Source of the DNA: Isurus oxyrinchus
Taxonomy: Eukaryota
Assembly (NCBI GenBank): GCA_026770705.1
Contig: JANJGN010000024.1
Location: 28,272,001-28,336,000 of the forward strand
Length of the DNA stretch: 64,000 nucleotides
Direction of reading: 5' to 3'
Shown: positions 1 to 64,000 of the stretch, piece by piece
Layout of the letters: each line of letters opens with the position of its first letter
Position numbering within the stretch: the stretch's first letter is position 1
Translations under genes and position numbers: made by a program
The notes under the pieces: generated by a model
What the model was told of the DNA's origin: nothing
Seen by the model: only the letters and a program-made list of their open reading frames with translations
Database searches by the model: none

Positions 1-493
1 GGTGACCTCTCCTGTAATTGAATTGGATGGAGGAGAGAAAAAAAAGTAGATATTATGTGTTCAAGCAAAATGCCAAGGCCAAAAATCTGCAACTTGCGAT
101 AAAGTGCTTAAAAAAATCTACACAATTTAAGAATTCGTTTTTACCAGGCATTGAACACAGTCAGCCTCTGCTATTCATACAGAAATTGGCTCTCAATTGC
201 TTTGTGCTCTCATGAGTCATGAAACTGCACACAGGAACAGCCAGAGCCTGACACCTGAACCTGGGTCACAAGATTAGGAAATGCATTGAAAAATACATGT
301 GACCAACATATTAACAGTTGCTGGGTAGGGCCCTCCCAGATGCCAACACTGTCATAGTTATTTTTGGGGATCAGCTGAAAAGCTACTTCAATTATCTCAT
401 CAAAATATGTCATTTGATTGCTTGCCATGTCGTAACCATTGTATCACGTTATAGTGATCTATGTAAAATTGAAAAGAGAAACAAATATTAGAA

Positions 494-584
494 CACACAC
501 ACACATACCACTCAAACGGGCCCCCCATACACACACACACACACATCCCCCTTACAACCCAGACACACACACACACAAACACAC
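494..584 (+). repeat. Imperfect (CA)n microsatellite cluster
   Basis: Several CACACA runs interrupted by short C-rich spacers. Confidence 0.9.
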
Positions 585-1339
585 CTGATGAGCTATCCTA
601 TTTTTAGTTTCAGCCAGAGAATGACAAAATAATTATTCTGACAAACCACATTACATTATCTGGGGAAGGCGATAACTCCTCTCTTTGGCATCATGGGGCT
701 TGGTGAATTGCAAATGAATTTACCAAATAATTACTTGCAAATTTGATGCCTCAAGCACAATATCAAGGAGTGCGATGACAGAAAAAAATACTGATTTTCT
801 ACATAAAATATTAGACTTTGTTTTCACCAGGGTGGGGATAATTCGTGTTTTTTTTAGGTTATTGTTTACATCCTGGTATTCTTCTTTCAGAATGCACTGT
901 TGTCCAAAAGAATTACTGCAACATATATTAAAGCAGCTTATTTGATGCAGTTCCCAACCAAGTGAGGCATAGAACAAAGATATAACAAAGCAAATGAATA
1001 AACGTGACATGTCCTTTGAATGATTTTGTTTCCGCCCCTTTTACAGTGTTTGGCATTTGCACTCAGATTTGAAGTTCCTTCTTGTCCTGGCCTTCTGCAC
1101 TGAGGTGACTGCTGCATAAGACGAACTTTAACCATCCAGTGGGCTTGGTGATGGAAGCCATTGCTATGATTACATTTGTTAAGGTGTTTGCGGGGGGGGG
1201 AGGGGGGGGGGTGTTCAACTTTTACGAGCCATTGATTTGAATTGAGAAATGGGTGATCCTGTTACCTGTTCAGGAAACTCATAGTAACATACAAGCTTAC
1301 AACACTTTAAATCGTATATTGGTATAGGAGCTTTGGATT

Positions 1340-1670
1340 TCAACGCAACAATTACACTATCTCCTCTAGCCCCACACACTCCAAGATATCTGCGCTCCTT
1401 TAACTCTGGCCTCTTCAGCATCCCTGATTTTAATTGCTCCACCACTGTTGGTCACGTCCTCACGTACTCAGGCCTTAAATTGTGGAATACCCTCCCTGCA
1501 CCTCTCTTCCTCTCTCTGCATCACTTTCACTCTTCTAAGAGACTCCTAAAAATTTACCTCTGACCAAGTTACCTTAGTCATCTGTCCTAATACCTTCTTA
1601 TGTGGCTCAATATCATATTTTGTTTTGTAATGCTCCTGTGAAGTGCCTTGGGGCATAAGTTGTTGTTGCA
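1340..1670 (+). mobile_element. L2-type LINE 3' end, decayed
   Basis: Translation PRYLRSFNSGLFSIP...GLKLWNTLP resembles the L2 ORF2 C-terminus (LRS..S.LL.IP...LWNSLP). It is followed by an L2-like tail gctcctgtgaagtgccttggg. Confidence 0.65.
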
Positions 1671-2394
1671 AAGACAGATTTCACTATTTCTGGAAGGCAA
1701 GGTAAAAAGCCATTAATTCAGTACAAGTAATACATTCTAAGAATTATTTTTCAATTTGTAAACCAAACCATAGGGCATCTCTACTCATTATTCTTCTGAA
1801 GTGTCTAAAAGCCAAGGCTGTGGAATGAGGAAACCTGGCCTTATGACAGTGACTACACAGGCTTCAAAGCCAACTTGCATGACAGCAAATAAAGATAAAA
1901 AGTAAAACCAACGAAGGCTGGTAATCTTCAATGAAGTATTTAAAATATTACAACCGCACAGGTCAGTTGCAATTGAATATTTAAGTGAAATAGATAGGCT
2001 AACAATCCTATTGCTAAATCCACTTCTGTTCGTTCCTTTTTCTCTTTATTTTAGAAGGCAGAGACATGTGGTCGTTCAGAATATTGGGCCGGATTTTCGA
2101 TGCGGGGCTGGGGACCCGACACCCAGATGGATTCAGGGTTCCAACCCCAGGCTCACGCTACGTAGCTGTTGTGACATTATTTTAAAATTTAAATGACATA
2201 ATTGGCCTGGAGGCAAACTCGGCATCAATTCAGAGGTACCAAGCTACTCCAGGAGGTGGGTGTTGCCTGCTTGGTGCCAACAGCAAAGGCAGTTGGCAGG
2301 AATGATGGGGCTGCCACTGCCTTGCCAATTAGGATAGGCAGCTCATTAGAAGGTCAAAAGCTGGAAAATGGCAGAAAGTGGCCATGAAAGCAAT

Positions 2395-4070
2395 TTTATT
2401 TTATTCATTCATGGGATGTGGGTGTCACTGGCTGGGCCAGCATTTATTGCCCATCCCTAGTTGCCCTTGAGAAGCTGGTGGTGCACTGCCTTCTTGAATC
2501 GCTGCAGTCCACGTGGTGTAGGTACACCCACAGTGCTGTTAGGAAGGGAATTCCAGGATTTTGACCCAGTGACAGTGAAGGAACGGCGATATATTTTCAA
2601 GTCAGGATAGTGAGTTACTTGGAGGGGAACCTCTAGGTGGTGGTGTTCCCATGTATCTGCTGCCCTTGTCCTTCTAGATGGTAGTGGTCATGGATTTGAA
2701 AGGTGCCAGCTAAGGAGCCTTGCTGCGTTCCTGCCGTGCAACCTGTAGATGGTACACACTGTCGCTACTGTGATTGGTGGTGGAGTGAGTGAGTGTTTGT
2801 GAATGGGGTGCCAATCAAGCAGGGCTGCTTTGTCCTGGATGATGTCAAGCTTCTTGAGTGTTGTTGGAGCTGCACTCATCCAGGCAAGTGGAGAGTATTC
2901 CATCACACTCCTGACTTGTGCTTGTAGATGTTGGACAGGCTTTAGGGAGTCAGGAGGTGAGTTAGTCGCCACAGGATTCCTAGCCTCTGACCTGCTCTTG
3001 TAGCCACAGTATTTATATGGCTCGTCCAGTTCAGTTCTGGTCAATGGTAACCCCTAGGATGTTGATAGTGGAGGATTCAATGATTGTAATGCCATTGAAT
3101 GTCTTGGGGTAATGGTTAGATTCTCTCTTGTTGCAGATGGTCATTGCCTGGCATTTCTATGGCGCAAATGTTACTTTTCACTTGTCATCCCAAACCTGGA
3201 TATTGTCCAGGTCTTGCTGCATTTGGACATGGACTGCTTCAGTACCTGAGGAGTCGCAAATAATGCTGAACATTGTGCAATCATCAGTGAACATCTCCAC
3301 TTCTGACTTTATAATGGAAAGAAGGTCATTAATGAAGCAGCTGAAGATGGCTGGGCTTAAGACACTATTCTGAGCAACTCCTGCAGTGATATCCTGGAGC
3401 TGAGATGCTTGACCACAACCACAACCATCTTCCTTTGTGCTAGGTACAACTCCAACCAGTGGATTGTTTGCCTCCTGATTCCCATGGACTCCAGTTTTGC
3501 TCGGGCTCCTTGACTCAGTCAAATGTGGCCTTGATGTCCAGGGCAGTCACTCTCACCTCACTCTCGAGTTCCACCCTTTTGTCCCTGTTTGAACCAAGGT
3601 TGTAATGAGGTCAGGAGCCGAGTGGCCCTGGCGGAACCCAAACTGAGCATCAGTGAGCAGGTCAAAAACAGAATTACCTGGAAAAACTCAGCTGGTCTGG
3701 CAGCATCGGCGGAGAAGAAAAGAGTTGACGTTTCGAGTCCTCATGACCCTTCGTCGAAGGGTCATGAGGACTCGAAACGTCAACTCTTTTCTTCTCCGCC
3801 ATTGCTGCCAGACCTGCTGAGTTTTTCCAGGTAATTCTGTTTTTGTTTTGGATTTCCAGCATCCGCAGTTTTTTTGTTTTTATATCAGTGAGCAGGTTAT
3901 TGCTGAGCAAGTGCCATTTAATAGCACTGTTGATGACCCCTTCCATTATTTTACTGATGATGGACGGCAGACTGATGGGGCAGGAATTGGCCAGGTTGGA
4001 TTTGTCCTACTTTTTGTGTACAGGACATACCTGGGCAATTTTCCACATTGCCAGGTAGATGCCAGTGCTG
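2395..4070 (-). mobile_element. Non-LTR retrotransposon family A (CR1-group RT), 5'-truncated
   Basis: Minus-strand RT fragments (GVAQNSVLSPAIFSCFINDL, MFTDD, QVRSVMEYSPLAWMSAAPTTLKKLD). 3' tail cccacatcccatgaatgaataa at about 2400. Confidence 0.9.
3663..3883. mobile_element. Palindromic Penelope-like terminal repeat insertion with 14-bp TSD, nested in LINE A
   Basis: Two inverted copies joined at about 3754. atcagtgagcaggt is duplicated at 3649-3662 and 3884-3897. Confidence 0.8.
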
Positions 4071-5800
4071 TGGGTGCACTGCACTGGATTCAGTGCTGGC
4101 TGACCCATCATACATCCATTTTTAACAGGTAAAAGCAACATTTCAAATGTCCCTGAAATGAACCCAGCAGCTCAACATTAATGTGTACCAGACTGTTTGG
4201 GTTCAAAGAATTAAAGATTAAGAATCGCATTCCCGACCGCACTTGTCTCTTAACAAGCCCCTTAAGAGCTCATTGGCCTGGTAATTGATGGCACGCAGAC
4301 TGCCCATTCCCACCAGTCCACCCCTTTGAAAATCTGAAACCATCCAGGAGGCCTTGGGAATCATGAGACAGCCTCTGGGACTGTCATGTTCAAAGCACGC
4401 CCACACTGGGTCCCGACTCCACAGCAATTTGAAAACCCCAGCATTGCTTTTGTTTTTGACACCAGCAGATACTTCCTTTATTGTGCTTCAAGGGGGAACA
4501 GTTACAATGACAAGTGAATCCCCTGTCCATCCCACTATTACTCACAAACTGTATCACTGTTAACCCGAATGGGAAGAAACTTCATTCAATACAACTGGCC
4601 TATTACATAATGATACAAACTTGGCTAAATCAGCATGAACAGCCAGCCAGCTAAAATATATTATCTCCGATACTGCAAACTACAGAAAGATTGGCACAAC
4701 CACATAATTACCTATACTGACCACAGAAGATCCGTGTAAATCTCCAGTTTCTTCTTTCCCAGTAGCAGCTTAAGTGATGACAAACGCGTGATTAAACTAA
4801 GTGACGTTGCCTCCTGACAGCATGTTAAATTGATAGGTATCACTTTGCAGTAGTTAGAAATCCTTTGAGTTATATTTTCGCTATGTGATAGGGCCTCACC
4901 CATTCACATTCATGTGGCCTGTGAACGAGCTGGGCCTTCAAGCTGCTCCATCTGCATGAACTTGTGGACTGCTCCGGTTGGATTGGATTGAGGCCTTGTT
5001 GCTGAGCTGTATGAAATCCACTCAAAATCCAGCACACTGCACAGAATAGTCAGGTCAGGGTGGGTTACCGTTTTTGGACTTGTTTTAACTCTCCTTCGGC
5101 GCCAACCGTGAATTCTGGTTAAATTTTTTTATCGACCACTAAAATGCTACCCTTCCCACTTCTAATTAGCCTTCCCTTTTTACACTGATGTCCAAGCTTT
5201 TCTGTCTCTTTGTTTCAAAATAAAAACGCAAAAGCCATGGTCAGAAAGTGAAGCCGTCTAATAGAAAGTTGTTGATTTGCAGGAGCTTGCCATGTTACCT
5301 TTATATATGTCCTTTGCTGCAACCTTGGCTATGAATGTTCAGGCAACATGAGCTGATCATGAAGTCTGACCTCACAATATGTTGTTTCATCATAGAAGAG
5401 AACAAAGAAAAATTCAATCAGATCAACTTTGGACTATGACGGTAACAAAGTTAAAAATCTATAAACTAGTCACAATGCGTCAAAACTGCAGGTGAGGTGT
5501 ACACAGCTGGCATTAATTATTTTGTGTGGGAACCAAGTCTATCATGGGCTGCATTGTATCGTCTGCTATTTATTTTTGGATTACTAACTGCAGATGTCAG
5601 TAATTTTAGTTTTGCAGGGGAAAAAAGTGCAGAATAATGAATATGACAATTAGTCACGCCTCACTTTGAGCTCTGAACAGAGAAGTAATGTTGTGTCATC
5701 ACATTTTCGCAGGAAAGCAACCATATGCTTCAATCCCCGGATAAAACAGCTTCTTTGTCTTGTGTTGCCTCTCCACAGGAAGTGAAGCACTGCACACTTT

Positions 5801-6292
5801 GGGCAGAATCTTGTGCAGGCAACAGGCCTTGGCTGCATCTTATGCCACACGAGCTCTAAGGGGTCAGCGGCGGCCTACTCCCAGGGATTAAGGACTCAGG
5901 GGGGCGGAAGGCCCACCACTAAGTGGAGGAGGAGGCTGGTCAGAGGTCAGCAGCTCTCCTGTACTCAGCAGCGCCACCTGCAAGGTATGACACCCACCCG
6001 AGGCCTCGGATCGAGGATGGACCGAGGACCAGGCGGGTCAAGACTGGGAAGGGGGCTGCTTTGTGTGGCAGTGGCGGTGAGGAAGGGGGAGGTGGCGAGG
6101 GTGGTCAGCAGCAAGGGCAGGGAGATGGCTCACAGCAGGCTGCTGCTTCCCCCTCCCCTTGCCAGGTCCCTTGATTGGGCACTGAGTGCCTTTGAACAAG
6201 GTTTCGCTCCAACCCTGCCCCGACTCTCTCAACCCCCCAACCCCCTGGAAGCCTGAAAGCAAATATGCCCGGGTTGCTCGTCATGCTCCCTG

Positions 6293-6323
<31 letters not shown>

Positions 6324-6569
6324 ACCACCTCAGCCCCTGCTGGGTTAATACCAGTGGCACGGGGATGAGGCCCTTAAGTGGGCATTAATTGTTCACTTTG
6401 GGACTTCCATCCACAGCAGAGAGAGAAGGTCGTCCATTGGCCTCCCCACGATGGATTTCATTGGGGTGGAGAAGAGAAGGTGGCAGGGTCTCCAGCCACC
6501 ACCCTCCTGCCCAATTCAGTGTCCCCACACTGCCAAACCCGCCCTAGGGGAGGGTACAAGACTCCGCCC
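5801..6569. mobile_element. Harbinger-type MITE (contains poly-C run 6297-6323)
   Basis: Termini gggcagaatcttg / caagactccgccc. Central ggcccttaagtgggcattaatt motif. Confidence 0.65.
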
Positions 6570-6629
6570 CTAATTTCAGATGGCTCAAGAGAGGACGCTG
6601 CTCTGACTTGTTGAAGAACTTGGACAGCA

Positions 6630-7172
6630 TGTCACCATGTGTCATTTAGATTTTCAATTGGGCGGGCACACAGCAGAGTCGGCCTGTTAAGACCATCAAT
6701 GAACCAATGAACCCAATTGAGAAAGCTGCCCGTCCAACCTTAAGATTGGCGGTGGGCAGGCGAAGAGCATTTTTCATGGAACCTCATCCACGGGCGGGAA
6801 TGAAGGGTAGATAAATTAAATAAATGTTTTCATTAAAGTTGATTGACATATCCCAGTGTCACTTGAGACACTGTCACACGAGGGGACATGTCTTAAATTT
6901 TTTTTTCTATTATTACGATTTTTGGGAATTAGACTAAATCTCCCTGATGCAGCTCTGTGTATGCACAAAACAGCGCAGGCCCCGACTAGGGGAATCACCC
7001 CCGATCCCCCCGCCCGCACAGGGAGCGCTCAGCGCTTCCAGGCGCACGTCACACTGGGCGGGCCTTAATTGGCCCGCCCACGTAAAACGCGCGGTGCGGA
7101 CCCGATCGGGGGCACCGACTGGGTCCACACCCACCCCTGCACAACCTCCCCGACCGGGTGAAAATTCTACCC
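6630..7172. mobile_element. Harbinger MITE, hairpin subfamily, one end missing
   Basis: Right TIR aaaattctaccc. Internal gaaacctcatcc and gtgacactgtcac-type hairpins. Subterminal gggccttaattggcccgccc. Confidence 0.75.
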
Positions 7173-7495
7173 TATGTTACTAGGTTAGTAATCCTGAGGC
7201 CTGGACAAGAATTCGCAAGCACGTGGGTTCAATCACAGCAGTTTTAGAATTTGAATGCACTGTTTAAAAAGAAAAGGAACTAAAAATGGTGGCACTGGCA
7301 AAAGTGAACATGAAGCCGTTGGGTTATCATAAAAAAAAACAAACTGGGTCACAGATGCCCTTTGGAGAAGGAAACCTGTTCTCCTTGCCCAGTCTGGTGT
7401 ATATGTGACTGCAGCCTGACTGACTTTCAATTATCTTCTGAATAGTCCTTAGGCCAGAAATGCCAATGAATCCACATTCCGAGAATGACTAGAAC
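7173..7495 (+). mobile_element. SINE sharing 5' body and 3' tail with LINE A
   Basis: B-box-like gggttcaatc. Body cctttggagaaggaaacctg. Tail ccacattccgagaatgact resembles the LINE A tail. Confidence 0.6.
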
Positions 7496-7699
7496 AAGTT
7501 TATACACATAAAACGACGAAATAGCAAAGTAAAAAACCGGCTCGAGATAGACATTTTAGATTTTCAACGGGAATAGTGAGGGGTGGTTTGCTGTGATGGA
7601 CAACGATCTCAGGCAAATCGGGGGGGAGCCTAAAAATTCATTTTTCAATCCGATTTTCTATCTGGGTTGAAAAGACTTGGAAAAGCAAGTCAACATATT

Positions 7700-8535
7700 T
7701 CTTCTATTCTGTTGAATGGTCACAGACCCTGAAACGTTGAGCGGAACCGACCAGCTCCACCAATGGGCGGGAAGCTTGACGGGCTGTGGAGCTTAATTTG
7801 CGGTGAGGCCAAAAATCAGCTTCCCGATCACGGGGTCAACTTTAGCAATTATGCTCTTGGGACTTTAAAGGCAGGTCGAGCTTCCTGATGAACAACGTCG
7901 CGAAGCCCTTTTGCATGCATTAGCAAGTCATGCATGCTCATTAAAAGGCCGCCTGGCCAAATTAAGTTCCCCGCCAGCGAGAAATTCATGACTGCACACA
8001 GGTGCACCTGGTGAGGTAGACATCGTCCATGATGAGCGGTCATTTTCCGCTGCATTAGCCTCTTTGAGGATCGTCTGTAAATGCCAGCCTACGCTTGAGA
8101 CTGGGGCGGTGTGGTGCAAGTTGCCCAGAGGATGATCAAGGAAGGCTTAGCTGCAAAGGATGGAGCAGTGGCCGGGCAAAGGTGCAAGGGACAGTGCAGG
8201 ATGCCTGGGTGCCCTTTAAATGTGGCACCCAGTACTTCGACCCCATGAGGTAATGGCGGGGACAGTGACTTCCTGCCTGCTCCTGCCACGAGAATCGGAC
8301 AGCTCCTGACGGATGCATATGTAATGAGTTGAACAGCGCAAGGTCGCGCACAGTCAGCTTTCCTGCCCTCCCAGCGGAAACCACTCTCACTTCCGCCCCC
8401 TCCATTGAACTTAGACTCCAGAACGGAAGAATCCAGCCATTCACTCTGTTTCTCTCTCCACAGATGCTGCCTAACCTGCTCAGTATTTCCAGCATGTTCC
8501 GTTTTTATTTCAGATTTGCAGTATTCCGCTTTTCA
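7700..8535 (+). mobile_element. Older Penelope-like terminus (hammerhead-like motif) interrupted by a MITE at 7739-8438
   Basis: ctgttgaatggtcacagaccctgaaacgtt, then the insert, then attcactctgtttctctctccacagatgctgcc...tcagatttgcag. Confidence 0.7.
7739..8438. mobile_element. Harbinger-type MITE
   Basis: Right end gaagaatccagcc. GC-rich body. Flanks gtt/att. Confidence 0.5.
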
Positions 8536-9021
8536 ATTAAGATCTTCGGCCTTCAGCCTGCACAAGTTCTCAATAAACTACCTTTTAGTTTTGTTTTCTA
8601 ACAAGGAAAACAAATGAGCCAAGTTAGAATTGTCCAGTTACCAATTCAAAATAAGAACGAAGGAGTTAATACTGTAAATGTCAGGCCTGTCAAAAATAAA
8701 GCTTGGAGAGTTTAAACTCCAGTGTACTTCAAAGTCTTCTAGACAAAATAAACTCGTGGATGCTCACAGGATCAGAAGCCCCCCTCTTGTTTTCGCTAAC
8801 GCTTTTTAATACATTAAATACACTGCAGATGTTCAGAATATACAGACATGGATGGAAAGCAGTATCCAAGTTAAAAGGTTGAAACAGAATAAGGCATAAA
8901 TTAAAAACGTTCAGGAGATATTAAAAGACATAACAGACAACTCATATGTAAACATAATCAGGGTATTGTGAAATATGGGGCAAAAGGTTGGGGGACACAC
9001 ATTTTGAGACCTCCTCAATAT

Positions 9022-9545
9022 TGAGGAGTTTTAACTCAATAGCATGTTAGTGGGTTCAATGATCAGTTCCACACCCAAAGGGCCAGGATGACTGACAGGT
9101 GGACCTTCAGTCAGTCAGGAGGGGAGCCAAGTCCCCGATTATGGCTCAGCAGGCACGTCTAGGTCGGGACTGCAGTTCCATTGAGGGAGCTCCCAAATCT
9201 GGGATGGGTGTGGGGCATGTGGGCAAAGGGGGGATGGGGTCCTGCTGGGGGATGGAGGGGAGGTCAAAGGTCTTGGGTGAAGGTTGCTGAGGGGGACCCT
9301 GATCATGGAGGCTCCTCAGGAAGGCTCCTGAATCCTGGGGTAACTGTGAAAGCACATACTTCCTGCATCAACCAAGTCCTTGCCTTGAGGAAGCTGCATC
9401 ACACTACCTCGGAGTGGGTTGACAGCCCATCCACCTTCCGGCCACATTAAAACTGGAAATGGGTGGGTTGGAGACAGGTTTGGATAGGTAGCAGCTTTTT
9501 CTGACATTAAGCTTCCCACCTTTTCTCAGTTAAAATTTTTACCAC
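9022..9545. mobile_element. Decayed Harbinger-type MITE
   Basis: Degenerate inverted ends gagttttaact / agttaaaattttt around a GC-rich body. Confidence 0.35.
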
Positions 9546-10077
9546 AGCATTTTTAAAAAACATTGTGCTTAACACATTATTTCAAACATGAGAAATTTAA
9601 CATAGAAGGGAAAATGGTAAAGAAAAAAGAAAAGCTGCCTCTTATTTATCAGTAAATTTGGCAATTTTCTCATTCTTTGCAAACCTTGGGCTTGCCTTAA
9701 AGTCAAATGCTCCAGTAGCAAAGGCACAGCTGGAAAAGAGAACATAGCTGCTGTCAATTTGAATAATTGAAGTTCTCCTGCTTTCCTCTCTTCTCTTAAC
9801 TGTGAGGAACTGCCTTACATAAAATATATTGTCCAGTAAGTTCCAAGTAATTCATTGGAAAAATGGCCACTCTTACGAGAATACAGCTAAAATGTTCTCT
9901 TATGAGTTCTGGGGAACCCTTCGAAAAAAATAGCTACTTTCTGGATGGACAGACACTGCTTCACATATCCAGTGTCAAAAAAATTAATACTTTGCCATTA
10001 ACGGCCGCAGGTCAACTGCAGTTGCAGTGCAGTCAGGAACACTGAATTTACACTCAAGCACAATGGTGTGATTCCAG

Positions 10078-10768
10078 GGCCTGAATTTTACCGTTGGTGG
10101 GCATGCCTGATCAGTGGGCCCGGGAGCAGACGGGAAACAGACCGCCGATCGCAATCAGCCCCCCAACCACATTTTCATGCTGACCGGCCAATATCGGTCA
10201 GCCAGTGTGAAACGCTCAACATTGCCAGAGTGGGGGCGGGAGGAAGGCGGGTGATGAGGTTTCCGCAGGCGCCGGGGTGGGGGGGCACTGAGAGAAAGCC
10301 CCCTGAAGGCGGGCAGCTGCCTCAGGGAGTTTCAGACCTGAAAACCATCAAATGAAGGTTTTAGAAGCTGAAAACAAATGCCCATGCATCACAATCAATC
10401 ATCCAAAAATATAACTGATAAAAATGCTACCCACAGATATTTATTTTTATTTTATTTCATAACGGAGATTCAATCCCGCCCTTGGACGAGGTTCAATGCA
10501 AAATGCAAAGTCCGCCTGGCCTATTTGCCTGTCCGCCAACAAGAAGGTTGGATGAGCCACGAAAAATCGGAGACAATTGTGCTCTTAATGGGTTTAACTG
10601 CCCTCTCAATTGTTGACAGGCACACTTCTGACTTTTGCACGTGCCGGCAGAGTGAAATATCACACAAGTTCGTGATGATGTCAGGAGGCTCGCCCTATGT
10701 CTTCTCGCGTGATTTTATGCCAGATTAGGTCGGGTGTGCCCCTGCCCGCGGGTCATAAAATTCAACCC
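10078..10768. mobile_element. Harbinger MITE
   Basis: TIRs ggcctgaatttt / aaaattcaaccc. Flanks cag/tag. Body is the reverse-oriented relative of 56761-57416. Confidence 0.8.
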
Positions 10769-11071
10769 TAGATTCATCCCTCCAATTTGGTGCCTTCCAT
10801 TTTCATAAAAATGCCCCATTTTCTTTCCTACCAAACTGCTCTGCCACCGGTGCTTATTCTTCATGAACTTAGATATCCCAAAGTGCTTAATGGGAGTAAA
10901 ATACTTTGCGAAGTTAAGAGGAAACTTAGGGGAGGCAACCAAAAATGCAGATGCAAGGTTTAAGGTATACAGAAGGTAGCAAGGCAAAGATGACTTCTTC
11001 CCGTGGTCTGATCTAACTGGCTCAGGCTCGGCCACTAACTGTCAAGCTGGAGGGTGTGTGGAAGAATCAGC

Positions 11072-11756
11072 GACCTGAAGTTTTCAGACGGCGGGGTCTT
11101 GTTTCCTACCATCCAACGAGTCAGTGGGGATGGCTGCTCTGCAGCCTATTTACGCTCCAACAAGTGCTGATTGGGAGGCGGTGGGACTCCTGGCCCTCAC
11201 TCGGGAGGAAGTCCCACCTCAGGGAAACAGCAACAGCTGTCACGCTGCAGTGGACGGAAAAGGAAGTTCAAGAAGGTGTCAGAGACCAAGTCCGGGGACA
11301 GGAGGCCCAGTTAAGTTCAGGGGGGTCCCAGGGAGGGGAGGAGAGGGGGTGGGGGCGGGGGGCAGGTCCGGAGGCCACTGAACCTTAAGTGGGGAGGGTG
11401 GTGCACCCAACTTCTGAAAGGGGCTTCAAATGGAGGTGCCCCTGCACTCTCACGCCCCCACCCTGGATTTAACTTTGATCTTTGATTTATTACGGGCTAC
11501 CCCACGGAGATTCGAACTTCCCACCAGCCTAAAAATTAAGGGCAGGTGAGAAAAGCCCGTTAAGTGGCCATTAATTGGCCACTTAAGGACCTCAAATGGA
11601 ACAAGGGCGGGCTTTCCGTCTGAGGCCTTGTCTGCCCCAGCCTAAAATCACTGTATGGCTGGGGCGGGCAGGAACCCGGAGGGAATCCAGTTCTTTTAGT
11701 TTAATCTCCTCCCTTCGCCTAAAAACCCACTGGTGGGTGAGCGTAAAATTCAGGCC
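11072..11756. mobile_element. Harbinger-type MITE
   Basis: gacctgaagttt / aaaattcaggcc ends. Internal palindrome ttaagtggccattaattggccacttaa. Confidence 0.65.
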
Positions 11757-12507
11757 ACGAAGTGGAATGTGAGGTTGGCTAAGATTGCAGAGGTTGGCTA
11801 GAGATAGGACATAAGGGATTTAAAGATGAGCGCTAAGATTTCACAGTTGATGTGGTGGGAGGCTGCAGGTAGTGAAAGCCAAAGAGAAAGATGGATCCTT
11901 TCCATGAACATAGAAGCTTACAGGTACCAGACCCCTCACCTGGTGTTCCAAACTCCAAAGGATCCGAAAACCAGCAACAATCGAATCTGGCAACACTCCT
12001 GTCCTGGGAACTACTGTACAATCCTCATCAGGCATTTCTGTCCGCTATATCCTTTATTAACAAGGGGGCTGTTTACAGGGTTCCACTGATGGCCTCAAAA
12101 GTGATTATTCTTCCCCCTCTTAGGTAGTTCTGTTATTGTTTATTTTTAAACTTAAAAGATTTATTTTACGTGAAGCATTGGTGATTCCGCTGTGCTGCGT
12201 ATCTGGGCCGCAGCTTGTTGAACCTGCTCTTTGGGTTCAGCCTGACTTATTTGATGTCGGGATTAACAGCATGGAAGAAGCTGGCCTGGTCTGCGCCTCA
12301 TCCCTTCCTTTCCCCGTCTCGACTGGGTCCAGCTCGGCAGACAAATAAGCCCGACTTTAAGTTTGAATTCATTATTATCCTATTTCCCCGGACCCCCTGC
12401 CCCCACCACCCCCTGCCACAGCACCCAAAATTCGGAAAATCCCCATATCAGGCACACATCTGTTCCCGAGCTTCTGGATATAGGGTCCGGTCTCAGGATT
12501 TTCATAG

Positions 12508-12645
12508 TTTTCTATGAACAGTTATATTCGACTCAAAATGTTAACTGTTTCTCTCTCCACAGATACTGCCAGACCTAATGAGTATTTCCAGCACTTTCTG
12601 TTTTTATTTCAGATTTCCAGCATCCGCAGTATTTTGCTTTTATTT
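12508..12645 (+). mobile_element. Older Penelope-like terminus with decayed hammerhead-like motif
   Basis: ctatgaacagttatattcgactcaaaatgttaactg followed by tctctctccacagatactgccagacc...tttccagcatccgcag. Confidence 0.7.
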
Positions 12646-13699
12646 GTGGGCATTTCCCATTTTGTCTGTCACAGGACATGGGCCTTAGATTTTTGGATGT
12701 GCCAAAGCTTGTATAGCGTATAACAGAAGATTGGTGTGTGTATATCTTGGGAGTACTGAGGTGACAAAACTATGAATGATGACTTTGATGGTGGGGTTTG
12801 AGACTGGGGAGGGATAGGGTGAGCACACTACTTAGATTTTACAGAATTTAGTTTTTTGACGAACTAACTGGCGGTTAACAGAAATGCAGTTAATAATGAA
12901 TCAGATTGAAACTTCAATAGCAAGTTAGTATGAGTTAGCATATGCAGTAACTACATTTTATAGACACCCATCAAACATATAGACATTGCAGCGAATTGCA
13001 TGTTTAGTTCACTTTACCACAGCATTATCATTCAATACAATATTGATGCTGAGGCCACACATAAATCTGAAGCTACTACTTCATACAACACAGCCTATGA
13101 TATTTTTATTTCCTTAGTCCAGCTGCACTGTAATACAATGCTACACTGAGTTTAATATTTATTTGACTGAGACCATGGCAGTGGTAGAAACAAATTGCCC
13201 TGATATAATTATAATTTTTATACGGTCAGGCAGGTTTCATCCCCCGGGTTTAACACTCGCGCCTAATGTGCCAAGTTGAAAAAAATATGCAAGTTTGTCT
13301 TTTTCATTTTCGGAGAATTCGGTTGAAACATGCTGGAGATAACATTTGGGCAAATAACAAGTTCCTGATGAGAATGAACAGCAAATCCAAGAAAAAAAAT
13401 CAGTAAACATGAAGATCCAATGTGGACAAACACTTCAGCTTCACAACTGATTTCCAGGCTTTTGCATGCTTCCTTACTGTGATAACCCCTAGGCACATAT
13501 TTCTGAAGTCCAACAAGATCATGACGGTCCGACAAGAATTAAACCATGTCACTTACTGAATCCTGGCTCATGATATCCCAGGACAATTAGCGAATATATT
13601 TAATATATTGCCCATATAATTAGCAGCCTCACAACTTAACTGAAAATGTTGGTGCTTATGTAGCAAAATGTAATCCTGAAGTGCAGAGGGATCTATACC

Positions 13700-14290
13700 G
13701 TGGCTACAAGAGCAGGTCAGAGGCTAGGAATCGTGCGAAGATGCCCCAAAGCCTGTCCACCATCTACAAGTCAGGAGTGTGGTGGAATACTCTCCACTTG
13801 CCTGGATGAGTGCAGCTCTAACAACACTGAAGAAGCCTGACACCATCCAGGACAAAGCAGCCCACTTGATTGGCACCACATCCACAAACATTCACTCCCT
13901 CCAACCCCGACGCACAGTAGCAGCAGTGTGTACCATCTACAAGATGCACTGCAGGAATTCACCAAGGCTCCTTCGACAGCACCTTCTAAACCCACGAACA
14001 CTACCACTTAGAAGGACAAGGGCAGCAGATACATGGGAACAGCACCACCTGGAGGTTCCCCTCCAAGTAACTCACTATCCTGACTTGGAAATATATTGCC
14101 GTTCCTTCACTGTCACTGGGTCAAACTCCTGGAATTCCCTTCCTAACAGCACTGTGGGTGTACCTACACCACATGGACTGCAGCAGTTCAAGAAGGCAGT
14201 TCACCGCCACCTTCTCAAGGGCAACTAGGGATGGGCAATAAATGCTGGCCCAGCCAGCGAAGCCCACATCCCATGAATGAATAAACAAAA
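13700..14290 (+). mobile_element. LINE A 3' end
   Basis: ORF 13779-14228 (EYSPLAWMSAA...SWNSLP...FKKAVHRHL). Tail catcccatgaatgaataaa. Confidence 0.9.
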
Positions 14291-14309
14291 AGAAAGGTAT
14301 TCTAGTACG

Positions 14310-14995
14310 AGTCACAAAAGTTAGGATGCAGGTACTGCAAATAATTAAGAAGACTCTTCTTTGTTACGAGAGAGATTGAACGTAAAAGTAAGGATGCTAT
14401 GCTTCAGTTATACAGGGCATTGGTGAGACCGTACCTTGAATACTGTGTGCAGTTTTGGTCTCCTTATTTAAGGAAGGATGTAAATGCATTGGGGACGGTT
14501 CAAAGGAGGTTTACTAGATTGATACCTGGAATGAATGGGTTGTCTTATGAGGACAGGGTGGACAGACTGGGCTTGTTTCATCTGGAGATTAGAAGAGTGA
14601 GGGGTGATTTGACTGAAGTCTCCAAGATCCTGAATGACTTTGACAAGGTGGACATCGAGAGGATGTTTCCTCTTGTGGGTGAGTCCAGAACTAGGGGGCA
14701 CTGTTTTAAAATTAGGGGTCACCCTTTTAGGACAGATGAGGATTTTTTTTTTCTCTTCGAGGGTTGTGTGACTTTGGAATTCGCTGCCTCAGAAGATGGT
14801 GGAAGTGGGGTCATTGAATATTTTCAAGGCAGAGGTAGACAGATTCTTCTCAGGCAAGGGAATCAAAGGTTATTGGGGTTAGATGGGAATGTGGAAATTG
14901 AAACACAAGAAGATCAGCCATGATCTTGTTGAATGATGGAGCAGGGTCGAGGAGCTGAATGGTCTACTCCTGTTCCTATTTCTTATGTTCTTATT
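14310..14995 (+). mobile_element. CR1 LINE 3' end
   Basis: LYRALVRPYLEYCVQFWSPYLRKD...TRGH, the typical CR1 ORF2 C-terminus. CR1 3' stem and tail cttatgttctt. Confidence 0.9.
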
Positions 14996-15297
14996 GAACG
15001 TTGAGACAGCATCACTGGTGCTCTGGTTGAATCTCTGAAAGATTTCAGTTGACCTTTACATTTTGGGCACAATTCTTTCACTCTGCAGTGTGGAGCGTAT
15101 GATTTGAAATATTGAAAGCAGTGTCATTTTCACCACATGTATGCACAAAGCATATAGCATCCAAAATTCTACAGTACAATTTTATTTTCCCTGAATTTTC
15201 AGTATTTTTTCATGGACAGTTACTTATTAACACAACTGACTTGAGTTCATTTGCTGACATACTGTTAGTGAAGAGAATAGTGTAAAGCAATCTTACT

Positions 15298-15969
15298 GCA
15301 TGGAATTTAATGCCCTCCCCCTGTGGTGAGTTTGGTGGCAGGGGGTATTTAATTGGGCATTAGGGTGGCAGGAAGGGACACCACCTCCTTCCTACCTCCA
15401 CCTGGAATAAGCCCATGGAAGGAAGGCAAGTGGATGGCCTTCCCAGCCCACTGCCAATTGAGACCCTTAAGTGGGCAAATAATGCCCACTTGAGGGCCTC
15501 ATCCCACTGCTAGTTGTATGAACCCAATGGCAGGTGGGCAGCATGACAAACAAACTTACGTGAGGTTTTTTTGTGGCCTCCTGGTGGTGTTGGGAGGTCG
15601 TGGGGTGCCCTATTCAAAGGCACTCAGTGCCTGATCAGGAGAAGGGGTGGTGCCTGCTGAGAGCCACCCTCTGCCTTTGCTGCCAAACCCCCTCCCACTC
15701 GATGCCCTTCTCGACATCACTCATGTGTATCAGAGCCCTCCTCGATCCTAGACCTTGGGTGCTGTTGTACCTACAGCTGCCACTACCCCCATGGTGGCAC
15801 TGCCATTTGGTAGAGCTGGCAGCCTCTGCCTGCAGCCCTTGATCTGAGGGAAGGCCCGCCACTGTCTAGATAAGTGACTGAGTAGCACTTAGTGCAGTGG
15901 GCCTTCCTTAAAAGAGGCAATGTGGAACCCTCACCAACTGAACCCCACTGCCTCCATTAAATACTGCCC
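15298..15969. mobile_element. Harbinger-type MITE
   Basis: gcatggaatttaatg / cattaaatactgccc ends. cccttaagtgggcaaataatgcccacttgaggg palindrome also seen at about 6370. Confidence 0.6.
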
Positions 15970-16549
15970 ACTGTCTCTCCTAGTTTATCTGAATAATTGT
16001 TGCCCAACAGAAAATAAACACTGGATAGATTTACAAGTTTATTGAACAAATTCACCACATGTTTTTCAAAGAAGACTTTGAAATTCTAAACAAGTAGATA
16101 CATTGTAAGAGCTGAACTGAAGTATCTGAACCACTGGTGCATCAAAAAATGGGTCCTTGTCATCTAATTCCCATCTACGTTCACTTGAATAAAGAAGTGC
16201 TCCATATTGAGGTTGCTCCATCTATTTTCAGAAATCAACACACAGGGAATTAGATAATTACCTACTGCTTCAGATGCAGATGCGATCTACTCCTTTATCC
16301 AGTTAGTAATTTTGGTTCAGAAGCGGATGAAAGTTTTGTCAGCTTTTTTGAAAAGGTGAGAACAAAACAGACATTCCACTTTGAACTCATGTCAAAAAAT
16401 GTTCTAAATTTGGCAGACAGAATCGCAACCTAAAATTATAAATGAGCAAGCCGTAAATTAATACATTTCACTCTCAGGTAAATGTAACTACATTTAAGCA
16501 CTTCACTGTGTAGTTTAGATTTTCCAGAAATAATACTCTTTGTTCTTGA

Positions 16550-17015
16550 AACAACAGTGACTGCACTTCAAAAGTAGTTCATTGGCTGCGAGTTGCTTAG
16601 GAGTAACTTGCTGACATGAAGAGTGCTATATAAATCCAAGTTACTTCTTTCTTTGTAGTGCCAATTTGGCTCAGATGAGTCAGAAGGTTGAGGCGTCAAG
16701 CTCCACCACATGACTTAAGCATGTAATCCAGTCTACATTGTCAAAGGTGCTGTCCTCAAAGAGATCTTAAACCAAGATCCAATCAGGCCATTAGTCATTT
16801 GGATAAAATTGAAAGATGCCATGCCATGTTTAAGGAGAAGCGGGGAGTTGTCCAGGTTCTTGGCCAACATTCCTCATGCAACTAAAATCACCTAAGATGT
16901 CCTGCTGTGTGCAAAATGCCTGTTGCATTTGACACTACAGTGACAGTCACTCCATTGCAAACTAATTTATTTTATGTAAAGTGACATGATATGGGCCATA
17001 TACATGCAAGTCTTG
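16550..17015 (+). mobile_element. Deu-domain SINE fragments (tail plus decayed copy)
   Basis: acaacagtgactgcacttcaaaagtagttcattggctg tail and a body matching 37985-38390. Confidence 0.6.
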
Positions 17016-18489
17016 TTAAAGCATTTAAAAGTTTGAATAAATCACTGTTGCACATGTAGTATGGACTCCAAAAAGATCAATCTGAGGCAGAGCTTTAACA
17101 CAGCAGAACCTAAGAGGAAAAAAAATGATCAAATCCATTATTAAGTGAAGCATCTTGGAAGATTTCTGCCAGTAATTCATTGGTAATAATAAAGCAAATT
17201 TCTTAATTGACCCAACTATATTTCTAAAGCAACTTTGCAATGGCAGTACATCACCAACCATTATGTGCCTCAATGTGAAAGGTTGACCTAATTAAGAGTA
17301 AAATACAGAATAATTTATAAAATATTCTCCACTATTCACACTGAATATCATCAAGTCTGCTTCATTGGTTACCTTCTGCACATAAGAAGTGCTCATAAAA
17401 TGTAATGTTTTATATGAAATGAATGCTGTCCTTGTTAGGTACAACACTATGGTGCATTAAACGAAGCTGCATGCTAGTCATGATTTTAACAATTAAAATG
17501 AAGATAATTCAGTAAAATGCCCTTTGCCTAGGAGTGCAATAACAAATTAGCAGTATGTGGACATGGCTAATTGTTTACTTCTGATGTTACGTACTTTTTG
17601 CATTCAACTTCACTAATTATATCAACAGAGCACCATATGGGGCCATCCTTTATTTCTATGATGAAGTGTGATTTGGATTCAATTGCAGGAATAATAAATA
17701 AACTGGAGCATACTTTTTTTTTGTCTTCAGTTAACAGACCAATGAACGACTGATCCAAGCAGTTAATTAACTGGCAAATTATGGATTTCAGAATTTAACT
17801 ATTCATAATGGACTTGAAGTATTGCCACAATTCTCAACTGTTGGTAAATAAAACCCAACTTTTGGTGATATTTACAGTGACCATTTTCTATTTATATGCC
17901 TGTGTTTTTCAGCTTCTTTCTATGGCTGACAATTGAAAGAAGTTTACTAAGCGATGATTCTCACTCAGCAGTATTGATTAAAACTGTGCAAAGAATGCTG
18001 ATTGAAGTCTGGCAGCTGATTGAGTAGAAGTGTCAGAATTGATTCTAACACAGGGTGTAATGTGCTAGTGGTCAAACCTATTAAAAAAAGACAATAGGCT
18101 ATACTCAGAACATGAGCATGGGAACCAATTAAAGAGTCTTTCATCTGTAGCAAATGTACATTAGCAGCACACTTTTACCAAATTTGCAGGAATACACAGC
18201 TGCAGGTCAATTTGCTTTATAACCATCGAACTATAGGACAAATGCATGGATCTGAATATAGCGCTCTCAAGAAAGTGAGAAGGTACATCCCTGACAAACA
18301 TTTGGGGCTGGAGTCAGCAGGGAACACATTCTTCTGATGAAGGGAACCCCCTTGCTTCTCGCCTGAGATCGAACTTACTTTGTTTCCACATTCCCACCCC
18401 ACCACCCAGCCCGAGCTGTCATCCACCTGGCAGCCTAAAATTTAGGCTGGACTGGAAAAGGCCCCTAAGTGGCCATTCCCGGGCCTTAA

Positions 18490-19570
18490 CCTGGGGCAAC
18501 AAATTCAGTCCATGAACTCGGTCCTCCATCTTCACTCTTTTTTAATCCCTTTTTTAAAAAATGTATTTTTATTTTGTTTTTTTCATTTTTTAATGTTTTT
18601 TAATTTATTTATTTTTATTCATTGTTTTATCCCTTTTCTATCCTTTATCTCCAACCACCGCCCCTGTCCACATCGCCCCCAAAGGGCTATTTATCACTTG
18701 TTCTATGTTGTTCTTTCACAGAGTGCTGACCCTTGTCCTGCTGTTCACACATTCTGCTTTCTTATCTACATGCCACTATCTACACCTTCTTTATCCCTTA
18801 CCTCTACCATTAACACTCCCTTTGCCTTGTCTCCATGACATTTTTGTCGATGACTTTCCACCCTGCTTTACCCGTTTAACCCCTTCCCCCCATGCAGCAT
18901 AAACTCCATCACTTTTTTAATTCTCTTTGGCTTTGAAGAAGAGCAATACAGACTCAAAACATTGGCCAGGATTTTGCCCTCGACGGGCGGGCTGGGCGGG
19001 GGCAGGCGGGAGTGGTCAGGAAGCCAACAGCTGCCCGCGATCTGGGTCAGGCCGCGATTTCACACCGGTGGGGGCAATTAAGGCCCGCCCAGCGTGAAAC
19101 ACTTGCTGCAGCGCTTAGCCGCTGCCTGTGAAAGGAGGGCGAGTGGGGAGCTGCCTCAGGGAGATGAAGATTTCAAAAATAATTAAAAATAAAGAACTTT
19201 AAAAGAACAAAACATGTCCCCTCATCTGACCCTGTCACATGAGAAGGGACATGTTGTTATTAATAAAATGTTTACATTTTTATCTAATTTTTAATAGCTG
19301 TTGGAAACCTCATCCCGCCTGTGGATGAGGTTTCCTAAAAAATCCAAAGGGTTTGCCTGCCCAACTGTAAGGTTGGATGTGCAGCAACAAATTTAATTCA
19401 ATTATTACTTTAATAGCCTTAATAGGCCTACTAATTGTCGGCGGGTGTGCTGATGACTCCCGCGCTCTTTTTCTCTCTCCACAGTTGCCGTCAGACCTGC
19501 TGAGTTTTTCCAGCATTTTTCTGTTTTTATTTCAGATTTCCAGCATCCGCAGCATTTTGCTTTTACTTTT
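18490..19570 (+). mobile_element. Penelope-like 3' region and terminus interrupted by a MITE at 18964-19464
   Basis: T-rich/C-rich UTR, then tttgaagaagagcaatacagactcaaaacatt, then the MITE, then ctctttttctctctccacagttgccgtcagacctgctgag. Confidence 0.7.
18964..19464. mobile_element. Harbinger MITE, hairpin subfamily, right end deleted
   Basis: TIR ggccaggatttt. Hairpins at about 19212-19255 and 19303-19335. Confidence 0.8.
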
Positions 19571-19574
19571 AATT

Positions 19575-19760
19575 TTTTTTAAACTGTGTCCCCTAGTTTT
19601 AGACTACCTAACAAGTGGAAATATCCTCTCCGCACCTACCATATCAAGTCCACTCAGGATCTTAGGTGCTTCAATAAGATCACCTTTCATTCTTTCAAAT
19701 TCCAACGGGTATCAGCCCAACCTGCTCAACCTTTCCTCATAAGATAACCCCTTCATCCCA
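19575..19760 (-). mobile_element. CR1 fragment
   Basis: Reverse complement matches the CR1 C-terminal region (YEERL...TRGH). Confidence 0.6.
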
Positions 19761-20571
19761 AGGATGAACAGGGAATAAAAATTCCAGAGTTGCAGACTGG
19801 ACAAACCATCGTTCAATGCAGATGAAGTAGGGCGAAATGAAATCAATTGTTCGTTTCTTTTTGTCGTTCATTCATGGGACCCGGGTGTCGCTTGCTAGGC
19901 CAGCATTTATTGTCTACCGCCCTAATTTGCTGGTATGGTGATCCACCATTGAACGCAAAACCACTCAATTTGAGAACCTGTGTTGTAAAACAAGACTTCA
20001 ACCCCAGTTTTCCTCTGACTGGCCAACAAAGGTACATTCTCAGAGAAAAAATATTGCAAAGCCCGGTGTACTCTCAATTTTGCTAGTAGATAATTAATTA
20101 CAGATAAAACCGTTTGTTGAGAAATTTCAGCCACAATATGCAGTCCTTAAATTGTTGTGGTCTCCAGAGGATAAAATGAGGTGAGTCATCATTTGGAAGA
20201 TCTGTATGTTCTGACAAATCTGAGGCGTACTTCACTTCAAAATACATTGAAAGTCATACAAGCAATTGCATTTAGATAAGAAAAGGTTCATATAGTAATT
20301 AGCATAAAACGATTCAAGTCAATTTGAAGGCCAATATGTTACACCAATTATAAAAATTACGATCAGTTGACAAAATGAATTATCAGCCCTCAGTTATATT
20401 AACTTGAAATCGGATGGAATAGTATATGCTTACATGCAGGCTTTCATCAAATACTGATTAAAATGGCATGGGGAAATCATAAACGTAGCTAACAGTTACT
20501 ATGAATCATAATATATATCACTATTATTAAATGTCATTAGACTACATTATTTTCCATATCATAGAATCATA

Positions 20572-20687
20572 GGGTAGAATTTTACGGCAGTGGGATTTTA
20601 CATTCCTGCTAAAGCCAATGGGGTTTAGAATGTCTTGCAGCATTTTACAGCCCCAACCCTGCCGAAACTGGGCCGTAAAATTCCGCC
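20572..20687. mobile_element. Mini-MITE (about 117 bp), TSD ATA
   Basis: gggtagaatttt...aaaattccgcc flanked by ata/ata. Same family as 37863, 55303 and 61945. Confidence 0.85.
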
Positions 20688-20715
20688 ATAAAGTAGTACA
20701 GGACAGAAGGATCTA

Positions 20716-21381
20716 GGGCAGAATCTTCTGGCTGACGTGTGGGTGGCAGAGCCTGTAAGTCAGTGCTTAAAATGTCTCATGCTGACGTCGCACGAGCGTC
20801 CCGATGTCAACGTGCGGCATCACGATGTTTCAGTCGGCGGGTGCGCTATGCAGTGCGCCCGCCATTAATTAAAGGCCTTGTTAAGGCCATCAAGTGACCA
20901 ATTGACCAGGATTTTGAGGGTCCCGTGCGAACTTCAGCTCAGCACGCAGACCCAATGGGCAGGCGGGATAGTGATTTTTTTAACAAACCTCATCCACTGG
21001 CGGGATGAGGTTTGATTTCAGGTTTAAAAAAGTTAACTAAAATTTTTATGTATTTCATTAACATGTCCCATCTCGTGTGACATTTTCACATGAAGGGGGC
21101 ATGTTAATGATTTTTTTTTATTTTTCTACTTTTGAACTTTCACCGCCTTTCAGCGATCTCCCTGAGGCAGCACTTAGCCTCAGTGCACATGCGCAAAAGA
21201 GCGCACTCTCGCCACTGGGGAATCCCCCCTTCCACCTGCACAGGAGCGTATAGCGCTTCCCATCGGGCAACACGCTGGACAGTAAAATGACGGCGGGGCC
21301 CATTTCGTCTGTGGCAATCGGCGGCCCACCCACCGCTGAGTCATTTGGGCCCACCCACCCATCAAGGGCAAAATTCTGCCC
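20716..21381. mobile_element. Harbinger MITE, hairpin subfamily
   Basis: gggcagaatctt / aaaattctgccc. Flanks cta/ctg. Internal hairpins. Confidence 0.85.
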
Positions 21382-21389
21382 CTGGAGTT

Positions 21390-23080
21390 TTATCCTCTTC
21401 TGGTTTCATGTCGTTTTCTCCCTTTCTCTCCTAACTGTGTTCATATTATTTATATATTCTCTACTGAAGTCTCATCTTCCTGCCTCAACTTTACTGAAGA
21501 AGATAATAACGTTATTCAATACTTCTGAAATTATTCTGCAATTAACTGTGGGTTTGTCTTATTCATTGTTTAGTGCACCTATCCCGACTTTAATTTTCCT
21601 TGTTACTTATGTGCCCAAAGAACACTATTGTTTCTTTTAAAATTTGACCTTGGAATTTAACTTTGTTTTCTTGGTTTTGAAGTTCTTCATATTCCCTTTT
21701 CTCCTCTCCATCAGTATTTAAGTATTTCTTATGTCTTTAGTTTTAAATTCAATTTTCCCTTTAGTGCTTTATTCATCCACAGTGGCCCATGAAGCTGGCT
21801 TGTTTTTGGCTTTCAGTGGGATCCATTTCTCTTGATTTCTATTGATTCCCCTTTTAAGGATTTCCCATTGTTTTTCGGTTTTTATTTTTCAATAATTCCT
21901 CCCCAATTACCTTCTTTAGTTCTATCCTCAAAATTTTCACTTTTCCACTCTGCTATGGTTGTTTTGGTCCGACTTATGTCACTCGCGATCCTCATCTTGA
22001 ACTCTACCACGTTGTGATCACGACTGCTCTTACTCCTAGGGCCAGGTTTTCACGTGCCAAATTGGGTTGGCACAGAAGTAAGCAACCAATACAAAGGCAC
22101 CCACAGCCTGCTCCCTGGTCTGCCGCCTCCATTGCTGACCCCACCAAGGTTTGAGGGGGCTGGGGGCACAGCCAGGGAGAGTGAAGTTGCCTGCATCATT
22201 CATTGGGCAAATATATGCAATTAAGGAACTTGTTGAGACCTCACCTTCTAAAGTCATGAGATTTTTACAGGGGCCGGCTGTCCACTGGAGAGGTGTGTAA
22301 ATCCGAACAGCTCCAGCCAGTCAAGAGCAGAGTCGGCAGCAGTGATAAAGTTTGACGTAATTTTTAAAAGTGTAAGTATTGACGAGAGCCTACTGCACTA
22401 CAATTAACTTTCAGTAATGCTAACATTTCCTTACCCTACCCAGGGTTCCAGCTCTCCATCTGCCCAAGCCAATTTGAAGATGAAAATGCTTTCCTTTTGT
22501 TTTAAATCATGCACAGTTGGCAGCCACAGCGTTGATTGTCTGGTCAGCTCAGAATGTGGCTTGCTTCCCTGGTGTCCCACCTCCATGCTCGCTGACCCCC
22601 CTCCCCCAAACAGCCACTAATTGGATGGCGCCCTATCTTCCTCCAATTTACTTCTTGTTCTATGCAAATATCAATCAGTTCCCGGTTCACATCACTACCT
22701 ATAAATGAATCCACCACCCGATTCCTGCCTCCTCTGTGAAAATCCGGCCCCTCATATCTGTTCCGGTTCATTACCCATTACAAGGTTTAGCAGTGATTCT
22801 TTCCTTGTTGAATTTCCTTTGTATTGAGTGAGAAAGGGTTCTTGTATACGTTTTAAAAAATCAATTTACTTTTCTCCTTTCACGGCTATTCTTCCAGTTT
22901 ACTTAGACATAGGTGAAATCTTCCATGGTGATTATTCTATGCCTGCTACTCAGATCCTATAAATTTGCCTACATGATCAATATAATCACGTTTTTTTGAG
23001 AGCTGGCAATTTGTTTAACATTACCATTAAATACATTATATTTTTAATAAAAATCTCGGCGCATTCAGGTGGAAAAATTA
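21390..23080 (-). mobile_element. Old CR1 ORF2 endonuclease-region remnant, split by a MITE
   Basis: Minus-strand translation gives IQEPFLTQY..STR..LLNLVMGNEPEQI and SRDHNVVEF, matching CR1 APE motifs (LDLV..N, SDH). Confidence 0.6.
22039..22750. mobile_element. Harbinger-type MITE
   Basis: gggccaggttttcac / gtgaaaatccggccc TIRs. Flanks cta/ctc. Confidence 0.7.
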
Positions 23081-24454
23081 ATTAGACAATCCCCTGAAAA
23101 ATAAGGAGAAATATGTTGACCTCCACATGAAATTCCTGAGAATTAAGTGTTTGGCACTGCAAGGAACAAATGATCTAATTAGCTTCATTATGTATGTTGC
23201 TGCATGCATTAGAACCCAATTGCATGTTTGCTTTTTACTCTTCAATTTCTGTCAGGTTTGGGAAACTTCAATTTTTCTGGACTAGTTGTTCTGTCGGTTG
23301 ATTTGTGACGATTTCAAAAAATGCCAATGTCCCAATACTAAAACTACTCCACAACAAGCTGCATTTATACAGCAGCTTTAACATCCCACTGTGCCAGAAC
23401 TTAGTTTGTAATGAGCAAGCTGCTGCTCAAATTTCAAATAGACCTTGGGGGAGAATTTTCCCCACGTCGGGAAGCAGGACCGTGCCGCCATTTTACGCGG
23501 GTGGGCCAATTAAAGCCTGCCCAGCGTGTTTGCCGAATCCCGGGGACGGTGGGAGTGGGCAGGCGGAGGCAGATCGGCACTCACCGCCGGGTCAAATAGC
23601 GACCCGGCGGCCTGTTTAAAGGCCAAGTTTCAGCCGCTCCAAGGCTGCTGGACGTGGCAAGAGGTTGGGGCCAAGGCACATCGAGGCTGGCCATGCAGGA
23701 GGGTAGGGCGGGTGGTCACTGTGCGCCCAGGTTTTCAGACAAGTGCCTTGCTGCCCTCCTCAAGGAGGTGGCAGCACAGCGGGAGGAGGAGGCAGCCCCA
23801 CCTAACCAAGTGTGCATGGGAGGAGGTAGCGGAGGTTGTGAGTTCCCACGATGTGGTGCGGCGCTCATGGACCCAATGCCACAAGAGCTTCAATGACCTG
23901 CTGCACACGGGAAGAGTGAGGAGCATGTTGGCATCGTTCACTTCACCCATCATGTAAGCTTCTCCCCCACTGGCACCCCCAATGTCTGGGTGGCCTGAGT
24001 GCAGTGAATCATTGACGGCATGTGTCCTTAGCTGGGCAGCCCACCAGATATTCCCTATGCGTTGGTCAACCTGAGAGGGTGGTGGTGAGATGGGTTCTGC
24101 ACCTGCAGCATGTAGTGGACAGACACCCACATGACTGTGGTGGGGGGCACCCTGGAGGATCTGCACCCAGGCGCACTGCTCGAACTCCAGGACGTGTTGA
24201 AGTCAGGGTGATGACATGGCGGGAGTGGATGTGCAAGGTGGCGTGGCACAGTTGGATCTGCTGCTCTCTGCGCTCCATGTCATTATGCCTCCTTGCAATG
24301 GCAGGTACAACTGTGTTGAAGGCAGCATGTGGGCATGGGAGGTGGGGGACACACTGGCATATTAGTGTGAGTGCTGGCCAGTAGCGGGGGGAGGATGCAC
24401 TGCACCCCTGCAATGGGCAGCTGGGGATTGACAGTACAAGTATCACTTATCAAT

Positions 24455-24691
24455 AATAAAAACAAAAAACTGCGGATGCTGGAAATCCAAAACAAAAACA
24501 GAATTACCTGGAAAAACTCAGCAGGTCTGGCAGCATCGGCAGAGAAGATAAGAGTTGATGTTTCGAGTCCTCATGACCCTTCGACAGAACTTCTGTCGAA
24601 GGGTCATGAGGACTCGAAACGTCAACTCTTATCTTCTCTGCCGATGCTGCCAGACCTGCTGAGGTTTTCCAGGTAATTCTGTTTTTGTTTT
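24455..24691. mobile_element. Palindromic Penelope-like terminal repeat insertion with 14-bp TSD, inside the Myb gene intron
   Basis: Inverted copies centred at about 24590. tatcacttatcaat is duplicated at 24441-24454 and 24692-24705. Confidence 0.85.
24589..24627 (+). ncRNA. Putative minimal type I hammerhead ribozyme (variant core)
   Basis: CTGTCGA-A-GGGTC-atgag-GACTC-GAAAC-GTC-aact. Helix I 5' arm is partly lost at the palindrome junction. Confidence 0.5.
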
Positions 24692-26356
24692 TATCACTTA
24701 TCAATGCTATTTTCTCATTTCCAGGAGAAAAATTTTCATCTGAATGCCCAGTGGCTGAGGACTGGCGGTGGGCCAGGCCAGATTTTGTTGCTTAGCTGTT
24801 TTGAGCAGGGGGCCCTGGACCTGAAGAGATGCCATGCGCCCAGGTCCACTGGAGATGGGGAGGCTGGGGTTCCACGGGCAGGTATGTATGGCCAGCACTC
24901 ACGTCTCCAGTAGTCTCCCAACATCCATAGAAGTGCTGATTGTTGAGTGAGTGACATAACCAACATGGCTTATCCATTGCATGTGGAATGATGAACACAT
25001 GATGATCTGGGGGACTGGCATGTATATTGGCATTGCCCACAGGCTAACTGATCGAATTTCCTTACTCTTCTATTCAGCATCATCAGCGCATGGCTGGGAG
25101 AAGGAGCAGCCCCTCTACACCTGAGGGCCATGAAGTTGCACCATCAGAAGCGTCACACCATCTCTGCCAGGCAGGTACCAGCGCAGATACTGGCACCTCA
25201 GTGGGCATCATATCTTTGGCTAGTGTCCTGGGTCACAGCGGTGAGGACGCTTCACAGTCGCTGGAGGAGCTGGTGGAGACAGAGATTGCCCATGGTGCCA
25301 GCAGTCAGTGAGGACTGCAGGGACCCAGGCACATGCTCAGTCTGTCGCTAATGATGAGCCTCTGGAGTCGTCGGCGACGCAGCCAACTGGTGAGATGCAG
25401 CCGGGTGCTCGGGACCATCTGGTGGAGATACATGAGGCTGTGCTTGGCTTGGTGTCAGCGGTGGAGGAGTCTACGTGGACCATCGCCAATGCATTGAGCA
25501 TCATGGCTGAGCGCCAAGCTTCCTCCATGGACAGAGTGGCGATTCTCACGGAGAGGCAGCTCCAGGGACAGGATCAGGGGTTCCTGGTGTTATGCTCAGA
25601 CCTGCAAACCCTCACAGGGGCATTAACCTCATGTGGTCAGTGCCCGTGTGGGTGGTGGTTTGGGCACCAGGTATCTCACCTCGGTGCCCATCCATTTACG
25701 GTGAGCAGGGAGGGCTAAATGGACCTCACATTAGCACAGCAGCTGCCTGTCGTCTCTGCGGGAGCCTCTCAGGGCGCTCCGGATGAGAGCGGAAGCTCCT
25801 CCGCGCATCTGCCAGTGACCGTGGAACCCAATGAGGCTGCGACAACTGGGGAGATGCCAGTTGTGGAACTCCCAGGTGGAGCCAGCACAGGCTCCACGGG
25901 CCAGAAGACATCCACCAAGGTCATCGAGGCCAACAGGACATCAGAGAGAGCAGGCCGTCTCAGATGCCAGTACCAGCGAGGGGGCACCGCAAAGACATAG
26001 CACCCACAAACGTAAAATGAAGACACCTTAGGCACACCCCGGGTTCATCGCTGGTGGTTTTTTGCTGGCCTGCACTATGAGTTCCTTCTGATTGTGTGGA
26101 AGGGCAACACCATTTTATTTCTGTTATCTCAAGAGACTTTTGTTACAGCATTAAGTTTATGTCATCTAAAATGGCTGGGGGCTCTCTTTTCTTGGGCAGG
26201 TGCATGGATTCCTGAGATTTGATGAACGATTTGTGTGTCATTTACATTTATTGACTAGGCCCATCGTCAATGCTCCTATCCAGACAGATTTTGCACTAAG
26301 ATCTCCAGGATGGAGGCTACAGCCCAGGCTTGTGTTGGAGATCCATATGTGCTGTG

Positions 26357-27574
26357 CTAGCTAAAGGTTCCTTGGATTAGAGCGTCCCGGGTGTCCCTGC
26401 CTCCCTGGAGTAGTCCCGGGTCAGCGTCTGCTCCCTCAGCATTCTCCTGTGCGTTTTCATCCTCAGACTCACTGATGGACTCAACGTGTTCAGCCGCAGC
26501 CACTCCATCTACATCTTCTTCGTCCACTGCATCCCCCCTTTGCAGCGCAAGATTGTGGAGAGCGCAGCATGCAACCACCATCAGCGACACACGATCGAGG
26601 GGGTACTGGAGTGCGTTCCTGGAATGGTCCAGGCATCGGAAGCGCATTTTGAGAAGACCGATGGCTCTCTCCACCACAGACATTGTGGAGCCATAGCTCC
26701 TATTGTACCGCTGCTCAGCTTCTGATATTGGATGGCGGAGAGGCATCATGAGCCACCTTCTGAGGGGATAGCCCTTGTCACACAGCTGCCATCCATCCAG
26801 CCGTGCTGGAGCACTGAAGATCCCCGGCACCTGGGAGTGTCTGAGGATGTAGGTGTCGTGGGAGCTGCCTGGGTAACTTGCACAGACTTGTAGAAACTGT
26901 ATCCTGTGGTCACACACTATCTGCATGTTCATGGAGTGGAAGCCCTTCCTGTTGACAAGACACCCAGCTTACCCACTGGTGCCTTGATGGCCACATGTGT
27001 ACAGACTATAGCACCCTGGATGTGGGGGAAGCCAGCAATCGCTGCGAAGCCTCTGGCTCGCTCTGTCTGGCTGGCCTCGTCCCAGTGGTAGTAGATGAAG
27101 GTCAATGCACACCTGAACAGAGCGTCTGTAACCTGCTTGACACAAGGGTGGATAGCTGATTGGGAGACACCACAAAGATCACCCACCAACCCTTGGAAAG
27201 AGCTGGAGACATAGAAGTTGAGGGCAGCTGTGACCTTTAGAGCCACTGGCATGGGGTTCCACCCACACAGTTGCTGAGATCCCTGGACCAATCATCTGAC
27301 AGATGCTGTTGACTGTCTTCTTTGACAGGTGGAGCCTCCTTTGGCATTGCACCTCAGACATATTGAGGTAAGTGTTTTGCCATCTGTATACCCTGGCAAC
27401 AGGATAACGCTGTCTTCTGCGGCCCATTCCGCCTTGGACTACCTCTTGGCCCTGCGCCTGTCCTCCCAAAGGTGGCTCCCCAGGAGGCTGAATGTGCACT
27501 CCTGGCCTCCTCCCCCTCCTAATCCTCCCTTTCTCCTCAGATGAGCTGCCTCCAGTGGAGAGATCGCCTCCCAT
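26357..27574 (-). pseudogene. Harbinger (HARBI1-like) DDE transposase, frameshifted
   Basis: PVALKVTAALNFY..SSFQ..GD..GVSQS, FPHIQGAIVCTHV (first catalytic D changed to V), YPGSSHD, CDKGYPL, RYNRS..T.SVVERAIGLLKMRFRCL, ACCALHN. Split across ORFs 27179-27628, 26929-27291 and 26357-26932. Confidence 0.92.
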
Positions 27575-28189
27575 TCCCAGGCTCAGGGAGGCTTCCTGAA
27601 ACCTACAGGCCCCAAAACAAATCCTCACTGAAAAGTGCTGACCTGAAGGTTATGAGTCCAGTCGAAGCAGCTTCTCTGCTTTTGCAACTTTTCCACCTCA
27701 CACAGGCAAGTTTCACTAACTTCTCAGCAGTGACTTTTAAATGTCTGGATTTGCGAACCCACCGAGCCCTCTTCTCCCGCCCGTGGGTGAGCTTCATGCA
27801 AATTTCTGATACCCGCCTGCCCGTTGCGCTTGTACGACGAGCCGAAGATCACACAGGCACCTTAAAATCCAGGTCAATTGGAGCTTCAAGGGGGCCTTAA
27901 GTGGCCTGTTAATTAATGGCAGTCGCACAACGGACATCATCGCGCGCCCATCCACCGAAATATCGCAATGGCACACGGTGACATTGGGACGTGTGACCGA
28001 CATCACCGCGCGTCACTTTACGCGTCAGCACGCGGATCCCGCCCTCCTGGTCAACAACAGAAAAATTCTGACCTTGAATTATTTAGAATGTATTAACCTC
28101 ACAGCTGAATTCTGGGAAAAGCAGTCACTACCGGCGCTGGAAACCTCAGGCCCTTTCTCCGAAATTTTAATCTACCTTTCAGACTTTTT

Positions 28190-28778
28190 GGTCAGAATTT
28201 TTAGTCCCCACTGGGGTGAGGCGGGGGAGGGGATGGGCACAGAGGCAAGCATGGGATCTCACGTCACCAGCCAGCATGATAGTTACCAGCCCCATGCCAT
28301 CCTCAGGCCACTTTCCCAGATGTGGGATGGGAGGGGTGTGTCCGATTAAACAAATTAAAGGCCGATTGTCGGAGGGTGACTGGGATTTTTCAGGCGGCCT
28401 CCAAGTCCCGGCAGGTGGTGGGGAAACAGATAGCCGCTTGGAGGAGGCCTCCCAGTGGCAGACCACTCAGAGGCCCCGCTGCCCTCATGAGGTCAGCTGC
28501 AGCCACAGGTCGCTCTGTGAAAGGGCTTCCTTCCCCCCATTTCCACAGTGGTGGCTTAGCAATCTTTTCTTCATATAAGATTTCAAATTCCAACCTGGAG
28601 AGTCTCCTATTGGCCCTCCCAACTTCGAGAGCCCTCCCAACTTCATTAATCGCACAGTGACCTCTGGCCTTTAGTTGGCTAATTCACGGAAAATCAGAGT
28701 TGAGTGGCTGTTCCCGTACAGTGCAGGTTTCTTGAACCTGACAGTGGGGTTGTGAATCCCACAGGGAAAATCTTGCCC
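28190..28778. mobile_element. Harbinger-type MITE
   Basis: ggtcagaatttt / aaaatcttgccc. Confidence 0.65.
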
Positions 28779-29109
28779 TTAATTTTCAAAGCTTCAAGGT
28801 TCCACTTTTTCAAATCTTCTTTCCTTCCTTCTGCCTCCCCCTCTCCCACTGTCCAATTCGGAGATGGAGGCAACATTGATTTTTCCTCATCAAAAAAAAA
28901 GTTTCTCACTAGCTCAAGCCACATTTGAAGATCAGTCATGTCATCAATAAAAAAAGGTCTGATCCAAAGACAGCATCAAAGGTGTGATCACAGGATTGAT
29001 TTACAGCTTTACTTCTAGTGCCAATGGGGTGGTGCCCTGCTGAAAGTTATGTCGCAGCACTTACAGTTTCTGGCAACATCCAGGCTGTGGGCATTTTGGC
29101 AGAGGCCAT

Positions 29110-29250
29110 CACAGAATTACAGTGCAGAAGAGGCCCTTTGGCCCATCGAGTCTGCACCGACATGTGAGAAATACCTGACCTACCTAGCTACCTAATCCCA
29201 TTTACCAGCACTTGGCCCATAGCCTTGAATGTTATGACATGCCAAGTGCT
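29110..29250 (-). mobile_element. CR1-type 3' tail fragment
   Basis: agaagaggccctttggcccatcgagtctgcac, the reverse of the CR1 3' stem-loop. Confidence 0.6.
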
Positions 29251-29587
29251 CTTGAATTGTGAGTTTTGGGCATCTGCCAGAAACAGGTGGAAGCCTCATA
29301 AGCAAACGCAAATCTGGACCTTGTGATATTATAGGACCTAGTTAGAGTCCTTAAGCACCATTGGTACTTGGCATTGGATGGCTTGTGCAGTGATCCTGCT
29401 GGTTGCTCAAGAGAAGTTCAGAAAATGTCCATCCAGGCTGCACAAGGGTTCACTTGTGTGATGTCCTCCACAGTCTTTGTCCGAGGTCACCTTCTCCCTC
29501 GCCCCTTAACTTAGTTGGGCAGGTTGGGTTCTGTGGTGGAGCCTAGTCCTTTCCCAATCACAATCAATCAGAAAGCTGCTGTAAATA

Positions 29588-30085
29588 CGAACATATGCAC
29601 ATATTAGGAGCAGGAGTAGGCCACTCAACTCCTAAAGCCTGCTCCACCATTCAATAGGGTCATGGCTAATCTGATTTGGATCTCTTATTCTTGCCTATCT
29701 CTGATAACCTTTCACCCCCTTGCATACCAAGGATCTATCTACCTCTGCCTTGAAGATATTCAAGGACTCTGCCTCAACCTTTTCAGGAGGGGAATTCCAA
29801 AATCTCACGACCCTCAGAGAAAACTTTTTTCCTCACCTCTGCCCTCAATGGGTGACCCCTTATTTTGAAACAGTGACTCCGAGTTCTAGAATGTCCCACA
29901 AGATGAAATATTCTTTTCACAATCACCCAGTCAAGTCCCCTCAGGATCTTAAATATATCATTCAAGTCGCCTCTTACTCTTCTGAATTCCAGCAGATACA
30001 AGCTTAGCGTGCCCAGCCTTTCCTCATGAAATAACCCATCTATTCCAGGTGTTAATCCAGTGAACCTTCTCTGAACTGCTTCTAA
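29588..30085 (-). mobile_element. CR1 LINE 3' end
   Basis: LEFRRVRGDLNDIFKILRG...TRSHCFKIRG on the minus strand. Confidence 0.85.
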
Positions 30086-30436
30086 ATCTAATTCTAATCA
30101 GCTGGATCTCTCGCAATTGACATTGGTCAGGCTATCTATGAGAGACAAAACTTGGTCTCTGCGATTCTCTGTGAAACTCCTGCCAAAACCCAGTGGTCTC
30201 TGCAGATGAATAACCTTGTCCCTGCCACGAAACAAAGGTTCATATCACATCAGCATGAGATTTAGCACATGATTGACAAAGATTTCTCTGTTGATTCTGC
30301 AGTGTAATTTCCTTAATGGAAGAATGGGTTCCCTGCTGTGAATCTACTTCAGCAAGTTTAAGACTTTCTTTTTCCAGTACAGTCACATAGCTCATTAGAG
30401 AGCCCATGTTTTTAAAAGCCATGTCCAGAGCACACT

Positions 30437-30800
30437 GATAAAAACAAAAAACTGTGGATGCTGGAAATCCAAAACAAAAACAGAATTACCTGGAAAAACT
30501 CAGCAGGTCTGGCTGCACCGGCGGAGAAGAAAAGAGTTGACGTTTCGAGTCCTCATGACCCTTCGACAGAACTGATCTTTCTTTACAAGGGGAGGGAAAT
30601 ATAAGCTGGTTTAAGGTGGGGGGCGTAGAGAAGTGGAGGGGGGGGGGTGGTGTTAGGATAGGAGCAGATTATCAAAAGATGAACAAGGCAAAAAAAAAAA
30701 CTCTTTTCTTCTCCACCGATGCTGCCAGACCTGCTGAGTTTTTCCAGGTAATTCTGTTTTTGTTTTGGATTTCCAGCATCCGCAGTTTTTTCTTTTTATC
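30437..30800. mobile_element. Penelope-like element: inverted termini with about 125 bp of internal sequence
   Basis: Minus copy 30437-30573 and plus partial copy 30701-30800 of the young terminal repeat. Confidence 0.8.
30535..30573 (-). ncRNA. Putative minimal hammerhead ribozyme (variant core)
   Basis: agtt-CTGTCGA-A-GGGTC-atgag-GACTC-GAAAC-GTC-aact on the minus strand. Helices I and II are intact. Confidence 0.6.
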
Positions 30801-31009
30801 TACAAGTGTTTTCAATGAACACATCAATGAGAAGGTACCCAAATAAAGCATACAGGCAAAACACGAGCACATTAACCTTTTAATTCTGGAAATAATTTCT
30901 CCCAGTTTGAATAATTATCTGCTCTTCAAGTTCAAGCAGTTCAGTTCAGCCCGTTACAATGTAATATCGCTGGTTACTTGCAAAATAAAAATGTGCCTGT
31001 TGTCCTGCA

Positions 31010-32460
31010 TAAGACCATAAATATTCACAGCACAGACAACAGATATTTGGCCCATCTTGGCTGTACCAGCTCTTTACTAGAGCAATCCAGAATAAATCCC
31101 ACTGCCCCAATCTTTCCCAATTGTTCAATGCTTTCCTCTACCTCAAATATCTATACAATTTTCTCTTTAAAGATGTAATGATTGCCACCTCAACCATTTA
31201 CTGTGGCAATGTATTCCATGCTCCAAGAGCCCTCTGCATAAACACATTTCTCCTTCTTTCAGTGCCAATTTTAAATTCATGACCCCAAGTCACTGACTCT
31301 GCATTAAGACAATTTTTTTTCCATATTCACTCTCACAATACTCTTCATATTTTATATTAAATCTCATCCTAACCTCTGTCTCAGTGAAAATAATCCAAGT
31401 ATCTCAAGTTTCTCATCATAACTACTTTTTCTCATCTCTAGCATGATCCTGGTGAACCTACACAGTGCTTTCCAGAAAGGGGTGAACATAATTGCACACA
31501 CATTTCAAAAAATGTCTGAATCCATGGGCAACATCCTCCCCTCCCCCATTGGGGGGGAGGCGGGGGGTGGGGGGTGGGGGGGGGTTGTTGGTGGTGGGGG
31601 GAGAAGAGTGTGGGAGCAGCCATGGGCGGGTGGCCTTCCAATTGGCACCCCAGTCCGGGGGCGGGGCGGGGGGCACCATTTTGCATCGGTGGGCCAATTA
31701 AGGTCTGCCCAGCGTGACTTCCACCAGGAAGCGCTATGCGCTCCCTATGCGAGCGGGGGTTCTTTAGCCAGGAAGAGCGCACAGATCTCCCTGAGGCAAA
31801 ATGCTGCCTCAGGGAGATCGTCTCTGATTCGAAACTTTAAATAAAGGTATGTAAAAAAATTTCCGTGCCATGTTCCCTCATGTGACACTGTCACGAGTTG
31901 GGACATGTCCATAACTTTTATTGAAACCTTTAATAAAAATTTAAATACCCTCACGAAACCTCATCATACCCATGGATGAGGTTTCATGCCTGGGCTCCCG
32001 GCCTGCCCGCTAACCTGAAGGTTGGACGGTCAGGTCCATCAATCAGGTTAATTACCTTTTTAATGGCCTTAATAGGCCGCTGAACTGAAGGTTTAGATGA
32101 CGTTGGGACACATGCCCATCGTATCCCAGTGTCATTTCACGCATCGGCGAGCAGACCCCACCCCCCCTCGCCAACCAGAGGATGTTGTCCAATATTCTAT
32201 TCTAAATAATTCCTTACTCTGGACAGAAAACCCAACATGTGCCTGACCCTTCAGCATCTTTCCACTGAATGTCAACTCCAATCCTTTGCCCTCTTCCCAA
32301 AATATAACATCTCACAATTATCCACGTGAAATTGTATCGTCCAAACTATCGCCTATTCTGGCAAGCCTTCCATGTCTTTCTGAAGATTTCTGCAGCCTTT
32401 TACAGTCCTCCTTATTGTTTACTAAATACCTTCCCTTTGTATTGTCAGCAAATTTTGAGA
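31010..32460 (-). mobile_element. Old CR1 remnant split by a MITE
   Basis: CR1 3' stem (atttggcccatcttggctgtaccagc) and decayed ORF2 on either side of 31526-32190. Confidence 0.5.
31526..32190. mobile_element. Harbinger MITE, hairpin subfamily
   Basis: gggcaacatcctc / gaggatgttgtcc. Three internal hairpins. Confidence 0.8.
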
Positions 32461-32749
32461 TTGTGCTCACTACATTCTATTACCAACTGGTGAAGGAATT
32501 AACAAAAGGTTGTTTGTTGCATCTGGAGAACTAATGGTATTTTAAATGTGAAGCAATGGGTTTGTTTTGTCAAGCATTTATTACGGAACAAAATAATGTC
32601 GATGCACGCACAATTCAGTAGTCACTGAGTAAAATTATTTCCTTTCAAATTATTTTGCATCTCAGTAAGTTTAAATTGCTTCAGTGTTTCCTTTTGTTCA
32701 CATATTTACTCTTTTTCAGTTCTCCTGAAGATATCGTCATGTTCTACAA

Positions 32750-33285
32750 TTTAGCTCCTTGTATTTAAGAAAGGATACACTGGCACTGGAGGCAGCTCAA
32801 AAGAGATTCACTAAGCTGATTCCTGGGATGAAGGGCTTGATTTATCAAGAACGGCTAAACAGATTAGGCCTTTATTCAGTAGACTTTAGAAGGACGTGGG
32901 GTGAATTTATTGAAACATAGGAGATTCTAAGGGGGTTTGACAGGGTAGATTCCCCCACCAGTGGGGGAATCTCGAACAAGGGGACATAGTTACAGAATAA
33001 GGGGACATTCATTTAAAACTGAGATGCGAAGGGATTTCTTCTCTCAGAGGATAGTGAATGTCTGGAATTCTCTGTCTCAGAGAGTTATGGAGGCTAGATG
33101 GCTGAAAGTATTTAAAAGAAGGTGGATAGATTTTTGATATATCAGGGAGTTGAGGGTTATGAGGAGCTGGCATGAGAAAGGAGTTGAGGCCTGGTGCAGA
33201 TCAGCCATGATCTTATTGAATGGGGGGGCAGGCTCAAGGGGTCCAATGGCCTACTCCTATGCCTATTTGTTTTGTTCTTATGCTC
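32750..33285 (+). mobile_element. CR1 LINE 3' end
   Basis: YLRKDTLALE..QKRFTKLIPGMKGL.Y.ERL...RGHS. Tail ttgttcttatg. Confidence 0.85.
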
Positions 33286-35297
33286 ACAGACCATGGGGCC
33301 CATGTGAAATTGCTAGTTGTTAGGAAGGGTGGTAAAGCAGAATATTAATGGCCTTTAAGTACAGTAATAAGGACTGCCAACTCACCTTGGAAAATGGGAT
33401 TTTGTCTGAAGCATTCCTATCCTTCACCTGCAGGGTACAATTGCTGTTTACAGTTATAGGAAAGGAATCTGAGCAATACCAAGAACATAAATGATGTTTG
33501 CTGAGTTCAATGGGACTGCTTGTATAAGAGATGCAGGGACAGATTGTGGCTGAGAGAAAATCCATTTATATTGCTTTAATTCTCTTTTGCCTCATTGGGT
33601 CCCTATGAAGATGCTTGAAGCTATGCAAGTACACAACCAAACAGAGGATTGTGTGCAGGATGTTTACACAACTTCCAATACAGGCTGGATATAGATTTAA
33701 AAAAAACTTACATTAGTTGTAAAAATCCGTGAGTATTTACTCTAAAGAAATAACCGACTTTAAGGAGATTGAGTTGAGATCTTTAACCAACAAAATTATT
33801 AGGTTTAGCCTGTGTGGATTGACTATTTCGGTTAAATAGGTTAGAGAGGAAAGAGGAGTTGAATGTAAATTATTTAAGTGTTAAGACTAGATTATAAGTC
33901 AAGAAGCGTTTCTTCTCACATCAAATCATCAACCCATCAAACAAGTTGCCAGCTCATACAATAAATGGGCTTCACTGCAAATATTCAAGAGAGCTAGATG
34001 AGATGCTAACTATGGATAGCAGCACCAAGCAAAAAAAGGGTGGTGTACTGGAGACACATCCTTCAGTCACAGTAGGTCTCCTGGGAGTACTCTGGAGGGC
34101 AGAGGGAAATCACAAAGAGTTTCCTTTCCCTAAATTGGCATTTATCTTTTTACCCCTCTTTTGTTTTACCTCCCTCAGGAGATTTTATGGTTTCATGGTT
34201 CGATGTGGAGATGGTGGGGAGCTGGGGGGCAATGAGGAGAGAGTGGTGGTCATGCTGATCACATGCGGTAAGCTTGACAGACCAGGTATTTCCTTGCCCT
34301 TAAGTTTTCTATTATTAAATGGATTGCCCATGAGAGCATATCTATTATCTAGTTTAAACAGAAACCCACATCAGAGGTATTATTTCTTATGAATACATTT
34401 AAGGCTGGGATCGACAGCCATTACTGTACTTGAAACTAAATTTAAATTTGCACACCGCTTCAACTATGAAGAGCTGTGATAACTGTTCCAGCACATTTTA
34501 TGCTTCAGTGGAGTAAACGAGCCCATTAAAAATAGACCACTGTCCTCGAGTTCAGTGTAAGACTATTTCAGCATCATACAATTTCAGCTGGAATGGTCAT
34601 TACAACCAGTTTAGTGAAAGTCACTTATGTTTTGAAAGATGGATGGATGAGTAGGTATCTCAATCATGACGTGACTGCTGTTTCCAATTGCACACATACC
34701 CGCTTCAAGCAATACCTTACAATGCACTCCTTTGTATTTGGCTTCCAAACCCAAGCCTAACATTTTCAAATGCAGTGGGTGAGCATTCATGAAATGAACA
34801 CTCCAACACCTCCCACTCATTGGACCACACCACCGCCCACTTTTTCCCACCTCACCAAGCTGCTTACATTTTTAATGGAGTGATGCTTGACACACTGAAA
34901 CATGTTCATGACGTGCAGAGGCCTAGGATATCATGGCATGAATTCCTTATGGGACTGTGTTTGGCCTAATGATCTCTGCATTATTATTGACTTTTCCCCT
35001 CATCATAATATCAGAATTGAGCTAACTAGTCTCCATATTTCCCTTAAACCTATAAAAATGCATCTGCTTTACTCTAATTAGTCTTTGAACATAACTAATT
35101 ACCCAGTTGTTCTCATTAGAGGTACGAACTTGAAAACTTAGCCTGTTAAGCTTACAGCTGCTCACTGAACTGCAGTATTTCTGGATTTTATGTTATTATT
35201 GCAAATTTCCAATATTTGCAGCTCCTTCCTCTTTTTATTTGCTTGAGGATATGTCCACAAGTTTCTGATCTTATCTAAGTTTTGACTAAATCACTTT

Positions 35298-37690
35298 AAG
35301 AACATAATTGATAGGAGCAGGAGTAGATCACATGTCCCATCGTACCTGCTCCACCATTCAACATCATCATGGCTAAATTTGGGTTTCAACTCCATTTTCC
35401 CACCCACTCCCCATATCCCTTAATTCCTCGAAAGACTTTAAAACCTGTCTATCCCTGCATCTACAAGCTTCTGGATAGAGAATTCCAAAGATTCACAACC
35501 TGTTGAGTGAAGAAATTTCTCCTCTACTTAGTCCTAAATGATTGGCCCCTTATCCTGAGACTATGCCCCCATGTCTTAGACTCCCCAACCAATGGAAACA
35601 ACCTTTGAGCATCCACTCTATCAAGCCCCTTCAGCATTTTGTAGGTTTCAATGAGATAGGCTCTCATTCATCTAAACATCACAGCATACAGGCCCAATTT
35701 ACTCAGCCTCTACTCATAGGACAACCCTTTATCACAGGGAAAAATTTGGTGATCCTACATTGTACCACCTCCAATGCAAGTAAATCTGGAGACCAAAACT
35801 GCACACAGTAGTCCATATGCCGTCTCACCAAAACCACATACAACTGTAGCAAGACTTCTTTAATCTTGTCCTTCAATCCCCTTGGAATAAAGGCCAAAAT
35901 GCCACTTGCCTTCCTAATTGCTTGCCGCACGTGCATGCAAACTTGGTGTGTTCTTTGTACCTGCACACCCAAGTCTCTTTGAACATCAACACACCTTTTA
36001 AAAAACATTCTGCTTTTTAATTCTTCTAACCAAAGTGAATAACTATACATTTCCCTATATTACACTCCATCTGCCTTCTTGTTGCCCACTCACCTAACCT
36101 GTCTTTGCAGCCTCTCTGTGTCCTCCCCACAGCTTACCTTTCCGCCTAGTTTGGTATCATCAACAAACTTGGAGCATAATTTGGGGCGCGAGAGTTGGCA
36201 GCGTGCCCGCCTACAATTAAGAGGCCTATTAAGGCCATTAAAGTCTCAATTAACAGGGATTATTCGCTACCCATCCAACATTACAGTTGGCGGGCGAGCG
36301 AATTGGCCAGGCGGCCTTTGCATTTTTCAGGAAACCTCATCCAAGGGCAGGATGAGGTTTCCATAATTAAATTTTTTTTAAAAATCATTTTTTTTATAAC
36401 ATCAATGCCGAGGTAACTCATTCTGATGCGTGAACATTTTTTTCCCGGATTTTAAATTCTGCTTTTATTGGCTTTAAATTAGTTTCAGCTCTCTGAGGCA
36501 ACTCTCTGCCTTCAGGGGGCTTTCCTTCTGCGCGCCCACACTGACTTCAGCGCTCGCCCTCTTCCCATCCTCACCCTGGCAGTACTGAGCCTCTCAGCAT
36601 GCTTTTCACACTCGCAGTTGGGGGCTGATTGCAGGCGGTGGCCCATTCCCCAGCTGTTCTCGGGACACTTGCTGACCCGAAAATTCTACCCTTAGATACA
36701 TTATTCTCTGTCTCTTTATCTAAGTCATTAGATTTTAACTAGCTGATGCTCCAGTAGTGATCCTTGTGGCAATCCACTATTCACTGCCTGCCAACTTGAA
36801 GAAGCACTGTTTATGCCCATTCTGTTTTCTAACTGTTAACCAATCCTCTATCCATACTAATATATGACCCCCAACTTCATGAGCCCTTATTTTACCAATT
36901 AACCTTTGGTGCAGCACCTTATCAAATGCCCTTTGGAAATCCAGGGATATTACATTTACTGGTTCCCCTTTTTTACCCTACTAGTTACACTCTCAAAAAT
37001 AATCTAATAAATTTGTCAAACAGGATTTCATTTTAGTAAAACCATGTTGACTCATTCTCATCATATTATGCTTTTCTAAGTGCATTATTAAGACTTTGAT
37101 AACAATGGATTCTAGCATTTTTCATCATAACTGATTTTAGACTAACTGTCCTGTTATTTACTGTTTTCTCCCTCCTTTCTTGAAAAGCGGTGTAGCATTC
37201 TCAGCCTCCAATCTAGTGGGGCCATTTCTGAATCTAAGGAAGTTTGGCAAATCATAGCTAGCAGATCCACTATCTCTACAGTGATCTTTTTTAGAACCCT
37301 AGGGCGTAGGCCATTAGGTTCCAGGGATGTGTTGGATTTTAGCCCCATAAGTTTATCCAATACTTTATCTCCGCTGGTACTAATTTCCCCAATTTTCTCA
37401 TTCTTTTTATCCCCTAGGTTATTGTCTATTTCTGGTATGGGACTTGTGTCTCTACTCGAAAGATAGATCCAAAATATTTGCTCAGTCTCTCCACCACTTC
37501 CTGGCTCCCCATGATAATTTCTCCGCTTCTAAGGGATCAATATTTACTTTAGCTACTCTTCCATTTTATATACTTATAAAAGCTCTTACATCTGTTTTCA
37601 TATTTCTGGCTAGTTTACTCTCATATTCAATTTCTTCCCTTTTTAATCAACTTTTTGTGGCCCTTTGCTGGTTTCTAAAATACTCTCAAT
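35298..37690 (-). mobile_element. CR1 LINE (RT to 3' end) split by a MITE
   Basis: LQLYVVLVRRHMDYCVQFWSP, VQRDLGV, GLKSNTSLEPNGLRPRVLK on the minus strand. Confidence 0.85.
36180..36691. mobile_element. Harbinger MITE, truncated
   Basis: Right TIR aaaattctaccc followed by tta. ggaaacctcatcc...ggatgaggtttcc hairpin. Confidence 0.75.
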
Positions 37691-37862
37691 CCTTTGGCGT
37701 AGCGCTGCCATCTAAAGCTACCTTCAAACCCCTCCGAGCAATAAGTTTCAAAGGAAACTTGACCAAATAGGCTGGAGCACTTTGTTTGTTCAGTCCCCCA
37801 CCCTCTCAAAAAATGTAAAGTAAAAAAATGACTTGGGTTTACATCATTTTTCAAGATTCCAG

Positions 37863-37979
37863 GGGCGAAATTTTATGACAGCGGGATTTTATGTCCCCGC
37901 TGAAGCCAAGGAAGTTTACAATGTCTCGTCGCATTTTATGGCCCCGTCCCCACCGAAATGGGGCTGTAAAATTCTGCCC
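37863..37979. mobile_element. Mini-MITE (about 117 bp)
   Basis: gggcgaaatttt / aaaattctgccc. Confidence 0.85.
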
Positions 37980-37984
37980 CTTGT

Positions 37985-38390
37985 GTCGCGAGACGCTTCA
38001 CAGCCAATGAAGTACTTCTGAAGTGTGGTAACCTTTGTAATGTAGGAACTGTGGTAGCCAATTTGCGCACAGCAAGCTTTCACAAACAGCAATGTGATAA
38101 TGACCAGCCAATTTGATTCTGTGATGTAGATTAAGGGATAGGCATTTGCCAGCGCATCAGGGATAACTCTCCTACTCTTCCTTGAAATACTGACACAGGA
38201 GTTTTTACATCCATCTGAGAGAGCTGTCAGGGCTTCAATTCAACTTCTCCCTCAAAACATAGCAACTTCGACAGTGCAGCACTCCCTCAGTGCTGCGTGG
38301 AAGCGCCAGCCTCGATTTTTGTGCTCAATTCTTCAAGAAGGACCTGAATCCAGAATCTGACTCAGAGGGGAGAGTGTCATCAACTGATGG
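37985..38390 (-). mobile_element. Deu-domain tRNA-derived SINE (SacSINE1/AmnSINE1-like)
   Basis: Minus strand gcactgagggagtgctgcactgtcg...gatgtaaaa...gctgtgcgcaaattggct...gtacttcattggctgt resembles the Deu domain and tail. Confidence 0.75.
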
Positions 38391-40069
38391 CTAAAATGAT
38401 AAAAAAAAAACTTATTTCAAAGAACGTGGCAGCATAAGGTATGGTAATAATGTTAGACAAAGTAATGATGGGTACTTTATTCTACTAGACCTAATAGAGG
38501 AAAAAAACTTATCTTTAAAGCTCAGTGATTTCAGCAAAAAATTGTAGTAGCCTTTTTTGCACTAAGAGGATATCCCCATTATCTCCCCCACTCGGGTGAC
38601 ATCCCCTGCGTCAAGTTACAAACCTCAGCCAAAAATTCCCATTTCCACAAAGAAAAAAAAGTTAGGGCAAGTAACTCCAAGAAGCCAGATATAAAGCTAC
38701 ACCCTTTGTTTTTAAAAAAAACGATGCATGTTTGTTCTGATCCCAATATGCAGTGCAATGGCATAGTTGGAAGAGTGTTATATAAGCACCATAACAAGGT
38801 TGAAAACTTTCTGCTACGGGTTCAAAACCTAATTGCCTCACAGTTCTAACTATCTTGAAACTTCACGTTTTTCACAGCCTGTCCAGCTGGTGATTACTAT
38901 TGATTTTAATAAAAACTACAAAGAAATATAGTGTTCGAGGATATTTTCATATCACCAGTCTGGGTTAGATTCAAAAGCAGGTTTCAGAAATAGCCTCCTC
39001 TGCCATCCAAAAGCATGAGTGTAATGTTTCAATTCCAAGCATGATGTGTTTTCATTACGATTGAGAAATAAAATTAATAAAAAATACAAAAGCTAAAGAA
39101 AATGGTTAAAAAAAGACAGAAAGGTGCTTGGGTGTAACTGAGAACACACCAGAGACCAGAAAGTGGGTGTTGAAGCTCATGTACAAAACTGACTGTACCA
39201 CAGACACAAACAAAGTAAAATATAACTGGCTAGGCTTAATGAAAATAATTTCCTTAGACACTCCCAGATGCTCTGCACCTTTAATTTCACAGCCACTTAA
39301 TTCCACAAATGTTAATTCTACCTTTTCTATGCTTCTAATCTTCACAATTGTTGACCAATGCCCCATGACAAAACACTGAAATTAGAAAAAAAGACTCCAA
39401 TGACATGAACATAATTATAAATAAAATGAAGGTTTTATATTAATCGGAAAAATGATGAGAAATTAAATTGAAAACAGCGTCTGCTGATCCGTAAAGACAG
39501 GACCATTATTAATCTCCTAAATTCTTCACAGCCATTCAGTCTTTCAGAATTGCTATCATACTGATTAAGTTAGCTTCAAACCACAAATTTGTTCTGAAAA
39601 CACAATGATGGGCTTTATTAACTTCTGAATTCCAAGTAAATTTACTGTGTTTTCAAGTATTCACTATATGGAGCATGAATATGAGCATGGGATTATTCCA
39701 GTGTTCTCACGCCTGCACTAGCACTCGGAGCACTACATAGACCCAGCAACCATTAGATTGATTCTGGCAGCTGAGACCCATCTTCGGTGAATTTGAGAAA
39801 TATCTTTTATTTGTTGATGAGTGCATACAGCAAGGGCTACTGGAAAGCTGCTGCCTGCAGTCTACTCAAATGATTCTCTTTATTGGAAGATTTTGGAAAT
39901 AAAGTTCGAAACAGGTTGCTGTAACAGGGCTGAAGTATTGAGAGGAATAACAGTTAGTTGCACTCAGCAAGGTATGAACTACCTGCTGACCACCTGAATT
40001 CACCTGAAATAGCCAGCAAATTGAGTGAACTGTAAATGGTGACTTTGCCATTTCATTCGTTTTCATTTT

Positions 40070-40285
40070 GACACATCTGTTTGTTATGATCTGGAATTCA
40101 CTGCCTGCAAAGTCATTGGAAGCAGATTCAATAGTAAATTTCAAAAGCAAATTGATGTATACTTGAAAAGGAAAAATTGAAAGACCATGGTGAAAATTGT
40201 GGGACTAATTGCATTGCTTTTTCAAAGAGCTGGCACAGGCATAATGGGCGGGTAGCATCCTTCTACGCCATATGCTTCTATAAGT
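40070..40285 (+). mobile_element. CR1 3' tail fragment
   Basis: tggaattcactgcctg...gagctggcacaggcataatgggc. Confidence 0.6.
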
Positions 40286-40830
40286 CTTGTGATGTAGTCA
40301 CCAGAAAAGCTAGCACTTACAGCCTATCTCTAGTTGCCCTTAATGTAATGACGTTCAACTGCCTTTTAGAAGTTGCTCCCACAAGGCTGTTACATAGTGA
40401 GTCCCATGATGTTCACGCAGGGTGAATGAAGGAACCGAGATACACATCCCAAGTCAGGATGATATGTGACTTGGAGGGGAAGTTGAGCTGATGATATTCG
40501 CATGCACCTTTCTAGATGGTGGAGAGTTCAGGAGGTGCTGCCAAAGAAGCCTTGGACAGTTACAGCAGCGGCTGTACCTGGAACATACTGGTGCCACTGT
40601 ATGCCAGTTGTAGAGGGAATGGATGGTAAAGCTTGTTGATAGGTTATTGATCAACTGGACTGATTTGCCCTGGATTGTGTCAAGCTTCTTGAGCACTGTT
40701 AGAGTTGTAAGTGGAGAGTATTCCATTACACCCCTGATTTGTGCCTTGTTGGTGATGGAGAGGCTTTGCAGAGTTGGGAAGTGAGCTACTTATCAAAGAA
40801 TATTCAGCCTCCGACTTATTTGGTAGCTGA
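40285..40830 (-). mobile_element. LINE A 3' end, decayed
   Basis: MEYSPL..LTVLKKLDTIQGK on the minus strand. Confidence 0.75.
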
Positions 40831-40849
40831 GCTACTTACATAGCAAATT

Positions 40850-43800
40850 CAATGATGCTCTGGGGACCCGTGTTCAAATCCCACCACGGCAGATGGTGGA
40901 ATTTGAATTCAATAAAAAATCTGGAATTAAAAATCTAATGAAACCATTGTAGAAAAACCCACCTTTAGAGAAGGAAATCTACTGTACATATGACACAAGA
41001 TCCAAGCAATGTGGTTGACTCTTAAATGGCCGAGCAAACTCAATTATAACGAACCGTTACAAAGTCTACAATGGGTGAAACAAGATAGATCACTTGGCAT
41101 CGAGTTAGGCACCAGAAACAACAACTGCAAACTCAGCTCTAATTGGCCCTGAAAAGTCCTCCTAACTAGCTTATTGGGGCACAATTGGGAGAGCTGCCCC
41201 AATGGGGACAACAGCCTGACATAGTCATACTCATGGAATTGTACTTTACAGATAATGTCCCAGACATCACCATCATCATCCCTGGGAATGTCCTGTTCCA
41301 CTGGCAGGACAGACCCACAAAGGTAGTGATATAATGGTATACAGTTGGGAGGGAGTTGCCCTGGGAATCCTCAATATTGACTCCAGATCCCATGAAGTTT
41401 CATGGCATCAGGTCAAACATGGACAAGGAAACTTCCTGCTGATAACCAAGTACCATTCCCTGTTAGCTCGTGAGCCAGTACTCCTCTATGTTGAACATCA
41501 CTTGGAGGAAGCGCTGAGATTGGCAAGGGCGCAGAATGTATTCTGTGGGGGGGGGGGGGGCGAACTTCAATGTCCATCTCCAAATGTGACTGGGTACCAC
41601 CACTGACCGAGCTGGCCGAGTCCTAAAGGACATAGCTGCTGGACTGGGTCTGTGGCAGGTGGTGAGGGAAAAACATACCTGACCTCATCCTCAGCAACCT
41701 GCCTGCCGCAGACGCATCTGTTCATGACAGCATCGGTAGGAGTGACCACCGCACAGTTCTTGCGGAGACAAAGTCCCATCTTCACATTGAGGATACCCTT
41801 CATCATGTTTTGGCATTACCACTGTGCTAAACGGGATAGATTTCGAACAGATCTAGCAACTCAAGACTGGACATCCATAAAGCGCTGTGGGCCATCACAG
41901 CAGCAGAATTATACTCAACCACATGGCCCGGCATATTCCCCAACTCTAACATTGCCACTAAGTCAGGGGATCAACCCTGGTTCAATGAGGAATGCAGGAG
42001 GGATTGCCAGGAGCAGCACCAGGCATACCTAAAAATGAGGTGTCAATCTGGTGAAGCTATAACACAGAAGCCAAACAGTGTAAGCAGCAAGTGATAGACA
42101 GAGCTAAGCGATTTCACAACCAACAGATCAGATCTAAGCTCGGCAGTCCTGCCACATCCAGTTGTGAATGGTGTGGACAATCAAACAACTCATTGGAGGA
42201 GGAGGCTCCACAAATATCCCCATCCTCAATGATGGAGGAGCCCAGCACATCAGTGTAAAAGATAAGGCTGAAACATTTACTACAATCTTCAGCCAGAAGT
42301 GCCGAGTGGATGATCCATCTCGGCTTCCTCCGGAGGTCCCCTGCATCACAGATGCCAGTCTCCAGCCAATTCAATTCACTCCACATGATATCAAAATACG
42401 GTTGAAGGCAAAGGCTATGGGCCCTGACAATGTTCCAGCAATTGTACTGTAGCCTTGTACTCCATAACTGGCCATGCCCCTAGCCAAGTTGTTCCAATAT
42501 AACCACAACATTGTCATCTACCTGGCAAAGTAGAAAATTGTCCAGGTGTGTCCTGTACACAAAAGGCAGGACAAATCCAACCAACCAATTATCACCCCAT
42601 CAGTCTATTCTCCATCATCAGTAAACTGATAGAAGGGGTCATCAACAGTGCTATCAAGTGGCACTTGCTTAGCAATAACCTGCTTACTGACACTCAATTT
42701 GGGTTTTGCCAGGGCCACTCAGCTCCTGACCTCATTACAGCCTTAGTTCAAACATGCACAGGAAAGCTGAACTCCAGAGGTGAGGTGAGAGTTACTGCCC
42801 TTGACATCAAGGCAGCATTTGACCAAGTGTGGCATCAAGGAACCCAAGCAAAACTGGAGTCAATAGGAATCAGACGGAAAAAATCTCCTCTGGTTAGAGT
42901 CATGCCTAACACAAAGGAAGATGGTTGTGGTTGTGGGAGGTCAATCATCTCAGTTCCAGGACATCACTGCAGGAGCTCCTCTGGGTAGTATCCTAGGCCC
43001 AACCATCTTCAGCTGCTTCATTCAATGACCTTCCTCCATCATAAGATCAGAAGTGAGGATGTTTGCTGATTATTGCACAATGTTCACCACCATTCACAAT
43101 TCCTCAGATACTGAAGCAGTCCATTTCCATATGCAGCAAGACCTAGGCAACATCCATGTTTGGGCTGACAAGTAGCAAGCAACATTCATGCCACACAAAT
43201 GCCAGGCAATAATCATCTCCAATAAGAAAGAATTTAAACATTGACCCTTGACATTCAATGGCATTACCATCGTTGAATATCCCGCTCTCAACATCCTGGG
43301 GGTCACCGTTGACCAAAAACTGAGCTAGGCTAACTATACAAATACTGTGGGTACAAGAGCAGGTCAGAGGCTAGGAATCATGTGGCAAATAACTCAATTT
43401 CTGACTCCCCAAAGTCTGTCCACCATCTACAAGTCACAAGTCAAGAGAGTGATGGAATACTCCCTACCTACCTGGATGAGTGCAGCTCCAACAACACTCA
43501 AGAAGCTCAAAACCATTCAGGACAAAGCAGCCCACTTAATTGGCACCCCATCCACAAACATTCACTTGCTCCATTGCTGACGCACAGTGGGAGCAGTGTG
43601 TGCCATCTACAAAATGCACTGTAGGAATTCACCAAGGCTCCTTATACAGCACCTTTCAAACCCAAGACCACTACCATCTAGAAGGATGCAGCAGATGCAT
43701 GGGAAGACCACCATCTGGAAGTTCCCCTCAAAGCCACTCACCATCCTGACTTGGAAAGATATCATTTTTCCTTCACTGTTGGTCAGTCAAAATCCTGGAA

Positions 43801-43940
43801 CCCCCTCCGTCACAGCACTGTGGGTGTACTTACACCACATGGACTGCAGTGGTTCAAGGAGGCGGCTCACAATCACCTTCTCAAGTGTAATTAGGGATGG
43901 CCAATTAATGCTGGCCTCACCTTGAATGAATAAAAAAAAG
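40850..43940 (+). mobile_element. Near full-length LINE A (APE endonuclease + RT), frameshifted
   Basis: QPDIVILME, G.FNVH and SDH (APE). KAMGPDNVP, NYHPISL, QFGF, ALDIKAAFDQVWH, LGPTIF, MFAD (RT). Tail tgaatgaataaaaaaa. Confidence 0.9.
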
Positions 43941-44843
43941 AATGCTGTTTTCTGTCCATTCTTGGACTGAAGCTATACCGAGGTCTGAAACTGAATCATC
44001 TGAAGGGACTCAAACTGAGCATCAGTGAGCAAGTAATTGTCAATTATGGTAATGGGGAATACATCTGGTTTAAAAATGGACACTTTAAATGATGGATGGG
44101 TGGTGTACATTATTTCTAAAGCAATATTAATAAATTGAAAAGGAATGCAGTTTCAAACTGATCTCTGACATCAGATGAATGTTGACATTTTACTTTATCA
44201 AAGCCAGATTATATAATTAGTACTTAGTAACTGGATAGAAAGACACATGGAGTGGCGGGGGTGAGGGGGGGGTGGGGGGGTGAAGGTGGGGGAAATGTAG
44301 GAAACCCTGCAGTCATCTCCTGTATACTGTTCTAAATAAATCTGTGTTGAAACTGCTTCTTCCAGTTTAATAAACCAATTAATTTTTCTTTTGAAAAGCA
44401 AATGAAGATTACTATCCACATTATAAAAGGTTAAACTTCGTGCAATTATCAAATTTTGGAGAATAGATTTACCTTTAAATGGTAATAATTTAGTCATGTT
44501 GGAATTATTTGACATTTACCACTGTGGATTGACGTGATATGTTGCCAGGAAACTGCAACCAACTTACGACTTTGTTCAAATCTAAATTGCTGCAGAAAAG
44601 CACTTTAAATCTCCCAAGAATTGGAGCAGTATCTGCACCGAAAGCTAAAATTAATTGAACGCTAACTTCATGCTTATTCAAGGAATATCTTTGCAAAACA
44701 TAAAAATTGCGTTGTGCGTGGCAATTTTCTGGCATCTGATAGAAAATGTTGAAACGTGTTATTTTTGAAAATCTGTAGATTTTGTGTAGATTAAATGGAT
44801 GAATGAAATTGTTGAGGCACAAAATGAACCGAACAGGAATGAC

Positions 44844-45910
44844 GGGCAGAATTTTGCCATCCCAGGTGTAGGCAAGGGAGGAGGTGAGGAGGGGGGGTTA
44901 ATGAAACAGTGGGGAGCTGTATCAGGACGGCTCCTCGATGTAGTCCTGCCACTGGGGAAGTTTTGTAGTAGCAAATGTGAGGTGGTTTGAGTGCTTGGAG
45001 TCAGGCAGCCAATTTGCATAATTAAAGACCATTTTACGTGGCTGCTGGCATTTTGCCCATGGCAGCGCAGCCCTCCTACTGCATAGGGAGACCACCAGCT
45101 TCAAGAAGGTCAGCTTCCCCGAGGCAGCTCAGCACGTCGTCGGAGCCAGAGGCTCCTTGGCTCAAAAAGGGGGCCATGGACGGGGGAGACAATCCCCTCA
45201 ACGCCTTGGGGCAGCAAAGGTTGAGAGGGAACCTGATAGAGGTGTATAAGATAATGAGAGGCATAGATTGGGTGGATACGAAGGCACTTTTTCCATTAGT
45301 AGAGGGGTCAATAATCAGGGGATATAGGTTTAGGTAGAAGGTTAAGACGGGAGTTTAGGAGAAATGTTTTCACCCAGAGGGTGGTTGGAGTCTGGAACTC
45401 ACTGCCTGAAAGGGTGGTTGAGTCAGAAATTCTCATAACATTTAAGAAGTATTTAGATATCCACTTGCATGGCCATAGCCTCCAGGGCTATGGTCCATGC
45501 GCTGGAAAATGGGGTTAGTGTTGTTACATCTTTGTTGACTGGCGTGGACATGATGGGCCAAATGGCCTCCTTCTGTGCTGTAAACATCTAATGTCTAATA
45601 ATTTCACCAGCGGGGTTTCCACACCGAACCTCAGGCCCCTGAATTTTTAATTTTAATTTACTTACCTGGAGGCGCCCTGAAATTTCCGGCCTATCTCAGC
45701 AATGCTACCTCTCCGGGAGGCGCTGTGGTGAAGCTGCAGAGAGGCCAGCCCCCTGATTGCACCGGCAGCACTGGGAATCCATCTGCCACCCCAACCTGAA
45801 TGGCCACCCTGCAAGCGGCATCTGCAGTAAAATCGCTGAGCCAGTCGCACTGCTGGCAAGTGCAGGCTGGGAAATGCTTTCTGTCCTGTAGCCTATGCTG
45901 AAACTCAGCT
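44844..45910. mobile_element. Harbinger-type MITE containing a CR1 3' fragment (about 45205-45595, plus strand)
   Basis: Left TIR gggcagaatttt. Nested RLRGNLIEVYKIMRG...RG CR1 piece. Right end uncertain. Confidence 0.55.
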
Positions 45911-46705
45911 CAACGCTTCTAAGTAAGTGCTGATAAGTTACTCCAACTGAACGGCTTTAAAATTGGTCTCAACCTGCACAGCAACATGACTAAAACAATA
46001 CACAGGAAACATCCAAGGGCTCAAGTCCTTGTAATAACAGAAAAGAAAAAAAATGAGAAGTGATTGTGTCCAATCACCCAAAACACATTTTCCTCTTTTC
46101 TTTTATTAAGGGTCTACTCCTGGATAAATCAGAAGCAATCCAATTCCTTCTGGAAAGCTTCAGGCGAGTCAGCGGAGACTGCAACAGGCTGGCTATCTAT
46201 TTAACAAATTGATAACTCAAAGTATTTTTAAAATTGGATTAAGTGATTATTTTAGCTTTTAGCTACTCTAAGTTTAAGTTATGCTCTGCTCCACCAGCAT
46301 CCCACCCTGCACACACTTGCCTGCCCAGTAAGAACAGATTTATCTCCTCAACTTTCAAACCCATTTATTTCCTGGAATTATACTAGTAATTGAAGGTTTT
46401 TTTTGCCTGCCATTGAAAAATAGTTTCATTTTCTGTATTTGATGGACATAGCTATTAATTGTACATTAATTGTGTCTGGTTGTGTTTCAGTGGGCAGCAT
46501 TAACTGGGGATTCATTTGTGCTCTTATAAATAGGAACAGAATGAAACTGTTGCTGCTGGGTTAGGAGGTGCATGTTTGTAACGTGTATCTCTGCAAATAA
46601 AGCTGAAAAAAAATGTGTAAAGATTTGGTCCAGTTCTTTCCTTCACCACATGTTAATTTTAACAATAAATGGCTGTGGTAATTGCTGGGATCGCAGAAAA
46701 ATGAT

Positions 46706-47425
46706 AGGCTGGATTTTCCATTCTGGGACTAAGTCCCGTGGCGGGTGCAGGAACAGGGAGAGTTTCCCACCGCGCAGGCTGGTGGGAATTTGTGCTGTAT
46801 TGCGCAACACTGACCTAATTAATTATGCAGTCAGGGGTTTTCCAATGTTTTGCACAGCAGGGTGAGCTGGATAGCTAGCCATCATGTCCGGCCCCATATT
46901 TAAAAAGTGCCTGGCATTAGCTTACCCACCGCTGAAGGAGAAGATCCACCCTTTGGAAGATGCTGCAGATAAAGGGCCCACTTCCTGGAAGGTCCTGAGG
47001 TTAGAAGGTGTATGTCGTAGATGTTTCACCCACCCACTGCTGCACATGTGTGCTCCATAATCCACGGTTGCTGCAGGCCTCCATCTTCCCTATTGATCTC
47101 CGTGAGCTGCCCTGGGCCTCCTTGCAGGTAAGTCCGACATGTGCACGCCCGCGTTGGTTTGGATGTGTTCCAGGCTGGTGTGATATCCCACTAGTGAGGT
47201 GGATGATTGGGCAGGGGGGCGGAATGATTCCAGTCTGGCCTTCATCTGCAACCCATCAACGGGATGCAAAATGGTTTCACATTGGCCTCTGGCCAGAATG
47301 GTGGCCCCCTACGATGGGCAGGGACCCACGTTCCAGCCGTCATTTGACGTCGGCGGGAAACTGATTTTTCAACACCCCCCGCCCTGCATTAAACCTGCCG
47401 TGCGGGGGACTGGAAAGTTCCACCC
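46706..47425. mobile_element. Harbinger-type MITE
   Basis: aggctggattttcca / tggaaagttccaccc. Confidence 0.6.
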
Positions 47426-48279
47426 TGTGACTTGTGCTGTAACTCCACGATCATAGCACCCGACTCCAAAACATCGAGTCCTCGGAGACTGCAAAATCGT
47501 CAGCTTATGTTGTAGCATTTGGGCTTCTGATGCAAGAAAGATTTTCTCTTTGTAAATAGTTTGTTAGAAAAAGTTCTCAGTACAAAATTTCAACTTGAAG
47601 ATTCCGACTCCTAATTTATATGGCCTTCAGACCACAAGTTAAATTTATATACCTTTCTACTTAGAAGGGTAGAGTTGAAGAAATTAACTATATCCAGCTT
47701 GTTAATTACTTTCTGACAGTTTAACAAGATGGCAACATTAGGAAAGGAATGACTGTCTCGTTCAGACATCCAGTTTGAAGCCAGCTAGCTGCACAGTGAA
47801 GCTCTTTTCACTTAATTCTAATAACACGCCTTATTCCAAAATTCAGAAGACCTAACCCAGTACTTCTCCCACCCCCACTTTTCCCATTGTGGCTTCTCTG
47901 AATGAACTATTTAATGTGGGTAGTTCAGAATTATAAAGGTTTTGTGCATGCAAACGTGAGACTATTAAGAACTGGACTGAAGCTGTTAACACTCATTTCA
48001 GTCAGGACCCTTACAGCTTGCTGACAGATTAGGCTTTCATCCTGTAAGTGTGGGCTGAATTCAAATCCTGGCCCCAGAATAAAAAGGTCAAAATCCTTAC
48101 TCATTGTTCCATTAAATCCCTCATTTCACCTGAATAAAAAAATTATAGTGCATTTGAGCCAGAATAATAAATCGAAAATGCATCAGAGAAAGGGTAACTG
48201 AGGAAATGAAGCACATGGACCATTTAATTCAGCATCTCATAGGTCTACGAGTCAGCTACCAGATAGGGGATTTGGGTTT

Positions 48280-48770
48280 TTCTTTCATTTGTTCATGGGA
48301 TGTGGATGCCATTAGTAAAGCCACTATTCATTGACCATCCTTAAATGTGTTTGAAAAGGTAGGTTGTGAGTTGCCTTCTTGAACCACCACAGTCCATGTT
48401 AATTTCCAATGGTTATTTAGAAATGAGGACCGAAACCAAGATGGACCCCTTCAGCCAGAGTTTTATAGTTTAAAACTCTCCATCGACCGAGCTAGTCTCA
48501 GCTATTATCCCTTTTTATCCAACAAATGGGTATTTAGTTAAAAAACCTAATAATTAGCAATTGAACTTATTTAACTGTTCCCTTCCCTGACAGTCCCTAA
48601 GGACAAGGTACTCCCACATTGCTATTAGTTAGGGAGCACCAGGATTTTCAACCAGTGACAGTGGTGGAACAGCAATATATTTCCATTTAAGGGAACTTGT
48701 AAGTTGTGCTGTTCCCGTGCACCAGCTGCCCTTGTTCTTCTGGGTGATCGAGGTTACAGGTTTGGGAATT
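48280..48770 (-). mobile_element. LINE A tail fragments
   Basis: ttcatgggatgtgg...ttcttgaacc and ccaggatttt..ccagtgacagtg match 2400-2700. Confidence 0.6.
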
Positions 48771-51247
48771 AATTTGGGGATTTAATGGTAAAATGTATGC
48801 AACCATTTCCAGCCAACAATCTCATGGAATCCAAATCAAAATAGCATCAATATATAAGCAACTTCAGATTAACCTTGCATCTCATTCTTCCAACTACAGA
48901 AGAACAGCAATGATGATCAGCTCGGAAATGATTCCAACCAATAGCACAGATCTAGCCCAAATCTGTAGGATGTCTCAATAAATAGGAGTACTGGGGCATT
49001 AGCTCCATTTGAAGCAATTATTTATTACCACAAAACAGCTATAGAGTTGAAGATTTTAAAGCCATTCGTCTTCAATGTATCATTATTATTGATATATATT
49101 TTGCAGCCAGCAATGAATGAATACCACCTGCATTTTCACTTGCTCACTGACTTTCTATTGGCTTTTGCAATGAACTTGCACTGATTAGAAATTCATTTCA
49201 GCATAACTCACTTTACAGAGGATTTGTGACTTATGTGAACAAGGCATACAACCGTGCATCTCCTTAGCTATCAATCAGATTGGAGCATTCTTAATGAGGT
49301 GCAGAGAATCTGAACTGATAGCTAATTCAATGCCAAACCATGTAGAGGGAAAGAAAGATGGGATTAAGAGGAAGGGAAAAAAGAAACAAAGAGAAAATTG
49401 AAAGTATAACTTTTTAAGAAGATCTCTATTAATCAAATCCTCCAGGAATGAAACGTCACACTTTTAAAAGTTTACATTCTGGGCCACAGAAGTTGTTCTG
49501 CAGTAATTATGACTGAATGCGTGATTAAAGGTTTATTGACACTGCAATGGACAAAGCCTAACTTTTTTTTAAGCAAGTTTAGTTGGTATTTATCACATAC
49601 ATTATCACACATTCTACACATTTCAATGCCATGTGTCTCAGTAAGATATAGGTATAGTGAATTTTCTGAAGGACTAGGACACCTTGGAGAGCAACTTCCT
49701 GATTTCCACATTTAACTGAGCATGTGCGGGTGTTGCCAAAAGCTGCTTTCTGATTTGCTATTTAATAGCGGTGAGCACTGTTGCCTCACCATTATTATTC
49801 CCACAATATTCTTTACTTAAACATCAACAAGGCCAAAAATAAACCCTCCACCCAGAGTTCAAGTCATTGTGCAAAGGAATCATTTATGTGTCATCTATTA
49901 CCATTTTTAAAATACTAACTCATTGAGAACAGAGATATTTGGTGGGCAAGCAATGACGTCTTTAAAAGATTATAGAATTAGCAGGCATTGTATTGTAAAC
50001 CCTCAGCAGAAGGTTGTATGCTTTCTGTTTCTGTTCTTCTTCAGGAAAAACATTCACAGCAGCCAGGGACTGAAGCAAAACAAAGATGTACACATTCCAG
50101 AACTGATAGCAGGGAGTCTACTGGTGCCTTATGAACCTTTTTTCCATACAAGTGTTTGTTAAGGGCTAGCAAATGACTCTCAGCATGAGGTAAACTAAAA
50201 AGTGACCTTGAGCTGAGTAATGGACACGGAGGAGGTGATCACCTGACATCCTGGGTACCTGTCCTGTATTCATTGGTTAGAAAGGTTCAACCAAGTGATC
50301 GATATAAGGTAAACGACCAGTCCCTAGGCATGAAGTATATTAACGAGTGCTCAGAAACAGATAGCAGTCCTCGTCAGGTGTTGTTCAGATGGAAGATGGG
50401 CCAGGAAAGAGCAAGGATGGCAGGGGAAGAGTTCCCTAACACTTTGGCAAGAAAGCAGAATGCCACATCACAAGCTGCTGAGATCAACATACTTTATGCC
50501 AGCCACCCATTCTTCCTCTAGGATTAGTGAATTATTCTCCACGGTCATGGGTCATATACATTTCCTGTCAATTTAGCTTGAGCATTATACCTAAACTGTT
50601 GTGTCTTAATAAATTTAATAAGCTACTTAAAATTACTTGCAAATTCTCAACTGCCTCTTTTAGGTATCTGTGGCTCCTGAACCCAAAATCTTACAGGTAG
50701 AATGCTTGACTCTAAACATACTGTTGAATACACAGTTACAGTTTCCTTTAAGAGTATGGTGATATCATTATAAGTAGTGTGCTCTCTCAATCTTCACTAT
50801 TCATGTTTGCAACTAAATACATTCTCCATAGGCACCGTTTCTACTTTCAGAAAAATACTTCCTTTTAATGTGCTGTGAAGAGTTATAGTTCAGCAGACAA
50901 GTAAGAATGATCCACTTATTTGGCACTAGAGTTTGCACAGGCTACCCACTATGCATTCCAGCTTCCTCTGAAAGATATCATGGTACCAGATGATGCTGTT
51001 TGTTCATTTTAAAACTGATAATTAGTTTTATTTATAAGGTTTAAGCTTACAGAGTTATGAAAGGGTTACAGCAGAAAAATTAGCACTACAGCTACTTAAC
51101 ACTGAAACTATCTCAAGTATCAAGTATGCAAAACCCAAAGTCCTTTTCAAGATCATTTAATTGACTCATATGACCATAATTGGGTGTGCTATGCTCCATA
51201 AAGTTCCATTTCACCTCCACAACCAGGTGAACAGCCAATTCCACAAG

Positions 51248-52572
51248 GGACTGAATTTTCATTCAAGGATCCTGCTCCTGAAACTGGGCTGAAATCCAAG
51301 TCAGGGACTCAAATATCAGTGGAAGAGATTTTCTATAAAATGGTCAATTAAGTGTCCACCACCTGGAGACCCATCCAATTCAAGGATGGGAATGGGCTCC
51401 CAAGGATGGAGGGCCAATAGGAGGCCTTCCAGCACTGAAGGATCAGCAGTCCCACCGTCAGAGGCAGGCACTGCTGGGGCAAAATTGTTAGCTTGGTGGG
51501 TGGGCGCGCGCCCGACCTGCTCGAGCGTAAACTGGCATGCGCTGGCATTGGGCGAGCATCCCGATGTCAATGTGCAGTCGCGCAATATCTTTGTTTGGCG
51601 GGCGTGCACCGGAGTCAGCAGCACACCCGCCGACAACTAAAAGGCCTGTTAAGGCCACTAGATTATCAATTAAGTTGGATTTTTCGCTGCCCATCTAACC
51701 TTACGGTTGGCGGGCAGGCGAAATGACCAAGCGGCCTTTGCACTTTTTAGCCAACCTCATCCACATCGGGGTGAGGTTTCCAAAAGTAAATAAAAATAAA
51801 ATTAAAATTTTAAAACTTAACTAATAGCATGCCCCTGCTCATGTGACACATGACACAGAGTCACATGAGTGGGGACCTGTTTAATTTTGTTTTATATATA
51901 ACTCTTCATCTCCCTGAGGCAGCTCTGTCACACTCACCCCGCTCGCACACCCCCCCCCCCACCCACACAGGCAGCGCTGAGCGCTGCTGCTCGCGTTTCA
52001 TGCTAGGCGAGCCTCAATTGGCCCGCCAGCATGAAATTGCAGTCCAGCCCCGATTGCGGGGGGCAGTTGGCTTCCCAATTGCTCCCACCGAGCCTGCCAG
52101 ACGTGGGTAAAATTCTGCCCATGAAGTAGTTAGGCTGCACCTCCATTCCTGGTCGCCAGCAACACAAGTGGGAAATAAAGGCCAAAAGCGACAGGGCTGT
52201 TGGCCAGCAGGGGGAAAGACCCCCGTTTCCCCTCCCACACACAGGAACGTGCACTGCTGTGGGCACCTTCCCCAGCAAATGGAACCTCCAACTCTGAAGG
52301 CTACCCAAGCTGCAGCTGGGAGGCTGCCACCCTTTCTCCAGATGGGGTCAGAAGAGTGTCCTTAAGGGGTTTAACACGCTACCTGTCACAGCCGGGCAGG
52401 TTATCAATCCCACCGTCATCCTGCCTTCTGCAGAATCCTGTCGAGGCGGGAACATGCTGTGGCGGTGTGCTGATGCGCTTTCCCTCCCGTTTTCATGTGC
52501 GCCCTCCCCCAACCCCCTCCACCCCCCGCCGGATTCCTCATCCACCCCCACGAGCTCTCGAAAATCCAGCCA
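51248..52572. mobile_element. Outer Harbinger-type MITE hosting a nested MITE
   Basis: ggactgaattttc / gaaaatccagcc ends. Confidence 0.6.
51477..52120. mobile_element. Nested Harbinger MITE, hairpin subfamily
   Basis: gggcaaaattgt / aaaattctgccc. Flanks ctg/atg. Internal hairpins. Confidence 0.8.
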
Positions 52573-54169
52573 AAATATTCAAAACATAAGCTAGCTTATC
52601 ATTATTTTGGAGGTCACCAATATCAAAGAGAAGCCCTTTCCAATAGCTTCTGTCACAACCAGCCACATAGCTAGGTTCATTTACATCAAACTCCACACTT
52701 GGGAACAACGCTTTATATTTCAACCATCTGATGTCAATGTCAAGCATTCATACATCACAAAGTTCTCTCAATTCTGTCCCAACAATGTGCATCAGTGCCA
52801 ATCTTAACAAACCATGGTGACACTTATTGCATTTTTGACACCAATAACACTTACACCTGTCTAAGTAATATTGCGAACTAATACAAGATTACTATCAGCT
52901 TTTTGCAACAAACTGGATTTAGATTAACCAAATTCATTTGAATTTGAGTTCAGATTCCGGATTTGAGGCCTATTTCTAATCACTGTGCCCTCATTCCCCT
53001 GTTCATCAACAGTTTTACATTGATCAAGCAAATGTTTGTTTCTTTTTAGCAAATTAAATTTGCTTCACAAGTTTCAACCCGCAGTTCTGAACAGAAGATC
53101 AAAGCCAGCATCCAGAACTATAAAAAGTTCAGTCCAATTGAACTTTCATTTAAATGGCAGAAGAAATGAGACATGTATCCCTAAAATTTTATAGCTATTC
53201 TTCTTGTAATTTTATATCTGTAATTTTGCCAGAGTCAGGAAATCAGGAAGAAACATAAGTATATGCCATTTCCCTACCATGACTGAATTATTAGAGCGTG
53301 GCAGTTTCAAACCAACTGTTGTCATATTTTCCAATTTCTAAAACGGTACATCAAAGAAGGTCCTGTCTCCCTTCAATGACGCCATCTCCGTTATACCAAT
53401 TTTTCTGAATGTAACTAGAGTTTGCAAAAGCTTGCCTGTTTACCCAGGGCAAGCAGTGCTGAAGTTAGGGGCATTTGATTGGGACTTAGATAAATGGGTT
53501 GAAGAATATGTCATTATCTGGGACACTGTGGGACTGCGTCAAAAGATTCCATGTGCTTCAGCACTGTAGCACTGCACATTATCATTATTCAATTAGGTTT
53601 AGCAGTATGCGCCTTTCACTGCTTTGAGCTATGAAGATAAATCAAAAAATGGGAAGAACAGGCTCTGTGATAACACATTAGACGCTCATAAACCTTGAGC
53701 TAGGAAATAACCAGTTGTAAAAGTCTAACTGACAATCTGTTGTAGCTTTCAAATTACGTACCTATCTCACACATTAAATAAAAGTATCTTCTATACATTT
53801 CTAATCATAGCCATTATGAAGAAACCTGATTGAGCTTTCAACCATATTCAAAACCTAAATTCTATTCTAACTGACTCCAAAAGATAGGAGTTTTCCTGTT
53901 CTTAAAACGTCATGGATTGGCAACTACTGGCTAGGCATACTTTCTTAATGGAATGAAAAGCAGAGATTATTTGTCCCTTTGAAATCTGTCTCAGGCAACA
54001 GGCATTTCCTACAAGGCAGAAATGAAGAATCCCAGGTTGCTCATGTGTATCTCCTGATGGTCTATTTCACCGCAATATTGGCTGAGGCAAGAGGTGTGGG
54101 GATTCATAGCCTTTCTGGAGCAAGGTGATGTACAATGCAGGAAAGAGATAAAATAATTTCAAAAGTTTC

Positions 54170-54900
54170 ATTCTAGGAACATGGGACTGAATTTTTGACA
54201 AAAAGAGCAGTAAGTTCCATTAAGTTCACCTTCTGTCATCCTTGTGGTGACTTCATACTCTAATGACACTGTTGATCCATCATATCAATCAATCTCTACC
54301 AATTGTCTACAACAGATCCAGATGTGATGTGAGAAAACCCCCCAATGGTGGAGAGGTTTGAAAACCACTGGTTTAAAGTCACCTGTTCTTTCCAAGCGTA
54401 CCACACTTACCATGTCACATCTCATATTGCTCACATTCTCTATAACAAAATTCTGTTTCCTTAAAGAAACATATCCAATTTGTAGTGGAATGAAATCAAT
54501 ACAAACTGCTTTTACATCTTGCTAATGAGCCTCTTCCATAGCTTGAACTTCACTGCAATACATTGTTTCTGCAGGTTAGTTTTGAATTTATTCTCTTTCA
54601 AGAACAGGCTGAGTCCTCTGGTTATATTATTCTGGACAAGGTGAAATACCTAGTTATGATCCACATAATCTAATTTGTTTACAATCCTAAAAACAGTAAT
54701 GAAATTGCCTCAAGCCTATTTACATAATCACTCCTCATAATCTAATCCCACCATTTCCGAAATCATTATGGTTACTGTTTTTTTTTTGTATCACCTTCTT
54801 GTATTGAGGAAACCTGAACTGTACTCAAAGTGTGCACATGCCAATGCTTTATAAGTGGCCAGATTACTTCACTATTTGGGCCCAATATTGACTTTTAACA
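54170..54900 (-). mobile_element. Very old CR1-like remnant
   Basis: Weak similarity (aaacctgaactgtactca = reverse of Y.VQ.W/S region; 3' stem-like sequence near 54200). Confidence 0.3.
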
Positions 54901-55302
54901 TAGTTCAATGTCTGATTTATTTGCTGTCACTAAGCATTAATGCAGTATCTTCTATTTATTGTCAAGAAGGACCGTCAGATGTTTTCATTTCCCAGCTACA
55001 TTACGTTCTTCCATTTGAGGAATAAACATCCTCGATATTATAAATGAGGTTGAAGGATACATAATACAATGCAAATGCAAAAGAGTGAAAACATATTTTG
55101 TGAGCATTTGAACATACAACCTAGGCGAACAACCCTGTGCAATAATGAGGAAGCAATGCACTATTGAACATGCCATTCTTTGAATTAAACCATGGATTCA
55201 TCTGCCTATTTTACCACCATTATAACATGCTAATTCTTGTTGCTGGATTGGATGTCTCTTATGAACTTTGGCTCTCATCCTGGCTTTATATTCCGGAACC
55301 TG

Positions 55303-55419
55303 GGGCGAAATTTTACGACAGCGGGATTTTACGTTCTTGCTAAAGCCAATGAGGTTTAGAATGTCTCACCGCATTTTACAGCCCCATCCCTGCCAAAACA
55401 GGGATGTAAAATTCTGCCC
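55303..55419. mobile_element. Mini-MITE (117 bp), TSD CTG
   Basis: ctg|gggcgaaatttt...aaaattctgccc|ctg. Confidence 0.9.
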
Positions 55420-55760
55420 CTGGACTCAGCTCCAAAGGTAAAGGACCAACTGCTTCTTGGCCTTCTGAGGGTGGGGAAGGGTCAGTTCAGGTGATTCTGA
55501 TAGACATTAAAGACTGCAGGGCATTACTTAAAAGAAGAACAGAAAGTTCTCCCACTGTCCGAGCCAGCATCCTTCTCAGTCACACCAAAGAAGATTAATC
55601 ATTTGGTCATCTCATTTATGTTGGTGCACAGAGCAGTCACTGTGCTGCAGAGTAGTCAATGTGAAGATTTTGAAACATATAATAGAGGTAGTATGTACCC
55701 GATAACTAAAAAACTTTCCGTCCAAGTAGAATGCAAATAAACAAAATAATAAAGCTGGAG

Positions 55761-56475
55761 GGGGAGAGTTTTCACGTTGGTGTGGGGGTGGGGGTGGGGA
55801 CACAGAGAGGGCCCGGCATGCCGACATGTAAAATGACACGTGGTGATGTCAGGCACGCGTCCTTCAGATCTTTTGTTCGGCGGGCGCGCACCAGAGGTGG
55901 CAGCACGACTGCCGAACTGTCTAAGGCCTGTTAAGGCCATTAAGAAGCCAATTAACGTAATTACCAACACTGTCCATCCAGCCTTAAGGTTGGACGGACA
56001 GGCAAAGAGCCTAAGCAGTCTTTGCGCTTCTCAGGAAATCTCATCCACGGGCGGGAATGAGGTTTCCTGAAGGTTTTATTAAAAAATGAATACTTATTTC
56101 ACATTTCATAAACATGTCCCAGCTCATGTGACAGTGTCACATGAGGGGACATGTGTAAATCATTTTTATGTTTGTTTATTGAAAAATCTCAATCTGTACT
56201 TATTCTCTGTGAGGCAGCTCCGTGCCTCGGAGATTTTTGCGCTTTTTCGCGTCCGTGCGTGAAAGAGCGCAGGCCCCGACTCTCCCTCTTCCACCACCCC
56301 CCCACCCCTCCCCCACCCACACAGGTAGTGCTGAACGCTACCGGCCTTTCGTCAAGCTGGGCGGGTCTTAATTGGCCTGCCCACGTAAAATGGCAGGGCG
56401 GAGCCAATCGCGGGCGGCAATCGGCTCTGCGCCCGCCCATGCCCACTCCTGACCGACAGGGAGAAAATTCTACCC
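55761..56475. mobile_element. Harbinger MITE, hairpin subfamily
   Basis: ggggagagtttt / aaaattctaccc. Flanks gag/aag. Hairpins at about 56034-56067 and 56112-56154. Confidence 0.85.
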
Positions 56476-56760
56476 AAGGATTTGTTGCAAGTAAGACGGT
56501 CAAGTTTCTTAAAGTTCATCGATATTCTTTAATCCAGTTCCCCTTCTCCAAGGCAATGTGCTTGGATAGAGCTTTGGGGCCACCACCAATATTTTTCAAA
56601 TATGAAATGTCAACAGGTAATGCAGCTAGGGGATAGGGACAGATAATCGTAGGCAAATTTCCCCTCATTTATTGTCCATAGGAAATGATACTGACCTAAA
56701 GGTTACAGAATAACAATCTAGCTATTTCTCCCCTTCTCAGGTGGTGTTAATATTTTCATA

Positions 56761-57416
56761 GGACAGAATTTTACGTCCCACGGGTGGGGCGCGCACCCGT
56801 CGCGATTGGGTGTAAAACTGCGCGAGATGGTGTCGGGCGAGCGTCCTGACGTCACTGGGCACTCGCGTGATATTCCGCACAGGAGGCATGTGCAAAAATC
56901 GGAAATGCCCCCACCGGCAATTAAGTGGGAAATTAAGCCCATTAACAGCGCAATTGCCTCCTATTTTTTTGTGGCCCCTCCAAGCTTACGGTTGGCGGAC
57001 GGGCAAATCAGCATGGCGGCCTTTACATTTTTCATCAATCCTCGTTCAAGGGCAGGACGAAATCTCCGTTATGAAGTGAAATAAAAATAAATATGTGGAC
57101 AGCATTTTTATGAGGTATATTTTCAGGCTTGATTGTGATGCATGGACATTTTTTTTTGCAGCTTTTAAGCCTTTATTTCATCATTTGAAGGTCTGCAGTT
57201 CCCTGAGTCTGCCTTTAGGGGGCTTACTCTCAGCGCTCACTCGTGCCCGCGGTGATGTCATTGCCCACCCTCTTCCCACCCCCACCCCGGCAGTTCTGAG
57301 TTTTTCAGCGCTAGCTGGCCATTAATTACTGGCCAGCCAGCATGAAATCAAGGGCCAATCCCGGCTGCTCTCGGACCCGCCGATCATGCATACCCGCCAA
57401 AGATAAAATTCAGGCC
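56761..57416. mobile_element. Harbinger MITE, TSD ATA
   Basis: ata|ggacagaatttt...aaaattcaggcc|ata. Confidence 0.85.
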
Positions 57417-57956
57417 ATAATGTCCGTGTGTCAACAAAAGTGGTGCAGTTTTGTGTGCCATATTAAAAGGATACCAATATGCTTATTTGACAGCCTATCA
57501 CAGCTCTGCAGCTGGTACTAAATAATATCACATGCAACACAAAAAAATATGAAAAGAATTTTAAAAAGCAACCAGTGTAAACAAAGTACACTTAAGTCCC
57601 ATTGTGAAAAGGGCAAGAAATAAGCATATCATGAATAGTAATGACCATTGATAAATCCCAACTGATAAATCAAACTGTTCTATGCTTAGAATTACTTCCA
57701 TGTCCCTGTTTCCTATACATCGAAATATATATAGACATTAACACTGAAAATAACTTAATGAATCACTTCTGGCTGAAGATCAATTTAAATTACAATGGTA
57801 TGATGACAAATTGGTCAGCTTATCAGTAGTACTGTTTCCTGCAATGTCCACTCCGTCATAACTAGCCCACAAGTTGTGAGAGAAGTAATTAGAACTGGAG
57901 CAAATGAAAACTGTGAGAACAATCAAATGGACCGACCCAAACTGAAGATATTATTA

Positions 57957-58095
57957 TAAAACAAAAAAACTGCGGATACTGGAAATCCAAAACAAAAACA
58001 GAATTACCTGGAAAAACTCAGCAGGTCTGGCAGCATCGGCAGAGAAGAAAAGAGTTGACGTTTCGAGTCCTCATGACCCTTCGACAGAACTTGCT
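57957..58095 (-). mobile_element. Solo Penelope-like terminal repeat with 10-bp TSD
   Basis: gatattatta at 57947-57956 and 58096-58105. Near-identical to 24455-24590. Confidence 0.8.
58053..58091 (-). ncRNA. Putative minimal hammerhead ribozyme (variant core)
   Basis: agtt-CTGTCGA-A-GGGTC-atgag-GACTC-GAAAC-GTC-aact, intact. Confidence 0.6.
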
Positions 58096-58364
58096 GATAT
58101 TATTACATCGTTCTGAAGTCTGATATGCCAATCTGAGAATGCAGAGATTATGAAGTAACAGTTGCTCAGTTTTTTTTTGTTTTTGATGGCAATCTGTCAA
58201 ATCTTTTGAGCAATGTTTCAACATTGGCTTGTTGAACATGACGCAATTAACATGAGTTGTCACAGGAATATCATTTTGGACGTTGAGAATGAATAGTAAA
58301 GGAAGAATATTCACACAGGCCCTTAGGTACTGACAACAAATGACCATACCAAAGGGCTTGCAAG

Positions 58365-58643
58365 TACCTCCTCCTCAAGGTACCGTGGACTTCCATCGGA
58401 TTGGTCCATGATTATGTTTGGCAAAGTACCTGCAGGTTTGCTATTGCCTTGTGCAGTGCAGCTGACCAGGAAACTCTTCCTGCCAGCAATCAGGCATAAT
58501 GGATGGATTTATAGGGTGATAATCGACTTGTTTGGCTACGTTATGAACAAACCTTCCATGGCCATCAAGTCCTACAGTGGGACTCAAACCCAGAGATTAT
58601 GGTCCAGAGGTAGGAACATTATGACTGTGCCACAACACCTCCC
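58365..58643 (-). mobile_element. tRNA-derived SINE
   Basis: Minus-strand head ggaggtgttgtggcacagt...gggtttgagtcccac with A- and B-box-like motifs. Confidence 0.55.
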
Positions 58644-60587
58644 CTTGCCAACACAGAGTTGCCAAATTGTGTAGTATAAAAGCAGCCCAATTTTCTCTCA
58701 ATAAGTTCTTAGGCTGAGCTGTTCCATAAAAACAATGAAAGCAATGGAATTTTATACAAACATGTCTCCCTGCCTATTCTGTAGTTACCAGGAGTTTCAG
58801 GGTAAAGGAAACAAACAAGAAATCATGAGATTACTTGGATGCATAGCCAGCATCATCCATATTTAAGATGAGAGGTGACATGTTTATCTAGGTATGAAAA
58901 GTACCTGATAACTAGATCTCTTATTCCCTCGCCATGGTTATTGGCATCTTTCAAGTGCAACATTCTTCACTTAGCTTTGTTTATGGCTGACTACACAATC
59001 GCCAGTACTTGAGTCAAGTCCAGACAGATCATCAAGTCCAAAAGATACTGAACAAACCCCACACTAAGAATAGAATGCAGGTCACTTGGATTTGAGCTTT
59101 CAGTTAATGTTTTTGCAGCAACCGTGCACTTTTCTTGTGAACAGACATTAAAGACATTAGTCTTGAGCACTTTCCTCTGTTCTGGCAATGGTTCAGTAAG
59201 TGAACCTTTCTGTGTTTTTCAAAAGATAATTGGGTATTGTATAATTCCTTTGCTTTCATTTCAGTTTCCAATGTTTACAATTTTCAATGATAAGGGACTG
59301 CCCAGCCTCCAGAACTAACCTGGTGGGTGGGATTGGATATCAGGCAGCAGAAGGCTGCTGCCAAAGATCTGAAGGAATGGTGTCTGGCACTCTCAGGCAT
59401 AGTTGAAAGGGATTCTGGAGAGTATCATGGTTCAGGGTAAGAGAGGCCTAATTTTTTTCCTTTTGTTAGTTTTCCTGGCCATCCAAATAAAGTAAGAAAA
59501 AAATGTCCTCTTCTGACCTCATTAAGTTAGTCAAGTTAATTTAATGTTGCATATGCTCTTTACAAACACAGAAAATAAAACAGACCAAGAAAAATTAAAG
59601 GCGGGGGACCTGAGCTCTCCACAGTCAAAAATAGAGAAAAATCTGTTTGAGAAATTTGCAAGGATGTCACCATTCTGCAAGATAAATTATAAGGAAGTTG
59701 CTTCTTTAGACTTATAGAAAGTAGCTCCAGTGATCAATAAATTACCACCATCTATAGGATAGACATCACGACCCATTACTAGGTCTAACAGCCATAATGG
59801 CTTCCTTGTGCAGTTCTCATTTTAAAATGGCAGTCAGGCACCAATGTCATCATCGGAACTTGATCTGCATATTTAAATGACCTCACTGGTCGGTGGTGGG
59901 TGTCCACTCACCTACTCATCATTTGAACAGTATCTGCCTGGTTTCCACCAGGTGGAGCTAAAATCGACCCTACTGTCTGTTACCCAAAGATAATCAACAA
60001 CCCCCCGCCCCCTCACCCCCCAATTTTCGTCTCAGATATATCCCCCACTGACAAAGGTCAGTGCAAATACTACTCTATTATGTTGTACTTTTGTGCTTAA
60101 CTACAGCTGCTTGCTGAAATATTTTCAGTTATACAAGCAAAGGAATGAAAATTGGAATGAGAGACTCTTAATGATAGAATGTGTTAGCTGGACAAATAGC
60201 TTTTTTTCCCTTTTCACCCCATTGACTTGCATCATGCAATTACTGGAAACACTGACTCACAACAATCATAAGAGAAGTTTCATTCCATTTAATGTCAACC
60301 TCCCACATACATCATTTCATTCTTCTTTTATTAGCTGATCAACGCATTCTCTGAATCCAATCACATTCACCATTGCACTGGTATAATATTTTCCTGTCAA
60401 AAATCCTCATTCATTACAGGATGTCTCTGCCAGCTGTTATAGCATTGATGAAGAGGTTTGCAGAGTTCACAAACACAGTAAAGGAGATAGGGCATCTCAT
60501 AAAAAATGTCTTGCATTCTGTAAGTATCTCTAATAAACAGTTGCTTGGTAGGACATGATTCGAATATTGCTGGAAAGAGAGACGTGT

Positions 60588-60621
60588 TGTCGAAGCTTTT
60601 CATCTTGCGCTCATCAGAACA
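60588..60621 (-). ncRNA. Decayed minimal hammerhead-like motif of a second family
   Basis: tgtt-CTGATGA-gcgcaagat-GAAA-AGCT-TC-gaca. Canonical core, palindromic helix III, weak helix II. Confidence 0.45.
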
Positions 60622-61944
60622 GATGCAAGAATGGCAAATTGCAGATAATCACCAATAATGTATTCCCAACATGCACCTCCCATGTGGAGGTTAGGGGAAA
60701 AAAAACGAAATATCAGGAGGGCATTCACAAGATTACCACATACACCAGCTCATGGCCAATTGTGCAGGAGCATTGGCAGATGCCTGGCAACAGATCACCT
60801 GCTTGATGCCTTCAGATGGAAATGGGCAGAAAACAGCATGAAATAAACACACGCTGGAAAAGGTAAATGCTCCATCAGGAAAAACAGTACAGAAGGGCAA
60901 AGGGAAGAGTGTTGTATTTAATCTATTTAATTTGTACTTATTTGGTAATTTATGCAGATGTGTTTGCAATGTTACAACACTAAGGAGGAAAGCTGCCTAA
61001 CATTTTTAAACTATACATTACACTCATCTTTCAGGTTATTTATGTTGTGTACCTCCTTTATAAATACAGAAAGTAAAACAGGCCAATAAAAATAAAAAAG
61101 AGGTAGAACAGCTCAGCTCTCTATAGCCAATCATGCTGAGCTTTAAAACCTGCTTGAGAAATTGCCAAGAATGTCATCTAATCGGTACAGCTCAAAATGA
61201 ATGTCTGCAAATGATTGTAATATTCATTGATTGTATTGACGTACCTCGTGATACATGTTGTAAAAATTGAACCTGATTGTACTTTTGTGACGGTGATTTT
61301 GAAATGGTTTGGAATGTTCTTCCAGATATTTTATGAATAAAGTATATTTTTCAAAAAAAAAAGATAAATTACAAGGGAGTTGTTTAGACCTATAGAAAGG
61401 GGATCCAGTAATTAATAAGTTATCAGCACCTCCAGTTCAAATACAGTGGGCCATTAACAGGCGGCAGAATCCAGTTTACTGATTGGCTTTGTGAATTAAT
61501 TCCACAATGGAAGAGGTTTCTTCATATATAAAACAAGGCAGTAAAATTCTGCAATGTCCATGGTACAAGCTTCAGGATATTATGACATTACCTCCGATGC
61601 CAACACATTTTCTAATAGTGAAATTGGCAGGCAAAGGTGATCACATGCGTACTAATTCCTTGTTTGCCACAGCATGAAGGGTGCCAACCAAGTCCATATT
61701 AACTCCGAGCTAGAAACAATTTAAAAAAAAACACAAGAAAAGCCTTCACTGTCAGTGGTCATGTTCTCTTTTTTTGCAGTTTGACAATTTTTGAGTATCT
61801 AATAAAACTGAAAGAAAACTAAACTCAAAGCATCATGGAATCTCCCACATGCAAACAAAGAGAAGCCAAGAGATGAAACACCATTATAGACCCTTTGGGT
61901 TTTCAGAGGAATTCAGTTAACCTTACGTCAGAACAGGAAACTTG

Positions 61945-62061
61945 GGCCGGAATTTTATGGCCCCGTTGCAGTGGGGATGAGGCTGTAAAATGCAGCGAGC
62001 CATTCTAAACACCATTGACTTCAGCGGAAATGTAAATCCCCACTGTCGTAAACTTACGCCC
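61945..62061. mobile_element. Mini-MITE (117 bp, reverse orientation), TSD TTG
   Basis: ttg|ggccggaatttt...aaacttacgccc|ttg. Confidence 0.85.
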
Positions 62062-62388
62062 TTGGATTCAGCATCACAGCTCACTTCCATTAAAAAAAAC
62101 CTACACTGTATTTTACCATTACATATCTGTTGCATTGGATACACCACAGGCCCTCATGCAATTTCTTGGACTTCAGTAGAATAAATAGTGCATTAAATGG
62201 CTTAGGATATAAACTACTAGTCATATTTATTGAACGTTAACAACAGCAACTTGTAGTTACATACCACGTTTAAATTAGAAAAGAAAACCAAGTTGCTTCA
62301 CTACGGATGCCAAGCCAAAGGAGTAAGTAAAAGCTTGATGGAAGAGGTGAGGTTTTGAGGTGTGTCTTTAAGAGAGTGTTTAAGAGAG

Positions 62389-62808
62389 CAGCGCTTCCCA
62401 AACTTTTCCCTGATATGACCCTGTATGTTAACGCCTTAGACTTCATATGGCCCCAGAGTGAAAATAGGGGGGAGGGAAGAAGTTATTGAGTTGGGTACGG
62501 GGAGTAGCTAAGTGGCGGGGGAAGAGAGTTGTTGAGTGGGGTACGGGGTGGTGAGTTTGATTGGGGGGGTGGGGGAGGTTCCAGGTTTACCCTAAAAAAG
62601 GCGAAGACCCACCATGATCCACCATTTTTTTGTACAGCAATCGGGCCTCAGAGAACTGATGATTATGCCACTAGCAGAAAAAAAACATTTAAAGGAGACT
62701 CGCAGCTATCAGAACTCAGTCCGAGCTACACAGCCGCTATTGCTGCCTCGGAGTTTGTAACCCCAAAATCTCGTCCCACGATCCCCATCCACAGTTAAGG
62801 AACCCCTG
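62389..62808. mobile_element. hAT/Charlie-like non-autonomous element within an L2-like remnant
   Basis: cagcgcttcccaaact...agttaaggaacccctg termini. Right flank ctgtagag resembles the Charlie target. Confidence 0.55.
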
Positions 62809-63784
62809 CTGTAGAGTGTGTGTCAGGCAGCTGAAACCTCATTATCAAGAGTTGGGCAAAGTAGAGAGTAGGTGAAATGAAAAGTTTATTGCATGAAATG
62901 AACAAATAAATGAATAGTTTAAAAAAGCATTACATGCAACTAGTAGCAATTGCAGGCTTTCCTAATCTCTGTGAAATATTTAAAACAATGGCACTCCTCT
63001 CGAGCTAACACTAACCAAAAAGCCGATTCCTGAACATAGTCACTTAATTTTCAAGTATAACTTGTTACTGTTAAATTTCTGCCCTGCCCTATCATTGTAA
63101 GGTTCAGAATAACGAATCAGTGAAGATTTCTAAATGTAAAACACAACTGATACCTTCTGCTATAGAGATGTCCCTCAAATGGGCTACCAAAACTAAACGC
63201 CCTGCTCTTTTACGGAGCTGAATTGAGGCTTTTGTAAACTTTTGGAACAAAGGGAATCAAAGTTTGGTGCTCAAATACTGCTGTCATGTGTACTTACAGC
63301 TGGATTCCAATACATCCCACAGCCTGTCAACCTAGGTATCAAGCTGACCAATAAAATATCTAGCCAGATAGGTGCCAAGAAATGCTTCTTAGGATCCCCA
63401 AAGTAGGTTGTTGAATGGGCAACTGTAATGTGCATCTGTGCAGTCTGAAGAACCAGCTAGCAGCAGCTGACACTAAAGCAGCATCCAAGCTCTGACAATA
63501 GTTTGAAATACACAGATTTGCTTACAATGAGAGTGTAACAGAAATTCCCTATGCATGACTCCATATCCGTACTGCAGGCAACAATACATTGGAAAGGTTT
63601 AGATTCCAGTTCCAAACACAAGTTTAAAGGAAATGCAAATTTACAAGCAATGTTAACATTTTTTGAGTAGCTCCCCCAAAAGAAACACATTTAGAGTGAT
63701 GTCAGCATTAATTCAATGATTGTGGCTTTGTTTAGTTCTGACAACTGTCAATGCAAAACACTCAGTCATTGACAATTTTTTAAA

Positions 63785-63930
63785 AAATTATTTATTCATG
63801 GGATATGGCCATCGCTGACTAGGCTAACATTTATTGCCCATCCCTAATTGTCCTTGAGAAGATAGTGGTGTGCTGCTTTCTTGAACCACATGTTGTAGGA
63901 ACACCCATACTGCTGTTAGGAAAGGAAGAT
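63785..63930 (-). mobile_element. LINE A 3' tail
   Basis: ttattcatgggat...catttattgcccatccctaattg matches 2400-2550. Confidence 0.8.
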
Positions 63931-64000
63931 GAGATCACTTAATAGCGTTATGAGGATGTGCGCTAAATATACAGTTTCTATTTTTTCTCTTTCTTGCTGC

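What the first reader, a model, noticed from the sequence alone, without database searches (positions are those of the whole stretch)
58053..58091. Young repeat family carrying a hammerhead-ribozyme fold with a fixed non-canonical core (CUGUCGA)
Seen: the same 39-mer agtt-CTGTCGA-A-GGGTC-atgag-GACTC-GAAAC-GTC-aact occurs at 58053-58091(-) and 30535-30573(-), with near-identical copies at 24553-24591(-) and 24589-24627(+). It folds as helix I agtt/aact, helix II GGGTC/GACTC, a palindromic ACGT helix III and a GUC cleavage triplet. Established: Penelope-like elements carry minimal type I hammerheads (CUGANGA...GAAAC-GUH) that cleave as dimers through the palindromic helix III. Unusual: the conserved A6 is U in every copy with a complete core. 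Inference: either an active A6U core variant or a family that spread with a weakened ribozyme. Solo inserts start only a few nt upstream of the motif.
Basis: partly seen in the sequence, partly recalled or inferred. Interest (0 to 1): 0.75.

Follow-up and report, generated by a model that had tools for sequence, protein, structure and literature searches.

The report
Shark jumping-gene ribozyme with altered core
A very abundant short repeat, likely the end piece of a Penelope-type jumping gene of sharks, carries a hammerhead-ribozyme sequence with U in place of a nearly invariant core A, which likely weakens self-cutting, yet the family still made new insertions, so it offers a natural test of whether these elements need their ribozyme.

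Summary
Observation confirmed. The 39-mer is the 5' part of a ~139-nt repeat: 4 loci, 7 arms in the window. It fits the minimal type I hammerhead of Penelope-like elements (PLEs) at every core position except 6, which is U in 4 of 4 complete cores. PLE hallmarks were tested and met: optional 33-nt tail, head-to-head inverted pairs, 10-14-bp target duplications. No parent ORF was found. The 58053 copy is absent from the orthologous site of a relative ~2% diverged, so a U6 copy inserted recently. An exact translation of the element, with a Ser codon that fits U6, lies in a white-shark COMMD9 gene model. Genome-wide fixation of U6 could not be tallied. Cleavage is untested; published position-6 changes cut activity in Mg2+ strongly. 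Most copies keep an uncut motif. Best reading: a weakened ribozyme in a family copied from uncut RNA (0.55); rival: a low-rate active variant (0.3). Restoring A6 alone is predicted to misfold, which confounds the proposed control. The scan earlier noted a different PLE core variant (U3-A8) on other DNA. New variant of a known kind.

The parts
58053..58091 (-). Minimal type I hammerhead motif: helix I 4 bp, core with U at position 6 (58084), extra A, helix II 5 bp with one G-U, GAAA, palindromic ACGU, predicted cut between 58057 and 58056
   Evidence: consensus
57956..58095 (-). Solo insertion (~139 nt, hammerhead + tail), absent from the orthologous site of organism B
   Evidence: table 8, X8 record 25 joins 57946 to 58096
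57947..57956 (.). 10-bp target-site duplication, left copy (right copy 58096-58105)
   Evidence: only one copy at the empty site
57956..57988 (-). Optional 33-nt tail between the two 3' ends of the family
   Evidence: loose ends at 57956/57958 and 57989/57990 in X1 and X8; short ends at 24691 and 3663
58008..58089 (-). Predicted cryptic exon (82 nt) spanning the hammerhead, AG acceptor at 58091-58090, GT donor at 58007-58006
   Evidence: two database proteins leave the element's frame at this donor; inference
30437..30690 (-). Arm with full tail, intact U6 hammerhead (30535-30573) and ~115 nt of pyrimidine-rich upstream repeat sequence
30699..30800 (+). Inverted partner arm that starts within 0-2 nt of the predicted cut site, behind an A-run; full tail; no target duplication found
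24455..24591 (-). Arm with U6 core, palindrome broken by CpG decay, full tail
24591..24691 (+). Inverted partner arm, U6 core, short 3' end; shares two variants with its partner; locus flanked by a 14-bp duplication (24441-24454, 24692-24705)
3663..3883 (.).
12505..12643 (+). Older sister-family copy (78% alike) with a decayed hammerhead that keeps A6-U7-G8-A9 and a GUU triplet
19467..19565 (+). Older sister-family copy starting about 2 nt after the cut site
8443..8529 (+). Older sister-family copy starting about 1 nt after the cut site

Best explanation
The motif is a minimal hammerhead sequence with U at core position 6 inside a ~139-nt high-copy repeat that is likely the terminal repeat (pLTR) end of a shark Penelope-like retrotransposon; the change likely lowers self-cleavage strongly, and the family likely spread anyway because its copies are likely reverse-transcribed from uncut RNA. 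Steps: (1) shown: U6 in all 4 complete cores, two 3' ends 33 nt apart, target duplications, an empty site in a relative; (2) inferred from the anole PLE work: the element's RT/GIY-YIG protein nicks AT-rich DNA and starts cDNA at one of two tail sites, runs through the uncut hammerhead and mostly stops at its 5' edge; (3) inferred: the cDNA end sometimes folds back in the core region and copies itself, which gives the head-to-head pairs; (4) inferred: A6U arose in a master copy and was carried along because cleavage is not needed for insertion.
For: Natural A6C is slow in Mg2+ (kobs <0.1/min, PMC3088659; 0.004-0.05/min at 1-3 mM, and 3.55e-6/min at 0.3 mM for an engineered A6C, PMC7151607); all CUGA-turn mutants except the C-G swap were low in a saturation scan (PMC9901934). 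Hammerhead-dead mutants did not affect insertion of the anole PLE in vitro (PMC11167929); Naiad PLEs without canonical hammerheads are abundant (PMC8557442). 6 of 7 arms in the window extend upstream past the cut site. In one search summed depth does not step down across the cut site (X1 17.5M at 58056, 18.6M at 58059), the cut site is not among the 6 loose ends shown per DNA run, and 10 of 12 junction rows shown lie at 58081-58093, none at the cut site. The sister family keeps A6 in its 1 readable copy and 2 of its 3 copies start at the cut site, against 1 of 7 arms here (Fisher p 0.18).
Against: All other core and stem positions are intact, and the differences from the sister copy fall mostly at free positions (N7, loop II, A-U to G-U in helix II, N17), which fits continued selection. 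One arm (30699) starts at the predicted cut site; chance of at least 1 in 7 is 0.15. U6 is predicted to remove a 5-bp core-trapping helix that A6 would form here. Active PLE hammerheads also leave mostly uncut copies and no RNA ends at the site, so uncut copies do not separate weak from active. No measured value for A6U was found. Tables are cut (710 loose ends, 56 junction rows not shown) and contig depth is no copy count. The parent ORF was not found.
Confidence: 0.55

Rival explanations
1. U6 is a functional low-rate variant: it would cleave as a dimer through the ACGU palindrome, perhaps helped by the element's protein or Mn2+, and the loss of catalytic rate would be offset by better folding, giving the slow cut that a PLE needs so that its 3' copy survives until reverse transcription.
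For: With C7, C17 and A1.1, A6 is predicted to form a perfect 5-bp trap (MFE -11.3 vs -7.3 kcal/mol; hammerhead-compatible share 7e-5 vs 3e-2; gap of the active dimer to the best dimer 16.1 vs 8.1 kcal/mol). A6C keeps good activity in Mn2+. The anole PLE hammerhead is protein-assisted. Arm 30699 starts at the cut site and shares no private variant with its partner, as expected of two primings on one 5'-cut RNA. Direct tandem joints of the unit exist (5 contigs in X1, 3 in X8), which could supply dimers.
Against: The Acropora Neptune hammerhead has A6 with the same C7, C17 and A1.1 (1 of 56 rows), so the trap is tolerated in nature. A7 with A6 is predicted to fold better than U6. The 30699 start lies in an A-run and may be microhomology. 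Energy models do not describe the catalytic core.
Confidence: 0.3
2. The ~139-nt unit is an independent non-autonomous element (SINE- or retrozyme-like) transcribed from about the motif's 5' edge and mobilised in trans by an A6 PLE, so U6 was never under selection for cleavage.
For: 5 of 7 arms and 10 of 12 junction rows start at the motif's 5' edge; tandem units exist; PLE-derived retrozymes are reported in a chondrichthyan (bioRxiv 2026.07.22.740005); no parent ORF found.
Against: One U6 copy carries ~115 nt of upstream pyrimidine-rich sequence, and loose ends at 58091 in both species share a related upstream consensus, so U6 sits in longer units. Arms of one fold-back pair are not independent.
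Confidence: 0.12
3. The hammerhead likeness is chance.
For: No Rfam hit; fold not more stable than shuffles.
Against: Descriptor chance 0.033 per 64 kb; it matches the extra nucleotide after A9, G10.1-C11.1 and the palindrome of the published consensus; it sits in a repeat with PLE tail and inverted pairs.
Confidence: 0.03

Closest known systems
Minimal type I hammerheads of metazoan PLE terminal repeats (Cervera & De la Pena 2014, PMC4209133)
   Same: Layout, extra nucleotide after A9, G10.1-C11.1, GAAA-C-G-U-H with palindromic 15.2/16.2, short helix I, mass occurrence as solo motifs and opposite-strand pairs.
   Different: U at position 6; all 56 of 56 rows in their Fig. S3 have A6 (their descriptor required it); their core variant is U3-A8; no cartilaginous fish is in that list.
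PAc (Poseidon of Anolis carolinensis; Frangieh et al. 2024, PMC11167929)
   Same: Two reverse-transcription start sites that define an optional 30-40-nt tail; AT-rich targets; hammerhead upstream of the tail; copies from uncut RNA.
   Different: The paper names only C3 and G8 of the PAc core in the text I read; its ORF starts at stem II, whereas the loop-II ATG here closes after 18 codons. No ORF was found for this family.
Bcep176 A6C hammerhead (PMC3088659, PMC7151607)
   Same: Natural change at core position 6.
   Different: C rather than U; one phage sequence, tested, Mn2+-preferring. This one is untested, in a dimer-type minimal motif, at very high copy number.
Non-LTR retrozymes (bioRxiv 10.64898/2026.07.22.740005)
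   Same: PLE-related, non-coding, hammerhead-bearing repeats; monomers scattered.
   Different: Retrozymes are defined by tandem units; no direct tandem lies in the window, and only a few tandem joints were seen in the runs.

Membership tests
Minimal type I hammerhead (PLE type) | Core C3 U4 G5 A6 N7 G8 A9 | tested here: not met
   U at position 6 in 4 of 4 complete cores; the other six positions match
Minimal type I hammerhead (PLE type) | G12 A13 A14 A15.1, U16.1, H17 | tested here: met
   GAAA-C-G-U-C
Minimal type I hammerhead (PLE type) | Helix II with G10.1-C11.1 and an extra nucleotide after A9; helix I of 3-5 bp | tested here: met
   5-bp helix II, 4-bp helix I; not the minimum-energy monomer fold
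Minimal type I hammerhead (PLE type) | Palindromic 15.1-16.1 for dimer helix III | tested here: met
   ACGU in 3 of 4 complete copies; CpG-decayed in 24553(-)
Minimal type I hammerhead (PLE type) | Covariation in helices I and II among variants | tested here: inconclusive
   One one-sided change (A-U vs G-U) against a single decayed sister copy; the variant table is blind over 58061-58091
Minimal type I hammerhead (PLE type) | Self-cleavage after H17 | not testable with these tools
   No assay; only contigs, no raw RNA reads
Rfam hammerhead families | Score above threshold | tested here: not met
   No hammerhead match at E<=10 in the window or in 58030-58110
Penelope-like element (EN+) | Optional 30-40-bp tail (two 3' ends) | tested here: met
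   Loose ends 33 nt apart: X1 702 vs 627, X8 628 vs 642; short ends in 2 of 7 arms
Penelope-like element (EN+) | Head-to-head inverted terminal repeats, target duplications | tested here: met
   3 of 4 loci inverted; duplications of 14, 14 and 10 bp at 3 of 4 loci; compare PMC3846280
Penelope-like element (EN+) | ORF with telomerase-like RT and GIY-YIG endonuclease | tested here: inconclusive
   No GIY-YIG among 131 of 131 stop-free frames of 84 aa or more; no whole genome held; collections hold no relative
Non-LTR retrozyme | Tandem direct units, each with a complete hammerhead | tested here: inconclusive
   None in the window; tandem joints 58093 to 57958 in 5 X1 and 3 X8 contigs

The most novel reading that the evidence does not exclude
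U6 is an active hammerhead core, selected because it removes a self-trapping helix: a natural A6U ribozyme present at very high copy number in lamniform sharks, invisible to CUGANGA descriptors, and sometimes spliced into host mRNAs as a cryptic exon that spans the whole ribozyme.
Probability: 0.25. Interest if true: 0.68.

Novelty: new variant of a known kind. Interest (0 to 1): 0.45.

Why it matters
The role of PLE hammerheads is stated to be unclear (PMC8557442). One genome here seems to hold a U6 family and an older A6 sister family, so the share of copies that begin at the cut site can be compared between them as a fossil read-out of cleavage in the germ line. If U6 is dead, it shows in nature that a vertebrate PLE can spread and still insert without its ribozyme. 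If it is alive, the hammerhead core consensus and all CUGANGA-based genome searches miss a class. The element also seems to supply splice sites to host genes.

Tried and rejected
No whole genome is held, so copies could not be collected. Pattern scans for the motif in metagenome, viral and prokaryote-genome contigs found 0 matches; a tail pattern gave 129 loci, none aligning over more than 32 nt: chance. Genome-wide position-6 tally: no difference is listed at 58084, but the CpGs at 58064, 58082 and 57973 are not listed either while 58037 and 58059 show 9-13% decay, so the table is blind near the element's edges and I did not count it as support. The two runs guessed to be RNA hold the repeat with far fewer CpG-decayed alleles (e.g. 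58037: 9.9, 10.9% in DNA vs 0.3, 1.3%), but contigs drop rare variants and the RNA label is a guess: not used. No RNA holder is on record. Rfam miRNA hits at 24491-24689 and 3707-3801 are the inverted pairs. The two RVT_1 hits are not tied to this repeat; 42503-42985 looks like a LINE RT by recalled motifs. P0003 is a chance repeat protein. A protein search at near length found nothing; cluster members of P0002 could not be looked up. COMMD9 exons are not in the window. The clustering statistic for 5' starts (p about 8e-4) is overstated because paired arms are not independent. Lunse et al. 2017 (recalled: many PLE-linked hammerhead variants that cleave as dimers) is not held and may contain U6 examples.

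Full report
Observation. The 39-mer is exact at 58053-58091(-) and 30535-30573(-), and 1 nt off at 24553-24591(-) and 24589-24627(+). The change in 24553(-) breaks the ACGT palindrome, and the junction cuts helix I of 24589(+), so 2 of 4 copies hold the whole fold. Position 6 is U in 4 of 4. A minimal-hammerhead descriptor with position 6 free gives 3 hits, all this family; 60 Markov sequences of the same size give a mean of 0.033. Rfam finds no hammerhead at E<=10, and the monomer's best fold is not the hammerhead (z 0.06).

Anatomy. The motif is the 5' part of a ~139-nt repeat with 7 arms at 4 loci, 95-98% alike, plus 3 older copies at 78-80%. Three loci are head-to-head pairs (3663-3883, 24455-24691, 30437-30800); one is a solo (57956-58095). 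Target duplications of 14, 14 and 10 bp flank 3 of 4 loci. Contigs of four public runs were laid on 57780-58290: 75,584 records from organism A and 52,412 from organism B, with summed depth over the repeat 1e5- to 1e6-fold that of the flanks (no copy count). The 3' ends fall at two places 33 nt apart (X1: 411+291 at 57956/57958 and 353+274 at 57989/57990; X8: 386+242 and 377+265). This is the optional tail that PMC11167929 ties to two reverse-transcription start sites (parts 1-2 of 4 read) and that PMC8557442 and PMC3846280 describe with inverted repeats as typical of PLEs (passages). In organism B one contig runs from 57946 straight to 58096, lacking 149 nt (element plus one duplication), with 6 other letters and 1 gap in 362 flank bases. 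A U6 copy therefore inserted after, or is polymorphic across, the split of two close species. CpG sites are 9-13% decayed family-wide, so the main burst is older.

Host and parent. A search with a 60-residue frame across the motif found 1 protein among 58 candidates, named by its source as COMMD9 isoform X2 of Carcharodon carcharias; it carries the element's 28-residue translation exactly, with Ser at the codon that spans core positions 6-8, which fits U6 and not A6. A second protein (P0004, lipocalin domain) has a 5'-shortened copy and leaves the frame at the same CAG|GT. The family thus occurs in a lamniform shark; that the window is from a related shark is inferred. No parent ORF was found: no GIY-YIG among 131 frames of 84 aa or more, no genome held, no relative in three collections. 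PLE membership rests on structure, not on the ORF.

Is U6 fixed? It is in 4 of 4 window cores, in the protein model, and in 2 junction rows that show the core letters (one per species; my reading of table 5c, 12 rows shown, 56 not). The variant table lists nothing at 58084, but it also misses three edge CpGs, so it is blind there. The locus at 3753 is centred on position 6 and reads U on one strand, A on the other. The one sister copy with a readable core (12505-12547) keeps A6-U7-G8-A9. All 56 of 56 hammerheads in Fig. S3 of PMC4209133 have A6, by descriptor, and none is from a cartilaginous fish (main text parts 1-2 of 4 and supplement file 2 parts 1-2 of 3 read; file 1 not searchable).

Does it cut? 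Not testable here. Against strong activity: natural A6C is below 0.1/min (PMC3088659, section read), 0.004-0.05/min at 1-3 mM Mg2+ though about 0.3/min in Mn2+ (PMC7151607, parts 1-2 of 4), and CUGA-turn mutants were low in a saturation scan (PMC9901934, passages; no per-mutant value seen). Six of 7 arms extend past the cut site; depth does not step down there (17.5M at 58056, 18.6M at 58059); 10 of 12 junction rows shown lie at 58081-58093 and none at the cut site. But an active PLE hammerhead also left no RNA ends at its site and was dispensable for insertion in vitro, so this does not prove weakness. For activity: the rest of the core is intact; arm 30699 starts within 0-2 nt of the cut site (chance 0.15 for at least 1 of 7); and U6 is predicted to remove a trap. 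With C7, C17 and A1.1, A6 would pair positions 4-8 with 15.2-1.1 in five perfect pairs (-11.3 vs -7.3 kcal/mol; hammerhead-compatible share 7e-5 vs 3e-2). That idea is weakened by the Acropora Neptune hammerhead, which has this A6 arrangement. Its practical result is that restoring A6 alone is a poor control. In the A6 sister family 2 of 3 copies start 1-2 nt after the cut site against 1 of 7 here (Fisher p 0.18): a lead only.

Mechanism. Most likely (0.55) the element's protein primes cDNA at one of two tail sites on uncut RNA, passes the motif and mostly ends at its 5' edge; fold-back of the cDNA would give the inverted pairs (the two arms at 24455-24691 share two variants); A6U weakened the ribozyme without stopping spread. 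Rivals: a slow but functional dimer or protein-assisted variant (0.3); an independent non-autonomous unit (0.12); chance (0.03).

Novelty. PLE hammerheads, their U3-A8 variant and a phage A6C variant are in print. Searches for A6U, for U6 core strings with 'hammerhead', for core variants with Penelope, and for PLE hammerheads or PLEs in sharks (listings only) showed no report of a natural U6 family. Lunse et al. 2017 (recalled, not held) could contain one. I also saw part 1 of 5 and passages of bioRxiv 2026.07.22.740005 (supplements closed), passages of PMC12192606 and PMC6155905, and two sections of PMC11014351 (nothing relevant). An earlier scan note (e1-7786987) concerns a U3-A8 variant in another genome and did not change my reading. 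Verdict: real, a new variant of a known kind, interest 0.45.

Noticed in passing
window 58008-58089 (-); proteins P0002, P0004: The frame through the hammerhead is open up to a CAG|GT donor. A white-shark COMMD9 isoform model carries the 28-residue translation exactly, and a lipocalin-domain protein carries a 5'-shortened version; both leave the element at this donor: predicted exonisation.
   Followed up: partly
window 58081-58093 (table 5c) and arms at 3753, 24591, 58093: 5' ends pile up at the hammerhead's 5' edge rather than at the cut site; whether this is a transcript start, an RT stop or a fold-back site is unexplained. Two junction contigs (one per species) read as a TTC/GAA snap-back over the core and both show U6 (my reading of the table).
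   Followed up: partly
window 58084-58086 (-): A6U also turns a UGA into UGU in frame with the ATG in loop II; that frame closes 18 codons after the ATG.
   Followed up: no
window 8443-8529, 19467-19565: 2 of 3 older sister copies begin 1-2 nt after the predicted cut site, a possible fossil of cleavage by an A6 hammerhead.
   Followed up: partly
window 26357-27649 (-), 25245-25718 (+): Harbinger-type DDE transposase remnant (PF13359, E 7e-32) with an oppositely oriented ORF nearby in a GC-rich block.
   Followed up: no
window 2394-3990, 13728-14291, 42503-43916: LINE remnants with RVT_1 hits, 80-90% alike; the 3663-3883 insertion lies inside one of them.
   Followed up: no
runs X18 and X19: Runs guessed to be RNA show about 3- to 90-fold fewer CpG-decayed alleles of the repeat than DNA runs; may reflect transcription of few source copies or contig simplification.
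   Followed up: partly
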